The notes: generated by a model not told the origin, from the sequence alone. A stretch of 64,000 bases of DNA from Candidatus Obscuribacteraceae bacterium (GCA_044226015.1 JBGAHS010000011.1:64001-128000), one strand, 5' to 3'; shown: positions 1 to 64,000, numbered from the stretch's first letter. Made by a program: numbers and translations.

Positions 1-69
1 AAAGAGAAAGAACCAGGTCCACCTGGAAATCATCTCTATTTCACTTGGTTTGTCATCTTTTGCGGCCAT
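1..69 (-). CDS. Partial (5' end) membrane protein continuing the respiratory operon; MAAKDDKPSEIEMISRWTWFFLF..., runs off the window
   Basis: ATG at 69-67 preceded by a GAGG RBS, 20 nt after the mvhD-like stop; frame open to position 1 and becoming hydrophobic. Confidence 0.6.
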   Translation of the reverse strand, partial: MAAKDDKPSEIEMISRWTWFFLF

Positions 70-89
70 GGCGTCCTCTAGTTCCTTAC

Positions 90-485
90 TTATTTAGCGT
101 CTTGAGCTGGCAATTTATCAACTACTTCGCTGAAGCTTTTAACTTCCTGGAGCAATCTTTGCGGTTGCATTCTGGACAACCACAAACCGATAACACGGCG
201 TCTATCTGTTGCCTTTTTCAGGGTTGGCGGACGAACGCCAAGCAGACGATCGCGAATCATTTTATTGCCTTCGCGGAAGTAGCAGTCACCAATTTGGCAA
301 CCAGTAACGACTACTCCGTCAGCACCATTTTTCAAAGCAGCCTCAATCATCAACGGCTGAATCATGCCAGAGCATGGAAACTTAACGACATAGCAACCTG
401 GCATGTCCTTAAGCTGGCTCTTCGAATCCATGATGTTAGTCAGGTCGCAAGAGCGTTCGCAGATCAGTGTCATTATCTTTGGCAT
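90..485 (-). CDS. MvhD/FlpD-family hydrogenase iron-sulfur subunit D-like [2Fe-2S] protein
   Basis: Motifs ICERS, FPCSGMI, GADGVVVTGCQIGDCYFREGN are typical of MvhD. Confidence 0.88.
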   Translation of the reverse strand: MPKIMTLICERSCDLTNIMDSKSQLKDMPGCYVVKFPCSGMIQPLMIEAALKNGADGVVVTGCQIGDCYFREGNKMIRDRLLGVRPPTLKKATDRRRVIGLWLSRMQPQRLLQEVKSFSEVVDKLPAQDAK

Positions 486-494
486 ATCGGCATC

Positions 495-1676
495 CTAGGA
501 TTGAGTAAGAAGAGCTTTGATCTTATTTGTAACTTCAGCATCTGGCTGCTCAGGCAAGTCGATTGCATCGAAAGCACAAGCTCCAACACAAAGTCCACAA
601 CCAGAACAACGGAATGGAATTACAGTAGCGCGCAGTTTGAAACGAGAGCCGGCAGGTGCTGGCACCATTTCGATAGCTTCGTAAGGGCAATCTTTGTCGC
701 ACAACGAGCATCCAGTGCATTTGTTGTCGACGACTGTGGCAGGGTCAAATGGATCGAGCTTGCCGGAAGCGCCTTCAACTAGGAATGGCATCGGAAGGAA
801 TGTGATCAACAAAGTACCGAGAATAATCACGACCCAGAAAGTCATTGGCGACATCTGTGTCAGCATCCAGTATGGGAAAAGGAAGAACCAATCAACATCA
901 AACGCATTTGGTTGTGTTGTGAGGTTAGCCATCTTGCCCATAGTGATTGGGTTGAAGAACACCACCATCAAAACAATCGCCATAAGAGCGTACTGAATCA
1001 CTGGAGGAGCAGTGAGCACTGGGCGAGCCATGCGCACATAGTGCAACCACAAACCGAAGATCAGGAAGAACGACATACCAATGTGGATGAACAGGAAGTT
1101 TGAAAGTGTGAGGTTGGTGATAGCGTTACCGTTTAAGAACCAGGCTTTCAGACCAGGTCCGATAACTGGCAATTGTTCGAAAGCGCTAACGCTCATACGG
1201 CAGAGAACCAGCGAGCGCTCATCCCAAACCAGGTAATATCCGGTTTGACCGATGAATAGCACAATGAGGAAAAGCACGATACCAGTGAACCATTGCAACC
1301 AACGGTATTGCCTATAACGGTCAGTCATCCACACGCGCAAGGCGTGTAAGACGATGGTGAGCACCATCGCATCACCAGCATATCGGTGAATGCCACGCAC
1401 CACATTGCCGAATGGAATCTTATTAGTAATGTAATCAACGGAAGTGAACGCGTTGATCAAATTGCTCGCCGAGTATGCACTATCAATCGTTGGAATGTAA
1501 TAGGCAAACAAGAGCAAGCCTGACAGAAACAAAACCCACAAGAAGAATTGGGGCAGAGCTCCGTGGTAATAGAAAGGATTGTATTTGCTCGTGAGCACCA
1601 TGTTGGTGGCATGCTCGAGCGGCAATCCTATTGTTTTGTTTAGCGCGTCTGTATAGACCTTTTGCTGCTGCGACAT
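495..1676 (-). CDS. Cytochrome b (four heme-ligand His) fused to a C-terminal 2x[4Fe-4S] ferredoxin domain
   Basis: H97/H111 (RGIHRYAGDAMVLTIVLH), H198/H212, TGYYLVW, DWFFL; C-terminal CTGCSLCDKDCP and CSGCGLCVGACA. Confidence 0.9.
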   Translation of the reverse strand: MSQQQKVYTDALNKTIGLPLEHATNMVLTSKYNPFYYHGALPQFFLWVLFLSGLLLFAYYIPTIDSAYSASNLINAFTSVDYITNKIPFGNVVRGIHRYAGDAMVLTIVLHALRVWMTDRYRQYRWLQWFTGIVLFLIVLFIGQTGYYLVWDERSLVLCRMSVSAFEQLPVIGPGLKAWFLNGNAITNLTLSNFLFIHIGMSFFLIFGLWLHYVRMARPVLTAPPVIQYALMAIVLMVVFFNPITMGKMANLTTQPNAFDVDWFFLFPYWMLTQMSPMTFWVVIILGTLLITFLPMPFLVEGASGKLDPFDPATVVDNKCTGCSLCDKDCPYEAIEMVPAPAGSRFKLRATVIPFRCSGCGLCVGACAFDAIDLPEQPDAEVTNKIKALLTQS

Positions 1677-1706
1677 CTATCGACTACCTTTTACTTTACC
1701 CTTCAA

Positions 1707-2222
1707 CTACTTTTTAACTGGCAGAATTGTTTTTTCTTCGGCACCCCAACGACCCATCGCTTGAATAGCGACTGCGCCGAGGAAAAGAGCGACTCCTAAA
1801 AACAATGCATAAGCGTTGTAGACATAGTTTTTGTCTACTTGCAGCAGATCAAGAATCGTTTTGAGATTCTGCTCGCCGAGATTTTGCTGAATGTCTTTTA
1901 CGACTTGCTCACCATATTTGTCGCCGTTGGTTGCAACGATTTGAGCTTTCCAGTTTTTCATTACATCAGCATTTTGTGCGTCAGGAGCTGGCTTAGGACC
2001 AGGCAACATGCCGAGCATCTGAATTCCAAAACCTGCATATTGATTCATCAGCTCTGGAATTCGAACACAAGACTCACCTGACTCGCGTTTTTCCGGGAAA
2101 ACTTGAGCTGGTAAAAGCTCAGCCGCTGGCAAAAACACGAGGCTTGCTACAAGCACGCCAACCGCTGCCAAGAGGCAGAGTCCCATGCTCATAGGGTCTG
2201 GTTTTCTTTCTTCAGGACCCAT
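1707..2222 (-). CDS. Hypothetical 2-TM membrane protein in the bc/cbb3 operon
   Basis: Hydrophobic N- and C-terminal segments; tightly packed in the operon (3 nt from the upstream gene). Confidence 0.7.
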   Translation of the reverse strand: MGPEERKPDPMSMGLCLLAAVGVLVASLVFLPAAELLPAQVFPEKRESGESCVRIPELMNQYAGFGIQMLGMLPGPKPAPDAQNADVMKNWKAQIVATNGDKYGEQVVKDIQQNLGEQNLKTILDLLQVDKNYVYNAYALFLGVALFLGAVAIQAMGRWGAEEKTILPVKK

Positions 2223-2225
2223 TTC

Positions 2226-2555
2226 TTACTCCCTTCCTTCGCTCTTGTCGCCGTTATTGAGATCGTTTCCGACCTTCTTCTCAATGGAATTATTTTTTCT
2301 TTCGTTCAAAGATTTCTCTATTTTTTCAAACAGATCTATGCGCTTGCGCAGATTGCCTTTCTTCTTCTCTTCGACATAGATGTAGTAAGCCTGCACCATG
2401 ACAAAGAAGATAGTAGCGGCAGTTCCACCGATCAGGACACCCCAGTCGCCCAAGCCCCCACTCTGATTGACTTGCCTCCACCCGGCGAAGAACCAGGAGA
2501 GAGCAACAACCGAAGCGGCAAATATGGTGAGTTTGAGCGACCAGTGCATAGTCAT
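2226..2555 (-). CDS. Hypothetical small 2-TM membrane protein with a charged tail
   Basis: Two hydrophobic helices then a Lys/Glu-rich tail; operon spacing; GAGG/AAGG RBS-like sequence upstream. Confidence 0.7.
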   Translation of the reverse strand: MTMHWSLKLTIFAASVVALSWFFAGWRQVNQSGGLGDWGVLIGGTAATIFFVMVQAYYIYVEEKKKGNLRKRIDLFEKIEKSLNERKNNSIEKKVGNDLNNGDKSEGRE

Positions 2556-2572
2556 GACCTTGCCTTACCTCA

Positions 2573-4429
2573 TCAGGATGCAGCTGGAGCTGCAGGTTCT
2601 GGGGTAGGCGCCGCAGGAGCTGGAGCTGGTGGTGTCTTGAACTTCGGCAGCATGACGAAACATGCCACTGTGGTTGCAGCACCTACAGCCATCCAGATCC
2701 AATCGATTTCAGGAACGGCTAGCGGATATGGTGCACCAGACACTGCTTTTTCCAGTCCTGGTGTCATGCGCTTGGTGAAGGTCAAATAGTCGAAACACCA
2801 ACGATTTTGCACCATGTAATCCAGGGTGTTCAGATATGGCACGGCTGTTGGCACGCCGTCTTTGCTGACGACCATGAAGCTAGGAATAGCTTTGAAGAGC
2901 GGGTCTAGCCAACCACCAGCGTCCGGAGCTGTAACGAGTGCATACAAGTCTTGCACTTGTTTTTCGCCTGGGTAACCGTGAGTTGTCACCAACTCATGGT
3001 AGTTCCAGTAGCCCGGATTGTAATTAGGTTTATTGGCTGGGTCGCTGTCGATGAGCACTTTAACGAGTGCTTCCGCCTGCTCGCCCTTCGAGATGCTGCC
3101 CAATGTTTTGCATAGACCATAGGTCCAAGCTTGTGTCAGTGGGCTGAAGAACATTTCGGTGAGAGCCATGTAGTAGTACACAATTGCCCAGAATGTCTGG
3201 ATTGCTGCGGTAATACCCATGACGATACAACCTTTGGCAGCGACTGCTTTTTCCTGAACGGTCTTGAAGTCTTTACCGTAGACCCAGAGTTGCAGAAGTA
3301 TGCCGAGGTCAATCAATCCCCACAAGAATGAGCGCCAATATGGTGGGTCATTGTGGATGTTGGCGATGTTGACGATGATGAGTAGAGAGAACACGATCCA
3401 GCAAACGAAGCCCATCAAAGCAACGAAGAAAATAAGTGGACGCTTGTAAATGTCTTTCTCTGCACCGGTTGCCCATACATCTATGAAGGGCAGCAAAATA
3501 ACCGATATCGGAATGACCATTGTGATTTCAGTAGCAACTACGGGCTCGAGGTATTTGTACATCTGATACAAACCGAGGAAGTACCAGTCCGACAAAATCG
3601 GCAACGGAGTTACGTCAGGGTTGGAACGGTGTCCAAGAGCTGCTGGCATGATGATTGCAATAATCACGACCATCAATAGAACGACCATGCGTTTGGTCCA
3701 ATTAATTGGAATTCGCTTGAAGCCCGTTTTGTAGAAATACAGTTCGACGAAAATAAGTGGTATCGCCGAGAATGCCAGGTGGATAGAGAAGAATCTAGTA
3801 ATAGTTTCTTGCGTGATAGCGCCACCAGCGCCGAGCAAGAACTCTGCAGTGTTCCAACCGAGGTGAACTGATTTGACCAGAGGCAAATAGAAGTCACCCA
3901 TGAATGGGAACTGGTCCATGTACGTCGGGAACGTGGCGAATACCTTCGTAGCCCAAAACGCGCGCTGGTTCCAGATGAGCAGATATCCTGTAAGACCGGA
4001 ATACATAGAGAGGAGCAGAGTAATCAGCGCGATGGCTATATTGAACTCTTTTCCAGGTTTGTAGTCACCGCAAATGAACATGCGGTAAAGACGAATGGTA
4101 GCAGCGATAATCATCGCGTCGGCACCATACTTGTGACATCCTCTCCAGATGTTGCCGAATGGAATTTCGTGCTGAATATGCAGGATGGAGTCGAACGCAG
4201 CGGGCTTGGTCGGTACGTACCAGATGAAAAGAATACATCCAGTAGCCATGACCAGGAACCAGACCAGATAGAAGATTCCGCCTATGCAATAGAACGGATT
4301 CGTCTTGGCCTGCTCCGCATGGTGCTCGTCCATGATGTCGATATTGTTTAGCCGCGTGTTAATCCAGTCGCCAGCTTGCTTCATGAAGCCGGCCATACTG
4401 AATCCACTGGCGTTTGTTGTACTAGGCAA
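2573..4429 (-). CDS. Long cytochrome b (b6 + subunit IV-like fused, extra C-terminal TM/periplasmic region) lacking the heme bH ligands
   Basis: NPFYCIGG, RGCHKYGADAM, TGYLLIWNQRAFWA, RFFSIH, ILSDWYFL; overlaps the Rieske gene stop. Confidence 0.88.
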   Translation of the reverse strand: MPSTTNASGFSMAGFMKQAGDWINTRLNNIDIMDEHHAEQAKTNPFYCIGGIFYLVWFLVMATGCILFIWYVPTKPAAFDSILHIQHEIPFGNIWRGCHKYGADAMIIAATIRLYRMFICGDYKPGKEFNIAIALITLLLSMYSGLTGYLLIWNQRAFWATKVFATFPTYMDQFPFMGDFYLPLVKSVHLGWNTAEFLLGAGGAITQETITRFFSIHLAFSAIPLIFVELYFYKTGFKRIPINWTKRMVVLLMVVIIAIIMPAALGHRSNPDVTPLPILSDWYFLGLYQMYKYLEPVVATEITMVIPISVILLPFIDVWATGAEKDIYKRPLIFFVALMGFVCWIVFSLLIIVNIANIHNDPPYWRSFLWGLIDLGILLQLWVYGKDFKTVQEKAVAAKGCIVMGITAAIQTFWAIVYYYMALTEMFFSPLTQAWTYGLCKTLGSISKGEQAEALVKVLIDSDPANKPNYNPGYWNYHELVTTHGYPGEKQVQDLYALVTAPDAGGWLDPLFKAIPSFMVVSKDGVPTAVPYLNTLDYMVQNRWCFDYLTFTKRMTPGLEKAVSGAPYPLAVPEIDWIWMAVGAATTVACFVMLPKFKTPPAPAPAAPTPEPAAPAAS

Positions 4430-4979
4430 TTCCCCCGGCCTCCAGTGAAACGATACTTATTTTGTCCCCTTCTGTTTTCACAGTGAATTGTCTGGGTGGG
4501 CGAGGTGCTGGTCCTGAGACCACCTTGCCTCCCTGCGCAATGTCATAAACACTCAAATGGCAAGGGCAGGCGAATACCGGTCCTTGCGGTTTAAAGTTGT
4601 AGCCCTTCAAACACTCATCTGGATCCTTCACGAAATTGAAGATGCAACCCAGGTGAGGACAAATACGGCTGTACGCTACTACATCGCCGGTCGGCAGTTT
4701 AACTGCAAAACCAGGAATCTTGCGTACTTCCAGACCTTCAGGATTGTATTCCTTATATGATTGCGAAAACATGAATTGCAAACAGGTCCACTCTTCCGGG
4801 AAGTCTTTATTCGTGAAGGATACTTCTTCCAGCGCTTTAGGCTGGTCAGATGGACCAAGAATGTCCATCGGCTTGATGGTCGGTCTTAGATAACGCATGA
4901 ATGGCGAAAGCAGTAGCCCGAACGTTGCAGCAAGTGGAATTGCTGCCATAAAAGATCTCCTAGTTGTTCCCTCAGCCAT
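4422..4979 (-). CDS. petC: Rieske [2Fe-2S] subunit of a cytochrome bc complex
   Basis: Tat motif TRRSFM; CPHLGC and CPCHLSVY boxes; GPAPRPP. Confidence 0.92.
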   Translation of the reverse strand: MAEGTTRRSFMAAIPLAATFGLLLSPFMRYLRPTIKPMDILGPSDQPKALEEVSFTNKDFPEEWTCLQFMFSQSYKEYNPEGLEVRKIPGFAVKLPTGDVVAYSRICPHLGCIFNFVKDPDECLKGYNFKPQGPVFACPCHLSVYDIAQGGKVVSGPAPRPPRQFTVKTEGDKISIVSLEAGGIA

Positions 4980-5022
4980 AAATTCGTTCCTCTTAATACC
5001 CGTTGAAAAGACCTTCTAAATT

Positions 5023-6021
5023 CTAGTGAGTTTTGTCTTCGAGTTTTCCGTTTATTACATTCTTTGGACTTTCTGCTTGACCGGCATTGTCGTTGTGCGG
5101 AGCATCAGCTTTCTTTTCCAGGTCACTCTTTGTTTCCTGGTCAGGAGTTCCGCCGGTTGAGGTCTCGGTTCCAGTAGCTCCAGTCGCTTCCTCAGGAGTC
5201 TTGGTGGTGTTTTCGCCAGCGTCTTTCGGCTTATCAGATGTTCCAGCAGCTGCTGGAGCTTTAGGAGCGGCCGTAGCGGCAGAGGCAACTTCAGTTGTTG
5301 CAGCATTGCTAACATGGAAGTTACGTACATAAGCGACTAGCTTCTTGATGTAAGCATGGTCGAATTTTACGTTCTTCTTCTTGTCGGTTTTGCCGAGGAA
5401 GTTAGGCATGCCTTCCCACTTGATGCCGTTAGCGATGTGATCGAACAGAGTGTCATCTGTTCTGTCATAAAAGCGTTGGAAAGTCTGGAAGTTTGCTGGG
5501 TTTGGCTCGAGGTTGCGAGCCAGAGGACCGTCGCCATCACCCTTGGTGCCATGGCACACAGCGCAATTAGAACCAAATACAGCATTAACTTCGTCAATTT
5601 CGCCTTGAGTCAGCGGAGGGCAGCCCAGCGAACGAGCATAGAATACGAGGTTCCATGTGTCTTTCGGGCTGATCTTGCCTTGCATATGATGCTGGTCAAG
5701 CTTTCCGTAAGTAAGCGCCTTGTACAGATCAACTGGTTTGACCATCGCCATATAGCGATGATCGTTTACTGCAGCTTTAGCGCCTTCAGGCTTAGTGCCA
5801 CCATCTGCGCCATGGCAGGAAGCACAATTCTGCTTCTCCCAGACCACCTTACCATCTGGAATAGACGGTCTGTCGTCAGGATAGACAATGGTGTCAGTTG
5901 GAGCCAGAGTTTGATTGACGCTGATCAGAGGGTCTGTCAGAGCCACCTTCGTCTCTGTCTGCCCGCAAGATGCGAGAGCAAAGACTACTGGAATTAGGGG
6001 AAGAGTTTTAGTGAGTTTCAT
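5023..6021 (-). CDS. Diheme cytochrome c lipoprotein with a low-complexity tail
   Basis: Lipobox LASC; heme motifs CASCH and CAVCH; distal Met candidates (HHM, GMPNF). Confidence 0.85.
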   Translation of the reverse strand: MKLTKTLPLIPVVFALASCGQTETKVALTDPLISVNQTLAPTDTIVYPDDRPSIPDGKVVWEKQNCASCHGADGGTKPEGAKAAVNDHRYMAMVKPVDLYKALTYGKLDQHHMQGKISPKDTWNLVFYARSLGCPPLTQGEIDEVNAVFGSNCAVCHGTKGDGDGPLARNLEPNPANFQTFQRFYDRTDDTLFDHIANGIKWEGMPNFLGKTDKKKNVKFDHAYIKKLVAYVRNFHVSNAATTEVASAATAAPKAPAAAGTSDKPKDAGENTTKTPEEATGATGTETSTGGTPDQETKSDLEKKADAPHNDNAGQAESPKNVINGKLEDKTH

Positions 6022-6042
6022 TCGAATTGCCTTCAGTCCTCA

Positions 6043-6228
6043 TTAATATCCAAAGAAGGGGACCCAAGAGGTCAGAGCCCACGTCACAATCAAGAAGAAG
6101 ATAACGATGAGTGAGAGTGGGGGCGGTCCTTCGCCAACACGATACTCAGCAACTTCTTCATAGTGCTCTTCAGGCACCACCGAGTTCGGTGCTGCTGGCT
6201 TTGGAGTAGCTTTTACTTCGTCAGCCAC
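6043..6228 (-). CDS. Small single-TM protein resembling the CcoP/FixP N-terminal helix
   Basis: GTG start with GGAG RBS; EEVAEY...PPPLSLIVIFFLIVTWA resembles the FixP_N pattern (GIxEYDNPLPxWW..F..IVWA). Confidence 0.6.
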   Translation of the reverse strand: MADEVKATPKPAAPNSVVPEEHYEEVAEYRVGEGPPPLSLIVIFFLIVTWALTSWVPFFGY

Positions 6229-6244
6229 GACAATATCTCCTTAT

Positions 6245-6487
6245 TTACTCAGCTTGGGCTTTGGCGCGAACTACATCTATACGGGCTTTGGCGATGGATG
6301 AAAGACCAACTTCCTCTCCGTCGTCAAGCATATCGAATTTCGAAGATTCCATATCTTCAAACTCGCCGTTTCTGAAAGCCCACCACATTGCTGCGATCGC
6401 GATCAAAAAGAACAACATGCAAACACCGTAGGCTACGTACACGCCTGGCTGCAAACCAGCCTGGTTTAGTAGGCAATTTGGACACAT
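6245..6487 (-). CDS. ccoS: cbb3-type oxidase maturation protein CcoS/FixS with an N-terminal CPNC extension
   Basis: TM helix followed by WWAFRNGEFEDME (FixS WAxxxGQFDD signature); located next to ccoO. Confidence 0.75.
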   Translation of the reverse strand: MCPNCLLNQAGLQPGVYVAYGVCMLFFLIAIAAMWWAFRNGEFEDMESSKFDMLDDGEEVGLSSIAKARIDVVRAKAQAE

Positions 6488-6489
6488 GA

Positions 6490-7599
6490 TTAATGCCCTC
6501 CTGCTGGTGCTGGTGCATCGGTGTGCACGACAGGAGCCGGCGCACCCAAGCCCTTAGTCAAGCTTGCTGGTGGATTTGTGATGGTAGAACTATTGTCCGG
6601 GTTCTTCGTGCCATCGCTGTTGTCTTCCCAATAAGTGGATTCCACAACAGACTCACCTGGTTCAGGTGCAGACTCAGCAGAACCGCTCTTCGGTTCATAA
6701 ACCTGGTTAGACAAACGTGGCAGCCTGGTTGGTTCGACCTTGTTAAGCTGGTCAATATTATTGACTGTCTCTTCGTGGTCTTTCTGCAATGTCTTCAGGT
6801 AAGCGACTAGGTACCACATTTGTTCTTCAGAGAGAATTTCGCCAAAGTGTGGCATGCGAGTACCGGCTACACCTTCTCTGATTCTGTAGAACCAAAAGGT
6901 ATCAGGATATTGCTTGAAGAAGTCTCTGGTGAAGTTAGCTGGTTTCTTCTCGAGGGTAATGGAGTTAGGACCATTTCCGCGACCTTCCAAACCATGGCAT
7001 ACTGCGCAGTTTTGCGTGTAGATACCACGACCAGCATTGGCAGCAGCATCAGCTTCAGTATCAACTTTCTTTCTTGCCAGAAACGCATCGTATTCTTCTG
7101 GAGCTTGAACGTAGGTTGTGACCTTACGGTTGTTGCCGAGTGATTGCAGGTAAGCAACCAGGTCGTTCATGTCGCGATCAGAAAGGAAGCTGAAACTTGG
7201 CATGATGGAACCTGGCTTCACAGCACGTGGCTGCACCAGGTGAGCCTTCTGCCACTCGGAAGCCATGCGAAGACCTTCGTTGGTCAAGTCAGGACCAGTA
7301 CGAGCAGTTCCTAATTGGTGAGGAGTTTCGTTAACATAGTCACCAGCCTTAACGAGTGGACCATAACCGCGGTCTTGCAAGCGAGTGAACTGCGTATGGC
7401 AGTAGAAACAACCCTCACGTACGTAGACCTGGCGACCACGCTCGGGGTCTGCGACCTTGGCAAATGGAGTCTCTTTATAAGCATTAGCAGATGACGTAAG
7501 CTTCGGATTGAAGAGCACCATCGGCAGTAGCACCGTCGCCGTAATAATGGCGAAGAAGGTGATGATGATACCAGTGGCGCCTAGGCGGTAACCGTTCAT
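6490..7599 (-). CDS. ccoO: cbb3-type cytochrome c oxidase subunit II fused to a second cytochrome c domain
   Basis: GRQVYVREGCFYCHTQ, GTARTGPDL, PGSIMPSF; second heme motif CAVCH ... GTRMPHF. Confidence 0.92.
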   Translation of the reverse strand: MNGYRLGATGIIITFFAIITATVLLPMVLFNPKLTSSANAYKETPFAKVADPERGRQVYVREGCFYCHTQFTRLQDRGYGPLVKAGDYVNETPHQLGTARTGPDLTNEGLRMASEWQKAHLVQPRAVKPGSIMPSFSFLSDRDMNDLVAYLQSLGNNRKVTTYVQAPEEYDAFLARKKVDTEADAAANAGRGIYTQNCAVCHGLEGRGNGPNSITLEKKPANFTRDFFKQYPDTFWFYRIREGVAGTRMPHFGEILSEEQMWYLVAYLKTLQKDHEETVNNIDQLNKVEPTRLPRLSNQVYEPKSGSAESAPEPGESVVESTYWEDNSDGTKNPDNSSTITNPPASLTKGLGAPAPVVHTDAPAPAGGH

Positions 7600-7600
7600 T

Positions 7601-8989
7601 TTAAGCCTTTACCTCCTGAACTTTAGCCTTCTGAGCTGTAGCTGACGACTTGGAGTAAAGTGTCTTCCAAGCGTTATAGCCGAATAGGACTTGACCCAGA
7701 ACGATCATGATTCCGCTGATGGAACGAAGAATCCAGTAAGGCTTCAGTTCGGTTCCCCACAGATCCACTGGAATGGCGTGGTGCCAGCCAGCTGATTGAA
7801 TCAGACCTGCCACAGTCAATGAAGACATCATGAGTCCAAAGCCTGCGGTCTTGAGCCACCAATGTGCCCGGATAAGTCCCTGACTATGCCATTCTCTTCC
7901 GGTGAGCCTGGGCAATCCATAATATATAGATGCGACTGTGATGAATGAGAAGGTTCCAAGAAGTGCAAGGTGAGCATGTCCGACCACCCATTGTGTGAAG
8001 TGGAGGTACCAGTTAACCCAACGAGTTGCTTGGAAAGGACCTTGCGTACAAGTAATCAAATAGAAGATGTTTGATGTGAGCACAAAGCGCAGTGGGATGT
8101 CAGTCACGCACATCTGCCATTTGCCTTTCATGGTCATGAAGAAGTTCGTAAGAACGGTCATAACTGGTACGAGCAAAAATACTGACGAGATGATCGCGAT
8201 AGCTTTCAACCACTCAGGTACAGGAGACTGGGTGATGTGGTGTGTGCCGGTAGGCGCGTAGAAGAGAGCGATGCCCCAGAATCCCAACATGGAGAGTCCG
8301 TGGCTGTAGAGTGGGTTCTGAGTGATACGTGGTAGCAGGTAGTACATCATGCCTACGCCCACTGTCGTGAACCACATACCGAGAATGTTGTGTCCGTAGA
8401 ACCATCCGATGATGGCATCGTTCAAACCTGGGAGAGCAACGAAGGTTCTCTGCCCGATGATGTAGACCAGAGGAAACCAAAAAAGCGCTCCGAGAAAATA
8501 CCAGAGCGACACATAGAGCTTTTTGATTTTGCGATTTACGACGGTCATATATAGATTGAGCGCCGTACAAATTAGTGCCACCACTACGAGACAGTCGAGA
8601 ATGGCACCTAACTCTGCGTACTCACGACCTTCCGTGAACCCGTTCAACAGCGTGCACATCGCACCGACCATCAACAAATTCCACGCCCACATGGTGAAGT
8701 TGCCGAGGCGTTCACTCCAGAGCTTTGATTTGGTGAGTGATGGAATCATGTAGAACATTGAACCTACATAACCCATCGACAGCCAACCTATGGCCACCGT
8801 GTTCACGTGCCACATACGTAAATGGGGCATCGAGAGCTGGGGCACATTGTGGACCAGGTCTGGGAAAGAGAACTCGAGTCCGGCAAGCATTCCGGCTCCC
8901 ATTCCTAAAATGGACCAGAAAATTGCGGAAAGGATGAAATTGCGCGCCGCGCTTCCCTCCCTGTCGCTTAATAGCCTGTCAACTAACAT
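7601..8989 (-). CDS. ccoN: cbb3-type (C-family) heme-copper oxidase subunit I
   Basis: RMWHVN, EGREYAE, WFYGHN, FYAPTGTHH, HFTQWVVGHAH; about 12 TM segments. Confidence 0.95.
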   Translation of the reverse strand: MLVDRLLSDREGSAARNFILSAIFWSILGMGAGMLAGLEFSFPDLVHNVPQLSMPHLRMWHVNTVAIGWLSMGYVGSMFYMIPSLTKSKLWSERLGNFTMWAWNLLMVGAMCTLLNGFTEGREYAELGAILDCLVVVALICTALNLYMTVVNRKIKKLYVSLWYFLGALFWFPLVYIIGQRTFVALPGLNDAIIGWFYGHNILGMWFTTVGVGMMYYLLPRITQNPLYSHGLSMLGFWGIALFYAPTGTHHITQSPVPEWLKAIAIISSVFLLVPVMTVLTNFFMTMKGKWQMCVTDIPLRFVLTSNIFYLITCTQGPFQATRWVNWYLHFTQWVVGHAHLALLGTFSFITVASIYYGLPRLTGREWHSQGLIRAHWWLKTAGFGLMMSSLTVAGLIQSAGWHHAIPVDLWGTELKPYWILRSISGIMIVLGQVLFGYNAWKTLYSKSSATAQKAKVQEVKA

Positions 8990-9024
8990 GAACTAACCTC
9001 TGCTTGAGATTTCCAAAATTTGGC

Positions 9025-9055
9025 AATGCGAATGGCTCATTCCAACATTCGCATT
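9025..9055. promoter_or_regulatory. Perfect 10-bp inverted repeat in the ccoN leader
   Basis: AATGCGAATG-N11-CATTCGCATT, 35 nt upstream of the ccoN ATG. Confidence 0.5.
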
Positions 9056-9150
9056 CATCGTTTGAATAGGTCGAGGCTTCAGACATGCGCTCAAAATTTT
9101 GATAGCAGCCATATGACCCCTTGACATAAACGATATCTACTAAATGCGGA

Positions 9151-9164
9151 CTGATCTTGATCAA
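9151..9164 (-). promoter_or_regulatory. FNR/CRP-family (anaerobox) site
   Basis: TTGATCAAGATCAG on the minus strand, a 9/10 match to TTGAT-N4-ATCAA, about 160 bp upstream of ccoN. Confidence 0.65.
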
Positions 9165-9536
9165 ACAAAATTATTGCAGCGTGGCAAAATCTCTTTTATT
9201 GAAAGAGCTTATTTGCGATACAAAGCGTAACGCTCGAAAGAGCTTTTGTCCAGCGGTTTTTCAGGCTTTGCCGTTGTCAGTTAGCCACATTTGCAATTAT
9301 CTTTCCTTTATTTTGGTTTTCATCTGACCCAAATAGTCTAATGAAAAAGTCCACTTGACTTAGCATCTTTTCAGCGAAGAACCGCCTCATTCGCGCATCA
9401 TGAGAAACTGACCAGTATCGAAATTGATGTCCATGAGACGCTGCTCAGAAAGCTACTTATTTAGCCCGTTCACAAACCCTTGTCAAACACATTTTGGTAA
9501 CCAAGGGAATGCGTGATATCAAATATGGTGCATATA

Positions 9537-9722
9537 TTATTCACAACCAAGTTTTTTACTCCATTCGACCTGCTTGGCGAGTTCAAGCAGTATCCTGAGG
9601 TCACATATAAGCTCAGATATGTACTTCATTCGCTCTCCAGACGTATATCTGCAACGCGGATACAGGACGTCGAGAAGAACTGCATAAGATACAGAATCGG
9701 GTACTTCTTCTGGGACTTCCAT
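9537..9722 (-). CDS. Small hypothetical protein (61 aa, MEVPEEVP...)
   Basis: Strong AAGGAGGAG RBS before the ATG at 9722; shorter than the ORF-track call. Confidence 0.5.
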   Translation of the reverse strand: MEVPEEVPDSVSYAVLLDVLYPRCRYTSGERMKYISELICDLRILLELAKQVEWSKKLGCE

Positions 9723-9783
9723 GGCTCCTCCTTTCTTATATGAACAGGATCTTTGAATCATAGGCACCATAAGCGGTGCGATA

Positions 9784-10533
9784 TTAGTGTGCATCTCTCC
9801 CTTCTGCTGATTCCCGTTCGTCATGATTGCAACTACCCTGCAGAATTGAAATGACTATTACGGCAATGCTTGCTCCAAACAAAGGAGCAAACAGGTAAAT
9901 CCACCAATCAGTGTAATTGCCTGCTAATATCGCTGGACCCAAAGTTCTGGCAGGGTTCATTCCCGCACCACTAATTGGCTCAGCAATGATGTGTCCTACA
10001 AGAATTGCAAATGCAACAGCTATAGCAGCGTTACTTCCAGTAACTTTATGCTTGTTAGCAGTTCCCAAAATAACTAAAAGGAGTACACAAGATGCCAACG
10101 ATTCAGCAAAGAATCGTTGCCACTCAAGAAACGAATCGTGACGCGAAACCAGGTCGGATTGACCACTCAGTAAGAAAACAAACAATGAAGCAATTATTGC
10201 CCCTGTAAATTGTGCAGCCACGTAAGGAAAAACTTTCCAAACAGGAAATGCTCTTCTGATGGCAAAGGAATAGGTAACAGCCGGGTTAAAGTGAGCACCG
10301 GACGTATTTCCGACGGCTAAGATCAAAGCTCCAACAACCAGCGGAGTTCCGCAAATAGCCTCAAAATGTGATAACAATGACTGACTGTATAGCACGGACG
10401 GTAGCACCGCTGACAGAGTCAAGACCAGGGTACCCACCAGCTCTGCGATGAGACTTCTCCAGAGGGGAATTGGAGCCTCATCCTCCTTGTGAACTGTCTT
10501 CTCAAGTTTACTTTGAAATATGACCGTGGACAT
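9784..10533 (-). CDS. MIP-family aquaporin
   Basis: SGAHFNPA and GMNPARTLGPA motifs; 6 TM segments. Confidence 0.95.
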   Translation of the reverse strand: MSTVIFQSKLEKTVHKEDEAPIPLWRSLIAELVGTLVLTLSAVLPSVLYSQSLLSHFEAICGTPLVVGALILAVGNTSGAHFNPAVTYSFAIRRAFPVWKVFPYVAAQFTGAIIASLFVFLLSGQSDLVSRHDSFLEWQRFFAESLASCVLLLVILGTANKHKVTGSNAAIAVAFAILVGHIIAEPISGAGMNPARTLGPAILAGNYTDWWIYLFAPLFGASIAVIVISILQGSCNHDERESAEGRDAH

Positions 10534-10563
10534 CTTTCACTAACCTATTTGCCGACAGAACTG

Positions 10564-10589
10564 AGACTCAAGATTTTGGGCTTTGTTCC
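10564..10589 (-). promoter_or_regulatory. Putative ECF-sigma promoter GGAAC-N17-GTCT (aquaporin)
   Basis: Minus strand GGAACaaagcccaaaatcttgaGTCTCAG. Confidence 0.7.
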
Positions 10590-10660
10590 AACAAAGCAGC
10601 AAAGGCGAGCTTTTCACCTGTTTTACAAATTCTAAAATTGACAAGTCTGAGCGAGTTAAG

Positions 10661-11212
10661 TCAAGTTACTTGCTTCTTGCAAAACTTCTTTTGAGCTTTT
10701 CTTAAAAGACTCTCCGCTTCTTTGGGTCCTCTCCAGCCGAGTACTTTGAACTCACGACCCTTTGTCATATTGCTGAACTTGAAAAATAACGATATGTCTT
10801 CGCAAACGTTGCTTGGAAGCTCTGACCAATCCTTGAAGTTAGCAAAAAACACAGAGTGTGCATGTACTGCAAGAAGTCTGTCATTTCGAATGCTTCGATT
10901 AGGCTCCGTTTGCACAGCCTCGAGGACTCCAATCAGCCTTACTTCAATTGTGCATCCGGGAGCACAAAATTGGTCCATAAAAATGATAACGTCAAGCGGA
11001 TCACCATCCTCTGCAAGCGTATCGGGCACAAAGCCAAAGTCAAATGGATATGTTAGTCCACCTTTCAAAGTAGCTTCGAATTGTAATTTTCTTGATTTCG
11101 AGTCGTACTTATACTTATTTCTGCTGTTTCTGGGGGTTTCTATCAGCACCGTAAGTTTTCCGTCTTCAACAGCAGTCATCATTTCATTGCTTTTTTTCTT
11201 TGTCTTTGGCAT
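10661..11212 (-). CDS. ppa: Family I soluble inorganic pyrophosphatase
   Basis: IETP, KYKYD, YPFDFGFVPDTLAEDGDPLDV. Confidence 0.92.
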   Translation of the reverse strand: MPKTKKKSNEMMTAVEDGKLTVLIETPRNSRNKYKYDSKSRKLQFEATLKGGLTYPFDFGFVPDTLAEDGDPLDVIIFMDQFCAPGCTIEVRLIGVLEAVQTEPNRSIRNDRLLAVHAHSVFFANFKDWSELPSNVCEDISLFFKFSNMTKGREFKVLGWRGPKEAESLLRKAQKKFCKKQVT

Positions 11213-11246
11213 GCAATCCTCCAGCTCCGAAGCTAACTGTCAAATG

Positions 11247-11272
11247 TGACTCTGCCATGGAGAAAAGGTTGC
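11247..11272 (-). promoter_or_regulatory. Variant ECF promoter GCAAC-N17-GTCA (ppa)
   Basis: Minus strand GCAACcttttctccatggcagaGTCAC; same spacing as the other copies. Confidence 0.5.
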
Positions 11273-11313
11273 ACCAGATTCCAAAATTGGCATGGAGGAA
11301 CAGCAAATAACAT

Positions 11314-12081
11314 TTAGCGTCCCTTTTTCTTCTTTGCTGTACTAGTAGTCTGGCGTCCTTTTTTGGGCGTGGACGCTTTACGTGTAGTTTTCTTGGCAGT
11401 GCTCGCTTTGTGAACACCTATCTTTGCGCTGGTTGATTTGCTTTTTGTTGCTCCAGTGACTCTCTTCGGAGACGAAGATTTCGATCTGGTTGATTTCTTC
11501 GGTCCCGGTTTAGAAGATGTGGATTTGCGACTGCTACCGGACGTTTTGGTGCCGCGGCTCGAGGCAGATTTCGCACCCGATGATTTTTTTGCGGCAGTTT
11601 TTCTGGTACTTGTGGATTTTCGAGTTCCCTTCTTAGCTGTGCCCGATTTAGTTCTTGTACGTCCAGAATTTTTTGTTGTCTTTTTTGCCGTTCCCGACTT
11701 AGTGCTGCCGGATTTTGATTTGGAACTAGACTTCTTGCTAGTGGATTTCTTGCGAGGTGCCCGTTTATGCTTTGATTCGCCTTCGCTAGCTGAATCTTCA
11801 TCTTTGTTCTCATCTGCAGTGGGAGCTCTTCTACGCCCGGTCTTTCTCGTTTCCGCAGCATTTCTGCCACTGGATTTACGCGATTTTTTCTTTTCCCCTT
11901 CGGATTTTTCAGTACCACTTCCTCCTTCTTTTTCGCCACCACCACTTTGTTTATTGACTGTAGCCCAAGCACGTTTTTCGGCTTCGCCTTCACTTACTCC
12001 CTTTTCTTCATAGCTTTCTTCAATGTGCTCGGCTTGCCGCTTTTGCTTTTCCGTATATTTGTCTTTATCACCACGTGGCAT
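11314..12081 (-). CDS. Stress-associated protein with a conserved N-terminal domain and a long Lys/Ser/Thr-rich histone-H1-like tail
   Basis: MPRGDKDKYTEKQKRQAEHIEESYE...AWATVNKQSGGG, then highly basic low-complexity sequence; GGAGG RBS. Confidence 0.8.
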   Translation of the reverse strand: MPRGDKDKYTEKQKRQAEHIEESYEEKGVSEGEAEKRAWATVNKQSGGGEKEGGSGTEKSEGEKKKSRKSSGRNAAETRKTGRRRAPTADENKDEDSASEGESKHKRAPRKKSTSKKSSSKSKSGSTKSGTAKKTTKNSGRTRTKSGTAKKGTRKSTSTRKTAAKKSSGAKSASSRGTKTSGSSRKSTSSKPGPKKSTRSKSSSPKRVTGATKSKSTSAKIGVHKASTAKKTTRKASTPKKGRQTTSTAKKKKGR

Positions 12082-12118
12082 TTAAACGGTCCTCCGATAA
12101 AAATACTCGACAGAGCTG

Positions 12119-12144
12119 AGACGAAAGAGTGACATATCTGTTCC
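12119..12144 (-). promoter_or_regulatory. Putative ECF-sigma promoter GGAAC-N17-GTCT (histone-like gene)
   Basis: Minus strand GGAACagatatgtcactctttcGTCTCAG. Confidence 0.7.
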
Positions 12145-12219
12145 GCTCCTAGCTCTGTAAAGAATGCAGCGAACAAAATCTGGCGCTAGAATTAATATAT
12201 AAGATATCGGAACATCAGA

Positions 12220-12849
12220 ATGTATAAGAACAGATCCGAAGCTGGACAAAAGCTCACAGAAGGACTGCAGTTCCTGCAAAACACAGCGGATGCTATCGTT
12301 TTGGCACTTCCGCGTGGAGGAGTGCCGGTAGCTTACGAAATAGCTAAAACGCTCAAGCTTCCTCTGAATATATTTCTTGTGAGAAAGTTGGGAGTACCCG
12401 GCCATCGCGAGTTGGCGATGGGTGCCATTGCCAGCGGTGGCATAACAATTTTGAACGAAGCACTGATTTCCGAATTACACATATCAGCCTCTGAGATCGA
12501 ACGAGTAAAAACGGAAGAAATAGCAGAACTTGAAAGACGAAATCAACTCTATGGTACTTCCCAAAAGCAACCGTTACTTAAAGAGCAAACAGTAGTTTTA
12601 GTTGATGACGGATTAGCCACAGGCGCTTCGATGAAAGCAGCAATCACTGCCCTGAGACAAACTGCCCCAAACCGCTTGATTGTCGCAGTTCCAGTTGGGG
12701 CTCCCGATATTTGCGAAGAACTGCGCAAGCAAGTATCCATGCTTGTTTGTCCGCTTCGCCCACCATATTTTAGTTCCGTCGGGGAATGGTATGAAGACTT
12801 TTCGCAGACCACCGATGAAGAGGTACAAGTACTCCTTGCACGATCCTAA
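12220..12849 (+). CDS. Phosphoribosyltransferase-family protein
   Basis: LALPRGGVPVA, RKLGVPGHRELAMGA, VVLVDDGLATGASM. Confidence 0.9.
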   Translation: MYKNRSEAGQKLTEGLQFLQNTADAIVLALPRGGVPVAYEIAKTLKLPLNIFLVRKLGVPGHRELAMGAIASGGITILNEALISELHISASEIERVKTEEIAELERRNQLYGTSQKQPLLKEQTVVLVDDGLATGASMKAAITALRQTAPNRLIVAVPVGAPDICEELRKQVSMLVCPLRPPYFSSVGEWYEDFSQTTDEEVQVLLARS

Positions 12850-13379
12850 ATCACAAAATCATTTGTAACGCCGACGACTGTGACACCATGGGATTGGACG
12901 TAGTCAATAATTTTCTTGGCAACGTCGCTTCTAAATGACCAGAGCGGAATTCGCACGTCGTCCTTTTTGCCATGCAAAAGTAGATTTCTTGACTCTGGCA
13001 ACTCGTAATAGTCGGCTGTCTTAACGTCAGTCAAGAGAACTTGTTGAATACTTCGCGCCCGCTCAAGCTCGTCGTAAGCCGCCAGGCTCAATAAATCCCC
13101 ATCTAGCGAAAGCACATAATGTTCATCTTTCTCCTTGATCCACTTAAAGCATTTGAAAAGCAGTACGAATCCAATTGTGCAAAGGAAAAGCAATACAAGA
13201 GCTGCAGTCGAAGCAGAATGTCGTGCAATAATTCCGGCTTCCATCAAAGCAATGCCCGACAGCAACCAGAATGAAGCAATACCCGTAATTACAGGAATCA
13301 TCCCGATATGCCTATCGCATTGACGTGAGCGGAATCTGAGTTTCTTTCCAATCGACGTAGTCACAGCTATATTCTCCAA
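12846..13379 (-). CDS. Hypothetical 2-TM membrane protein (true start may be the GTG at 13364)
   Basis: Two hydrophobic helices plus a soluble C-terminal domain; GGAG RBS precedes the GTG. Confidence 0.65.
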   Translation of the reverse strand: MENIAVTTSIGKKLRFRSRQCDRHIGMIPVITGIASFWLLSGIALMEAGIIARHSASTAALVLLFLCTIGFVLLFKCFKWIKEKDEHYVLSLDGDLLSLAAYDELERARSIQQVLLTDVKTADYYELPESRNLLLHGKKDDVRIPLWSFRSDVAKKIIDYVQSHGVTVVGVTNDFVI

Positions 13380-13394
13380 TTATGTTTGATCTGA

Positions 13395-13420
13395 AGACTG
13401 AGCTGAGTGAATTTCGTTCC
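13395..13420 (-). promoter_or_regulatory. Putative ECF-sigma promoter GGAAC-N17-GTCT
   Basis: Minus strand GGAACgaaattcactcagctcaGTCTTC. Confidence 0.65.
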
Positions 13421-13476
13421 GAGCATGTAAGCTATTCCCAAAAGGCAGGCGCTGACGATGTTATGCGCCACCACTT

Positions 13477-13498
13477 CACAACGACGAAAGTCGTTGTG
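13477..13498. other. Perfect 9-bp hairpin with a GAAA tetraloop in the divergent intergenic region upstream of katE
   Basis: CACAACGAC-GAAA-GTCGTTGTG. Confidence 0.5.
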
Positions 13499-13603
13499 GA
13501 TTTCCTTATTATCGCTAGCGTTAGACCTAGCATCGAAAAAAGAAGGCTCTCACATGATTTATGCTGAACCGCTCAGATATTTTTTCTAGGTCATGGAGGT
13601 CTC

Positions 13604-15808
13604 ATGAAGCAAACAAACTCTGTCCATATAGGAATTGCAGTCAGTTTAGTAATGTGCTTACAATCCGCTCAATTAATATACGCAGCGACAGAGAGTGTCT
13701 CTGGAAATATTCCTGCCAAAGGCACCGATAAACAAGGTACTGCTGCTGGCAGCACCGGCAGTGGTGGCGAATTGCATCAAACATCCGGAGCTGATCTTCC
13801 AAGCTTAACGACACAACAAGGTACGACTGTTTCTGATGATCAAAACTCACTGAAAGCCGGCTCTCGCGGACCTACGATACTTGAAGATTTTGTCGGCCGT
13901 GAAAAGCTTTTTCACTTCGATCATGAAAGAATTCCAGAGCGAGTTGTCCATGCACGTGGCTTCGGAGTACACGGATTTTTCGAGACTTACAAATCACTTT
14001 CAGACCTCACTAAAGCAGATATTTTTAAACGAGCTGGAGAAAAGACGCCTGTATTCGTAAGGTTCTCCACTGTCGCAGGAAATAAGGGATCGGTCGACCT
14101 GGCAAGAGATGTTCGAGGTTTTGCAGTTAAGTTTTACACAAAGGAAGGCAATTGGGATCTCGTTGGCAATAACATTCCCGTATTCTTCATTCAAGACGGC
14201 ATGAAATTCCCTGACCTTGTTCATGCAGCCAAACAAGAGCCAGACAGAGGATTTCCTCAAGCTCAAACTGCACACGACAATTTTTGGGATTTTATTTCGT
14301 TGACACCTGAATCAATGAACATGATTATGTGGGTCATGTCCGATCGTGCCATACCAAGATCATTTCGCTTTATGGAAGGTTTTGGAGTGCATACATTCCG
14401 GCTGGTTAACGCAAACGGAAAGAGCACCTTCGTAAAATTTCACTGGAAGCCAAAGCAAGGAATGCAATCAGTATTGTGGAATGAAGCAGTTAAAATAAAT
14501 GGCGCAGATCCTGACTTTCATAGACGAGACATGTGGAATGCAATTCAAGAAGGTCATTATCCCGAGTGGGAACTGGGAATGCAATTATTCGATGAAGACT
14601 TTGCCAAAAGATTCGATTTTGATGTTCTTGATGCAACCAAGATAATTCCAGAAGAGCTAATTCCTATACAGAAAGTTGGTCGTCTCGTTCTGAACAGAAC
14701 AGTGGATAATTTCTTCGCTGAAACTGAACAAGCAGCGTTCTGTACTCAAAATATAGTACCGGGTATAGATTTCACTGATGACCCTCTTTTGCAATTGAGA
14801 AACTTTTCGTATCTCGATACTCAACTGAAGAGATTGGGCTCACCGAACTTTACGCATTTGCCTATAAATGCACCAAAATGTCCCGTCTTCAACTTCCAAC
14901 AAGATGGGCATATGGCAATGACTAATCCAAAAGGCAGAATTAATTACGAACCGAATTCCTGGGGTGGCCCGCGCGAGAACTCAGAAAATGGATTTAAGTC
15001 ATTTCCCGAAGAAGTTTCAGGCACAAAACAAAGGAGTCGTTCAGAAACTTTTGCTGATCACTACAGCCAAGCCAGGCAATTTTATATCAGCCAGACGCCA
15101 GTTGAACAAGACCACATAGCAGATGCTCTTGTTTTCGAACTCTCGCGTGTCGAGAATCCCAATATCCGCGTGAGAATAGTCAGCCACCTTGAAAATATTG
15201 ATACTGGACTGGCACGTAAGGTCGCAGACGGGTTAGGACTGAAGCAACTGCCAGAAGCGGCTAAGGCTGCAAGACCAACAAAAATGGATTTGCCTCAATC
15301 TCCAGCTTTGAGCATTTTGAAAAATGGACCTAGCTCATTCAAGGATAGAAAGCTCGGTATTTTTGTCTCAGATGGTATAGATAGTAAGCAATTCAATTCT
15401 TTGAAAGCAGCAGCGGAAAAAGAAGGTGCTGACGTTGCTGTAATCGCACCAACTATCAGTGGGGTCACCACCAGCGATGGCGTCCACATTGGAGCAGACT
15501 TCAAAATAAATGGTGGTCCATCTGTTCTCTTCGACTCTGTTGCATTACTTATGTCCAACGATGGCGCCGCGAAACTAGCTAGTGAATCAACTGCAAAAGA
15601 CTTTGTGTCCGATGCCTTCGCGCATCTAAAAGTAATCGGTTATAACGAAGCGGCCCTAACACTACTTGCAAAAGCAGGCGTGCCCGCTAACGATGAAGGA
15701 ATCATTCAACTAAATGGAGCAGACACAGTAAATACTTTCATTGACAACTGCAGAAAGATCAAAATCTGGAGCCGCCAAGCGAAAGTGAAGATGGCCTCAA
15801 ACATCTAA
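13604..15808 (+). CDS. katE: Large-subunit (HPII/clade 2) catalase with a C-terminal DJ-1-like domain and a predicted signal peptide
   Basis: [38 protein letters not shown]. Confidence 0.95.
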
Positions 15809-15844
15809 AGCTAGCAAGCAAAGTTTTCAGAACAAAACGAACCC

Positions 15845-15889
15845 CAAAAGAGAAGAAGCTGAGGCATATGACTCAGCTCCTTCTCTTTG
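15845..15889. terminator. Bidirectional intrinsic terminator between convergent katE and DUF4142 genes
   Basis: AAAGAGAAGAAGCTGAG...CTCAGCTCCTTCTCTTT inverted repeat. Confidence 0.7.
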
Positions 15890-15906
15890 TATATAACGCA
15901 AGACTA

Positions 15907-16425
15907 TTATTTTGCAGCGACTTTATCCACGTCCTTCGCCATCTGCAAATGATGCTCAAGGGTTGGGAGCGTCTTCTTCGCCCATGACGTTAAGTCAGCG
16001 TCGCCACCAGACTTATTGCAGCGATCGCGGAATGCCTGAACAACCTTTTCGTGATCTTTGACCATATGGTCCATATAAGTCTTATCAAATTCCTTTCCAC
16101 TTAATCCTGAGAGCTTAGTTTCTAACTCTTTCTGGTCTGAAACAAGGTCAGCTGGCAAAGCCTCAGACTTTTTGCTGGCCAGCGCTTTTAATTCATTTGA
16201 AGCCTTAGTATGATCGTTGATCATTTCCTTAGCAAAATTTTTGACACTTGCTTTTTCCGCTTTAGCCTCAGCTAGATTTCCAAGTTCAACCTCTAGTTTT
16301 CCTGCACGTGCTGCCAGAGCCATGAAATCCTTATCTGCAGCGCTTAACTGTGTTGCAAATACAGGTGCTGTAAAAGAAAGCACCATCAAAGAACTAAGCA
16401 AAAGTTTGCCTTTCATTACAATCAC
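15907..16425 (-). CDS. DUF4142 (ferritin-like) exported protein
   Basis: Signal peptide; DKDFM, EVELG, FAKEMINDH, FDKTYMDHMVKDH, LPTLEHHLQMA. Confidence 0.88.
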   Translation of the reverse strand: MIVMKGKLLLSSLMVLSFTAPVFATQLSAADKDFMALAARAGKLEVELGNLAEAKAEKASVKNFAKEMINDHTKASNELKALASKKSEALPADLVSDQKELETKLSGLSGKEFDKTYMDHMVKDHEKVVQAFRDRCNKSGGDADLTSWAKKTLPTLEHHLQMAKDVDKVAAK

Positions 16426-16440
16426 TCCTATGTAAAACTA

Positions 16441-16468
16441 GAAGGCAGAAGCACTTGCCTCTGCCTTC
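16441..16468 (-). terminator. Hairpin or weak terminator after the BON gene
   Basis: GAAGGCAGA-N10-TCTGCCTTC. Confidence 0.45.
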
Positions 16469-16480
16469 ATTTCCTCTGAC

Positions 16481-17269
16481 CTAGCCTAACTTGCTCGTAC
16501 TTGAACTCAAGACTGAGCTCGTACTACCAAGCCTTGCCTCTCCAAACACGTCGGGGTTGATGCGAAGAAGGTTCTGAACATTCTTTACTCCAAAAACGTC
16601 CTCTGCAATTTCTTCAATCAATCGTTTATCAGCGCGATCTGAAACCATGCCTTTCAGAGTGACATCGCCATCTTTAACTTCAATCAATACTTCTCTTGCG
16701 TCGATATCCAGGTGACGATCAATACGTTCATGGATATCATCTGAAATACGATCGTCACTACGCTTATAGTTACGCGGACCTTTCTTGCCACGTTCATATC
16801 GTTGCAAGCGGTCATTGTAGCTACTGGTCAAAGACCCACCAGCGGCATTAACGAATTCACTGTCTCTGCCCCGTGGCTCGCCACCCCAGTTTCCTGGGTA
16901 ATAGCTTTCATCGTCATATCTCGAACCATATCGGTCGGTCAGAGAACCGCGATAATTGTTGCTGCTACGTTCATTAGTTCTTCTATGCCAAGAAGGCTCA
17001 CTTTCTCTCCAGGGCGATTCAAAATATCGATACGATGATGAGCCTACCTGGCTTCCGTAACGCGCGGGATATTGTGATGCACCGTAGCCCTCAGCATAAT
17101 TGCTGTAACGATCTTGCCTTTCATGATCAGCTTTATCGATATTGCGGCGACGCTCGGCATCTTCATCGCCGAACCAGGAAGCTACTTCATCTTTGGTTTT
17201 GTCAAACCAACCACGTTCATGACCATAGCGACACCAACGTTCATAGTCCTCTCTGTCTTTGAAATTCAT
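16481..17269 (-). CDS. BON-domain protein with an SWFGD motif
   Basis: DEVASWFGDEDAERRR; GPRNYKRSDDRI ... VTLKGMV ... GVKNVQNLL. Confidence 0.88.
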   Translation of the reverse strand: MNFKDREDYERWCRYGHERGWFDKTKDEVASWFGDEDAERRRNIDKADHERQDRYSNYAEGYGASQYPARYGSQVGSSSYRYFESPWRESEPSWHRRTNERSSNNYRGSLTDRYGSRYDDESYYPGNWGGEPRGRDSEFVNAAGGSLTSSYNDRLQRYERGKKGPRNYKRSDDRISDDIHERIDRHLDIDAREVLIEVKDGDVTLKGMVSDRADKRLIEEIAEDVFGVKNVQNLLRINPDVFGEARLGSTSSVLSSSTSKLG

Positions 17270-17446
17270 AAATTATCCTCAGCAAAAAAACGATGCTGTG
17301 ACGCCGCACAGCTTCGAGGGAAGTAAAATTGATCCATTGGGCTAAAGTATACCAACGCTCAACTGACGAAAAGAAAAACACTGGGGTTTTCCACTAGAAG
17401 AAGAGCAGGAACCCGAAAGACAGTTGTTTCAAAAATCCTTTGTGAT

Positions 17447-17481
17447 AAACAAAAGTGAAGCACCGTCACTGGTGCTTCACT
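17447..17481 (-). terminator. Intrinsic terminator
   Basis: AGTGAAGCACC-N6-GGTGCTTCACT followed by a T-rich tract on the minus strand. Confidence 0.7.
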
Positions 17482-17501
17482 CTCCACTATGCAGTATTTA
17501 A

Positions 17502-17750
17502 TTAGGCGCCTCTCGTACCAAATTTATCCGAGCCAGCATCCTCTTGCTTGTTATCATCTGCATCGACAACGTAATCAGAGGGTTTATCGAAGACCTTTCC
17601 ACTTTTCTTTTTATTCATACCCTGCTCTTTAACTTCTTTCGGGCTTGAGGAATTAGCGTTGTGCTTCATGGCTTTTTCCTCGGAGCAAGTTTTGTGCTCA
17701 GCCTCAGTAGCTGGGTTCAATTTGCAAGATTGATCCTTTTTGTCTGACAT
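17502..17750 (-). CDS. Small hydrophilic hypothetical protein
   Basis: AGGAG RBS; hydrophilin-like composition. Confidence 0.6.
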   Translation of the reverse strand: MSDKKDQSCKLNPATEAEHKTCSEEKAMKHNANSSSPKEVKEQGMNKKKSGKVFDKPSDYVVDADDNKQEDAGSDKFGTRGA

Positions 17751-17783
17751 ACTTTCTCCTTTTTGTATTTGACTGATGAAGTG

Positions 17784-18356
17784 TTAGCTAGCTTTACGCG
17801 TAAGCTTTTTTCGTCCACGCATGGCAGCTGAACTAGTTTTGGTACTTCGTACCTTTTTGCTGCTTTTAGCACGGGCTTTGAGTTGTTTTTTCATAGCCTT
17901 TATGTCTTCTGCCATTTTGTTCAAATCAGCATCCGATTTCTCAAGTTGAGGCAGCATTTCGCCTTCCTCTTCTTTCACGTGATGTTGTACGATTTCCTTG
18001 AGTACTTTAACCTTCGCCTCAATTTCATCAGTTATTCGCGTGGTGTTCTTCAATTCGCGAAGAAGAAACTTAACTACATGGTGTTCCTGAATGGCCTCTC
18101 CGGCCATCTCATGTTCTACCTTATCTAGAACAGGGTAAACAACTTTTTCTTCGACCTTCGCATGTACTGTCAGCTCATCAATAATTGTCTTAATTAGCTT
18201 GCGCTTGTCAGCTGTACCATCGGACTCTTCGAACTTGGAAAACAATGATTCCACGACCCTATGGTCATGCTTCAGAAGCTCTACCGCATTATTCGGAGCT
18301 GCCTCTTCTACATTGTTTGGTGATACCAGAGAATTAATAAAATCAACTATACTCAT
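17784..18356 (-). CDS. Hemerythrin/HHE-domain protein with a basic tail
   Basis: LKHDH, HAKVEEKVVYP, QEHH, HHVKEEE; GGAGG RBS before MSIVDF at 18356. Confidence 0.88.
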   Translation of the reverse strand: MSIVDFINSLVSPNNVEEAAPNNAVELLKHDHRVVESLFSKFEESDGTADKRKLIKTIIDELTVHAKVEEKVVYPVLDKVEHEMAGEAIQEHHVVKFLLRELKNTTRITDEIEAKVKVLKEIVQHHVKEEEGEMLPQLEKSDADLNKMAEDIKAMKKQLKARAKSSKKVRSTKTSSAAMRGRKKLTRKAS

Positions 18357-18366
18357 TGTTCCTCCA

Positions 18367-18792
18367 CTATTCTTCTCGTCGACCAAATTCATCGTTCTCG
18401 GACCCAATAGAAGCTTCATTGAAGGACTCTTCGTCAGCTCCTGGTCCCTTATCGCTCTCAATTTTTCCAGCTTCTTCTTTTTTGACTCCACTGGATGCTT
18501 GAGGACTATTACCGCATGACTCTGCAAGCACCTTCTCAGCGCTTTCCATATCCAAGCCGCTTTCGTCAGCGGTCGCTAAAACTTCATCGGCTGCTGCTTT
18601 GGCATCATCATCAGAACTCTCGTCAGCAAGTATTTCCGTTGCTTTTTCCAAAGTCATACCAGTAGAATCTTTTGCAGCTAGCAACTGCTCTGCACAGCAT
18701 TCCTTGCTAATTTTTTCATTTTCTTCTTTTCCAGAAGACATTGACTCCTTATTGCAATTCGATTCCTTTTTGAAATCATCCTTATTTCCCAT
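18367..18792 (-). CDS. Acidic hypothetical protein
   Basis: GGAGGAG RBS before MGNKDD; internal repeat GMTLEKATEILADE / GLDMESAEKVLAE. Confidence 0.6.
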   Translation of the reverse strand: MGNKDDFKKESNCNKESMSSGKEENEKISKECCAEQLLAAKDSTGMTLEKATEILADESSDDDAKAAADEVLATADESGLDMESAEKVLAESCGNSPQASSGVKKEEAGKIESDKGPGADEESFNEASIGSENDEFGRREE

Positions 18793-18853
18793 TTTTTCAT
18801 CTCCTCCGTCGCACAATAAAAAGGCAACTCGCGTAAAAATTTGAATGACTAAG

Positions 18854-18879
18854 GGACTGCAATGCTTCGGCTTAGTTCC
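18854..18879 (-). promoter_or_regulatory. Putative ECF-sigma promoter GGAAC-N17-GTCC
   Basis: Minus strand GGAACtaagccgaagcattgcaGTCCC. Confidence 0.65.
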
Positions 18880-18992
18880 ATTGCAGCCTATTTGAGGAAT
18901 TCTATGTCAGCAAAAGCACGCATGAGCTAAGGAACTTTCCAGCTGCCTGAGCGCCAGTGAACAAGTGCCCCATTTGCGCTCGAAGGATCACC

Positions 18993-19652
18993 ATGAAAGC
19001 ATTTACCAGCACTGTGACATTGTTGTGTGCGCTTACTCTGACAGTCAGCTCATCGTTAGCAGATACGGATAAAGCCACAGAAAAAGCCAATAAGGGTGAG
19101 AAATCAACGATTGTTCAGAAAGCCATGTCTCAAGGCAAACCAAATGCAACTCAGAGCGAATTGGATTCGTTGCAAGAAATGAAACCTATAAAAGGTATTC
19201 ATCCTATTAAGCGAGCCTTTCGCCCACTGGAAGAATTACAGTTGAAAGTGGTCGCATTGCAAGAAAGAGTTGCAGAATTACAAAAGCCAATTTCTGAACT
19301 GCATCCAGCGATGGTCACCCTGCAGAGCGATAGCGCAAGCGTCGATAAGAATCTCGGCGCAATGCAAGAAAAGTTGAACAATATGCGCCGAAGAATCGAC
19401 GGAGTCAGAGCCGACTTAGCTTCGATGCAAGTAACAATCGCTAAACTCCGCCCCCCGATTGTTGCTTTGAAAGGTCCCATGGAAGAAGTCGCGCGCCCAA
19501 TGCTAGCGGTGAGATCAGAATTGAATTGGATCATTGCCGCAATAGTAGCCGCAGCACTCGGTATTGCTGTGGGAACACCTTTGCTGGGATTCTTGATTTA
19601 TATGAATCGAAACAGACTATTTCCAGTCAGATACCAGACCCAACACGAATAA
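18993..19652 (+). CDS. Exported coiled-coil protein with a C-terminal TM anchor
   Basis: AAGGA RBS; signal peptide MKAF...SSLA; heptad region; hydrophobic C-terminus. Confidence 0.7.
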   Translation: MKAFTSTVTLLCALTLTVSSSLADTDKATEKANKGEKSTIVQKAMSQGKPNATQSELDSLQEMKPIKGIHPIKRAFRPLEELQLKVVALQERVAELQKPISELHPAMVTLQSDSASVDKNLGAMQEKLNNMRRRIDGVRADLASMQVTIAKLRPPIVALKGPMEEVARPMLAVRSELNWIIAAIVAAALGIAVGTPLLGFLIYMNRNRLFPVRYQTQHE

Positions 19653-19703
19653 AGTTTGAGCTAACTCCCACCTGCAAGAAATGAAAGCTGCCTGCACTGA
19701 CGA

Positions 19704-20378
19704 CTACTGAGCTGAGTCTGACTTCACTGACGATTCATTAGCGTTTTCAGATTTGTTTTCTGCTTTGTGTTTTCCGACCGAATGTTTCTCCGTTTTCACA
19801 CGGTTCTTGCTTTCAGCTTTGCTTTTCTTGCTCGATTTCGTCTCTGTCTTCGATTCATGTTTGCTCGAACTTTTCAGGCTTGATGCATCAGACCCTGACT
19901 CTTCAGCTCCATTAGGCTTCGAGCTGCTGTTCGCATCTGTTTTAGTCGCTGGTTCTGCTTTATCCACTTTCGAGGAACTAGCCGAAGCTCCAGCAGCTCC
20001 AGCACCCAAGACAGTGAAATCCAGATATGCAGTTCCATGTGAGAGATACCCGAGATCGTCGGCGGCTTTCCTTGAGAGATCCATAACCCTGGTCTTTACG
20101 TATGGACCTCTATCATTAACGCGAACTACGGCAGACTTTCCTGTTTTAGGATTCTCAACCATCACTTTAGTAATGAGCTTCAGGGTTTTGTGAGCCGCGC
20201 TGTGTTTGTTCATGTCGAAAATTTCGCCAGAAGCTGTCTTGCGTCCGTGAAAAGGTTTCCCATACCAGGACGCCGTGCCACTAAAAGCAGTGTCACTTGC
20301 CAAAGCCGAACATTGACTGCTTAAGCAAAAAACTGAGACTAACAACAGTCGCAAATTCATGTCGGAAACTGTCTCCAT
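19704..20378 (-). CDS. rlpA: RlpA-like (DPBB) septal lytic transglycosylase with a Ser/Lys-rich tail
   Basis: GTASWYG, TASGE, AAHKTL, VRVNDRGPY, DLSRKAA. Confidence 0.9.
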   Translation of the reverse strand: METVSDMNLRLLLVSVFCLSSQCSALASDTAFSGTASWYGKPFHGRKTASGEIFDMNKHSAAHKTLKLITKVMVENPKTGKSAVVRVNDRGPYVKTRVMDLSRKAADDLGYLSHGTAYLDFTVLGAGAAGASASSSKVDKAEPATKTDANSSSKPNGAEESGSDASSLKSSSKHESKTETKSSKKSKAESKNRVKTEKHSVGKHKAENKSENANESSVKSDSAQ

Positions 20379-20478
20379 GATGTCATCGTATAGAATACCA
20401 TCTTACAAACCTTGTGGTTCAAGTCATACAGGTTTTGAAATCACGCTATAATTTTGCGGTCTATATAAGAGAACGAAA

Positions 20479-22062
20479 ATGCAAAAAGGTTTCTGTCTGC
20501 AAATAGCACTGTTGTCCACTTTACTGCTTGGTCCTGTTGCGCTTTCTCAAGAAAATTCCCCGCAGACGGAAACGGTCAGTTCGGTAATCGTCTCGGCTGA
20601 AAAAGCTTACAAAGAGCGAAAGTTCGACGAAGCAAATGCTCTCTTCAGCAGGGCTCTTGATATGTCAAAAGGACTGACTGGACAGGAAACGGCCATAGGT
20701 AGCTGTTACAACGGTCTTGCGCTCATCGCCGAGGCACAAAAGCGATTTGATGACGCAGAAAAGTACTACCGCAGCGCTCTTGAAACCAAGGAAAGCGCAA
20801 AAGGAAAAGATAGCGCGGAACTTGTGCCGATTATTTTGAACTACGCAGACTTTGAGATGAAGCAAAAGAAGATTGCAGAGGCAGAGACATTACTGCGAAG
20901 GGCGTTGTCATTAAGAACAACAGAACAAAATTCAAACAAGTCCGAGCTTGGTGTAGTTCAGACAAAACTTGCCGCGGTTCTTGAATTAAAGGGCGCGGAC
21001 AACGAGGCTGAGCAACTTCTGCGTCAAGCATATGAAGAGCAGAGCAAAAATCCTGGAAAGGAATCAGCATCAACTGCGGTGGCAGCTGACAACCTCGCTA
21101 ATTTTCTTCGCAAACACGGAAAGGTCAACGAAGCGCTCCCGCTATACCAGGAAGCGCTTGACACGTTCACAAAGAAGTTTGGAGTCAACAGTCAGCCCGT
21201 TGCGGCTGCTATGACCAGTCTTTGTGCCATTCTGCGTGAACAACACAAATATGAGGATGCTGAACAATATGCTCGAGGCGCCGTATCTGCGCTCGAAAAA
21301 GCAGAGCCTGTCGAGGAAAAGGGATTGATAATCGCGCTGAGCAACTTATCGAAAGTCTTGCAAGAAGAAAGTAATTTTGATGAAGCCAAAACTGTCACCG
21401 AAGCTTTGATTCCCCGCATCGAAAAAGTGTATGGCGAAAAATCAGACAAATTAATGGCACCTCTTTCGGACCTTGCAGTTTTGTACAACATGGCGGGAGA
21501 CGCCAGTAAAGCAGAGGGTTTACTTGAACGTGCCCTTGATTGCGGCAAATCATCGCTGCCTGCAGGAGATCCTAAAATCGCGATCGCAATGGATAATCTC
21601 GGGCAACAGTATCAGGAAGATGCGAATTTCGACAAAGCATCCAGCCTATTCCAACAGTCATTCGATATGAACAAGGCAAGTTTTGGAGCAAATAGCAAAC
21701 AGGCAGCTGATTCTCTTGCAAATATTGCAATTCTAGACAAACAACAGGGCAAAGGTTCAACTGCGATCGATAACTTCAAGCAAATAGTTTCGATGAGAGA
21801 AAGCAGTCCTGACCAAAATCCTCTTTCGCTTGCTACTGATTTGAACAACTTAGCAAAATCGCTACGCGACAGCGGAAAGTACGGCGAAGCTGAACCCCTC
21901 TTCAAACGGGCCTTAGAAATTCGCGAAAAACAGCTGGGGTCAAACGACATGGGTGTGGCAGCGGTGCTGCGAAACCTCGCTATAAATCAGCGCCTGAAAG
22001 GTGATGCAAAACAAGCAGATCAGTTAGATGCACGTGCAGAAAAAATTGAAGATTCGCAATAG
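20479..22062 (+). CDS. Exported TPR protein (kinesin-light-chain-like repeats)
   Basis: Signal peptide; repeated LNNLA...G.Y.EAEPL..RAL motifs. Confidence 0.88.
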   Translation: MQKGFCLQIALLSTLLLGPVALSQENSPQTETVSSVIVSAEKAYKERKFDEANALFSRALDMSKGLTGQETAIGSCYNGLALIAEAQKRFDDAEKYYRSALETKESAKGKDSAELVPIILNYADFEMKQKKIAEAETLLRRALSLRTTEQNSNKSELGVVQTKLAAVLELKGADNEAEQLLRQAYEEQSKNPGKESASTAVAADNLANFLRKHGKVNEALPLYQEALDTFTKKFGVNSQPVAAAMTSLCAILREQHKYEDAEQYARGAVSALEKAEPVEEKGLIIALSNLSKVLQEESNFDEAKTVTEALIPRIEKVYGEKSDKLMAPLSDLAVLYNMAGDASKAEGLLERALDCGKSSLPAGDPKIAIAMDNLGQQYQEDANFDKASSLFQQSFDMNKASFGANSKQAADSLANIAILDKQQGKGSTAIDNFKQIVSMRESSPDQNPLSLATDLNNLAKSLRDSGKYGEAEPLFKRALEIREKQLGSNDMGVAAVLRNLAINQRLKGDAKQADQLDARAEKIEDSQ

Positions 22063-22080
22063 TCTATTAGAGAAAAACTC

Positions 22081-23259
22081 ATGTTTGAACTCTGGAATGC
22101 CACCACCAATGGTTTCATGCCCCACGGCTATTGCTTACGTTGGGATGGTCCCCTACTTTTCGTTTTCATTTTAGGCAACATTGGCATTGCCCTGGCATAT
22201 TTTCTCATTCCACTGGCACTGCGACATTTTGTCGGTAAGCGCAAAGATCTTCCTTACCCGCATATGTTCAAACTATTTGCCGCATTTATTCTTGCGTGTG
22301 GAATGACCCATCTAGTAAAAGTGTGGACTCTTTACCAACCTGTGTATTGGATAGAGGCACTGCTGGATTTGTGGACGGCGATAATTTCCATGGCGACAGC
22401 AGCCTTACTTTTCCCTCTCATTCCTAAGGCTCTTGCGCTAAGAAGCCCAAAGGAATTGGAGGAAGCCAATGCCACCCTTCAAGAGGAAATCAAAGAAAGA
22501 GAACGTGCTGAACTCGCAGCAGAAGCGGCAAGAGATGCAGCCATTCGCGCAAACCAACTGAAGTCAGAATTCATGGCTAACATCAGTCATGAAATTCGCA
22601 CCCCCCTCAGCAGCATGATTGGAATGGCTGAGTTGCTAACGTTTTCCCCTGAGCCAGAAGAGCAAAAGGAATTATCAGAGCTGCTTTTCGTGTCTTCAAA
22701 AAAGCTCTTGCTGGTATTAAATGACCTTCTTGATTTTGCGAAATTGGAATCAGGCAAAGTTGTGATTGACGAAGTGCCATTTTCAGTGAGAAAACTACTT
22801 GATGAAGTTTACGACCTTTTGAATACGGGCGCAAAAAAGAAAGGGGTGGAGTTCCTAATATCAGTGGATCCCGCCATTCCCGAACTGGTTTACGCAGATG
22901 AGGCGAAAATTCGCCAGGTTCTGATCAACCTTGCAAACAACGGCATCAAATTCACAAAAGAAGGCTATATCAAAATACTAGTGAATCTCGAACAAAAGGA
23001 AACAAACCTGGTTCTACTTTCATTTTCCGTTGAAGACAGCGGTATAGGCATTCCCTTGCAACAGCAAGAAACCATTTTCGAATCTTTCATTCAGGCAGAT
23101 GGTTCGATCAAACGCCAATACGGGGGCACGGGTTTAGGTTTAACGATTTCAAAACAATACGTTGAATTGATGAACGGTAGAATAAAATTGGAGAGTACCG
23201 AAGGCAAAGGCTCGATATTCTACTTTTTTATTCCGTGTAAACTAAAGGCGCAGCAATGA
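22081..23259 (+). CDS. Sensor histidine kinase with an ethylene-receptor-like 3-TM input domain
   Basis: AYFLIP, FAAFILACGMTH; H-box FMANISHEIRTP, N-box NLANNGIKF, G-boxes DSGIG and GGTGLGL. Confidence 0.9.
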   Translation: MFELWNATTNGFMPHGYCLRWDGPLLFVFILGNIGIALAYFLIPLALRHFVGKRKDLPYPHMFKLFAAFILACGMTHLVKVWTLYQPVYWIEALLDLWTAIISMATAALLFPLIPKALALRSPKELEEANATLQEEIKERERAELAAEAARDAAIRANQLKSEFMANISHEIRTPLSSMIGMAELLTFSPEPEEQKELSELLFVSSKKLLLVLNDLLDFAKLESGKVVIDEVPFSVRKLLDEVYDLLNTGAKKKGVEFLISVDPAIPELVYADEAKIRQVLINLANNGIKFTKEGYIKILVNLEQKETNLVLLSFSVEDSGIGIPLQQQETIFESFIQADGSIKRQYGGTGLGLTISKQYVELMNGRIKLESTEGKGSIFYFFIPCKLKAQQ

Positions 23260-23645
23260 TTAACTCATCAATCATTCTGATTGTCGAAGACGACGACAAT
23301 CTCCGCTTCCTTACTATCAGACAACTGAAGAAGCTAGGTTTCGCCTGTCATTTCGCCAGCGATGGACTCGAAGCCCTCGACATGGTCAGCAGACAGAAAT
23401 ATGATCTGATTTTGATGGACGTAATGATGCCAAAGCTTGATGGCTACGAAGCTACGCGCAAAATCAGAATTTACCAGCAGGAAAAGCAGCAAAACCGAAC
23501 ACCCATAGTCGGCATGACCGCCTACGGTACAGAGAACACCTGCATTGAGGCAGGCATGGACGCATACCTGCCTAAGCCTGTTCTTCTTCCGGACCTTCAA
23601 CTGACCCTGGAGAGTTTCCTCACAGATTCAGAGTCTCCCCAATGA
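23256..23645 (+). CDS. Single-domain response regulator
   Basis: VEDD, LMDVMMP, MTA, KP; overlaps the kinase stop codon. Confidence 0.9.
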   Translation: MINSSIILIVEDDDNLRFLTIRQLKKLGFACHFASDGLEALDMVSRQKYDLILMDVMMPKLDGYEATRKIRIYQQEKQQNRTPIVGMTAYGTENTCIEAGMDAYLPKPVLLPDLQLTLESFLTDSESPQ

Positions 23646-24219
23646 CACGACCATTGAACTTGTTCATGGCGTCCTGAATGCCATTGCTCTTCCATTCCTC
23701 AAAGGATTCCATGCTCACAGCTAAGACCTTATTGAGTAGTTCAGCTTCGGCCGGCGGAAACTTGGACAAAACATAGTGAGCACGCACAGCACCGCCGGGG
23801 TCAGGACCTATGCCTATTCTAAGTCGATTGAAATCAGGGTACCCCAGACAAGCCATAATTGACTCAATTCCATGGTTGCCCGCTGAGCCGCCCCCGCGTG
23901 CAAGCCTGATCACACCTAAATTCAAAGCAACCTCATCGTGCGCAACGATGAGATTTTTCCGCTCAATTTTGTAGAAATTCATGATTGCCGCAACTGCCTG
24001 CCCCGACAGATTCATGTAAGTCATTGGTTTGGCTAAAATCAAATCATCATTGCCATTCTTAAACTTTACAAGCTGGGCTTGCATGTTCTTTGAGCTTACG
24101 AGAGTGACACCGTATTTGGTAGCAAGTTCATCAATGAACATAAAACCAACGTTATGCCTTGTCATGTCATACCGAGGCTCAGGATTCCCCAGACCTACGA
24201 CCAGTTTTAATGACATCAA
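23620..24219 (-). CDS. pth: Peptidyl-tRNA hydrolase
   Basis: GLGNP, TRHNVGF, KPMTYMNLSG, GGSAGNHG, RLRIGIG. Confidence 0.95.
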   Translation of the reverse strand: MMSLKLVVGLGNPEPRYDMTRHNVGFMFIDELATKYGVTLVSSKNMQAQLVKFKNGNDDLILAKPMTYMNLSGQAVAAIMNFYKIERKNLIVAHDEVALNLGVIRLARGGGSAGNHGIESIMACLGYPDFNRLRIGIGPDPGGAVRAHYVLSKFPPAEAELLNKVLAVSMESFEEWKSNGIQDAMNKFNGRVIGETLNL

Positions 24220-24487
24220 TCACCCCTGACGGCTTCCTTTTAAGCGAATTTAAGCTAAGAGCCTGAAAGGAAGCAAAATCTAGCTAACGTACCTTCACAT
24301 GATAAATTATTTCCGAAATCCATCAAAGCAACCTCAGCAAAGATTGCGAGACAAAACGCCGAATTAATCAGATTTTTGCCAAGGCGCCCGGATGCGTAGC
24401 GCAGAAGCGTATGAACTAAAATTTGTACTATTCAAGGATGGAGCCGCCATCCCTTAGCAACATCATTCAGCAGGTGAAAACTTAGCA

Positions 24488-25897
24488 ATGTCAGAAAATA
24501 CGCACGAGAAAGAGAATTTTCCTTACTTGCCGCATACACGCGAAGACAGAGAGCAAATGCTCAAAAGCATTGGAGCAAAAACTCTGGAAGACTTGCTAAG
24601 CCATATTCCAGCTGAAGTCAGATTGAAAGAACTCAATATTAGCTCCGGTTTGAGCGAGCTCGAACTCAGTGAGTACATTAAGAGCCTCGCAGCAAAGAAT
24701 TGCTCAACCTCACAGCAGTCCTCATTTCTCGGAGCGGGATTCTACCGTCGCTACGTTCCATCAGTGGTTCCTTCCATGGTTTCACGCTCAGAGTTCGCCA
24801 CAGCATATACTCCATACCAGCCTGAAGTTAGCCAGGGCACACTACAGGCGATATACGAGTTTCAGACAGCAGTATGCCTTCTAACAGGCATGGAAGTAGC
24901 GAATGCTTCAGTGTACGATGGTCCGAACGCTTGTGCAGAAGCCGCTCTCATGTCTTCACGACTGACTAATCGCTCGCGTTCTCTAATCGCGTCAAGCGTC
25001 AATCCTGAATATGCGATGGTAACCAAAACCTATTTGGAAACTTGCGGTATGCAAGCCGAAACAGTTTCCCCCAAAGGTGCTTGCCTGAAAGCTAGCGATT
25101 TGAATTTGGCCGACGCAGCATGCATCATCGTTCAATATCCAAACTTCTTCGGTTGCCTGGAAGATCTAGATGAGCTGGCAAAAGCCGCGCATGATGCGGG
25201 AGCCCTCCTTGTCGTGGTGGCAGATCCGATACTTCTCGGCTTGCTTGAAGCTCCTGGAACATTTGGTGCAGACATCGTAGTCGGTGATGCACAACAATGC
25301 GGAAACGGTCTTTCTTACGGCGGTCCATCTGCCGGTTTCATGGCTACGAAAAATCAATATGTGCGTCAACTTCCAGGTCGTTTGTGCGGAATGACCGTTG
25401 ACTCGCGAGGACAGAGAGCGTTCACTCTGACATTGCAAACCCGTGAGCAACACATTCGTCGCGCAAAGGCCACTTCGAATATTTGCACGAACCAGAGCTT
25501 GAATGCGCTGACCATGCTGGTTTACCTCACCATGATGGGACCTGCAGGATTGAAGGACCTTTCTGAAATAAGTATGCTTCGAGCGCATCGCCTTGCTGAA
25601 TTGCTCACAAGCCTTCCCGGTGTGAAATTCAAATTTGACGCACCGTTTGTCAACGAATTCGTCATTGAGCTAGAACAACCGGTCGAAGCCGTTCTTGAAG
25701 GCCTCAAAGGCAAGGGAATTCTAGGTGGAGTGAACCCTGTACGCTCGCATCCAGAACTCAAAAACTGCCTGCTCGTCGCTGTTACCGAAATGAACACTGT
25801 TGCAGAAATAGAGCAGTACGGTGTCGCGATGAAGGAAGTTCTGGCTGGGTTGGCAAAATCAAAAGAAGGTGCCGCTGAAGTAGCTGGCTGCCGCTAA
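24488..25897 (+). CDS. gcvPA: Glycine dehydrogenase (decarboxylating) subunit 1
   Basis: YTPYQPEVSQG, NASVYDG, LQTREQHIRRAKATSNICTNQ; 469 aa, the size of the split form. Confidence 0.93.
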   Translation: MSENTHEKENFPYLPHTREDREQMLKSIGAKTLEDLLSHIPAEVRLKELNISSGLSELELSEYIKSLAAKNCSTSQQSSFLGAGFYRRYVPSVVPSMVSRSEFATAYTPYQPEVSQGTLQAIYEFQTAVCLLTGMEVANASVYDGPNACAEAALMSSRLTNRSRSLIASSVNPEYAMVTKTYLETCGMQAETVSPKGACLKASDLNLADAACIIVQYPNFFGCLEDLDELAKAAHDAGALLVVVADPILLGLLEAPGTFGADIVVGDAQQCGNGLSYGGPSAGFMATKNQYVRQLPGRLCGMTVDSRGQRAFTLTLQTREQHIRRAKATSNICTNQSLNALTMLVYLTMMGPAGLKDLSEISMLRAHRLAELLTSLPGVKFKFDAPFVNEFVIELEQPVEAVLEGLKGKGILGGVNPVRSHPELKNCLLVAVTEMNTVAEIEQYGVAMKEVLAGLAKSKEGAAEVAGCR

Positions 25898-25949
25898 AAT
25901 TTGCTGTTAGAAATACACGTTAGAGCTCTCGATTTGAAGGACTGCAGAA

Positions 25950-26756
25950 TTGGATAACAGAAACACGACCGAGACCGAGCCAGGAATTTCTGGTGCGCCG
26001 AAGGAGGCAGCTCCAAGCGAGCCCGGCAAGGGTTCAGGCTCACCAAACTCTGCAATAGGCTTCATTCGCGAATTGGTAGAACTCGTGGTAGTTACACTGG
26101 TTCTCTTAATTGCAATTCGCTGGGCATTTGCAGAAGCCCGGTACATACCGTCGAGTTCGATGGAGCCAACACTTCAAATTAACGACCGTATTCTAGTCGA
26201 AAAAATTTCCGGACACCTCAGAAGACCCTACCAACGCGGCGAGATTCTCGTGTTCTATCCGCCTCCATCGGAAATGCCAAACAAGAAAGACCTGAGCAAC
26301 GACCCCCTTTCAGTATTGGGACGCTTGACTGGTCTTCCATTTCTGCCTTACGAACCTGCATTCATCAAGAGAATTGTGGGGCTTCCAGGCGATACACTCC
26401 GTGTCGTTAAAGGGGTTGGAGTGTACATCAATGGACAGCTGCTTGAAGAACCCTATATAAAGGAAAAGCCTAACTACGATTTGCGAACTATGGGTGACAT
26501 TGGTATGACGGGGCGTATTGCATACGATGGTCGCCCTCAGATGAGCGCCGATCAAGCAGGTCAAGCCATAGTTATTGGAAAAGACCAACTCTTTATGATG
26601 GGTGACAATCGCAACAACAGTCAGGATAGCCACGTCTGGGGCTTTCTTGACCAGTCTCGAGTAATTGGTAGAGCGTTTCTGGTCTTCTGGAGAAAGCTTG
26701 ACCCACCGCCTTATCCTCTTAATCTTCAATCTGGTGACCCAGATGCTGGGCACTGA
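25950..26756 (+). CDS. lepB: Signal peptidase I
   Basis: IPSSSMEPTL (Ser), FIKRIVG (Lys), MGDNRNNSQDS. Confidence 0.92.
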   Translation: MDNRNTTETEPGISGAPKEAAPSEPGKGSGSPNSAIGFIRELVELVVVTLVLLIAIRWAFAEARYIPSSSMEPTLQINDRILVEKISGHLRRPYQRGEILVFYPPPSEMPNKKDLSNDPLSVLGRLTGLPFLPYEPAFIKRIVGLPGDTLRVVKGVGVYINGQLLEEPYIKEKPNYDLRTMGDIGMTGRIAYDGRPQMSADQAGQAIVIGKDQLFMMGDNRNNSQDSHVWGFLDQSRVIGRAFLVFWRKLDPPPYPLNLQSGDPDAGH

Positions 26757-26767
26757 GGATTACGAGT

Positions 26768-27658
26768 GTGCCTGGCGATGAGTTAAAACCGAAAATTATT
26801 CCGGAGACTGAAATTACGGTTGTTGAAGAAGCTCAGAAAAATGAGACTTTGAGTAGTTCAACACAACCAAATAAAGAAGCAGCTGCCCTACCATCATCAG
26901 GTCAGAAACCTGCAGCTCCGGAAACCAAAACGGAAACCAAAACGGAAGCCAAAGGCGATGACAAAGGCAAGACAGGTGCCAAAGGATTTATTCGGGAAGT
27001 TTTGGAAATTGTAGTAGTCACTCTGGTTCTGCTTATTGCTATAAGGGGAATTCTTGCAGAGGCTCGATTCATTCCTTCCAGCTCAATGGAACCCACCCTG
27101 CAAATAAATGATCGACTGCTAGTCGAGAAGGTTTCGGGCTGGTCCGGCAGACCGATTGAGCGCGGAGACATTCTCGTTTTTTATCCGCCACCAATCGAGC
27201 TAGGCGGTATAGATATAAAATACGATCCCTTGCATATACTCGGAAGACTTACGGGACTTCCCTTCCTACCCATCGACACCGCCTATATCAAACGAGTGAT
27301 TGGACTACCCGGCGATCAGGTTGAAGTGAGAAAAGGACTGGGAGTTCTAATAAATGGGCAGCTTTTGCCGGAAAACTATACTAAAGAAGCACCAAATTAT
27401 GATTTGAAAATTCTCGCTGACATCGGTGGACGCAACGCTGTTGGCGAAATTATCAGACCTTACGAAGATTCATCAGAACCGATTCTTGTTCCGCCCGGCA
27501 AACTTTTCATGATGGGTGATAACCGAAATAATAGTGCGGACAGCCATGTATGGGGTTTTGTTGATAAGAAGCGAGTCATCGGAAAGGGATTTCTCCTCTT
27601 CTGGAGGTACTTTGCTGGTGAAACATACAAAACAAGTAAGGACCTCATACTCGAATAA
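26768..27658 (+). CDS. lepB: Signal peptidase I (tandem paralog)
   Basis: IPSSSMEPTL, YIKRVIG, MGDNRNNSADS. Confidence 0.92.
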   Translation: MPGDELKPKIIPETEITVVEEAQKNETLSSSTQPNKEAAALPSSGQKPAAPETKTETKTEAKGDDKGKTGAKGFIREVLEIVVVTLVLLIAIRGILAEARFIPSSSMEPTLQINDRLLVEKVSGWSGRPIERGDILVFYPPPIELGGIDIKYDPLHILGRLTGLPFLPIDTAYIKRVIGLPGDQVEVRKGLGVLINGQLLPENYTKEAPNYDLKILADIGGRNAVGEIIRPYEDSSEPILVPPGKLFMMGDNRNNSADSHVWGFVDKKRVIGKGFLLFWRYFAGETYKTSKDLILE

Positions 27659-27936
27659 GCCCTAGAACAGAGGCTTTTAAGAGAACACTCAGAAGAGAAT
27701 TCAGAGCCGCATCAGTCTTTTGCGTGATTTCAAGCCCCTCCACAAAGCGGAGAGTCGGCATGTCAAGAGGCGAGATGGCTGAAAATCCTCACCCAATCAG
27801 GTGTCATGAAACTCAGTCACTTGAGGGATTTCCCGAAATTGGGCTTAGATTTTATGTTTTCATCCGTGAAATCAGAATTGTCTGGGTATAAATAAATGGG
27901 ACCGAATACGCCGTTTGCTTTTAGGGGAACTTCTTC

Positions 27937-29469
27937 ATGGCTAAGAGTGAAGCCAAAGGTGGCAAGAAAGCCACACCCGTAGATCTCGCGAATCGAGGGG
28001 AAAATCCGGACAATCAGCATGCTGATGGTGGAAATGGACATGAACACAGTCACGACCATCATGATGGTTGTAGTCACGGTGACTTGGTGACTGATTCAAA
28101 AACTCGCGAGGATTCACTCCGCAAGCTTGAATCCGACTTGAGCAAACGCGAGATCGGACTGATTGAGCGCGAAATCAAAGTATTGAGTTTACAGCAAGAG
28201 ATCGACCGCCTTCGTCCACTTTCTGGACTCTACCGCGTGGTCAAAGCAATGGCAACTGAGCGCAAGCTAGAGTCAATGCTTGAAGTTATTACCAGAGAAA
28301 CAGCGAGCATGCTACGCTGTGACAGATGTAGCGTTTTTGTGCTCGACTCACACCATGGTGAGTTGTGGACACAAGTAGCACAAGGGCTGGATGGTCACCG
28401 AACAATCAGAGTACCTCTTTCTGGAACTAGCGTTGTCAGTTTGTGCGCCAGAACAGGCAGAACCATCAATATCCCAGACGCTTACTCAGACCCACGTTTT
28501 GACCCTGAAGTTGATAAAACGACAGGATACAGAACCAACAATATTCTTTGTGTTCCGATGCATAACCGCAATGGTGCAGTCATCGGTGTATTCGAAGTAA
28601 TGAACAAAGATGTCGGCACATTCTCCCAAGAAGATGAAGAATGGTTGCAGGCACTGGCTGCGGTGGCAGCGGGGTTGATTGAACAAGCACAAGCATACGC
28701 TGAAATCGAACACTTCGTTGACAAAACTGTTGAAACGTTAGCTCAAACAATCGATAAACGCGACCCACTTACAGCAGGTCACTCTATAAGAGTAACCAGA
28801 TATAGTATCGGCATCGGCGACGGAATGGCCATCTCAGATGATGAGAAAGATGTGTTGCGCTACGCCGCAATGATGCACGACTACGGAAAAATTGGTGTAC
28901 CAGAAGCTATTCTATGGAAGAACGGCCGACTCACACCTGAAGAGTACGCATGCGTTCAAACGCATGCTCGCCTAACCTATGAATTACTCTCAAACTTGCC
29001 GTTTACAAATCGACTGGCACAAGTTCCGTTTATTGCTTCTTGCCACCACGAAAAATTGGACGGCACCGGTTATTACCGCAATCTCAAAGGACATGAAATA
29101 CCATTCCTGGCTCGTGTAATTACGGTCTCAGACGTTTTCGATGCACTAACCTCAGTGCGTCACTACCGTAACAGAATGAATATCGTCAAAGTTTTTGAAA
29201 TCATGGAATCTGGCCGCGACAACCACTTCGACCCAGAAGTAGTCGATGCCTTCTACGGATTGCCTTGCGACAGAGTAATGCGAGTCATGGAATCAGAACG
29301 TGGCTCACAAATTCCTGAAGAAGTAGATTTATTCAAAAACATCAGCTGGTTGCGACTGGTCGAACTTTGCCAGGGCAGCAAACCTAAGCGACACGAAGAA
29401 GGTTTGAAAGAACTGTTCTCACGAATTTACAACGCTAATCTGCCTCCAGACTATCAGGAGCTAGACTAA
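27937..29469 (+). CDS. GAF + HD-GYP phosphodiesterase with a His-rich N-terminus
   Basis: GAF domain with the NKxxxxFxxxDE motif; TAGHS, HDYGKIG, HHEKLDGTGY, DVFDALTS. Confidence 0.9.
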   Translation: MAKSEAKGGKKATPVDLANRGENPDNQHADGGNGHEHSHDHHDGCSHGDLVTDSKTREDSLRKLESDLSKREIGLIEREIKVLSLQQEIDRLRPLSGLYRVVKAMATERKLESMLEVITRETASMLRCDRCSVFVLDSHHGELWTQVAQGLDGHRTIRVPLSGTSVVSLCARTGRTINIPDAYSDPRFDPEVDKTTGYRTNNILCVPMHNRNGAVIGVFEVMNKDVGTFSQEDEEWLQALAAVAAGLIEQAQAYAEIEHFVDKTVETLAQTIDKRDPLTAGHSIRVTRYSIGIGDGMAISDDEKDVLRYAAMMHDYGKIGVPEAILWKNGRLTPEEYACVQTHARLTYELLSNLPFTNRLAQVPFIASCHHEKLDGTGYYRNLKGHEIPFLARVITVSDVFDALTSVRHYRNRMNIVKVFEIMESGRDNHFDPEVVDAFYGLPCDRVMRVMESERGSQIPEEVDLFKNISWLRLVELCQGSKPKRHEEGLKELFSRIYNANLPPDYQELD

Positions 29470-29482
29470 GTCCATAAGTTAC

Positions 29483-29513
29483 TAGCTGGCTAAAATAGCC
29501 AGCTATTTTTTTT
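29483..29513 (+). terminator. Intrinsic terminator
   Basis: TAGCTGGCTA-AAA-TAGCCAGCTA followed by T8. Confidence 0.8.
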
Positions 29514-29518
29514 GTCAA

Positions 29519-29887
29519 ATGATCAGCAAGCCAATTCTAATTGTTGAAGATGATCCAATTGTGCGCCTTACGACACAAAAACAGCTCAGCGCGCTAGGAT
29601 ACAAAACTGAAACCGTCGCAAGCGGAGAGGAAGCTGTTGAACGCAGCAGCAATTCGTTTGGACTCATTTTCATGGACATAGGCTTGCCCGGAATTGATGG
29701 CGGCCACGCGACCCTGTTGATTAGAGAAAAAGAATTGCGTGAAGGTCGACAAAGAGTACCCATAGTTGCTCTTACGGCTCATTCAGAAAGAGAACGCTGC
29801 ATTCGAGCCGGCATGGATGATTTTTTGCAAAAGCCGGCATTACTGGCAGACGTAAAATCTGTATTGCATAAATGGTATGACAGCTAA
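29519..29887 (+). CDS. Single-domain response regulator
   Basis: VEDD, FMDIGLP, LTA, KP. Confidence 0.88.
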   Translation: MISKPILIVEDDPIVRLTTQKQLSALGYKTETVASGEEAVERSSNSFGLIFMDIGLPGIDGGHATLLIREKELREGRQRVPIVALTAHSERERCIRAGMDDFLQKPALLADVKSVLHKWYDS

Positions 29888-32497
29888 CTAAAGAGCTTCT
29901 CCCTGCTTCAATAAATTTTCTACAGAATGCCTGTATGAATACTCACGGGGATCCAAAGCCTCGAACTTTGGCAAGATGTTCTTTTTCCATTCAACAACGC
30001 TTCTCTTTTCTCCTGCATAAACATAGTCGGCAAGCAATTGAATCTCAGCGGCGAGATAGGTATCAAACTGCTCTCTTTCGTTTGTATTCATCGCTTCAAT
30101 AATAGATTTATGGGCTGCGATAGCTTTGGGAAAGTTTCCTTCCAGTCGCTCTAATTGCCCTTCGTAGTTAAGAGCGATGTATTTTTCCAGGCGCTCTCGA
30201 TCATTTCTATCCAACAGCTGCGCCTGAAATCTCTGCAAAACTTCTCTAGCCTCTGCCTTCTGTCCCGCAAGCAGGTGCTTTTCAATTACATCATGGAAAA
30301 CCGCATAAGAACCAGCAAAGTCGGAATTTGAGAAGCGAGTGTCGTTCCGAGCAATGTCATAGTAAGTTAAGGCTTTTTCTAAGACTTTTGCGGCTCGTTC
30401 ACTTTGTCCCTCCATTCTGCAACGAATCCCTATTCTTTCGTCCAAGTCAGCAACGAATAACGGATTCTTTTTCTTGAGAGACTCCGTGATTAAATCAGCT
30501 GTTACTGGATCTTCAAATCCAAAATTTGCAAGCGCTTCAAAGTATATTGAATGCCCATTTCCGACAGCAATGTCCGAGAGAACCTCTTTAAGCTGCCTTC
30601 TAAACTTCTCTGATTCGTGAACCTGCGAATACAAAACGAGCCTGGTAACCTTGAAGTGATATAACGCGTCTCCTTTAATTGAACTGGAATCGATCTCATT
30701 GTCTAATATTTCGTGCGCAAGTTTCAGTTCACCAGTTTTACAACACCCATGCACGAAGCCAATCAAAAGCGGAACCACACCGCGTGCAGCAGAATGATAT
30801 TTCTTTGCCAGACGCGATGTGAGTTGAAATTCACTCAATAGGTTTAGTCTTGCGACAAGGTATACCATTCGATCAAAGGAGGTAATTTTGTCCTTGCTCT
30901 TCAAGTAGCATCGAGCAGCCTCACGAAGCGCTGAAAGCTCTCTTTCCTTGTCGCCAACGTTAGAGTAATAAATAGACAAAACAGTCAAAAATTCTCCGCA
31001 GTCTGAGTCTGTGCGGCAAGTCTTCCTAAATTCGAGACTCAGAGGCTGAACCATCGACTCTGAGCTTTTACATTCGGCAAAAGCGGAGAACAACTTCTGC
31101 ACGATAAACTGATAGGGCTCATCCTTATTGGTGAGCTTTGTTGCTTCAATGCAGGCTGAGCGGCACTGCGCCTCATCTCCAGCCCTCAGCGATAGAAATG
31201 CTTTTGCAAGATACAATCTGGTAGGAGAAACTTCTGAATCGCCCTCATTGGCTAACTGTTTATCAATAAGCGCAATCGCTGTTTTTGCGAGCTGACTATC
31301 AAAAGAGTATGACTGGTCTCCAAAAAGCGCATCAAAAAAATCGTCATTCAAGTACTTGTCGCGAACCCTTTCTTGAAACCAACTCTTAACTAGCTTTTGC
31401 CTGTTTGTCTCAGACTTTTCCTTTTGAACAACATTCGTATGAAAATCCTGAAATTTCTTTTTGAACAAACGCCCGTCTGACTTTGACTTGCCTGATTCAC
31501 CTTTTTTAACAACGGCTATTGGTGATAGTGACTTAGAAAGGATAGGAAAACTGATTGCAATCAAAATCGTAGCTATTCCTGCAATCAGCCAAACTCCACC
31601 ATATTTATGAGCGCTTTCACCCTTTCGAAGCTCGGACGCAAGTTCATTCATACTAAAGAATCGATCTTGACGTTCCTTATTCAAACATTTCAGAACAACC
31701 CTTCTCAAACCATTTCCTATCTCTGCTGGGAACTTAAGCTCGTTGCGATCTTTATTAAGATGATTGGACATGATGACCCAGTCCGAATCACTGTGCATGG
31801 GCGGAACACCAGTGCAAAGCTCGTAAAGAACGCAGCCCAGCGAATATATGTCGGAGCGCTCATCAAGGTCTTCTCCCTTGCACTGTTCAACGCTCATGTA
31901 ATTAGTTGTTCCGGGAGTAAGCTCACCCTGAGTTAATTGTTGATCGACTGGCTCAAGACTTTTAAAGATGCCAAAATCGACTAACTTGACCTTGAACTGC
32001 TTGCCACTATCTGTGGTATTAAGAACAATAACGTTGGCAGGCTTCAAATCGCGATGAATAACCTTCCGTTCGTGAGCATAAGCGAGGGCTTCGCACAATT
32101 GAATGCCAATAACTCTTATCTGCTCTTCCGTAAATTTATGCCCTGCTTGAAGCAATTCTTGCAATGTCTTTCCCTTCAAGAATTCCATCACCATGAACGA
32201 ACGCCTATCTGGCAACCTGCCGGTGCCATAAAGTTGAACGATGGAATCGTTTTCGAAGGAACCTAGAAGACGAGCTTCGGCCTCGAACCTGCGCTCACTG
32301 GTCTGGTTTCTCAATTGATCTATAGAGAGAATTTTTATCGCAACTTCTCGCTGAAGCTGAATTTGCTCGGCCTTCAACAAAACTGTGTTCTTGTTGGCGG
32401 CAATGATTTCTTTGACGGCATATCCCAAAGGGCTAAACATGCTCTGAAACGACTGGAGAGTCGGTGTTGAAGAAAACGGTTGAAACTCGTCAGTCAT
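29888..32497 (-). CDS. Membrane Ser/Thr (Hanks-type) kinase with a C-terminal TPR-like region
   Basis: VAIK, HRDLKPAN, DFG, SDIYSLG; TM segment near aa 300; helical repeats. Confidence 0.88.
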   Translation of the reverse strand: MTDEFQPFSSTPTLQSFQSMFSPLGYAVKEIIAANKNTVLLKAEQIQLQREVAIKILSIDQLRNQTSERRFEAEARLLGSFENDSIVQLYGTGRLPDRRSFMVMEFLKGKTLQELLQAGHKFTEEQIRVIGIQLCEALAYAHERKVIHRDLKPANVIVLNTTDSGKQFKVKLVDFGIFKSLEPVDQQLTQGELTPGTTNYMSVEQCKGEDLDERSDIYSLGCVLYELCTGVPPMHSDSDWVIMSNHLNKDRNELKFPAEIGNGLRRVVLKCLNKERQDRFFSMNELASELRKGESAHKYGGVWLIAGIATILIAISFPILSKSLSPIAVVKKGESGKSKSDGRLFKKKFQDFHTNVVQKEKSETNRQKLVKSWFQERVRDKYLNDDFFDALFGDQSYSFDSQLAKTAIALIDKQLANEGDSEVSPTRLYLAKAFLSLRAGDEAQCRSACIEATKLTNKDEPYQFIVQKLFSAFAECKSSESMVQPLSLEFRKTCRTDSDCGEFLTVLSIYYSNVGDKERELSALREAARCYLKSKDKITSFDRMVYLVARLNLLSEFQLTSRLAKKYHSAARGVVPLLIGFVHGCCKTGELKLAHEILDNEIDSSSIKGDALYHFKVTRLVLYSQVHESEKFRRQLKEVLSDIAVGNGHSIYFEALANFGFEDPVTADLITESLKKKNPLFVADLDERIGIRCRMEGQSERAAKVLEKALTYYDIARNDTRFSNSDFAGSYAVFHDVIEKHLLAGQKAEAREVLQRFQAQLLDRNDRERLEKYIALNYEGQLERLEGNFPKAIAAHKSIIEAMNTNEREQFDTYLAAEIQLLADYVYAGEKRSVVEWKKNILPKFEALDPREYSYRHSVENLLKQGEAL

Positions 32498-32759
32498 CTT
32501 ATACTTACTATTCTCTCAACAGTTCTAACACAAGAGCCTCAATAAGGAGACGGAATTTTCATAATTAACAAGACAAAGCCAGAAGACAGCACTTGACATT
32601 CCCGGAATTGACCATTCTTCTTGATTTTTTACTCATAGAAAACCTTGCCATATCAGCACTTGTGAGAAGATAAGCAAAATCTTCGCTTGAGATCCCTCTG
32701 AGAGGGCTAAAATAGCCTCCAGTATCGTTACAGAGCTACTTTCGTAGCAACAGGATGAA

Positions 32760-34082
32760 ATGAAAAAGACTATCTTTGCAGGACGGCTACTGAAAAACAA
32801 TATCAGCCTGGGACTTACATTGTCACTGTGCAGTTTTGCCAGCACGTGCGCTGCATTTGCAGAAGACAGATCACTCATCGAATCAGCTCTCGATGGCACC
32901 TATTTCGAGTCGAAGCCTCCAGTGAAGCCTGTGGCGACATCTCCAGCAGCTTCAGAGCAGAAGCGAGGTTCTGCTGCAACTGAGAAATCCAAACCTGTAG
33001 CGAAGAAAACAGCAGAAACTTCCCCACCAGCCCCAGCTGTGACATTGCAGCCCGTTGATGGATCGAAATCAAATGTTGTGCTGACACCACCAAAATACGT
33101 TGAACGTGAGATTCCAGCACCGAAAGATGAAGTTCTTCAATCACCAATTCACTCAAGCATCCAGGCAAACACAAAATCGATCATGCGTGTTCCGCTTGGA
33201 ACGAAATATGGAAAAACCATCCCGATTGACACTACATATCGTGGACAACCAGCAATTCCGAAAACCGAAACTGTAACAGTAGGAACTCCAAGCTGGGCAC
33301 CAGTTCAGAAGAAAAAATTAGCGAGCGCACCAGTAGCAGGTGTCACACCAGCAGTGGTGGCACCAATAACCGTACCATCAATGCCTGCTCCCGTTAATAA
33401 GACAGAAACGACATTACCAGCTCAGACTGCAAAGCCTGAGACAGAAGCGGTGGCTACTGTTAATGTGCGAATACAGACTCCTCAGCATCTGCGCTCCACC
33501 GACTCGATCTGGATCTATCCTTATCCACCCAAGCCACCTAAAGCACCCCATATATCACCTTTGTCGGAAGATCCACAGAGCTTGAAAAATCAAATTTTGC
33601 AATTCGGCTACTCAGCTCGACCTGACCTCGATAGACCCTACCCCGCTGGCGGATGGCGCTGGGTGCACGCATTTCAAACAGGTGTTAAGAAATCAGGGCA
33701 AGGTACACCTCATACAATGTTCACCATGTACCACTGGGTGGACAAAGTCTTCCCATACATTCTGGCTGAATGCCACGAGTTAAACCTACTGGAACAAGCT
33801 CGTTCGGAGCGATTTCTCCAGGTTTGTACTGATTATGAACGTGTACACACTGATATCGAAGCTCAAGCCACCACCAAAGGACTGACACCGTTTGAAGTTA
33901 AGGTCAATCAAAGAGGCATTGCCCAGATGGCTCTTCCGCCAGGCAATTGGTGGCTAGCTGCAACTCGCAAACAGCCCGGACTCCAGTTTTACTGGCAGGT
34001 GCCATTAACGAGCAACTCCAACCAGCCAATGGCAGTTCAGTTGTCTGAGTCCAATGCTCTGATAATAGGTGGCGGTTGGTAA
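32760..34082 (+). CDS. Exported hypothetical protein with a Pro/Thr-rich linker
   Basis: Signal-peptide-like N-terminus, low-complexity middle, globular C-terminus ending in GGGW. Confidence 0.7.
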   Translation: MKKTIFAGRLLKNNISLGLTLSLCSFASTCAAFAEDRSLIESALDGTYFESKPPVKPVATSPAASEQKRGSAATEKSKPVAKKTAETSPPAPAVTLQPVDGSKSNVVLTPPKYVEREIPAPKDEVLQSPIHSSIQANTKSIMRVPLGTKYGKTIPIDTTYRGQPAIPKTETVTVGTPSWAPVQKKKLASAPVAGVTPAVVAPITVPSMPAPVNKTETTLPAQTAKPETEAVATVNVRIQTPQHLRSTDSIWIYPYPPKPPKAPHISPLSEDPQSLKNQILQFGYSARPDLDRPYPAGGWRWVHAFQTGVKKSGQGTPHTMFTMYHWVDKVFPYILAECHELNLLEQARSERFLQVCTDYERVHTDIEAQATTKGLTPFEVKVNQRGIAQMALPPGNWWLAATRKQPGLQFYWQVPLTSNSNQPMAVQLSESNALIIGGGW

Positions 34083-34146
34083 TCCAGTCCTAGCAATCAG
34101 GTTGCTTATTCAGCAATTCAGCACACATAAAGAAGCAACTCGAAAC

Positions 34147-36279
34147 TCATTGACTTTTTTCGAGTTCTTTCTCTAACTTACGGTAGTAAGCCTGTGCGCT
34201 GGCATCGCCCGCTTCGCCTGCAAGGAGAAGGGCTCTTCTAACTTCGTGGATATTGGAATCATGCTCCAAAACAAGCTGCTGAAACTTCAGTGCACCTGCA
34301 AAGTCATCTTCGCCTTGACAGATTTCAGAGCATCGTTCTAAAGCCCCGAGTTTTCTTCCATCAAGGTCGAGTATTGATGAGCACTTCAAAGTAACCTTGT
34401 CCTTTGCTACTTTGACTGCAGCACCATTAATCTTCGATTTCATTTGAGAGCCACTTTCAAGATCGATTTGTATTAATACCTCTTTTAAGTCTGCGAGCTT
34501 GTCTTTTGCTTTGGTATCAATTAAGGACTTTAACTCGTACAACTCTGAGAGCCTGACCACATGTTGCTCTGAGCGTTTACAGAGTTCAATCGCAGACTCA
34601 ATTTCCTTTAAAGGCCGAGCAGCGTCAGCCTCCTCCAAATCGCTATAATCAGAAACATACAAACTACCAATAGCCAGGTGCCTTTGCAATGGAGGCAATC
34701 CTTCAGGCAACGGAGCGTTCAACTCCTTGTCATATCTAAATTCATAGATAAGAGCGTCGCGTTTTCGCTCTACTTCGCGGAAGAATTTGGAATTGCGATC
34801 TAGCGATAGAGCCGTCGACTCATCAAACTTAGCCTCGCGATTTCTGCCTAATCTTTTGAGGACATCAGCCCTCAAATAAAAGACTTCAGAGATGAATGGA
34901 TCCAATTCTATTGATCGATTGTAATCATTTAGGGCACCGTTCAGTTGACCTAACTTTGCCCTGGATATGCCTCTCATGCAATAGAGGTCGGGAAGAGTAT
35001 GCCTAGAATCACCTTTCTCCCAAAAACGTGATCGAGCTCTATATTCCCTGGCAATTCCTTCAGTAGAAAGACTGACAATTTTGGCAAATTCATTTTCATG
35101 GTATAAATACATGATTCGTTTGCTCAAGATTTTACCTCTATTTGTTGTGCCCGCCAGGTAGGCTCTTTCCAACAGAGCGATATGGCTCTTATCGTCCTGC
35201 GCAAATGTATCCAGGAAATTGTAAAAATAGCTCAACTCGGGCGTTTCCTGTCTGACTTCAATAAAAATCGATTCGGCCGATTTGCTGTCCCGAGGCTTAA
35301 GCTTCAGACCATCCTCCAGCCTATGGGCATACTTGAACATGCGTGCGACATCCCATGCTGAAATGCAGACACTTGCCGCTAATATCATCAGACAGATCGA
35401 AATGAAAACTGTTCTGACGACAGAGCGAGATTTTACAGGACCCTGAACCTGAACGTTCTCTGAACCCAACTTCTGCCTAGAGTTAGTTTCTCTCACTCGA
35501 ACTACATAGCGCCGAGTTATGATGTCAAAGAATGATTGACGTTTTTCAGTAAAAAACACAAAGCAATACAAAAACATGGTGAGCACCACACCCACCAGAG
35601 GACCAGTGATTTGAATCAATTGAGCCAAATTATTTTTGGCAAAAAGCAAACCAAACCCGAAACAGAGAATCCACCAAAGCACATATGAAATGCTGCTTTG
35701 AACGAACAATTTTGACGTGCTTCCCCAAAAAGAAAATTTTTCACCTTTTGCATTGAGAACCTTTAAACCTAATAGCTTCTTTCCTGGGGATGCTGCAATC
35801 TCAGAACTCTCAAACAGAGCGAAATACAACCATGGCGATACAGAAGCGAAGACGAAGAATATCGTTACTTCCACGGGACCTGTCATTTGACAATGCCCGG
35901 CATTAACTAAGATAGGAATAAAAAGCATCGCCTGAATAAAGTACAAAATTACAGCATCAATTAGCACTGAAGCGAATCTCTGCAGGAAATCGGCATATCC
36001 ATCTGAACTCGAAGGTAAAAGACTTGCTTGGGCTTCACTTTTTCCTTTTAGAATCGTCCCGCGTCCATCCTTCTGTGCTTGCTTTGAGGACCTGCTCTTC
36101 GCGGACGCATCTCCATGCTCAGCGGACTTTGTTTCTCCAGCAACTCTCGAACTTTCAGATTTACTTTTTTCAGGGTCGTTCAGAGGCGCGTTCTGCACTG
36201 CTTCGCCACCAATTATTTTCAATTTTTTCGTGTCTGATTCAACCTTCTGTTCAAACTTCGATGTTTTCTCTTCGCTCAT
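34147..36279 (-). CDS. RDD-family membrane protein with TPR repeats
   Basis: YADFLQRFASVLID, SPGKKLLGLKV, RQSFFD; TPR RG...GQLNGALNDYNRSIELDP; GGAGAG RBS before MSEEK. Confidence 0.8.
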   Translation of the reverse strand: MSEEKTSKFEQKVESDTKKLKIIGGEAVQNAPLNDPEKSKSESSRVAGETKSAEHGDASAKSRSSKQAQKDGRGTILKGKSEAQASLLPSSSDGYADFLQRFASVLIDAVILYFIQAMLFIPILVNAGHCQMTGPVEVTIFFVFASVSPWLYFALFESSEIAASPGKKLLGLKVLNAKGEKFSFWGSTSKLFVQSSISYVLWWILCFGFGLLFAKNNLAQLIQITGPLVGVVLTMFLYCFVFFTEKRQSFFDIITRRYVVRVRETNSRQKLGSENVQVQGPVKSRSVVRTVFISICLMILAASVCISAWDVARMFKYAHRLEDGLKLKPRDSKSAESIFIEVRQETPELSYFYNFLDTFAQDDKSHIALLERAYLAGTTNRGKILSKRIMYLYHENEFAKIVSLSTEGIAREYRARSRFWEKGDSRHTLPDLYCMRGISRAKLGQLNGALNDYNRSIELDPFISEVFYLRADVLKRLGRNREAKFDESTALSLDRNSKFFREVERKRDALIYEFRYDKELNAPLPEGLPPLQRHLAIGSLYVSDYSDLEEADAARPLKEIESAIELCKRSEQHVVRLSELYELKSLIDTKAKDKLADLKEVLIQIDLESGSQMKSKINGAAVKVAKDKVTLKCSSILDLDGRKLGALERCSEICQGEDDFAGALKFQQLVLEHDSNIHEVRRALLLAGEAGDASAQAYYRKLEKELEKSQ

Positions 36280-36494
36280 CAACTCTCCGAAAGATGTGGG
36301 TCTAAAATACGATAATCCTTGCAGGGCTAACAGCAAAACAAATTTTGTCAGTAAAAAGAATATACACTTGCAGAACAGAAATGAGCATATATTTTTGAGA
36401 AGCCATAACCATGCTCGACGCAGAGCTTTTACGATGCCTGAAAGAAAACAGGCACTGTACAAAAACAACTCATTTGAAAGTCTCGTTCAGCGGT

Positions 36495-38210
36495 TTAAAT
36501 AGCTGAAGTGCTTACTTCATGTAATGTCACTTGAATGGTCGGCTTTGAGCCGAGCTTCTGGCGAACCAGCTTACTTACAGAATCGCGAACGGATGCACGC
36601 AAAGCCAAAAGATCCTTTTCCGTATTATTGTCCAAATATTTTTGAATGCAATCTTGAATGATTGTCATCAATTCTGTTTGAGCAACAACCCACTCATTAC
36701 AGTAAGAGAATCCGAGAGCAGCTCCTTCAAAAGTTGGTGGAGCAATAAGCTTCCATTCCGCATTAAGAAGTATTCCGACATTCAGAACCCCCTCCATGGA
36801 CAAAGAACGCCTCTCGCTTACTGAGAAGGCTGTCACACTCTCCTCTTGCCCTCTGTTGTAGTACACGGCTTGAGCTTCAACGCTACCAATTACGGTGGCA
36901 ATGCCATTTCCAATTTCCAAAATCTCGCCGTTTCTCAATGGAAAGATATTTGCTTGACTCATACCAAAGTCTTGTGCAATTTGCGCATGGTGCATTATAT
37001 GACGCCCCTCACCAATCACTGGCACGAAGTATTTTGGCTTGGTCAGAGCCAACATTAGCTTAAGCTCTTCGCTACCAGCGTGATTAGAAACGTGCACACC
37101 GTCTCGAACACTTACGCGAGCGTTTACTCCCAGACTGAGCAATTTATCTAGAATCAAAGCCATCTTGCGAGACTCTCCTGGATAAATCTCGCTGGAGAAA
37201 ATAACGGTATCACCCCGCTTCAGGACCAGTTCTTTGTTTCTGCCCGATGCGAGTTCTGAGAACAGATCCATCGCATCACCATCTTCTCCGGTAGCAAGAA
37301 TCATCACCTTTGAGTCATCTAGTTTCTTAGTATCACTCAAGCCGGCTTCAATACTTCTGTCGTAAGTCAAATTACCTGTGATTGCAGCGGCAACAGCAGT
37401 TTGAATGAGAGTTTCTCCAAAGAGAACCACCCGCCTTCCAAACTTTTTGGCAAGGTCAAACAATACCTGCAAGCGCAAAGTCGGAGCACCAGGCAGTAAT
37501 ACAATAACTCGCCCTTCAGCGCTAGAGATATGCCTATTAAAACCCTTCGCCACTTTCTTCTCAGAAGGCGTATAGGAGGCGCTTTCAACACCTGCAGAGT
37601 CACTCAAAAGAAGTAAAACACCTTGATCACCGGTCTCAGCCAGCCGAGCTATGTCCATTTGCCGACCATCAATTGGAGTTTGATCTAACTTGAAACTCGA
37701 AGTATAGATTATTGAGCCTTCCGGGGTATTGATTTTGAGACCGCAAGCATCTGCAATGGCATCATTGACCTGCAACCATTCAACTTCAAAAGCACCGATC
37801 TGATACGACGTTCTGGTGTCAATGGTATCAATGGTGGTATCAGCTTTCTTCTTTTCGTTTCTAGACATCAACCGTTGTGATAGTAGGGCAGCAACAAAGC
37901 GAGGAGCCAAAATACGAGGTATCTTTATATGATCAAGCAAATAAGGAACCGCGGCGCAATGTTCTTCGTTTCCATTCGTCAACAATAAGGCAGAAATGCG
38001 TTCTTGATTTGTTTCCAAAAAACTCGTATTAGGAAGCAACAAGTCAACACCAGGAAGTGACGTACCAGGATAAGAAACACCAGCGTCAATCAGCAAAAGC
38101 TCACCAGCATAACTCAAAACCCAGAGCGCCCGTCCGATTTCACTCTGACCACCCAGGGGAAACAAGCACAAACGGTCGTACTTTAGTTCAACACCTTCAG
38201 CTACAAACAT
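36495..38210 (-). CDS. RNase J-family protein with degenerate metal-binding motifs
   Basis: PLGGQSEIG, IDAG, PGVD, FKLDQTP and HVSNHA retained; HxHxDH replaced by NGNEEH. Confidence 0.85.
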   Translation of the reverse strand: MFVAEGVELKYDRLCLFPLGGQSEIGRALWVLSYAGELLLIDAGVSYPGTSLPGVDLLLPNTSFLETNQERISALLLTNGNEEHCAAVPYLLDHIKIPRILAPRFVAALLSQRLMSRNEKKKADTTIDTIDTRTSYQIGAFEVEWLQVNDAIADACGLKINTPEGSIIYTSSFKLDQTPIDGRQMDIARLAETGDQGVLLLLSDSAGVESASYTPSEKKVAKGFNRHISSAEGRVIVLLPGAPTLRLQVLFDLAKKFGRRVVLFGETLIQTAVAAAITGNLTYDRSIEAGLSDTKKLDDSKVMILATGEDGDAMDLFSELASGRNKELVLKRGDTVIFSSEIYPGESRKMALILDKLLSLGVNARVSVRDGVHVSNHAGSEELKLMLALTKPKYFVPVIGEGRHIMHHAQIAQDFGMSQANIFPLRNGEILEIGNGIATVIGSVEAQAVYYNRGQEESVTAFSVSERRSLSMEGVLNVGILLNAEWKLIAPPTFEGAALGFSYCNEWVVAQTELMTIIQDCIQKYLDNNTEKDLLALRASVRDSVSKLVRQKLGSKPTIQVTLHEVSTSAI

Positions 38211-38254
38211 TATTTCTCCAATGCGGCGACACCAAACAAATGACCTTTATTTGA

Positions 38255-39061
38255 TTAGGGAATTCTGGGGTCTACCTTTGCATTTATGTATTTGATTGAC
38301 TCTTTAATATCTTTTGCGCTGGGATGATCTGGCTTAATTTTCAGAGCAGCTTCATACTCTTTGATGGCTTCTTTATCCTTGGCTCGTCCTTGCAGAACAG
38401 TTGCTAAAGTAATGTGGGCATCAGCATTTGTGGGCGCAACCTTAACTGCTTCACGAGCCGCTTTCTCAGCTTCGTCATTCTTCTTTTCGCCCAGCAAAAC
38501 TTTGCTGTATAGCTGAAGAATTCCAGCATCGTTAGGCATTTTTTTTGCGGCTTCTTTTACTTCTGCGTTATAGGCAGCTTGCTTGCCAGGCAACTCTCGC
38601 AGACAGGAAAGCGTTTGGAAATAATACTCGCCAGAAGTCGGTTTCAATTTCAGCGCAGCTCTATAGTATTTTTCAGCATCCGTATACTTCTTCATCATTT
38701 TGCTTAAGCTGGCGACCTGCTCAACGTTCTGAGCGTCAGCTCCTTTTGCTTTGTAGGCTGCCTCGGCCTCTGCCAATGCCTCGGGCATCATATTTTGACC
38801 TTGATAGATTTTGCTCAAATTACGATGATAATTTGCATCTTTCGGGTCTAATTTTATAGCTGTCTTGAACTCTTCAATAGCTTCTTTTACTTTGCCCTGA
38901 TTGTAGAGAGCAATACCTTGTTTATTGTGAGCAAATGACTCTGGAGTTGCTGAGAAAGATGGGGCTGCGGAAATTACAAAAAGCGACCCTATCGCGCAAA
39001 GCAACTTGTACTGCGCCAATAACCTCATCAAAAATCCTCCATTACTAAGGGAAAGCGACAT
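38255..39061 (-). CDS. Exported TPR protein
   Basis: Signal peptide and several A..EY..AL...P TPR motifs. Confidence 0.85.
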   Translation of the reverse strand: MSLSLSNGGFLMRLLAQYKLLCAIGSLFVISAAPSFSATPESFAHNKQGIALYNQGKVKEAIEEFKTAIKLDPKDANYHRNLSKIYQGQNMMPEALAEAEAAYKAKGADAQNVEQVASLSKMMKKYTDAEKYYRAALKLKPTSGEYYFQTLSCLRELPGKQAAYNAEVKEAAKKMPNDAGILQLYSKVLLGEKKNDEAEKAAREAVKVAPTNADAHITLATVLQGRAKDKEAIKEYEAALKIKPDHPSAKDIKESIKYINAKVDPRIP

Positions 39062-39096
39062 CCGTTGCCGAATGTCGCTCTTTTGTTATTCCAATT

Positions 39097-40731
39097 CTAG
39101 ATCATCGCCGGTTCTCGGTATGCGCCCCATACTTCGCGCATTACATTCGAAATTTCTCCAACGGTCGCATACGCCTTACATGCTTCCAGAATGAGTGGGA
39201 AGCTGTGCTCTCCGGTCTTTAATCCGTTCTTCAATGTGCTGAGCGTTTCAGCAACTTTCTGAGAATCTCTGCGAGCACGAAGGTCAGTAAGTCGTTTAGT
39301 CTGACGTTCTTGATATTGCATACCAATTTTCAGAATCTCAATTTTCTGCCCAGGAGCTTCTTCGCGGAAGGAGTTAAGTCCGATGAACCGAAATTCGTCA
39401 TTATCTAGTTTTTGTTGGAATCTGTATGCAGCATCAGCTATTTCTTTCATGAAGAAACCCTTCTCAATGCCTACCATGACACCACCGATTTCTTCGATCT
39501 TGCGGAAGTATTCGTTAGCGCCTTTTTCCATTTCATTTGTGAGCCACTCTACATAGTAGGAACCAGCGAGTGGATCAACCACATTTGCAACACCCGTTTC
39601 GTGAGCGATGATTTGTTGTGTTCTCAGTGCGACGTGAGCAGCCTTTTCTGTAGGTAGTCCGAGAACTTCATCCATCGAATTGGTATGCAAAGATTGTGTT
39701 CCGCCCAAGACTCCTGCCAGAGCTTCAATTGCAGTACGAATGATATTATTTTCCGGCTGTGGTGCTGTCAAACTGCATCCAGCTGTTTGTGTATGGAAGC
39801 GAAGCTTCAATGAACGTTCATCTTTAGCACCATAGTGATCGCGCAAACGCTTAGCCCAAATTCGGCGAGCGGCACGATATTTCGCAATCTCTTCAAAGAA
39901 ATCGATGTGAGCATTGAAGAAGAATGAAAGGCGCGGTACGAAATCATCTACCTGTAGCCCAGCTTCGATGCCAGCGTCAACGTAGGCAAATCCATCAGCC
40001 AATGTGAACGCTAGCTCTTGAATGGCTGTCGCGCCGGCTTCACGGATATGATAGCCACTTACTGAAATTGTGTTCCAACGTGGAACTTCTTTCGTACAGT
40101 ACACCATCATGTCTTGAATCAACTTCAGAGCTGGTCTTGGTGGCAACAAATAAGTCTTTTGCGCGATGTACTCTTTAAATATGTCGTTTTGCAAAGTACC
40201 ATTCAGCTTCTTCAAGTCGAAACCGCGCTTTTGAGCGTTGGCAAGAAACATGCAGAATACGATGATTGCAGGTCCATTTATCGTCATTGATGTCGACAAT
40301 TGATCGAGAGGCAAGTCCTTATAAAGGATTTCCATGTCCTCGAGACTGTCAATGGCGACGCCGCAAACGCCGACCTCACCGTGCGCTTTCGGATCATCAG
40401 AGTCGTAACCCATAAGCGTAGGCAGGTCAAACGCTGTAGACAAGCCAGTTTGTCCCTGGGAAAGCAAATATCTGAATCTTGCATTGGTCTCTTCCGGACC
40501 GCCGTAACCGGCGAACTGACGCATCGTCCAGAATTTGCCACGATACATGTTTTTGTGAATTCCACGTGTATATGGGAACTCACCAGGTTCGGATAAATCG
40601 CGCTTTATGTCCCACCCCTTAAGGTCATCCTGGGTGTAGCAAGCTTTCAGAGGAATGTCTGAAAGGCTGTATTTGACCTGCTCCGAGCCTTCTTTTTGTG
40701 GCTTTGTCATTTCCTGGACCATCGTTTTCAC
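39097..40731 (-). CDS. icmA: B12-dependent acyl-CoA mutase large subunit, isobutyryl-CoA-mutase-type specificity residues
   Basis: PGEFPYTRG, WTMRQFAG, KEYIAQ, SGYHIREAG, HTNSMDE; no DxHxxG B12-binding domain. Confidence 0.8.
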   Translation of the reverse strand: MKTMVQEMTKPQKEGSEQVKYSLSDIPLKACYTQDDLKGWDIKRDLSEPGEFPYTRGIHKNMYRGKFWTMRQFAGYGGPEETNARFRYLLSQGQTGLSTAFDLPTLMGYDSDDPKAHGEVGVCGVAIDSLEDMEILYKDLPLDQLSTSMTINGPAIIVFCMFLANAQKRGFDLKKLNGTLQNDIFKEYIAQKTYLLPPRPALKLIQDMMVYCTKEVPRWNTISVSGYHIREAGATAIQELAFTLADGFAYVDAGIEAGLQVDDFVPRLSFFFNAHIDFFEEIAKYRAARRIWAKRLRDHYGAKDERSLKLRFHTQTAGCSLTAPQPENNIIRTAIEALAGVLGGTQSLHTNSMDEVLGLPTEKAAHVALRTQQIIAHETGVANVVDPLAGSYYVEWLTNEMEKGANEYFRKIEEIGGVMVGIEKGFFMKEIADAAYRFQQKLDNDEFRFIGLNSFREEAPGQKIEILKIGMQYQERQTKRLTDLRARRDSQKVAETLSTLKNGLKTGEHSFPLILEACKAYATVGEISNVMREVWGAYREPAMI

Positions 40732-40876
40732 CTGTATTGATCAAATATTAGCTGAGTTTACCGGGAAGAACATGATACTTGCCGGCTAGCTCAGGTATGA
40801 TCATCCTCTGTTTAGACCGGAAATCCGGCATACTGTAATCATTTCCTAACGCAAATTTGATATATCGGAGAGAGTC

Positions 40877-42598
40877 ATGACAACAGCCAGTACAACCAGC
40901 GGCCATGCAATTATTGACGCCATTTTGGAAAGCAAAGCACCCATCAAGGTTTCAGCCCCACATGGCACAGAGTTGAACAGCAAAGGTTGGATACAAGAAG
41001 CCGCTTTGCGGATGCTTTTGAACAATCTAGACCCAGATGTTGCCGAAAACCCAATGGAGCTTGTAGTTTACGGCGGGTCGGGTAAAGCAGCAAGAAACTG
41101 GGATTGTTTCAAAGCTATTGTCAAATCGCTAACTGAGCTCGGTAACGATGAAACTCTGCTTGTGCAATCCGGTAAGCCAGTCGGAATTTTCAAAAGCCAT
41201 GAAGATGCCCCTCGCGTTTTAATCGCGAACTCAAACCTTGTCGGAGCCTGGGCAAACTGGGACTACTTCCGTGACCTTGAGAAACGTGGGCTCATAATGT
41301 TTGGACAAATGACCGCAGGCTCTTGGATTTACATCGGCACCCAGGGGATTCTCCAAGGCACCTACGAAACATTCGCAGAACTGGCAAGGAAACACTTCGG
41401 AGGCAGCCTCAAAGGACGCGTAGTTCTGACAGCAGGGCTTGGTGGCATGGGTGGTGCACAACCTCTTGCAGTCACGATGAATGATGGGGTTGCGCTCTGC
41501 ATAGAAGTTGACCAACACAGAATTCAAAGAAGAATTGAGACCCGTTATTGTGATAAGCAAGCAAAAGATCTTGATGACGCGCTCAAGCTAGTCAAAGAAG
41601 CGGCAGAAAAAGGGGAAGGAGTATCCATCGCACTTCTCGGAAACGCAGCGGAATTGTTACCGGAACTTATCAAAAAAGGCTTTAAGCCTGATGCGGTGAC
41701 AGACCAGACCTCTGCTCACGACCCACTCAATGGTTATGTGCCAATCGGGTACAGCCTGGATGCAGCAGCCAAGCTACGAAAGGAAGACTCTAAAACTTAT
41801 CTGAAGCACTCCGTAGATTCGATCTGTAAACATGTCGAAGCAATGCTCCAGTTCCAGAAGAACGGCTCTATTGTGTTCGATTATGGCAACAACATTCGTC
41901 AGGTTGCTAAAGACGCAGGGGTTTCGAATGCATTCGATTTCCCTGGTTTCGTGCCCGCTTTCATTCGACCACTATTTTGCGAGGGCAAGGGTCCTTTCCG
42001 CTGGGCTGCTTTATCGGGAGATCCCAAAGACATCGAGACAATAGACAAAGCTATCCTCGAACATTTTGCCGATAATGAGTCGCTTTGCAGATGGATCAAA
42101 ATGGCCGGTGAGCGAGTTGCTTTTCAGGGGCTGCCTGCAAGAATATGCTGGCTCGGTTATGGCGATCGAGCCAGACTGGGGCTCATCATCAATGAACTAG
42201 TCGCCAGCAAGAAACTCAAAGCACCTATCGTTATCGGAAGAGACCATCTCGATTGTGGTTCAGTCGCGTCACCAAATCGCGAAACAGAATCGATGAAAGA
42301 CGGCTCTGATGCGATAGCTGATTGGGTTTTCCTGAACGCTATGATCAATGCTGTTGGCGGTGCGAGCTGGGTATCAGTACATCATGGCGGTGGTGTCGGA
42401 ATTGGATATTCCCTCCACGCCGGACAAGTCATAGTTGCAGATGGCAGCAAGTCTGCTGCAGAGCGCCTTCAACGCGTGCTCACAAGCGACCCAGGAATGG
42501 GTGTGATACGCCATGTCGACGCCGGTTATGATGAGGCGATTCAGTTTGCAGAAGCTAGTGGAGTACGAATTCCGATGAAAGAGCGGCCCTCGAAATAA
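40877..42598 (+). CDS. hutU: Urocanate hydratase
   Basis: [41 protein letters not shown]. Confidence 0.97.
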
Positions 42599-42806
42599 CG
42601 CTGCCTCTGACGCTGCGAAGCACAAAGTAGCAAAAAAACCGAACTTCCAGATTCAGCCCGAGAAGATTAGATCATTCTTCAAAGGCTGAATCTTGCTATT
42701 GAAGGGTGCCTGCATAATTCCACAGCGTGAAGATGCGAATTCTCTCCTATCGGGCTTCGGTGGGCTTTAATAACCTGAAACTATACCAATTGGCAGGATT
42801 GGCGGA

Positions 42807-43661
42807 ATGAATGAACTGCACTTAAGCAAGAACGAATTACTTGGTTCAAGCGAGCAAAAATCAAGTCAATCTTGGATTGCAAATTATGCTGCTGACGTAT
42901 GGCAGAACCCATCAGAGCACAAAACTGAAATAGCCCTGGGACTTGTTGGCGTGCTCGGAATCGCCACTGCCAGCACTCTGACGGCACGAAGATTAATCGG
43001 GCAAGTAGAAGAAAGAAAGATAGGCTCTCTTCTTGGCGATGGCACTTTAGCTAAGCAAGTTCCTGTGTCGCCTGCTGAGCGATTCTACAAAATGCCAGAT
43101 AGAGAAGTACAGAAACTTGTGACAGATTTACAGGAGAACCATGGCATAAGGCTCAGCAGTTGGGGAAGTACGAGAATTGAGGGTACAGAAAACGAAACCT
43201 TGAAAGTACTTCGCAGTTCCAACGGTGCGGCACTTAAAGTAGAGCAAGGCGAGCAAACTTTATTCGCACACAAAATAAACACGAGCACTACGGGCGATAC
43301 TACATTTTCCTACTACACAAGAGGTCCTCTCCAACTTAAGAACCCATGGATCACTGATGAAGCTGTGGCTTGGCCGCTCAAGACCGGCGGTCCGGTTGAC
43401 GGATTGAAATCGCTGGGTGCGGAGATACTAGAAATGCAAAAGCCCCGAGGTTTTCACTACTCACCTGACCTGAACAAAATTACTTTTAAATGGACAGATA
43501 TGAAGGTTACGTTGGAACCCAGGCTTGCATCGACACTGGCACGATCTCCCGGCAAACAAGAGCTTGGCGAAATCACGGTAAGCGGCAAAGATGCAGCCAT
43601 AACAGGTCTTGGTGAAATTAGCGTTGCAAAGGCTCGTTTCAGTTTCAACGGCAAATTTTGA
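42807..43661 (+). CDS. Hypothetical protein with one N-proximal hydrophobic helix
   Basis: 284-aa ORF; IALGLVGVLGIATA segment. Confidence 0.65.
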   Translation: MNELHLSKNELLGSSEQKSSQSWIANYAADVWQNPSEHKTEIALGLVGVLGIATASTLTARRLIGQVEERKIGSLLGDGTLAKQVPVSPAERFYKMPDREVQKLVTDLQENHGIRLSSWGSTRIEGTENETLKVLRSSNGAALKVEQGEQTLFAHKINTSTTGDTTFSYYTRGPLQLKNPWITDEAVAWPLKTGGPVDGLKSLGAEILEMQKPRGFHYSPDLNKITFKWTDMKVTLEPRLASTLARSPGKQELGEITVSGKDAAITGLGEISVAKARFSFNGKF

Positions 43662-43807
43662 GCTAGCTTTAGCCAGATTACAGTTCCACTAATTTCCCAA
43701 GCTAGCAACGTGAACGTTGGATTAGATCCGCTTCTTATATGTGAACGCTCAAATGTAATGTCGATCAGTTCGTTCGTTTTGTACAAGCAGCGCTATAATT
43801 TCAGTCT

Positions 43808-44887
43808 ATGCTAAACGATCAGTCTGAATTGACACATGCAGCTCTTTCGAATGGCCAATTCATCGAGAAGCTGCTGAAAATAATCGACACCCAAGCCGTA
43901 CTCGGCTCGGCGGAATTCGACCTGGACCAATTTATGCAGATAGTTGTAAGCAATATGCAAGAGCTGACAAGAGCTAGCGGAGCCATTATTGAGCTCATTG
44001 AAGGAGATTCACTTGTTTATAAAGCTGCATGTGGAACAGCAGCCCCGTTCGTCAATCTCCGCGTTTTGAGGTCTCAGAGTTTATCAGGACAGTGTGCAAG
44101 AGATCGAGAAATCAAAATTTGTGATGACACCAGCACTGATAATAGAGTCGATAAAAACGCATGCCAGAAAGTCGGCGCAGCATCAATGATTTGTGTTCCC
44201 CTGGCAAGAGGCACAGAAGTTGTAGGTGTTTTGAAAGTTGTTTCAGATCAGAAGCATCAATTCAATCAAACTGACGTGCAAACCCTCAGGCTGATGGCTG
44301 GTCTTTTAGGCGGAACACTTGGACAACAAATTGAAATTTCCAAACGACTCGAGCTTGAACATAGTTTGCGATATCAATCACATCATGATGGTTTGACTGG
44401 TTTGCCTAACCGAACACTTTTTTATGATCGACTGGGTCATGCTATCAGAAGAAGCGTCCGAAACAAATGTGCTCTTGCTCTTCTGTACATGGATATTGAT
44501 CACTTCAAATCTGTAAATGATACACATGGACACCTGGTCGGCGACCTTCTCCTCAAACAATTCAGCGAGAGAATACAGAATGTACTTCGCGCTTCTGACA
44601 CATTTTCTCGCTTAGGTGGAGATGAATTCACTGTGATTTTGGAAGACATTAACGATTCCAAACAGGTAGACACAGTTGCCGAAAAAATTGTAAAAGCTGC
44701 AAAAGAGGAATTCGACCTTGGAGATCGCAAACTACTAGTGAGCTCAAGTGTCGGAGTTGCTCTGAGTGAGAATGCATGCGTTGACCCTGATTACTTGATT
44801 AAACTAGCAGATTCAGCATTGTATGCTGCAAAAAAATCCGGAAGGGCTTGTTATGCGTACTCTGAAGTATCGATTTACGGCTTCTGA
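43808..44887 (+). CDS. GAF-GGDEF diguanylate cyclase
   Basis: HDGLTGLPNR, DIDHFKSVND, RASD I-site, RLGGDEF. Confidence 0.92.
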   Translation: MLNDQSELTHAALSNGQFIEKLLKIIDTQAVLGSAEFDLDQFMQIVVSNMQELTRASGAIIELIEGDSLVYKAACGTAAPFVNLRVLRSQSLSGQCARDREIKICDDTSTDNRVDKNACQKVGAASMICVPLARGTEVVGVLKVVSDQKHQFNQTDVQTLRLMAGLLGGTLGQQIEISKRLELEHSLRYQSHHDGLTGLPNRTLFYDRLGHAIRRSVRNKCALALLYMDIDHFKSVNDTHGHLVGDLLLKQFSERIQNVLRASDTFSRLGGDEFTVILEDINDSKQVDTVAEKIVKAAKEEFDLGDRKLLVSSSVGVALSENACVDPDYLIKLADSALYAAKKSGRACYAYSEVSIYGF

Positions 44888-44926
44888 GCCAGCTCAGAAC
44901 CAACGAAAATGTTCTTACAAGAATGC

Positions 44927-45601
44927 TTAAAATATGCAGCTTGAGTCAGCATGAATGAGTTCGAATACTTCGGCGTATTCCCCCTTCATTGTCATGGCTG
45001 CACGGTATTTCGCCAATCCCTCCACAGCGGCAAGATAATTGACACCAGCAACCTGCGAAAAGTGCTCTGCTAAAGCCATTAATTTGGTTTCCATAGCTGA
45101 AGAAATGTCGAAAGCAATTTGGTGCTGATTAATCGGATTCCAAACCTCATAGCCGAGAACCTTTCCAACTGTATGAGGTTTTCCAGCTGCAGCGGGATAC
45201 CAGGGTCCCTTTGCTGCTTCAATTGCAGAAATCGTCAATCTATTTATGACTACATGATCCGGGAAATGATCCGAACTAGAATGAGTAAACACAATTTCAG
45301 GAGCATACTCACGTATGAGCCTTATCAGATCAACTTTATTCTCTTTAGTGAAGGAGCAAAGTCCGTCTGGCATCCCCAAAAACTCTATCGCATTAGCTCC
45401 AATAATCTGGGCAGAACGTCGTGCTTCCTCTTTTCGCCGTGAAGCTAGTTCATCGCAAGGTTCGCTCAAACTCCCCTCTTCACCATTGGTAGCAACAACA
45501 TGTATTAATTCAAAGCCTCTTTCTCTCAGCAGAATTTCAGTGCCTGCACAGCCTATTTCAATATCATCTGGGTGTGCACCGATAGACATAACTGTTCTCA
45601 T
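44927..45601 (-). CDS. PIG-L/LmbE-family deacetylase
   Basis: GAHPDDIE, TNGEEG, RKEEA, HFPDH. Confidence 0.9.
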   Translation of the reverse strand: MRTVMSIGAHPDDIEIGCAGTEILLRERGFELIHVVATNGEEGSLSEPCDELASRRKEEARRSAQIIGANAIEFLGMPDGLCSFTKENKVDLIRLIREYAPEIVFTHSSSDHFPDHVVINRLTISAIEAAKGPWYPAAAGKPHTVGKVLGYEVWNPINQHQIAFDISSAMETKLMALAEHFSQVAGVNYLAAVEGLAKYRAAMTMKGEYAEVFELIHADSSCIF

Positions 45602-46767
45602 GCCGAATTCCTTCGTGCAATTACATCAGCAATTATGGATGAGGGTGAGCGATCCATCGGCGGGTGCTTGAAGCTTGGCTTGCTCTCGGCATTTGCCAGA
45701 AGCTCGCAAGTCCTTTTGAAAACGAACGAAGGGTCACTTCCAATTACTTGGGTGGTTCCGTTGCCAATTCCGTCACATCTCTCGCTTGCGTCTCGCAGAA
45801 CAAGTACGTTTTTACCGAGGAAAGCGGCCTCTTCCTGAACACCGCCAGAATCAGTCAGAATCAGAGTTGATTCTGACATCAAGCGCAGAAACTCAGGGTA
45901 TTCTATCGGTGGGCAAAGTATCACATTTGGAATAGCGTCAAAAACCTCGCAAGCAAGATTGCTCACGGCAGGACTTGGATGCACAGGAAATATAAAACAT
46001 GACTGGGGCTGCTGCTCTGCCACCATTCGCAGTGCCTCCATAATAGGTTTCAATGAAACTGACCCTTGCGCCCTTCGGTGTAAAGTCATCAGAACAGTTT
46101 TTGCATATTTAGCTAAATCATGTTCAGCAAGTTTTTTTGATGTACCAACGCGCCGTGAGGAAGCACTCATTTGGGAGATTGCATCATACAAGGTATTCCC
46201 AGTCACAGTAATATTCTCCGGTTTCACTCCGTCAGCAATCAAATTCTTATGTGCATTCTCTGATGTTGCAAAATGATGGGCAGACATCTTAGTAATACAC
46301 TGACGATTAAATTCTTCGGGAAACGGCGAGTCGAGAAGAAAGGTGCGCAATCCGGCTTCCAGATGAAAGAAAGGAATGCCATGATAAAACGATGAAAGCG
46401 CTGCAGCATAACAAGTCGTGGTATCACCATGAGCCAGCACCAGATCGGGTTTCTCCTTTGCAAACATGTTTTCCAGTGCCAAAAGAAGATTCGAAGTCAA
46501 CTGCGAAAGTGACTGACCTTTACGCATTACTTGTAAATCGAAGTCAGGTTTGAGATCAAATGCTGCTAGTGCTTGCGTTAGCAATTCCTGATGCTGTCCC
46601 GTCGAAATAAGCCTGGTTGTTAGTTCCTCGCGGGTTGTCAGAGCTTTATAAACTGGTGCTGTCTTTATTGCCTCAGGCCGTGTTCCAATCACTATGTGCA
46701 CATTTGTCTTTTTCGCACCAGCAGTTAAATTTGCAGCTGCACTGTTTGAACAATTCATTTTCGTCAT
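45598..46767 (-). CDS. wecB: Non-hydrolysing UDP-GlcNAc 2-epimerase
   Basis: GTRPEAIK, TGQH, HGDT, HLEAGLRT, PFPEEFNR, DSGGVQEEA. Confidence 0.93.
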   Translation of the reverse strand: MTKMNCSNSAAANLTAGAKKTNVHIVIGTRPEAIKTAPVYKALTTREELTTRLISTGQHQELLTQALAAFDLKPDFDLQVMRKGQSLSQLTSNLLLALENMFAKEKPDLVLAHGDTTTCYAAALSSFYHGIPFFHLEAGLRTFLLDSPFPEEFNRQCITKMSAHHFATSENAHKNLIADGVKPENITVTGNTLYDAISQMSASSRRVGTSKKLAEHDLAKYAKTVLMTLHRRAQGSVSLKPIMEALRMVAEQQPQSCFIFPVHPSPAVSNLACEVFDAIPNVILCPPIEYPEFLRLMSESTLILTDSGGVQEEAAFLGKNVLVLRDASERCDGIGNGTTQVIGSDPSFVFKRTCELLANAESKPSFKHPPMDRSPSSIIADVIARRNSA

Positions 46768-46780
46768 TTTTTATCGCTCA

Positions 46781-47497
46781 TTATTTATTTGCGTATTCGC
46801 TATTTTTCAATGCCTCAGCGATGATCTTTGAAGCAACACTGAAAGCTTCTCGAGAGATTCGACAGGACTCTTTTACATCTTTAGCAAGCACAGCAGCTAC
46901 TAATCGTTCGCCGTTTTCAATGCAGCCCAAGAGTACTTCCTCATTCTCATATGACTGGTACATGCTAGCAACGCGATAGCGTGCAGCCTGGTCATAAAGC
47001 AATTCTCTAATTTTCAACAACCAATCAGAGCCGCAATTCTTCACCAATGAAAAAAGGAAAACTCGTTGCAAGCGATCCCACTCGACTGGATCAATTTTCT
47101 TGTTTACTCTGGGGTCGATGTATCTTGAAAATTTATGCCAACTGGACAGAATATCAGCTTCCCAATTCGCATCACCATTGCTGATGGCTAGTTGGAGCGC
47201 AAGGTCTTCGATGTGAGCACGAACCAAATAAATGTCCTCCAGTTCTTTCAAGGAGAGGGACGATACACAAAAACCACACTGTTCTTCGACTCGTACAAAT
47301 CCGCTTACTGTCAGTTTTGCCAGAGCCTCTCGCAATGGGCTAACGCTAGTTCCATATCGATCCTTTAAAGAATCCATCAGCAACCGCTCATCGGGAGCCA
47401 AGGTTCCATTCAAGATGTCAGCTTGCAAGCGTTCCATAACTTGAGTTGTTTTGGTCGGCTTAGTTGTTTTCTTATTGACCTGGCTCATTCTCCGCAA
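46781..47497 (-). CDS. GntR-family (FCD) transcriptional regulator
   Basis: wHTH with SVSPLREAL; FCD region ELEDIYLVR. Confidence 0.88.
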   Translation of the reverse strand: MRRMSQVNKKTTKPTKTTQVMERLQADILNGTLAPDERLLMDSLKDRYGTSVSPLREALAKLTVSGFVRVEEQCGFCVSSLSLKELEDIYLVRAHIEDLALQLAISNGDANWEADILSSWHKFSRYIDPRVNKKIDPVEWDRLQRVFLFSLVKNCGSDWLLKIRELLYDQAARYRVASMYQSYENEEVLLGCIENGERLVAAVLAKDVKESCRISREAFSVASKIIAEALKNSEYANK

Positions 47498-47542
47498 CCT
47501 CTAACTGAAGCTCCGGCGAACGACCGGGCTATTGACATTCCT

Positions 47543-47598
47543 TGATTACGAAATCAGAATAGCACGATTTTCGAAAATCCCTAGAATTTTCGAAAATT
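47543..47598. promoter_or_regulatory. Array of palindromic operators upstream of the GntR gene
   Basis: GATTTTCGAAAATC (47566-79), AATTTTCGAAAATT (47585-98), and degenerate TGATTACGAAATCA (47543-56). Confidence 0.7.
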
Positions 47599-47824
47599 AC
47601 ACGTAGAAGGCAGAAAATCATTGCCTGCCTTAGGCTTAAAGGCGAAAAGCAGCATTTCTGAAGCTCATTAGTTCATTAATTTTCAGATTTTAGGAAAGTG
47701 GCCCCGGCAGTAGAAGGCTCCAAGAAAGAATCATCACATAAGCTCAATAGAATCAAATATTCAAATGTATGCATGTTTGCACACGAACACTTGAACAAGA
47801 AGGAAGAGAAAGGAGAAAAACGAT

Positions 47825-48199
47825 ATGTCACTGGCAAACACTTCTGAACAAACTCTATTTGACGATGTACTAATTCCATTCTTACGTGAGAAATGGCATG
47901 ACATCGACCAGATCGACACGGACTCGAAAAGAAAAGATGGACGTCTTACTCACGATGAATTGACAGATGCCTACAAGACAGCGTTGAAAGAAAAACGGTC
48001 AATCGATGCGTGGATCCTAAATGAAATCCTAAAACGCTACGACAAATTGTGCCTCTCTTACGACGACGGCTATTGGTGGCGAGATGAGTCTATTCTCGGA
48101 ATCTCAGAGGAAGATGTGTCGGTTTATAGACAACTTGCCGCAATTAAATCCAAAAGGATGAAAAGCAAACCCACTCCCAAACCATGGTTGCAGAGCTGA
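47825..48199 (+). CDS. Hypothetical protein with an EF-hand-like loop
   Basis: AGGAG RBS; DQIDTDSKRKDGRLTHDEL. Confidence 0.65.
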   Translation: MSLANTSEQTLFDDVLIPFLREKWHDIDQIDTDSKRKDGRLTHDELTDAYKTALKEKRSIDAWILNEILKRYDKLCLSYDDGYWWRDESILGISEEDVSVYRQLAAIKSKRMKSKPTPKPWLQS

Positions 48200-48242
48200 C
48201 ACTCATTCGAGTGTACTAATAAACTAAAAACGATAAAATAAC

Positions 48243-49373
48243 ATGTCCATCTCTAAATCGATATCCGGTGACATTTACCTTGCTGTAGCAACCGTCGCCA
48301 TTTTGTTTGCACTGTTGTATGCAGCCATTCATGAACTCATGGATGTCTCGAAACAGGAAGAACGAGCTTACGAGGTTCTAAGCACTGTATCCTCTGTGCA
48401 CGATCTAATTAGCGAAATCAATGACGCTGAATCGGCAAAGAGAGGCTATGTAATTACTGGCAAATCCGATTTTCTGGAACCTTATATCAGAGCAAAGACC
48501 AACGTTCCAAAATTGCTACTGGAATTATCGAAAGAACAAAATCAACACACACAACAAAAGCGACTATCTAATTTAAAAGATCTCGTTCAGAAGAGACTTC
48601 GCATGATGGACGAGATCGTTTTACTAGCACAAAAAGGTGAATTTAACGAAGCATCCCAAATCATAAGCTCTAAGAGCGGTCTCTATGCGCACAACGCAAT
48701 AAGAAATGAGGCAAACAAACTCATCGATTCGGAAACAGAGCTGCTCCTTAAAGACCTCGTCCGCGCATCTGAATCCAGAGAATGGGCTTCCAAATTCTTG
48801 CTGGTCTTTGGCTCGTTTAGCTCAATTGCGCTGGTACTTCTGTTGCAGCGGCTCCACGTTCTGCATTCGAGACTTATTGATGCTGCGATGAAGGATGAGC
48901 TTACGGGCTTGCTAAACCGAAGGGCACTGATGGATCTCTCCGAGAAGTATATCGAATTCTCAGCAAGGCAAGAATTGCAATGTGCTGTAATTTTTGCTGA
49001 TCTCGACGGACTTAAGAAGATCAACGACGAATTCGGCCATCATCTAGGCTCGGAAGCAATTGCGAATTTCGCAAAAGTGTTTTCATCTGCATTGAGAAAA
49101 AGTGACCTGGTCTGTCGTTACGGTGGGGACGAATTCGTAGCATTGCTGAGCATAAAAACCGAAGATTCGGTCCAAGTACTTATCTCAAGAATCAACGCAC
49201 TGCTTGATGAAGAGAAGCATTCAAACAACGGAAAACCAAGCCTGCGCGCAAGTATAGGGTGGAATCTTGTGGAAGGCTCAAGCTGGGAGGCAGTTAACAC
49301 TGCTATCGAAAAAGCGGACCACAAAATGTACATGGTGAAGAAAGAACGCAAACAAAAGGCTCAACCCACCTGA
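48243..49373 (+). CDS. CHASE3-GGDEF diguanylate cyclase
   Basis: DAESAKRGYVITG...FLEPY (CHASE3) between two TM segments; DELTGLLNR, RYGGDEF. Confidence 0.9.
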   Translation: MSISKSISGDIYLAVATVAILFALLYAAIHELMDVSKQEERAYEVLSTVSSVHDLISEINDAESAKRGYVITGKSDFLEPYIRAKTNVPKLLLELSKEQNQHTQQKRLSNLKDLVQKRLRMMDEIVLLAQKGEFNEASQIISSKSGLYAHNAIRNEANKLIDSETELLLKDLVRASESREWASKFLLVFGSFSSIALVLLLQRLHVLHSRLIDAAMKDELTGLLNRRALMDLSEKYIEFSARQELQCAVIFADLDGLKKINDEFGHHLGSEAIANFAKVFSSALRKSDLVCRYGGDEFVALLSIKTEDSVQVLISRINALLDEEKHSNNGKPSLRASIGWNLVEGSSWEAVNTAIEKADHKMYMVKKERKQKAQPT

Positions 49374-49838
49374 GCCATTGGCTGCGAAGAGACAACAAAA
49401 GATACGTACAAACTCGTATTGACACGCCCGATCTTGGGCCAATTTCCGCACGTATGTTGCACGTATTGAGTGCTAATTTGAGAGCGGGTTAAGGATTCGG
49501 GGAGCTCTCAAATGAACCAGCAATCAGATGAACAAAACATTCTCGGCAGCATTTTTGGCGTTTCCGAACTTACATTCAACGAAAATCCCGCAGAGACGGC
49601 AGCTTGCTCAGTCGTAGTCGCGGAGAACGCACTAGTTTTTCTTGCTTGGGACTTTGGTACAAACGAATCCGAAAAGAAAACCAAGCGGTAATCTTTGTGC
49701 CTCACATAACGTTAGCTAGTAACGGGAACGGTTGCTGGCACATCAACTGCAGGTTATAACATCGAAGAAAGTGGCAAGTTGAAAATGGTACACAAGCTGG
49801 CGGCTTGATACCGCTACAAACGAGAACAGGTATCAAGC

Positions 49839-52800
49839 ATGAGCGCCGAAGAGCAAGAAAAGAAACCTGAAACCGCGAATGAGAACCAAGAAAGTCAAAT
49901 TGAACCGCAGAAAGACACCTCAGCTGCGGTTTGGAATCAATCCGAATTTAAAGATGTTCCAAACGAAACTGCAAATAAAGAACTAAAACCTCTAAGCTCC
50001 GAACACCTCAGCAAATTGCAGGGACAGTCTGCGACCGTGTCCCTGTCCGACGACGGCAAGAACGTTGCGCAAAACAAAGTTGGGCTGAATGCCGCAAGTA
50101 AAGAAGAGAAAAACGGAGCGTCCGATTCAAAAGACGGCTCCAGCAAATCCGTTGACTCTAAGGATCAAAACAATCGTTTGAAGGAACCGCACGATAAGAA
50201 CACGGCTTCCGATTCAAAAGACGGCTCCAACAAATCCGTTGACTCTAAGGATCAAAACAATCGTTTGAAGGATCCGCACGATAAGAACACGGCTTCCGAT
50301 TCAAAAGATGGCTCCAACAAATCCGTTGACTCCAAGGATCCAAACAATAAGAAGGATCCACAAGATAAGAACACGGCTTCCGATTCAAAAGATCTCAATC
50401 TGCAAAAGGCACTACAACTAGTCGATCCTTCCAATGAATTAAAGCACACTATTCATGTGCTCGAAACATTTCAAAAAGAGCATCTAACAGGGGGTCCACA
50501 AGACGCCAAGACAAGGAATCTTTTGGAACCGATTGGAATTGGAACCGAGAATCAAGCGTTAAGCAAGACTGACGATAAAGCAGGCGCCTCGACGACCGAA
50601 AAAGATGGGGCACATCCAACTGAGTCTGGAAAATCAAAAGATAAATCTGGTCCTGAAAAACCGCTAGTAAAGCCCGACCAAAAAGCAAAAGATGCACAAT
50701 CAAAAGCCGAAACAAGCGAAGAGTCAAAACCACCCTCAAAAGCAGCAGATTCCAAAGCAGAAAATAAAAGCCATAAAGTTGACCTGGACAAAGATGGAAA
50801 TCTTAGTAAGGTTCAGCTCTTGCAAGATAAAAGCACATGGACCAAAGTCAAAGATGACCTTTTCGTAAAAGACGGAACGAACCCGCCTAAGTATGGAGCC
50901 TTCGAACTCAAGAAAGATGGCACACTCGTACAAGATGAATTCAACGCAAAAGGACAACGCATCAGTAACACCATCCACCTAACAGATGGCTCAAGCGTCA
51001 AGAATGATGCAAAAGGAACCGAGCTAAGAACAGCTGGCGGCGACAAGATTAGATGGGAAGGGCGTGGCAAAGGAGAACAATCTTTATCAGTTAACGGACA
51101 AGAATACAAATCCACTGATGGCGGCAAAACGTTTATTGATTCAAAAGGTGAGAGAATCAAAGCTGAACTGAAAGAGAACGGCACTTTCAAGCGGGAATTT
51201 ATAGACCGAGAACCTAAGAGTTCGGAACTGCTTTCTCTAAGTGGAGAAAAGTTCAAGCTTAATGAAAAGGGTGCAGTCACAGAAGCAACCGTCAAAGGAA
51301 TCAATTACAAATTCGACGAGAATCAGCGCGTCACCGAATCAACAAACAATGGTATCACCACAAAATTCAACTACGAAGGGAAGTCTCAAGTTCCAAAAAG
51401 TCTCGAAGTAAACGGACAGAAATTTGAAGTAAGTAGAAGCGAAAAAGGCATTTCAATTGTCGGCAAAGCTGCAGACTCTGACAAACTCGCCAAAGTAAAT
51501 GAGGATCTTCATCCGGCTTTTAAGAGCGCAGCCCTTGTATTGAAAGACGAGCAAGGAAGGACGCAAAGCATACAGCGAAGCAATGGAGAAAAAATAGAGT
51601 TTGGATACGCAGAGAGCGGCAATAAACTGACCAGCATCCGAACAAGCAAAGATGGAAAAACAGAAGAACTTAAAACTCAAGACGGCATAAAATGGGAAGG
51701 CAGAGACAGCTCAGGTAATTCAAAGACCTGGGAAGGCATCAAATACGTAGACGAGCATGGCAAGCTCACTGAGGCAAAAATTGTAAAAGGTGAAGATGGT
51801 CGCAGCCGAATTGAATCACAAATTACAAATCCTGCTGGAAAGGTGGAGACAAGATCCGTCGATCTAGATATAAAACTCAAGGAAATCAAAGAGATCACCA
51901 GCGGAAGTTTGCGAGGTCCTAACGGTGGAGATAAGGTAGACAAATTCGTAGCTTCTCTCAAGGACCTCTCAGGTCCAGAAATTCAACTATTGAATAAAGC
52001 GTATAATCCAGAGAATCCTAATGCTCTAAAGCAAGACCTTCAGGAAAAGATCAAAGAACTCCCTTCAAAAGAAAAAAGTTATCAGTGGGCGGAGATACAA
52101 GGACATTTGTCTCGCACGGGGCAAGCTGGTGAGCTGGATGCAATCAAGCTAGTTTCAGACGCAGCCAAAGCCAACGACCGTTACTTTAATGGTAGTCCGG
52201 ACTCCATTGCGCAAACCACCAGACAAACACTTCTCGGACAAACCGAACAGCAACGAATAAACACTGATGAAGCGTTGAAACGCCTTTACGGACCAGACCA
52301 TGGTCTGAGTACATTCTATGATTCTGGACCAGGCAAAACCATAGCAAAGGCAGATGAATTCACTAAAGCAGTAACCGATCTGGCATCAAAGAAGGGGGCT
52401 GAACTCCGAACACCCGAAGAGCAAAGCAAGCTCGCAAAGCTTGCCCTACAAGGTCCCAATGCTATCGAAAACTTCAGGCAGGCAACTGCACCTGATGCAT
52501 TCAGCAAAGAAGCTCGAGAGCACTTTGCAAAATCAGGAGGACTTGAGCTCATCGAGAATGGGGCAAGACGAACTGACGGTACCAGAACTGCTTTTACTAG
52601 CCTTCAAAAACAAGAACTAAAAGATCTCGCCCGTGACGGAAAAGAAAGTCCAGAAACTCAGTTTGCTAAAGGGGTCGGGCTTCTAACAAGTAACGCAGAA
52701 GAAGCTCTCAAAGATGCAGTAACACGCGTGGCAAATGACCCTGAAAAAAGGGCCAAGTATCTAAATGGCGAAGAACTAGCAAAAAGCGGGAAAGAAGCAA

Positions 52801-55800
52801 AGACTCCAGAAGAGAAAGCAGCAGTAGATTATTACAAAAACTGGCAAGAACTCTTCAAGTCAGCTCATTACACATATAAGGACCGCAAGGTTGATAGATT
52901 CGATTCGCTAATAAAAAATGGTGCTGACGGCTCATTTGCAAACGGAGAAATATTCAAACAAGGCGGTAACTGGTTTCAAAATAGAGGCGAACTTTTCAAT
53001 TCAATTGAGAAAGCGACCGACAAACAATTAAATCCATTCTTTGATGGTGCAACTATCAATGGTGACAAAATAGAATCTGGGGCATTGACGGATGCTCTGA
53101 AAGCAATTAAAGACAATGTTAACCGAAGTGCCAACTCCGAAGATTTGCAGAAGCTGCTTGCTGAAAAGGTCAAGTATGGTTTAGAGATAGGAAACGGCGT
53201 CGATAAGTTGATCAACTCTCCCACACTTGACCCCAAAGCTGTGAGTGAGCTGAAAGCTAAATTGCCCGCATTCAAAGATTTGCCCGACGAAAAGTTTTCT
53301 TCTATTTTAGAAGGCTACCGCCTTCAGAAAGGGATCAAAGAAGGCAAACAAAAGGAATCAGAGTTATCTACAGAACAGAAGAAGTCCCTGGCAGAATTTG
53401 CGGCGCTTGGAAAAGACAGCAATAAAGACCAACTTTTGCTGAAGGGATTTTTACAGGGTCGCGAAGTACAAAATAAACTTGACGCAATTTTGACAGATAA
53501 GTCACTTAGCGCCGGACAGCGTGATGCAGAATCGAACAAGTTCTTGAAAGAACTCAACGCGGAATCGAGAGATTCGCTAGATGCATTTCGACAGGTAAGA
53601 AACGAAGCAGTCCAATCCAATGTACGAAGATCAGTTGAACAAGCAATAAAGGATTCTGAAGGAAGAGCCGACCTGAAGTTCCAGGCGTTAAAAGATGCCA
53701 GCCCGGCGGAATTGCAAAGATTAGCCAATGACAAAGAATACAGAGCGAAAATTCTAGAACAATTCCGAAACCCAGAAACAGGACAAATAAACAAATCAGC
53801 AGAATATCTGCTAAATCTGCAAAGTCAGGGCAAACCGCTAACTCAATCGGAAAAATTTACTGTCGACTTACTTCAGAAAGCAGAAACAAGTTCAGGACGA
53901 CTTGACACAGCCGAAGCACTGAAGGTTTTGCAAACTCGTTTAAATGAAGATAAAGACGGAACCTTCGCAAAAGAGCTAGCTGCTAACGACAAAGCGATCA
54001 AGATACTAGACCAGAGCTCTGGAGGATACCTCGGCGGGCTGATCAAATCGAGCACAGAAAGAGGATATGTCACAGCCGCAGAATGGAAAGAAGCACAAAG
54101 CACTTTCAGCAAAGCGAAGGATCTCTTCACAGGTGGAAGAGACCTCGCAACAGATAGCCTTCTGGGTGCTAATCCTAAGTACTTAAAGCATCTTTCCGGC
54201 GAGCAAGGTAAGCAAGAGAGAGAACAATTGCTTTCATCGCTAGCGCCCGAAAGAAGGGCATTTTTCGAGCAGATAATCAAGCAAGGCGAGGTTAAGCCAG
54301 AAGACAAACTACGTGCGTTTCACCTGGGGCTGATTAAGCAAGAAGAAGCCATAAATCCATTCAAGGAACTTGATGCAGAACAGAGAGCAAAAGGCATACA
54401 AGACTATCACAGCAAATATGGTAGCAATGCCAAACAAGACCTTCTGGAAAAGGTCAATCATTCTGACAGAGCCCAAATAGATCTTCTTTTTACGGAAAAC
54501 AAGCTCGATGCAAATCAAGCACTCTTACGTTCGCGCGACCAGGTCGCCGACAGTGCGAACACATTTTTAGGGCGCATAGCACAACGATATGATGCATCAG
54601 CCAGCGAAAAGGTAAATGAGCTGGCAAAAGACATTAAAGACAATGGCGGAGAACTCTCGCAAGAAAAACTCGATGAGCATTTGAAACAGCTGGCGGAAAA
54701 ACTCAAAAACTTTGAAGAGCTGAAAGAACAAACCGCCGATCAGATTATTGAAACAGCAGTCACTATTGCTGCAGGTGCCGCGACACCGTTCACGGGCGGA
54801 GCTAGCTTGAGTCTTCTTACGCTATCAGCACGTGTCGGTTCTCTTGCTCTTAGAGGTGGCGCGTTTGCTACCTTTAGTAAAGCCGCCTTAACAGGAGACT
54901 ATGACCCGAGCAAACTTGCAGGCGATTTCGTTAAATATTCTGCGCTAACTGCAGGAAACGTGCTGGGAGCCGAAGGATTAGTCGCACTCAGTCGTTTGGG
55001 TGGACGAGTTGCAAGTTCGACCCTAGGAAAGACTTTTGAAGATGCAGGGCTTGCTGCCCTCAAGTCACCACAGGTCGAAGAGGCACTAAAAAAAGGATTG
55101 GGCAAACTTATCGAAGAAGGAGCCACTACGGGCGGAGTCAAAGATCTTGCCGTCAAGAACCTTGTCAAATCAATCGAAGGACTCAGCCCTTCCGCACAAG
55201 ATGCACTAGCAGCGGGTATTATAAAGAACCTGAGCCCCGCTATTAGAGAAGTAGCTAGTGACTCACTCAAAGGAATACTTATCAACACGGGCCGCGCCGG
55301 AAGAACTGCAGCTCTTGATGGTGCAGGAGCATACGTAGGAGATGTCGGCGGTGAACTTGTCAGACAAGCAGTCGAAAAGGGACATCTGGACATATCTGCA
55401 GCACTTGAAAATGGAGTGAAAACATTTGTCCTTGCCGGCGGTATCAGATCTGGAATTGAAGCATTCAAGGCTGGTCGAGGAATCGTTAAAGGCACAGATG
55501 GTGAAACTCTAGCAAGACCAAAATCGGAACGCAGCGAACCCGCAACAAGAGAAAAGGCTCCAGAACTTTCAAAAGACAAAGTCAACATAGCCGAGAGAGA
55601 AACAGTTCCAAGGGAATGGCCCGATCGATTGAAAGCGGATAAGCCACTGCCTCCGGTGCCAGAAGGACATGTCAGACTTTACCGCGGTGTGCATGACACA
55701 AAAGGATTGGCGAAGGAATTTAGTCCGAACGCCACTCCAAAAGAACGGCAACGCTGGTGGGATCTCACAAAGGACCTTTCAGGTAGACCAGGCGATTTTG

Positions 55801-58800
55801 AAAAACTTCCGGCAGCAATCCAGAAAGAACTAAAAGAGCTCTTGCCCAAAATAAACTCGCCCGATATCAAATTCTATACGGATGATATCAAGACAGCACA
55901 AAAGTATGCAGGCAAGGATGGTCATGTCTTGTACGTGGACATTCCAAAGGCAGATCAGTTCAAGTACAGAAAGGAGAACCACGGTCTGGCGGCAGCAGGT
56001 TCAGCTGGAGAAACATTCCAAATTCCGGCAACAATACACACCGAAAAGGCTGGTCGCCTCCCACGAGAGAAAGATTCCACGTTAGGCACTTCAAGAAATG
56101 CAGAAGCAAATCCAAAAGAGATCGAAGCTGCGCCTGTGCGACAATACGACCGCCAGAACCCACCCCGGTTGGTAAAAGAGAATGAATTCAGTCAGGTAGA
56201 AAAAGTACCAGCTCAGGATAAACCACCTCGAGTTAGCAAAGAAACAATAGAGAAACCAATCGCTCAAAGAAATTTTTACCAATTCAGAGGGCAAGATGGT
56301 CAAACGTTTGACGTTGTCAGACCACTTGCAGCGGGTGACGAAGTCAAACTGGGACGGAAACATGGCATAAATGCAAGAGCCGAAGATGGAGTCTCTGGCG
56401 ATCATGCCGTCTTACGACGAACCGAAAAAGGTGAGCTTTTCATTCAAGATCTTGATTCAAAAAACGGCATCACAATTCAGAGAAAAGATGGCTCAGTAGA
56501 AAAATATGGCAGGCATCAGCCAGAGGGTGAGTTTAAGGGCGCATGGCTAAGAGAAGGAGATCAGGTCTGGTTAGGAAATCACTACCTTGCAATCGATCAC
56601 AGTTTAGCAAGCAAAGGTCTGAAAGAACTCAATCTAGGAGTGTTTGGAAAAGTCAGCGAACAAAACCCCATTAAGATTGGAAAAGATAACTATCCATCAT
56701 TGACGGATAGCCAACATGCAATTGTTGGTAAAGACTCTCGCGGAGTGTACATAATTGACACATCCAAGAATGGCACGTTTGTTCGTAACCAGGGTTCAAA
56801 CGAATTCAAGCAATTACCAGGTGAACAAAAATACTATCTAAAACAAGGCGATGAAATTGAATTCAAAAATGCTAATGGCCACAAGTCAACACTAGATACC
56901 CAAAGCCGCGGCAAAGAAATAGATGGTATTTTCGTTGAGTCCTTTAACGGACCTCAAAAGCTTACCTTCCCTGATGGTCGAATAGCTGAAAGGGGAGAAA
57001 AAGGTTGGCGAGAATCAGTACCTCCAGGACATCCAGACGCAGAAAAGGTAAGAAGATTCAATGAAAGCAACGGCTATTATAAAATAACTAGTGATGGCAG
57101 AATAGAGCGCCACGGACCAAGCCATGTTGAGACTTTTGGCTTAAGAGATGGACTTCCAGAGGTCGTAAATACACGCCCCTCAGATCACGTGTTCAAAATC
57201 GAGGGAGCACGAAATAAAGAACTAATTGAAGCATACAAAAGATCATATCTGGACCTTCCGGAATCAGTTCGTGATCTCTTAGCAAAAAACAAGCAAGAGC
57301 TAGTGATCGGAAAAAGGCTCAGCGATATCGAACCAAATCTGCGTGAGGCAAAATTACCGAAAGGAGCATCTCTTGATCAACTGGAAGGAGTTTACTCCAA
57401 CAACAAGGTATATCTTGCAGAACAATACAAAATCAAGGGTCAACAAGTACATGTTGATGTAACGGACGCTCCCGGAACACTCAGGCATGAAGTAGGACAT
57501 TCACTCAACAAGGTACTTGCAGACTCTCCAAATGGACGCTTCTCGGAATCAGAGGCATTTCGCCGTGCGTACGAAAGAGATTTGCAAGAGCATTTCAACA
57601 AGCTTTCTAGAACTGAGCAAGCAAAACTTGAGTATTTAATTCAAGCCAACAAAGGAAATATCGGACAGACACTGGACAATCTTCTCAATAGAGTAAAAGC
57701 AGGCTCTGAAGCTGGTCGAAGTGAAGCATTTGCCGAACTATTTGCCACTATTCATGGTGGCGGTGCACTTAAGTCACAGGAAAGGGATATATTGAGAGCG
57801 TTTCCTAACACAAAACGATTAATAGAAGAGAAACTAGCTAGTCTTGAAAGAAACACAAAAAGCCACACAGACGCGGCACCATTGTATAGCGCACAAAAGT
57901 TTGAAGGCGCGCCAAATCCCAGACCTAATGAATTGAACCCAGAGCACTGGTATGAGCACAATAGAAAAACATACGAGACTCCTAATGGATATAAGATAGC
58001 AGCTCTCACCGATGAAGTGAGAAACTATGGAACTGCTGAGAGACCAAGATGGCAGGAACTCTATGCTCGAAAAATAGAAATCCCAGGATTGGACAAACCA
58101 GTCATCCTGAAGTCTCCCATCGGACAAAGCTGGGCATACAATTCAACTAGTATTCTTGCGATTGATGGTCAGAATGCAATACAACGGGAATTACAACGAA
58201 AATATGGTCAGCAACTCAGCCAACTAGACCAGGCAGCCTATAACAAAGCCTGGCAGAGTGAATTGCAAAAGCTTGACCCGAGCATACAAAGAGCTATAGA
58301 CCAACTCGACCGCGCCTCTAAATCGCCTGTGAAAATTCATGTTACAGTGGACGGACCTGCTGATCTTGGACGAGTCCAACAAGTCTTATTGAAGGAACTA
58401 GAAAAGCCAGGTTCAAGACTCAATGACCTGGTTAAAGTTTATAAGACCCACGATCCTGTGCATGGTGTCTCCCTTCACGACGGAGTTGGAGGTTTACCCG
58501 CACCTCATGGACAAAACGCAAAAGGCTTCACTCTTTATCCAGATAATCCAGCGCTTGCAAAGCAAATAGCTGAAGAGGTTGACAGAGTTCTCCTTGAGCA
58601 TGGTTTAGGATTGAAAAAGCCAATTGCTACCGGAAATGTTGACCAAATACATGGTGCGGGTAATAGAGTTGGTATTTTGAAAGACAAGTTCGATGCAATT
58701 GTTAGTAGAGGTGTGACTGCCGCAAAGTTAGAAGACAACCTGCTTGCAGCAATCTACAAAGAGTTCAAAGTGCCTCCCAGTGGTAGACTCGCCGATCAAC

Positions 58801-59069
58801 AGCTACGTTTCATTGAAAAGGATTTGAACCTTGCTCCAAATACACTCAATTATTACGACGGGGTATTAGGCCTTCAAACGAAGAGCAAGAGCTCAAATAT
58901 TCAGGGAAAGAACGACCAGGGAATTACTCAAATATACTTGGATGAAAGCAGCGCAGGTAAAGGTGTTGGTTCTGAAGCCAACAGAAAGTCACCACATGAG
59001 CCCTATTTGACAGACAGACCGGCTTACTTTAGGCTAGCGAAACGATTTGGAATAGTTCCTGGATTTTGA
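49839..59069 (+). CDS. Giant (3076 aa) multidomain polymorphic-toxin-like protein
   Basis: Single ORF: N-terminal repeats, YD-like strands, annexin-like helices, hydrophobic segment, LYRG ART-like region, two FHA, HEVGH, KIH...K...FTLYP. Confidence 0.8.
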   Translation: MSAEEQEKKPETANENQESQIEPQKDTSAAVWNQSEFKDVPNETANKELKPLSSEHLSKLQGQSATVSLSDDGKNVAQNKVGLNAASKEEKNGASDSKDGSSKSVDSKDQNNRLKEPHDKNTASDSKDGSNKSVDSKDQNNRLKDPHDKNTASDSKDGSNKSVDSKDPNNKKDPQDKNTASDSKDLNLQKALQLVDPSNELKHTIHVLETFQKEHLTGGPQDAKTRNLLEPIGIGTENQALSKTDDKAGASTTEKDGAHPTESGKSKDKSGPEKPLVKPDQKAKDAQSKAETSEESKPPSKAADSKAENKSHKVDLDKDGNLSKVQLLQDKSTWTKVKDDLFVKDGTNPPKYGAFELKKDGTLVQDEFNAKGQRISNTIHLTDGSSVKNDAKGTELRTAGGDKIRWEGRGKGEQSLSVNGQEYKSTDGGKTFIDSKGERIKAELKENGTFKREFIDREPKSSELLSLSGEKFKLNEKGAVTEATVKGINYKFDENQRVTESTNNGITTKFNYEGKSQVPKSLEVNGQKFEVSRSEKGISIVGKAADSDKLAKVNEDLHPAFKSAALVLKDEQGRTQSIQRSNGEKIEFGYAESGNKLTSIRTSKDGKTEELKTQDGIKWEGRDSSGNSKTWEGIKYVDEHGKLTEAKIVKGEDGRSRIESQITNPAGKVETRSVDLDIKLKEIKEITSGSLRGPNGGDKVDKFVASLKDLSGPEIQLLNKAYNPENPNALKQDLQEKIKELPSKEKSYQWAEIQGHLSRTGQAGELDAIKLVSDAAKANDRYFNGSPDSIAQTTRQTLLGQTEQQRINTDEALKRLYGPDHGLSTFYDSGPGKTIAKADEFTKAVTDLASKKGAELRTPEEQSKLAKLALQGPNAIENFRQATAPDAFSKEAREHFAKSGGLELIENGARRTDGTRTAFTSLQKQELKDLARDGKESPETQFAKGVGLLTSNAEEALKDAVTRVANDPEKRAKYLNGEELAKSGKEAKTPEEKAAVDYYKNWQELFKSAHYTYKDRKVDRFDSLIKNGADGSFANGEIFKQGGNWFQNRGELFNSIEKATDKQLNPFFDGATINGDKIESGALTDALKAIKDNVNRSANSEDLQKLLAEKVKYGLEIGNGVDKLINSPTLDPKAVSELKAKLPAFKDLPDEKFSSILEGYRLQKGIKEGKQKESELSTEQKKSLAEFAALGKDSNKDQLLLKGFLQGREVQNKLDAILTDKSLSAGQRDAESNKFLKELNAESRDSLDAFRQVRNEAVQSNVRRSVEQAIKDSEGRADLKFQALKDASPAELQRLANDKEYRAKILEQFRNPETGQINKSAEYLLNLQSQGKPLTQSEKFTVDLLQKAETSSGRLDTAEALKVLQTRLNEDKDGTFAKELAANDKAIKILDQSSGGYLGGLIKSSTERGYVTAAEWKEAQSTFSKAKDLFTGGRDLATDSLLGANPKYLKHLSGEQGKQEREQLLSSLAPERRAFFEQIIKQGEVKPEDKLRAFHLGLIKQEEAINPFKELDAEQRAKGIQDYHSKYGSNAKQDLLEKVNHSDRAQIDLLFTENKLDANQALLRSRDQVADSANTFLGRIAQRYDASASEKVNELAKDIKDNGGELSQEKLDEHLKQLAEKLKNFEELKEQTADQIIETAVTIAAGAATPFTGGASLSLLTLSARVGSLALRGGAFATFSKAALTGDYDPSKLAGDFVKYSALTAGNVLGAEGLVALSRLGGRVASSTLGKTFEDAGLAALKSPQVEEALKKGLGKLIEEGATTGGVKDLAVKNLVKSIEGLSPSAQDALAAGIIKNLSPAIREVASDSLKGILINTGRAGRTAALDGAGAYVGDVGGELVRQAVEKGHLDISAALENGVKTFVLAGGIRSGIEAFKAGRGIVKGTDGETLARPKSERSEPATREKAPELSKDKVNIAERETVPREWPDRLKADKPLPPVPEGHVRLYRGVHDTKGLAKEFSPNATPKERQRWWDLTKDLSGRPGDFEKLPAAIQKELKELLPKINSPDIKFYTDDIKTAQKYAGKDGHVLYVDIPKADQFKYRKENHGLAAAGSAGETFQIPATIHTEKAGRLPREKDSTLGTSRNAEANPKEIEAAPVRQYDRQNPPRLVKENEFSQVEKVPAQDKPPRVSKETIEKPIAQRNFYQFRGQDGQTFDVVRPLAAGDEVKLGRKHGINARAEDGVSGDHAVLRRTEKGELFIQDLDSKNGITIQRKDGSVEKYGRHQPEGEFKGAWLREGDQVWLGNHYLAIDHSLASKGLKELNLGVFGKVSEQNPIKIGKDNYPSLTDSQHAIVGKDSRGVYIIDTSKNGTFVRNQGSNEFKQLPGEQKYYLKQGDEIEFKNANGHKSTLDTQSRGKEIDGIFVESFNGPQKLTFPDGRIAERGEKGWRESVPPGHPDAEKVRRFNESNGYYKITSDGRIERHGPSHVETFGLRDGLPEVVNTRPSDHVFKIEGARNKELIEAYKRSYLDLPESVRDLLAKNKQELVIGKRLSDIEPNLREAKLPKGASLDQLEGVYSNNKVYLAEQYKIKGQQVHVDVTDAPGTLRHEVGHSLNKVLADSPNGRFSESEAFRRAYERDLQEHFNKLSRTEQAKLEYLIQANKGNIGQTLDNLLNRVKAGSEAGRSEAFAELFATIHGGGALKSQERDILRAFPNTKRLIEEKLASLERNTKSHTDAAPLYSAQKFEGAPNPRPNELNPEHWYEHNRKTYETPNGYKIAALTDEVRNYGTAERPRWQELYARKIEIPGLDKPVILKSPIGQSWAYNSTSILAIDGQNAIQRELQRKYGQQLSQLDQAAYNKAWQSELQKLDPSIQRAIDQLDRASKSPVKIHVTVDGPADLGRVQQVLLKELEKPGSRLNDLVKVYKTHDPVHGVSLHDGVGGLPAPHGQNAKGFTLYPDNPALAKQIAEEVDRVLLEHGLGLKKPIATGNVDQIHGAGNRVGILKDKFDAIVSRGVTAAKLEDNLLAAIYKEFKVPPSGRLADQQLRFIEKDLNLAPNTLNYYDGVLGLQTKSKSSNIQGKNDQGITQIYLDESSAGKGVGSEANRKSPHEPYLTDRPAYFRLAKRFGIVPGF
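50112..50393 (+). repeat. Intragenic tandem repeat of about 3.3 x 87 bp (29-aa unit NTASDSKDGSNKSVDSKDQNNRLKDPHDK)
   Basis: Units at 50112, 50199, 50286 (84 bp) and a partial unit at 50370; near-identical at DNA level. Confidence 0.92.
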
Positions 59070-59443
59070 GGATCATAATAGTGGAGAGAGAGTTCTTTTC
59101 TTCGATGTACGCTCAAACAGACTTGCTTGAATTAGCAAACAACTCTGCAGGAGCGGTTTTTGCCATTGAGTATTTTCTCAATGAACTCGATACGGAATTC
59201 TGCACCTTTCCAATTTTCCGTAACATCAATTTTCATGTGCTCAGCCGATTCGAAGTACATGGCAAACATTATCTCATAATTGAAAAGCCTCCTGGTTCAA
59301 GTGCCTTTGAGGATGACATCGATTACACTTCAACTTACGTCTTACAGATAGTTGAAAAAAATAGGGTTCAATCAATAAGCTCGGAAGAGCTTTCGCAAAT
59401 CATGCCTGAGGTTAAGAATGAAATTAGTCGCGTTGAGGGCTAA
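59066..59443 (+). CDS. Small acidic hypothetical protein, candidate immunity protein
   Basis: TTG start overlaps the TGA stop of the giant gene (TTGA). Confidence 0.55.
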   Translation: MRIIIVEREFFSSMYAQTDLLELANNSAGAVFAIEYFLNELDTEFCTFPIFRNINFHVLSRFEVHGKHYLIIEKPPGSSAFEDDIDYTSTYVLQIVEKNRVQSISSEELSQIMPEVKNEISRVEG

Positions 59444-59447
59444 TAAA

Positions 59448-59696
59448 ATGACTGAGCAAAATAGCCTGACCAATGAGCAAAACTACGAAGCAAGAGTTTG
59501 GAGGGCAGATGACGGCAATCTTGTACTGGAAATACAGATTGAACATGTGAGACCAGGCAGCAGAAAGTATCTCTGCTATAAAGAAGACCATCCTACGGCA
59601 CAAAAAATCATGTCACTTACAGGTCCTATCGATTCAGTCGATGAAATCAAATATCTTAGCGGAAACGAACTCGAAACTATCTTCAGCACGAAATAA
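59448..59696 (+). CDS. Small hypothetical protein, candidate immunity protein
   Basis: GAGG RBS; ATG 4 nt after the previous stop. Confidence 0.55.
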   Translation: MTEQNSLTNEQNYEARVWRADDGNLVLEIQIEHVRPGSRKYLCYKEDHPTAQKIMSLTGPIDSVDEIKYLSGNELETIFSTK

Positions 59697-59811
59697 CTTG
59701 TTGTACCAAGCTTTTCCGAGTATAAATTCAGGCAGTGTTAGAGAACATAAAACCCGCTTACGTTGACAGGCGGGTACAATAGTGCAGTGGTTCACTAGAA
59801 ACGGAGTGCCG

Positions 59812-60024
59812 ATGGCAGAACATGAACTCGAAAAGGCATTTGGAACTTTAGCAGATGCACTCACCCTCACCGAGACAGAACTTGGCGAGGAAATCAATGT
59901 AATTCAACAACAACTCGACCAACTCAAAGAGCGAATCATTGAACTCAACGTCAGGCAACAAACAATAAGCAGTGACAGAGAATCGATTTCGCAAATGTAT
60001 AGACGCTATAGCGGTGGAGAATAA
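59812..60024 (+). CDS. Small coiled-coil protein (70 aa)
   Basis: GGAG RBS before MAEHEL; heptad pattern IQQQLDQLKERIIELN. Confidence 0.7.
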   Translation: MAEHELEKAFGTLADALTLTETELGEEINVIQQQLDQLKERIIELNVRQQTISSDRESISQMYRRYSGGE

Positions 60025-60181
60025 TCAAGTTCATATGGTTTCTGGGTATTCGGTATTGACACTGCCATTTTCTGTTTTCCGAACCCAGAGCCGGTTCTTG
60101 AACTTACCATAGCCTAAAGGTAAGAATCATCTTCAGTGGACAGAACCAACGATGATCTAAGCGAATGCTGGAGATTCCAAC

Positions 60182-60841
60182 GTGACTGAAAACATCGAGC
60201 AAATAAGAGTACTCATAGTTGACGATCACAAACTCACGCGAATTGGAATAAAGCGAGTCCTTGAGCTCGGCGAAGACTTTGTTGTACTGGGCGAAGCTGA
60301 CGATGGCGAAAAGGCTTTGTCCTTTGTTGAAGAAAATACTCCAGACGTGATTTTGATGGATGTCGCAATGCCAGAGATGGACGGCATCGAAGCAGCCAGG
60401 CAACTAAAAAAAACACATCCTCAAGTTCACATCATCATGCTCACGTCTACCGATAACGAGAGTCACATATTTGCATCTCTGGCTGCAGGTGCCGTGGGAT
60501 ATTGCTTAAAAGATATCGACCCAGATAGGTTATGCGCAACAATCAAAAGCGTTTGTCAGGGAGAACTGTGGCTTGATGCCACCATCGCCGGCAAAGTTCT
60601 AAACCAATATTCAAAGGGCAATGCTCCAGTCAAAAGCGAACCCGAAAGTGAATCGCTTTCACCTAGAGAGCTTGAAGTACTTGCACTTCTTGTTGAAGGA
60701 CTTTCGAACAGATCAATAGCCAGCAGGCTTTCTATATCACTCTCTACTGTAAAAACACACGTGGCAAACATACTTACAAAATTAGCTGTTGATGATCGTA
60801 CCAATGCCGCTGTCAAAGCTATGCGAGAGGGATTGATCTAA
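60182..60841 (+). CDS. NarL/LuxR-family response regulator
   Basis: VDDH, LMDVAMP; LSPRELEVL...TVKTHVANILTKL. Confidence 0.93.
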   Translation: MTENIEQIRVLIVDDHKLTRIGIKRVLELGEDFVVLGEADDGEKALSFVEENTPDVILMDVAMPEMDGIEAARQLKKTHPQVHIIMLTSTDNESHIFASLAAGAVGYCLKDIDPDRLCATIKSVCQGELWLDATIAGKVLNQYSKGNAPVKSEPESESLSPRELEVLALLVEGLSNRSIASRLSISLSTVKTHVANILTKLAVDDRTNAAVKAMREGLI

Positions 60842-60842
60842 A

Positions 60843-62468
60843 TTAGCCAGTTCGATCGTCAACTCCAAATAATGGCAGAACATTATTGCTGTCTTTTGTT
60901 GCTGTACCAGTTCGAATTAACGGCAATTGAATCTTGAATTTTGAACCATTAGGCAATGCTGGTTCGTAAAAGATCTTGCCACCATGAGCATTAACAACTT
61001 GCTTGCACAGATAAAGTCCCAGACCGGTGCCTTGCATAGCCTGATGCGACTTTCCTTTTCCAAATCGCTGAAACAATCTTTCCTGATCAGCTTCCGAAAT
61101 ACCCGGACCAGTATCTTCAATTGTTATCAGCGCAGCATTTGAACTGACTTCAATCTTCAATTGAATCTTTCCATTATCTGGTGTGAACTTGAGAGCGTTA
61201 TCGAGTACATTCTGAAATACTCTTCGTAAAGAAAGGGCATCAGCTTTCACGACAGCATTGTCTGGCATCTCGTGAAGCAAATTGATTCGACGGCTTACAG
61301 CGATTGCATAAACATTATTGAGACAGGAAGAAACAATTTCACAAAGATCGACCGACTCCATTTCTAGACTATCAAGATCTCTTTCAAATCTATAAACATC
61401 AAGAAGGGAGCTGATCATAGATAACAATGTCTTATTGCTATCTCTAAGTTGGATAAGGAGATCTGACTGATCCTCAGAGACTGGTCCCCAGGCTTTTGCA
61501 GCCATAAGTTCTAAAATTCGATTGGCTGCAATTAAAGGGCTCTTGAGGTCATGCGCAAGCGAGGCCATAAACTCCTCGCGTTGATTGAAAAGTTCCAAGC
61601 GTTTTGCGTTCTCTTCCTCTTCCTTTTGGACCTTCCTTATTCGCTCTTCGCTTTCTCTCGATTCTCTCTCACGTCTTTGACATACAACTGCTACAGCGTA
61701 GCTCAATGAACCAAGTGAGAAGATTGTGATAACCATCATGAACGAAAGTCCGTATTGAAACGGCACGTGAAGCATTAATCTGAAAGCGCTGAGGGCAACC
61801 GGAGCGAGTGTAGAAATTAAGACAAGCCTTCTGAAAACATATCCGGCAAAACCTCTATCATTCAACAAAGCAACAACGCCATATTCCGGTAGAGCAAAAA
61901 GAAAGGCTAATCCCAAAGCAAGAAACGGAAGTGCAATAGTCAGCCCCATTGGCGCAAAAGCGCCGATTTTTGTGATGTAAGGAAGTCCTAGAACATATCC
62001 ATTCAAAACAATTGCACTGCCAAATATAACCAGCAGATTGGAAACATATGAAAAGCGAAAAAACTTTGCGCTCCACATAATTTGCGCAAGCCCCATTAAA
62101 ATCAGACCTACAGCAGTACATGGTCCCATCAATTCTGTACTGCTGGCAGTTGGATTTAAGACCTGCGATATTGCCTGGTTAAGCTGAAGTTCGTTTGCCG
62201 TGCATTGCTCAAAGATGGTGCTCGCACCCATCAAAATAGCCGCTGCGGAAAGCGCGTTTCCCACACCAAGGAGAGAATTTTTCCGACTAGCCATGATGAG
62301 ATTGGAGATACCGCAAAGTAAGAGACCAAAGGACCCGCTTGATTTTGCCTGGAATTCCTGCGGCAGCGACGAAAGGTCTATTTGAAAAAAGACAGCCAAG
62401 ATTACTGCCAGCGAGCAAGCGACAGCAAATAATGTGAGTGAAACTGAAACCTTCAAAGCCGAAGCCAA
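60843..62468 (-). CDS. Multi-TM sensor histidine kinase
   Basis: About 7-8 TM segments; AHDLKSPL, NVLDNALKF, DTGPG, GTGLGL. Confidence 0.9.
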   Translation of the reverse strand: MASALKVSVSLTLFAVACSLAVILAVFFQIDLSSLPQEFQAKSSGSFGLLLCGISNLIMASRKNSLLGVGNALSAAAILMGASTIFEQCTANELQLNQAISQVLNPTASSTELMGPCTAVGLILMGLAQIMWSAKFFRFSYVSNLLVIFGSAIVLNGYVLGLPYITKIGAFAPMGLTIALPFLALGLAFLFALPEYGVVALLNDRGFAGYVFRRLVLISTLAPVALSAFRLMLHVPFQYGLSFMMVITIFSLGSLSYAVAVVCQRRERESRESEERIRKVQKEEEENAKRLELFNQREEFMASLAHDLKSPLIAANRILELMAAKAWGPVSEDQSDLLIQLRDSNKTLLSMISSLLDVYRFERDLDSLEMESVDLCEIVSSCLNNVYAIAVSRRINLLHEMPDNAVVKADALSLRRVFQNVLDNALKFTPDNGKIQLKIEVSSNAALITIEDTGPGISEADQERLFQRFGKGKSHQAMQGTGLGLYLCKQVVNAHGGKIFYEPALPNGSKFKIQLPLIRTGTATKDSNNVLPLFGVDDRTG

Positions 62469-62557
62469 TTCAAAGTACCTTGAAATCCAAAACTAACTGC
62501 TTGTAAGCATACTAAACAATCAGCCTAAATTAGGTAAATCCGGATTAAAGGATGGCT

Positions 62558-62593
62558 AAAAAAAATACCGCGAGCCTTAGCAGCTCGCGGTAT
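62558..62593 (-). terminator. Intrinsic terminator
   Basis: ATACCGCGAGC-N7-GCTCGCGGTAT followed by a T-run on the minus strand. Confidence 0.8.
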
Positions 62594-62619
62594 GTCGCAT
62601 TGAGGTTCAGAAGTCTTAT

Positions 62620-63999
62620 TTAGAAATTGTAAGACCATCTGAGATCCGAAGGGAGAGCCTCGGAAAGTCCAGGTGCAAGTGTTTGAGCAGTTCCAACACT
62701 GCTTCTGACTGCTTCCTGCCACGAAACAGCACGGTATCCAGTACAGCTTGTTACATCAACGCCATTGGTCAGGGTCTGGCGCGGTTGCCATGGCGCCCAG
62801 GGATTGTTGGTGCCCGATGGATGCAATCTGTAGTCGTAGTGAACAAAAGCACCACCACCACTGTTATAACCCGATTGAACGTGAATATTGTTGGCGAAAA
62901 CAGCCCCATAGAAGTTTGCATCATTAGTGATGGTTGCTGGAGAACTATTGTTCATCAGAGAGCCTATGTTCACATCGGCGTAAGGAGCGTCAATGATACA
63001 TCTTTCATTACCAGAGAGATTTATCGCCGTACCAGAACCATAGTTAGAGAAGATGTTTAACTGCTGCGCGTTTCCAGAAGTTTCATTTATGTTCGAGCCA
63101 GCAACAGTTGCATCACTTGGATTGTTGATAGCGATCTGGTTACTTTTTGTCGCTTTGGTGTTGCTCATACCAGTTCGTCCAATCATGTTCATACCAGTTC
63201 CGGTGATGCCATTCATATTTATTGAACTTGAATTATCAACTGACATAGCCACAGCCGGAGGACTGTTACCTTGAAGGTAGAAGTTAACATCATTTTTTGA
63301 GCCAGCAGCTATAGCAGCTTGAGTTGTGGCATCGATCTGAATTTGACTACCACCAGTCAAAGTTAGTGAAGTCATCATGTAATCGCCTGGTGGCAATTGC
63401 ACAGTCTTTCCACTGATATTCCCAAGTGGCAAAGGAGGCATTGAAGCGGTGGTGCTGATTACAATTTTTGCACCATTCGACAATTTAACGGAACCCAAGT
63501 TTGGTGTCGAAGGCGGAGCCGACTGAGGATTTGGAATCGCCGGCTGAGGATAGGTATAGCCAGTAGCTCCGACTTGATTAAATCCTACTATGCCTCCTGA
63601 CCAACCACGACTCGCTAATGGAAGTGCAGGATTGTTTACTGGGTTGCCAGTGCTGTCGGCTACACTAACCATTGTATTGGCTGCTGTTTTGGAATTCGCA
63701 AGGGGATTCCAGATTGAGGAATCTATGCCGTTGCTAACTCCAAAAACATTAGCTTCGATACCACCCGGTCGGCTCTGACTTCCATTAACATTGGTTTGGC
63801 TGTAACTTCCAGAACCCGGGTCACCATTGCCCATAAGAGGATAATATGCGGTGTTTCCACCATTGGAATAAACGTTTCCGTACATTTGCATCCAACCTGC
63901 TGTCGTAGCTGGCTTAGCGTTATATTGCTGTCCTGTGATTGCAAACTGTTGATTGTAAACTGACAAAGGATTGGGAAACTCATAGTGAGCCCCACCTTC
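62620..63999 (-). CDS. Partial (3' end) Asn/Gly/Ser/Thr-rich surface or pilus-associated beta-rich protein
   Basis: Frame open to the window edge (EGGAHYEFPNPLSVY...); LPPGDY, IDAPYADV, FYGAVFA, HYDY, VSWQE resemble C-termini of TadG/PilX-associated proteins. Confidence 0.65.
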   Translation of the reverse strand, partial: EGGAHYEFPNPLSVYNQQFAITGQQYNAKPATTAGWMQMYGNVYSNGGNTAYYPLMGNGDPGSGSYSQTNVNGSQSRPGGIEANVFGVSNGIDSSIWNPLANSKTAANTMVSVADSTGNPVNNPALPLASRGWSGGIVGFNQVGATGYTYPQPAIPNPQSAPPSTPNLGSVKLSNGAKIVISTTASMPPLPLGNISGKTVQLPPGDYMMTSLTLTGGSQIQIDATTQAAIAAGSKNDVNFYLQGNSPPAVAMSVDNSSSINMNGITGTGMNMIGRTGMSNTKATKSNQIAINNPSDATVAGSNINETSGNAQQLNIFSNYGSGTAINLSGNERCIIDAPYADVNIGSLMNNSSPATITNDANFYGAVFANNIHVQSGYNSGGGAFVHYDYRLHPSGTNNPWAPWQPRQTLTNGVDVTSCTGYRAVSWQEAVRSSVGTAQTLAPGLSEALPSDLRWSYNF

Positions 64000-64000
64000 T

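Follow-up and report, generated by a model that had tools for sequence, protein, structure and literature searches.

The first genes of the window (the whole 64,000-nucleotide stretch of Candidatus Obscuribacteraceae DNA analyzed here) encode a Rieske protein and two unlike cytochromes b whose losses mirror each other. Subunit A keeps its Qo motifs and the ligands of heme bL and has lost both ligands of heme bH; subunit B keeps all four heme-ligating histidines, has an eroded Qo region, and ends in a ferredoxin domain next to an MvhD-like gene. We favor the reading, with a probability of roughly 0.4, that A and B form a heterodimer carrying out O2-driven menaquinol bifurcation, in which one electron would leave to cytoplasmic carriers. 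A more far-reaching version seems doubtful to us: a heterodimeric complex III present in at least six phyla, its Qi site replaced by an HdrA/MvhD wire, bifurcating menaquinol toward NAD(P)H- or ferredoxin-level reductant over an obligatory bL–bL path, with possible recycling through a complex I lacking NuoEFG.

Ten genes, all on the minus strand, make up the operon according to ORF calls and profile searches (Table 1). The gene coordinates and lengths of the initial annotation were reproduced, but it had let the system end at position 4979, and genes for cytochrome c, ccoS, ccoO, and ccoN extend it to 8989. With a C-family oxidase, a Rieske protein, and two cytochrome b genes in a single Vampirovibrionia operon (the class being assigned from the names of homologues and from kinship), this is the already known fused complex III–IV (cbb3) of that class, and ccoN holds the same position in 41/41 class loci. 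The fused complex III–IV operon of Melainabacteria/Vampirovibrionia was reportedly presented by Soo et al. in 2017.

Neither two-helix membrane protein matched a family in our searches. The smaller one also trails A in Caldisericota and other phyla and is probably a subunit of the complex; the larger is recognizable only in loci with the same gene order. The initial annotation suggested looking past mvhD for a flavoprotein partner; none follows there, that neighborhood holds nothing related, and no NAD(P) oxidoreductase or Hdr-type partner lies beside the operon.

Table 1. Genes and diagnostic sites of the operon (positions in the window).
Feature	Position	Strand	Evidence
ccoN, C-family (cbb3) oxygen reductase catalytic subunit	7601..8989	-	COX1 E 2e-81; TIGR00780 E 1e-84 (under the curated cut-off)
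ccoO fused to a second cytochrome c domain	6490..7599	-	FixO + Cytochrom_C; PRK14486-type
ccoS/fixS maturation protein	6245..6487	-	PF03597 E 7e-9
Diheme class I cytochrome c, probable lipoprotein	5023..6021	-	two CxxCH, LASC motif; Cytochrome_CBB3
Rieske [2Fe-2S] protein	4422..4979	-	PF00355; CPCHLSVY signature
Cytochrome b subunit A, 618 aa	2573..4429	-	alignment to solved cytochrome b6
R113 of A, in place of helix-B bH His	4091..4093	-	class loci and homologues
Y231 of A, in place of helix-D bH His	3737..3739	-	class loci and homologues
SDWY Qo motif of A, residues 280-283	3581..3592	-	41/41 loci
Small two-helix membrane protein after A	2226..2555	-	two predicted helices
Two-helix membrane protein	1707..2222	-	two predicted helices
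Cytochrome b subunit B, 393 aa	495..1676	-	four His; ferredoxin domain
2x[4Fe-4S] domain of B	552..740	-	HdrA2 model positions 566-642; PDB HdrA matches
MvhD/FlpD-like [2Fe-2S] protein, 131 aa, final gene of the operon	90..485	-	PF02662 E 3e-21

Subunit A fuses b6 and subunit IV and adds extra helices and a periplasmic domain. In an alignment with solved cytochrome b6, H99 and H217 occupy the ligand sites of bL, whereas those of bH are taken by R113 and Y231, and a profile alignment of A with B pairs H99 with H97, R113 with H111, H217 with H198, and Y231 with H212, both helices being gap-free. The pattern of retained bL and lost bH ligands, as first annotated, recurs in 41/41 loci. Position 113 is Arg in 31 and Lys in 10 of the 41 class-wide loci and Arg in 120/120 homologues, and both Y231 and E229, two residues ahead of it, are kept in 41/41 loci and 120/120 homologues. 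Alignment yielded no substitute bH ligand, and a search around the former bH site for conserved His, Met, or Cys found none. Judged from the sequences, the loss of bH in A is not due to chance. The Qo-side motifs WNQRAFWA and SDWY were likewise borne out; of the reported decay of NWxxG, the loss of Trp holds class-wide but that of Gly is variable, position 134 being Gly in 14/41 loci and 74/120 homologues. A side observation missed earlier is that C48 (FYCIGG) occupies the heme ci position of A in this genome, a Cys found in only 1/41 loci and 2/120 homologues.

Fixed rather than drifting residues at R113, E229, and Y231 in the class, together with a cytoplasmic-side IDxFDE motif kept in 55–57 of 57 sequences, could mean that A has an unrecognized cytoplasmic-side cofactor or quinone site, or that the Fe–S arm is a redox/O2 sensor or overflow valve, with a near-normal Q-cycle running across the dimer via bH of B. 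An unexpected n-side heme is indeed predicted for anammox complexes in the accessible text of PMC12954380. We consider this reading improbable: the former bH site has no conserved His, Met, or Cys beside it, and the Arg, Glu, and Tyr may do no more than occupy the vacant space. Genuine electron flux through the arm is suggested by its cluster cysteines, which persist from phylum to phylum, and by the NAD module attached in Caldisericota.

For subunit B, everything initially annotated was confirmed: four histidines (H97, H111, H198, and H212; 40/40 loci), an eroded Qo region (WDERSLVL, VDWF), a 2x[4Fe-4S] end, and an MvhD neighbor. Six membrane helices, assigned by homology, are followed by a cytoplasmic ferredoxin domain with two CxxCxxCxxxC motifs (C320–C330 and C357–C367), whose closest likeness is the C-terminal ferredoxin domain of HdrA, the docking site of MvhD. 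The residue five past the last histidine is Ser, Thr, or Ala in 39/40 class loci and 15/15 Caldisericota loci, compared with Arg in 31/39 parsable ordinary cytochromes b. The usual Qi His/Arg is thus missing from B by sequence, although a remodeled site is possible. Its heme ci position is Tyr. H38, R215, and R218 are invariant in the class, H38 being absent from several other phyla, and the cluster cysteines, eight in B and four in MvhD, are all retained across phyla. In MvhD these are C9, C38, C63, and C68, kept in 44/44 class sequences. MvhD gave one match per genome in 5/5 genomes and is the sole MvhD found in this one. The class proteins carry a basic patch (mean +7 over 45 residues vs +1.8 in 11 Caldisericota sequences) that would suit an acidic ferredoxin and is uninformative about direction.

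Loss in orthologues is complementary rather than random, as the initial annotation required of its model. Across 40 matched genomes, conservation of A is 0.98 and 0.88 at Qo and 0.54–0.66 on the cytoplasmic side, the mirror image of B (0.58 and 0.46 at Qo; 0.69–0.90 on the cytoplasmic side). Among 401 class genomes, A occurs in 167, B in 165, and both in 161; among the 299 of good quality, both occur in the identical 84. The pair also extends to Caldisericota, Sysuimicrobiota, Holophagaceae, Chloroflexota, and Planctomycetota, where one locus has A and B and no Rieske gene was detected. In a genome scan of 80 loci, 19 had a bH-less A, and B accompanied it in 16, the other three being cut off where the contig ends; a ferredoxin-fused cytochrome b was absent from all 61 ordinary loci.

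Complex prediction gave a weak pass to the part of the proposed heterodimer model formed by A and B, with a score of 0.32 against 0.00 for the best control, at least 84% of contacts agreeing between runs, and a partner pLDDT of at least 72. The same mark was reached by 116/157 solved and 2/215 mismatched pairs, but passing scores of 0.60 or lower comprised just 18 solved pairs and both mismatched pairs, and resemblance to cytochrome b dimers of known structure may account for the A+B score.

A and B could instead be separate units sharing an operon, B with MvhD serving as a stand-alone transmembrane wire or quinone-reactive module for the heme-copper oxidase and A with Rieske as a quinol:cytochrome c oxidoreductase that has one heme and runs no Q-cycle. 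On a Defluviimonas plasmid, a cytochrome b–ferredoxin–MvhD fusion neighbors cyoE, SCO, and the gene for a heme-copper oxidase subunit; neither Rieske nor A lies within the surrounding 19 kb, and this fusion nests within the B group in our tree. Rieske-less "PDWF-FeS" fusions are also published (PMC4122944, accessible text), b6f without bH supports slow growth (PMC3112540), and A and B are split within the operon of one genome, with both genes still present, and lie on separate contigs in another. Even so, we regard separate units as unlikely. A was not found without B in any good-quality class genome or in any other-phylum locus of sufficient length, and Caldisericota clusters keep the pair even though they contain no oxidase. 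A bL-only enzyme is slow and O2-sensitive in light, which is hard to reconcile with a Qo helix that is 98% conserved.

In the heterodimer that we favor, Rieske, A, B, MvhD, and the two small membrane proteins would form a single membrane complex that passes electrons to the cbb3 oxidase of the same operon. A and B would constitute an asymmetric bc dimer in which A holds the lone Qo site and Qi does not function. Menaquinol would be oxidized at Qo of A. The high-potential electron would pass from Rieske to the diheme cytochrome c, the putative bridge to CcoO, and through CcoO/N to O2, with ccoN as the high-potential sink. The low-potential electron would go from bL of A across the dimer to bL of B, then to bH of B, the two [4Fe-4S] clusters, and MvhD, and from there to a carrier near the NAD(P) level, possibly a Flx-like NAD module in Caldisericota and a putative soluble carrier here. 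Because this electron would leave through B and MvhD, low-potential reductant would be made and the Q-cycle would not close; the reductant could be used directly or returned via a proton-pumping complex I without NuoEFG. Turnover of b6f without bH is about 5% (PMC3112540), so the conserved A needs an electron outlet.

The driving force for such export would come from pairing menaquinone with a high-potential Rieske protein. Two MqnC/E-like paralogues occur in 41/41 genomes and an MqnP-like prenyltransferase in this one, and the class lacks plastoquinone genes (PMC12998194). The Rieske ligand motifs CPHLGC and CPCH are intact in 41/41 loci, with S-Y in 30 and S-F in 11; S-Y is taken as a high-potential signature in the accessible part of PMC4122944. 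A motif of the high-potential type and menaquinone genes coexist in the class. This combination fits export by analogy with anammox complexes, whose mismatch was measured at +303 and +335 mV and argued to allow NAD(P) reduction (PMC12954380, accessible text). With assumed potentials of -80 mV for menaquinone and +300 mV for Rieske, the low-potential electron could reach -460 mV at most, and about -310 mV if a membrane potential of 150 mV opposes it. NAD level would be borderline at best. Of the originally proposed exit to ferredoxin/MvhD, outward flow is what we tentatively prefer, but ferredoxin level is by this arithmetic out of reach under full membrane potential. Against the argument from the motif, the Ser type is not peculiar to this complex: elsewhere in the genome, a Rieske with an S-F motif adjoins a four-His PEWY cytochrome b.

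Caldisericota offer another version of the system. In 15/18 fetched loci the order is Rieske, B, MvhD, three Flx-like genes, and A, the Flx-like NAD/FAD module standing between B and A, and the other three loci end at contig ends. Their A has PDWY in place of SDWY (18/18) and the Qo region of B is shorter by 14–19 residues. Class I cytochrome c and PF13435 multiheme cytochromes were each found in 0/5 and heme-copper oxidase in 0/2 genomes searched. The order of the Flx-like genes is that of flx-hdr clusters. Their Rieske motif is the low-potential G-F (15/15 loci), for which we compute a limit of about -310 mV before any membrane potential; that the owner of the NAD module has a low-potential Rieske speaks against export, as do the cytochromes and oxidase not found in these genomes, the B-type fusions known without Rieske or A, and the Planctomycetota locus in which no Rieske gene was detected.

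Electrons might flow the opposite way through the same heterodimer, from reduced ferredoxin or NADH via MvhD and the B clusters to menaquinone at a remodeled cytoplasmic-side site. The electron from the clusters would join the Qo electron arriving over bL–bL–bH, as in Mitchell's original Q-cycle, here with a dehydrogenase entry built in, and the chain from donor to O2 would be compact. Such flow would be downhill in all lineages, Caldisericota included. NuoF-like genes are rare in the class (2/41), NDH-2 occurs in 22/41 genomes, and 2-oxoacid:ferredoxin oxidoreductases in 5/5; neither NuoF nor NDH-2 was found in this genome (92% complete), which thus appears short of electron entries rather than exits. 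FlxB/HydB-like genes exceed the cut-off in just 10/41 class genomes, so that no common cytoplasmic partner emerged, which tells against export, and the sole FlxA/B-like matches here sit in a group 3b hydrogenase cluster. The well-conserved cytoplasmic side of B with its H38 and R215/R218, invariant in the class, and an earlier proposal of n-side ferredoxin input to b6f (accessible text of PMC5600118) also agree with inward flow. We nevertheless find it rather unlikely, if the most serious of the alternatives. Neither the heme ci Cys nor the usual Qi residue is present in B, H38 is missing in several phyla, and with no Qi site inward electrons would short-circuit to Rieske and waste the gradient. 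A NuoD-type complex I, a possible acceptor of ferredoxin electrons, is present in 5/5 genomes, and the high-potential Rieske motif alongside menaquinone would be left unexplained.

Compared with canonical bc1/b6f, the fold of A and B, the bL ligands, the Qo of A, Rieske, and a cytochrome c acceptor are shared. The differences are that Qo and bH reside in different cytochromes b, the Qo-holding subunit lacks the full set of four histidines, a cytoplasmic Fe–S arm is added, and conserved heme ci Cys and usual Qi residue are absent. Unlike b6f, b6 and subunit IV are not split, both subunits being fused, and the heme ci Cys (CxGG) is absent as a rule. Bare loss of bH ligation is known from Pyrobaculum, cyanobacterial subfamily K, and engineered QiKO b6f; the natural His-deficient cytochromes b, in the sources accessible, each miss one ligand and have no complementary Fe–S-fused partner described.

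The closest functional analogues, the anammox Kustd1480-85/Kuste4569-74 complexes (PMC12954380, accessible text), have in common the pairing, predicted here, of menaquinone with a Ser-type high-potential Rieske, a cytoplasmic Fe–S chain, a doubtful quinone-reduction site, and proposed NAD(P)H output. Their models are homodimers carrying bN and cN hemes, their operons encode an NAD(P) oxidoreductase, and nitrite is the sink; in the present operon the two cytochromes b differ from each other, the ferredoxin domain is of the HdrA type and is joined by MvhD, and the sink is O2. Flx-Hdr and HdrA-MvhD modules share the HdrA-like ferredoxin domain and MvhD, and in Caldisericota the three Flx-like genes; but a membrane cytochrome b stands in the place of HdrA, the clusters lack the bifurcating HdrA flavin and HdrBC, and no HdrA flavoprotein or Flx gene accompanies MvhD in this operon.

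B resembles the PDWF-FeS clade of Kao and Hunte (2014; PMC4122944), which joins cytochrome b, a 4Fe-4S domain, and MvhD, and is a split form of that arrangement. Related cytochrome b–FeS genes are linked to eNOR, for which NO reduction coupled to NAD+ reduction is proposed (bioRxiv 10.64898/2026.01.22.701106). The accessible parts of these sources describe both kinds of fusion without a bH-less partner; sequences missing any of the four histidines were dropped by Kao and Hunte, so that A would have been excluded. Earlier descriptions of the fused operon list Rieske, two cytochrome bc-related genes, and a C-family oxygen reductase (10.1101/531145, PMC6349859), with an annotation as b6f subunits in PMC6349859, and the accessible portions of this literature make no mention of bH loss, ferredoxin fusion, MvhD, or mechanism. 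Our literature search, which covered work other than the original operon paper, found no description of the A/B asymmetry.

Whether inter-monomer bL–bL transfer takes part in the normal turnover of bc dimers has been probed with engineered asymmetric fusions (PMC4330944 and PMC3276305). The present complex would be an apparent natural asymmetric enzyme in which that step is compulsory and, if our reading is true, a second testable case of quinone-based bifurcation toward cytoplasmic reductant, previously proposed for anammox complexes only. Recycling through complex I without NuoEFG could then increase the number of protons moved by an aerobic chain that runs on menaquinone. Should flow be inward instead, a complex III equipped with a dehydrogenase arm would still be novel in design. 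The hosts are non-photosynthetic relatives of cyanobacteria, in which O2 respiration may yield intracellular reducing power, as opposed to the textbook Q-cycle. Since the aerobic operon of the class that is sister to the oxygenic cyanobacteria has this as its complex III, the mechanism is relevant to the way in which that lineage acquired O2 respiration with a menaquinone pool. In the tree, both A and B group away from cyanobacterial b6.

The two cytochrome b subunits of this operon, one of 618 residues encoded beside the Rieske gene (A) and one of 393 residues ending in a 2x[4Fe-4S] domain (B), represent a real variant of the Rieske/cytochrome b family, strongly conserved and spread over several phyla, for which a mechanism is proposed here. 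On the features tested, it lies outside the canonical Q-cycle and b6f types. Alignment to solved b6 bears out the ligand assignment of the initial annotation: in A, the bL positions hold H99 and H217 and the bH positions hold R113 and Y231. Profile alignment of A against B gave the same register, and structure models confirmed the cytochrome b fold. By the names and kinship of its homologues, this genome belongs to Obscuribacterales, class Vampirovibrionia. In a Vampirovibrionia sample (the window plus 40 further loci, picked for spread among class genomes with a match), position 113 of A is Arg in 31/41 and Lys in 10/41 and position 231 is Tyr in 41/41; the two are Arg and Tyr in 120/120 homologues listed. 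All four His of B, also claimed earlier, are present in 40/40 class loci. The reported loss of NWxxG in A does not hold for its Gly, which survives in 14 of 41 loci. Substitute bH ligands in A were ruled out, conserved His, Met or Cys being absent near the empty site. Heme ci was rejected as a substitute n-side cofactor because Cys48, at the heme ci position of the window A, was found in 1/41 loci. Two further features of A are a conserved acidic motif on the cytoplasmic side, IDxFDE (residues 31-35), which could face basic residues in B or MvhD, and a periplasmic domain specific to the order (residues ~430-575).

The complementary loss proposed from the window alone is reproduced by mean column conservation over 40 matched genomes. 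A scores 0.98 (cd1) and 0.88 (ef) at Qo, and three of its segments on the cytoplasmic side score 0.66, 0.64 and 0.54; B scores 0.58 and 0.46 at Qo and 0.90, 0.81 and 0.69 on the cytoplasmic side. The residue five past the last His of B is Ser, Thr or Ala in 39/40, and the same position in ordinary cytochromes b is Arg in 31 of the 39 pattern-parsable sequences, from about 63; bc1 usually has His there and b6 has Arg. Among 401 class genomes, A occurs in 167, B in 165 and both in 161. All ten discordant genomes have <90% completeness or >5% contamination, and therefore the 84 good-quality carriers form an identical set for A and B. This co-occurrence shows retention; it is no statistical test, kin not being independent. 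In a quick tree search with long branches and sampling skewed to A-like sequences (the length filter removed 2/143 rows), the 29 rows of A (support 99) and the 22 of B (support 94) are each placed to one side of a branch, a result that does not prove their origin by duplication.

Together with mvhD, an MvhD/FlpD-like [2Fe-2S] gene, A and B lie in the 3' half of an operon of ten genes on the minus strand: ccoN, ccoO, ccoS, diheme cytochrome c, Rieske, A, two small membrane proteins (no families found for either), B and mvhD. The order Rieske, A, B, mvhD is retained in 40/41 class loci; in the sole exception, locus L084, the operon is divided, with B on a different contig. A promoter/terminator scan 3' of mvhD returned one site each, at chance level.

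Whether A and B share one complex was approached by structure prediction, for the A/B pair only (A residues 18-400, B and four hemes). The score of 0.32, against 0.00 for the best control, is a weak pass of a mark reached by 116/157 solved and 2/215 mismatched pairs; of these, 18 solved pairs and both mismatches score 0.60 or under. Contact agreement between runs was at least 84%, with partner pLDDT of at least 72. Since cytochrome b dimers have been solved, the modeled score may reflect mere likeness to them. The functional argument for pairing is stronger than the prediction: a Qo site with bL alone would have no electron outlet, and an engineered bH-less b6f turns over at ~5%, according to the available text of PMC3112540. 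We put the probability of a single complex at about 70-75%; separate complexes are a less probable but live alternative.

A menaquinone pool would supply such a complex. Two MqnC/E-like genes per genome occur in 41/41 class genomes (read as two paralogues, not all above cut-off), this genome has an MqnP-like prenyltransferase, and plastoquinone genes are absent from the class in the accessible part of PMC12998194; because of this gene content, the class looks menaquinone-only. A ubiquinone/plastoquinone pool was rejected, chorismate lyase being unmatched in 5/5 genomes, a weak test whose control worked in E. coli but failed in Synechococcus. The second UbiA-family gene was ruled out as a quinone prenyltransferase. 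The Rieske signature residue pair is S-Y in 30/41 and S-F in 11/41 class loci, the high and mid-high potential classes of PMC4122944. Anammox Rieske proteins with the same signatures measured +303 and +335 mV, and their authors inferred a bL at ~-475 mV, low enough for NAD(P)+ reduction (PMC12954380). Our arithmetic, on assumed values, gives -460 mV, or ~-310 mV against a membrane potential of 150 mV; at this limit, export of electrons to the NAD level is therefore borderline and to the ferredoxin level doubtful.

Export, from Qo via bL of A, bL and bH of B, the clusters and MvhD to a cytoplasmic carrier, is the direction we tentatively favor, at somewhat less than even odds, because there is no clear Qi site and O2 is available as sink. 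Several observations speak against it. NuoF and NDH-2 both went undetected in this genome, which has a nuoABCDHIJ-type cluster without EFG as well as ferredoxin-linked 2-oxoacid oxidoreductases; one of its ordinary cytochromes b has a G-Y Rieske, as expected for menaquinone, but another has S-F; and no MvhD partner common to class genomes was found. Input, the opposite flow, is the less probable direction but a live one, and lineages may differ in direction. The flavoprotein sought beyond window position 1 did not materialize: inspection of ORFs in the 15 kb downstream found no flavoprotein, Hdr or hydrogenase genes. A group 3b hydrogenase was rejected as the general MvhD partner, passing the cut-off in 10/41 class genomes, all of one order; as a partner unlinked to the operon and restricted to genomes of that order, it is possible.

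Features of the A/B system and of compared loci (G000, this genome; C, contigs; other G and L numbers, compared genomes and loci)
Feature	Location	Strand	Content
A	window 2573-4429	-	
B	window 495-1676	-	
mvhD	window 90-485	-	
Second ordinary Rieske locus	G000 C4:145215-149404		G-Y Rieske with a four-His PEWY cytochrome b; two flanking membrane proteins, by eye like cytochrome bd subunit I
Nitrate reductase-like operon	G000 C12:416159-423099		438-aa NarI-like ORF with Rieske-type CPCH motif (S-F), then four-His PEWY cytochrome b, then cytochrome c
Two further heme-copper family genes	G000 C1:305459, C8:473659		Open frames of ~880-940 aa; probably qNOR-like
Group 3b NiFe hydrogenase-like cluster	G000 C9:265534-269510		HydB/HydG-like, small and large subunits; maturation genes
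Interrupted pair	G312 C3:281922-285556		Stops inside both cytochrome b genes; genome 58% complete; decay or assembly error
Planctomycetota locus	L124:705-7739		Divergent ccoN, ccoO, cytochrome c, A, B, extended MvhD; Rieske gene not detected within 16 kb locus
Defluviimonas plasmid NZ_CP156080.1	L185:4819-10937		Heme-copper oxidase subunit, cyoE, SCO, Rieske-less cyt b-ferredoxin-MvhD fusion

A different arrangement was found in Caldisericota, where A occurs in 25/93 genomes. In 15/18 further loci, Rieske, B and MvhD are followed in turn by genes for a 2x[4Fe-4S] protein, one AsrA/HydB-like and one AsrB/HydG-like FAD/NAD protein, and then by A and the small membrane gene; the other three are cut, with the order retained. 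We label the three genes between MvhD and A 'Flx-like'. The flavoprotein partner sought earlier is thus supplied by this cluster, in this phylum only. The Qo region of Caldisericota B is shorter by 14-19 residues. The Rieske signature is G-F in 15/15, and a search of Caldisericota for its high-potential acceptor found none, which also counts against export. Caldisericota have ccm genes; at L211-L214 these cytochrome c maturation genes occur in anaerobes, and two family searches found no c-type cytochrome. Several Caldisericota A proteins (L186-L190, L197) have, in the outer loop that follows helix A, an acidic insertion of ~300 residues; it lacks a heme-binding motif and could bind the missing acceptor.

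The fused complex III-IV operon, reportedly first described by Soo et al. in 2017, and cyt b-FeS-MvhD fusions are already known. In the available text of 10.1101/531145 and of PMC6349859, the operon has two cytochrome bc-related genes. Single bH-ligand losses are known in Pyrobaculum and cyanobacterial subfamily K, as far as the sources available go. NAD(P) reduction by a Rieske/cytochrome b complex has been proposed for anammox and, in the accessible part of bioRxiv 10.64898/2026.01.22.701106, for an eNOR-linked pair. The A/B system most probably functions in the manner proposed for the anammox complexes. In the open literature (subscription papers and supplements outside scope), we found no description of a bH-less Qo subunit with an Fe-S-fused partner or of the Caldisericota Flx form. 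This gap may arise because Kao and Hunte, in the part of PMC4122944 available, discarded sequences lacking any one of the four His.

Searching 1.84 billion representatives with a profile recovered divergent bH-less relatives, and a genome scan with these gave at least 80 loci. Among the matches listed (80 loci), 19 encode a bH-less A, 16 of them with B and 14 also with mvhD, and the remaining bH-less-A loci run out at a contig edge. In the other 61, the bH position of helix B is His, and none has a ferredoxin-fused cytochrome b. Carriers among these matches include Sysuimicrobiota (one record bears an Armatimonadota label), Holophagaceae, an Anaerolineae, a Planctomycetota and Caldisericia. 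B-type proteins without Rieske or A also exist; the cyt b-ferredoxin-MvhD type is named PDWF-FeS by Kao and Hunte (PMC4122944, in part), and the layout of the Defluviimonas plasmid resembles the eNOR operon in the available text of bioRxiv 10.64898/2026.01.22.701106.
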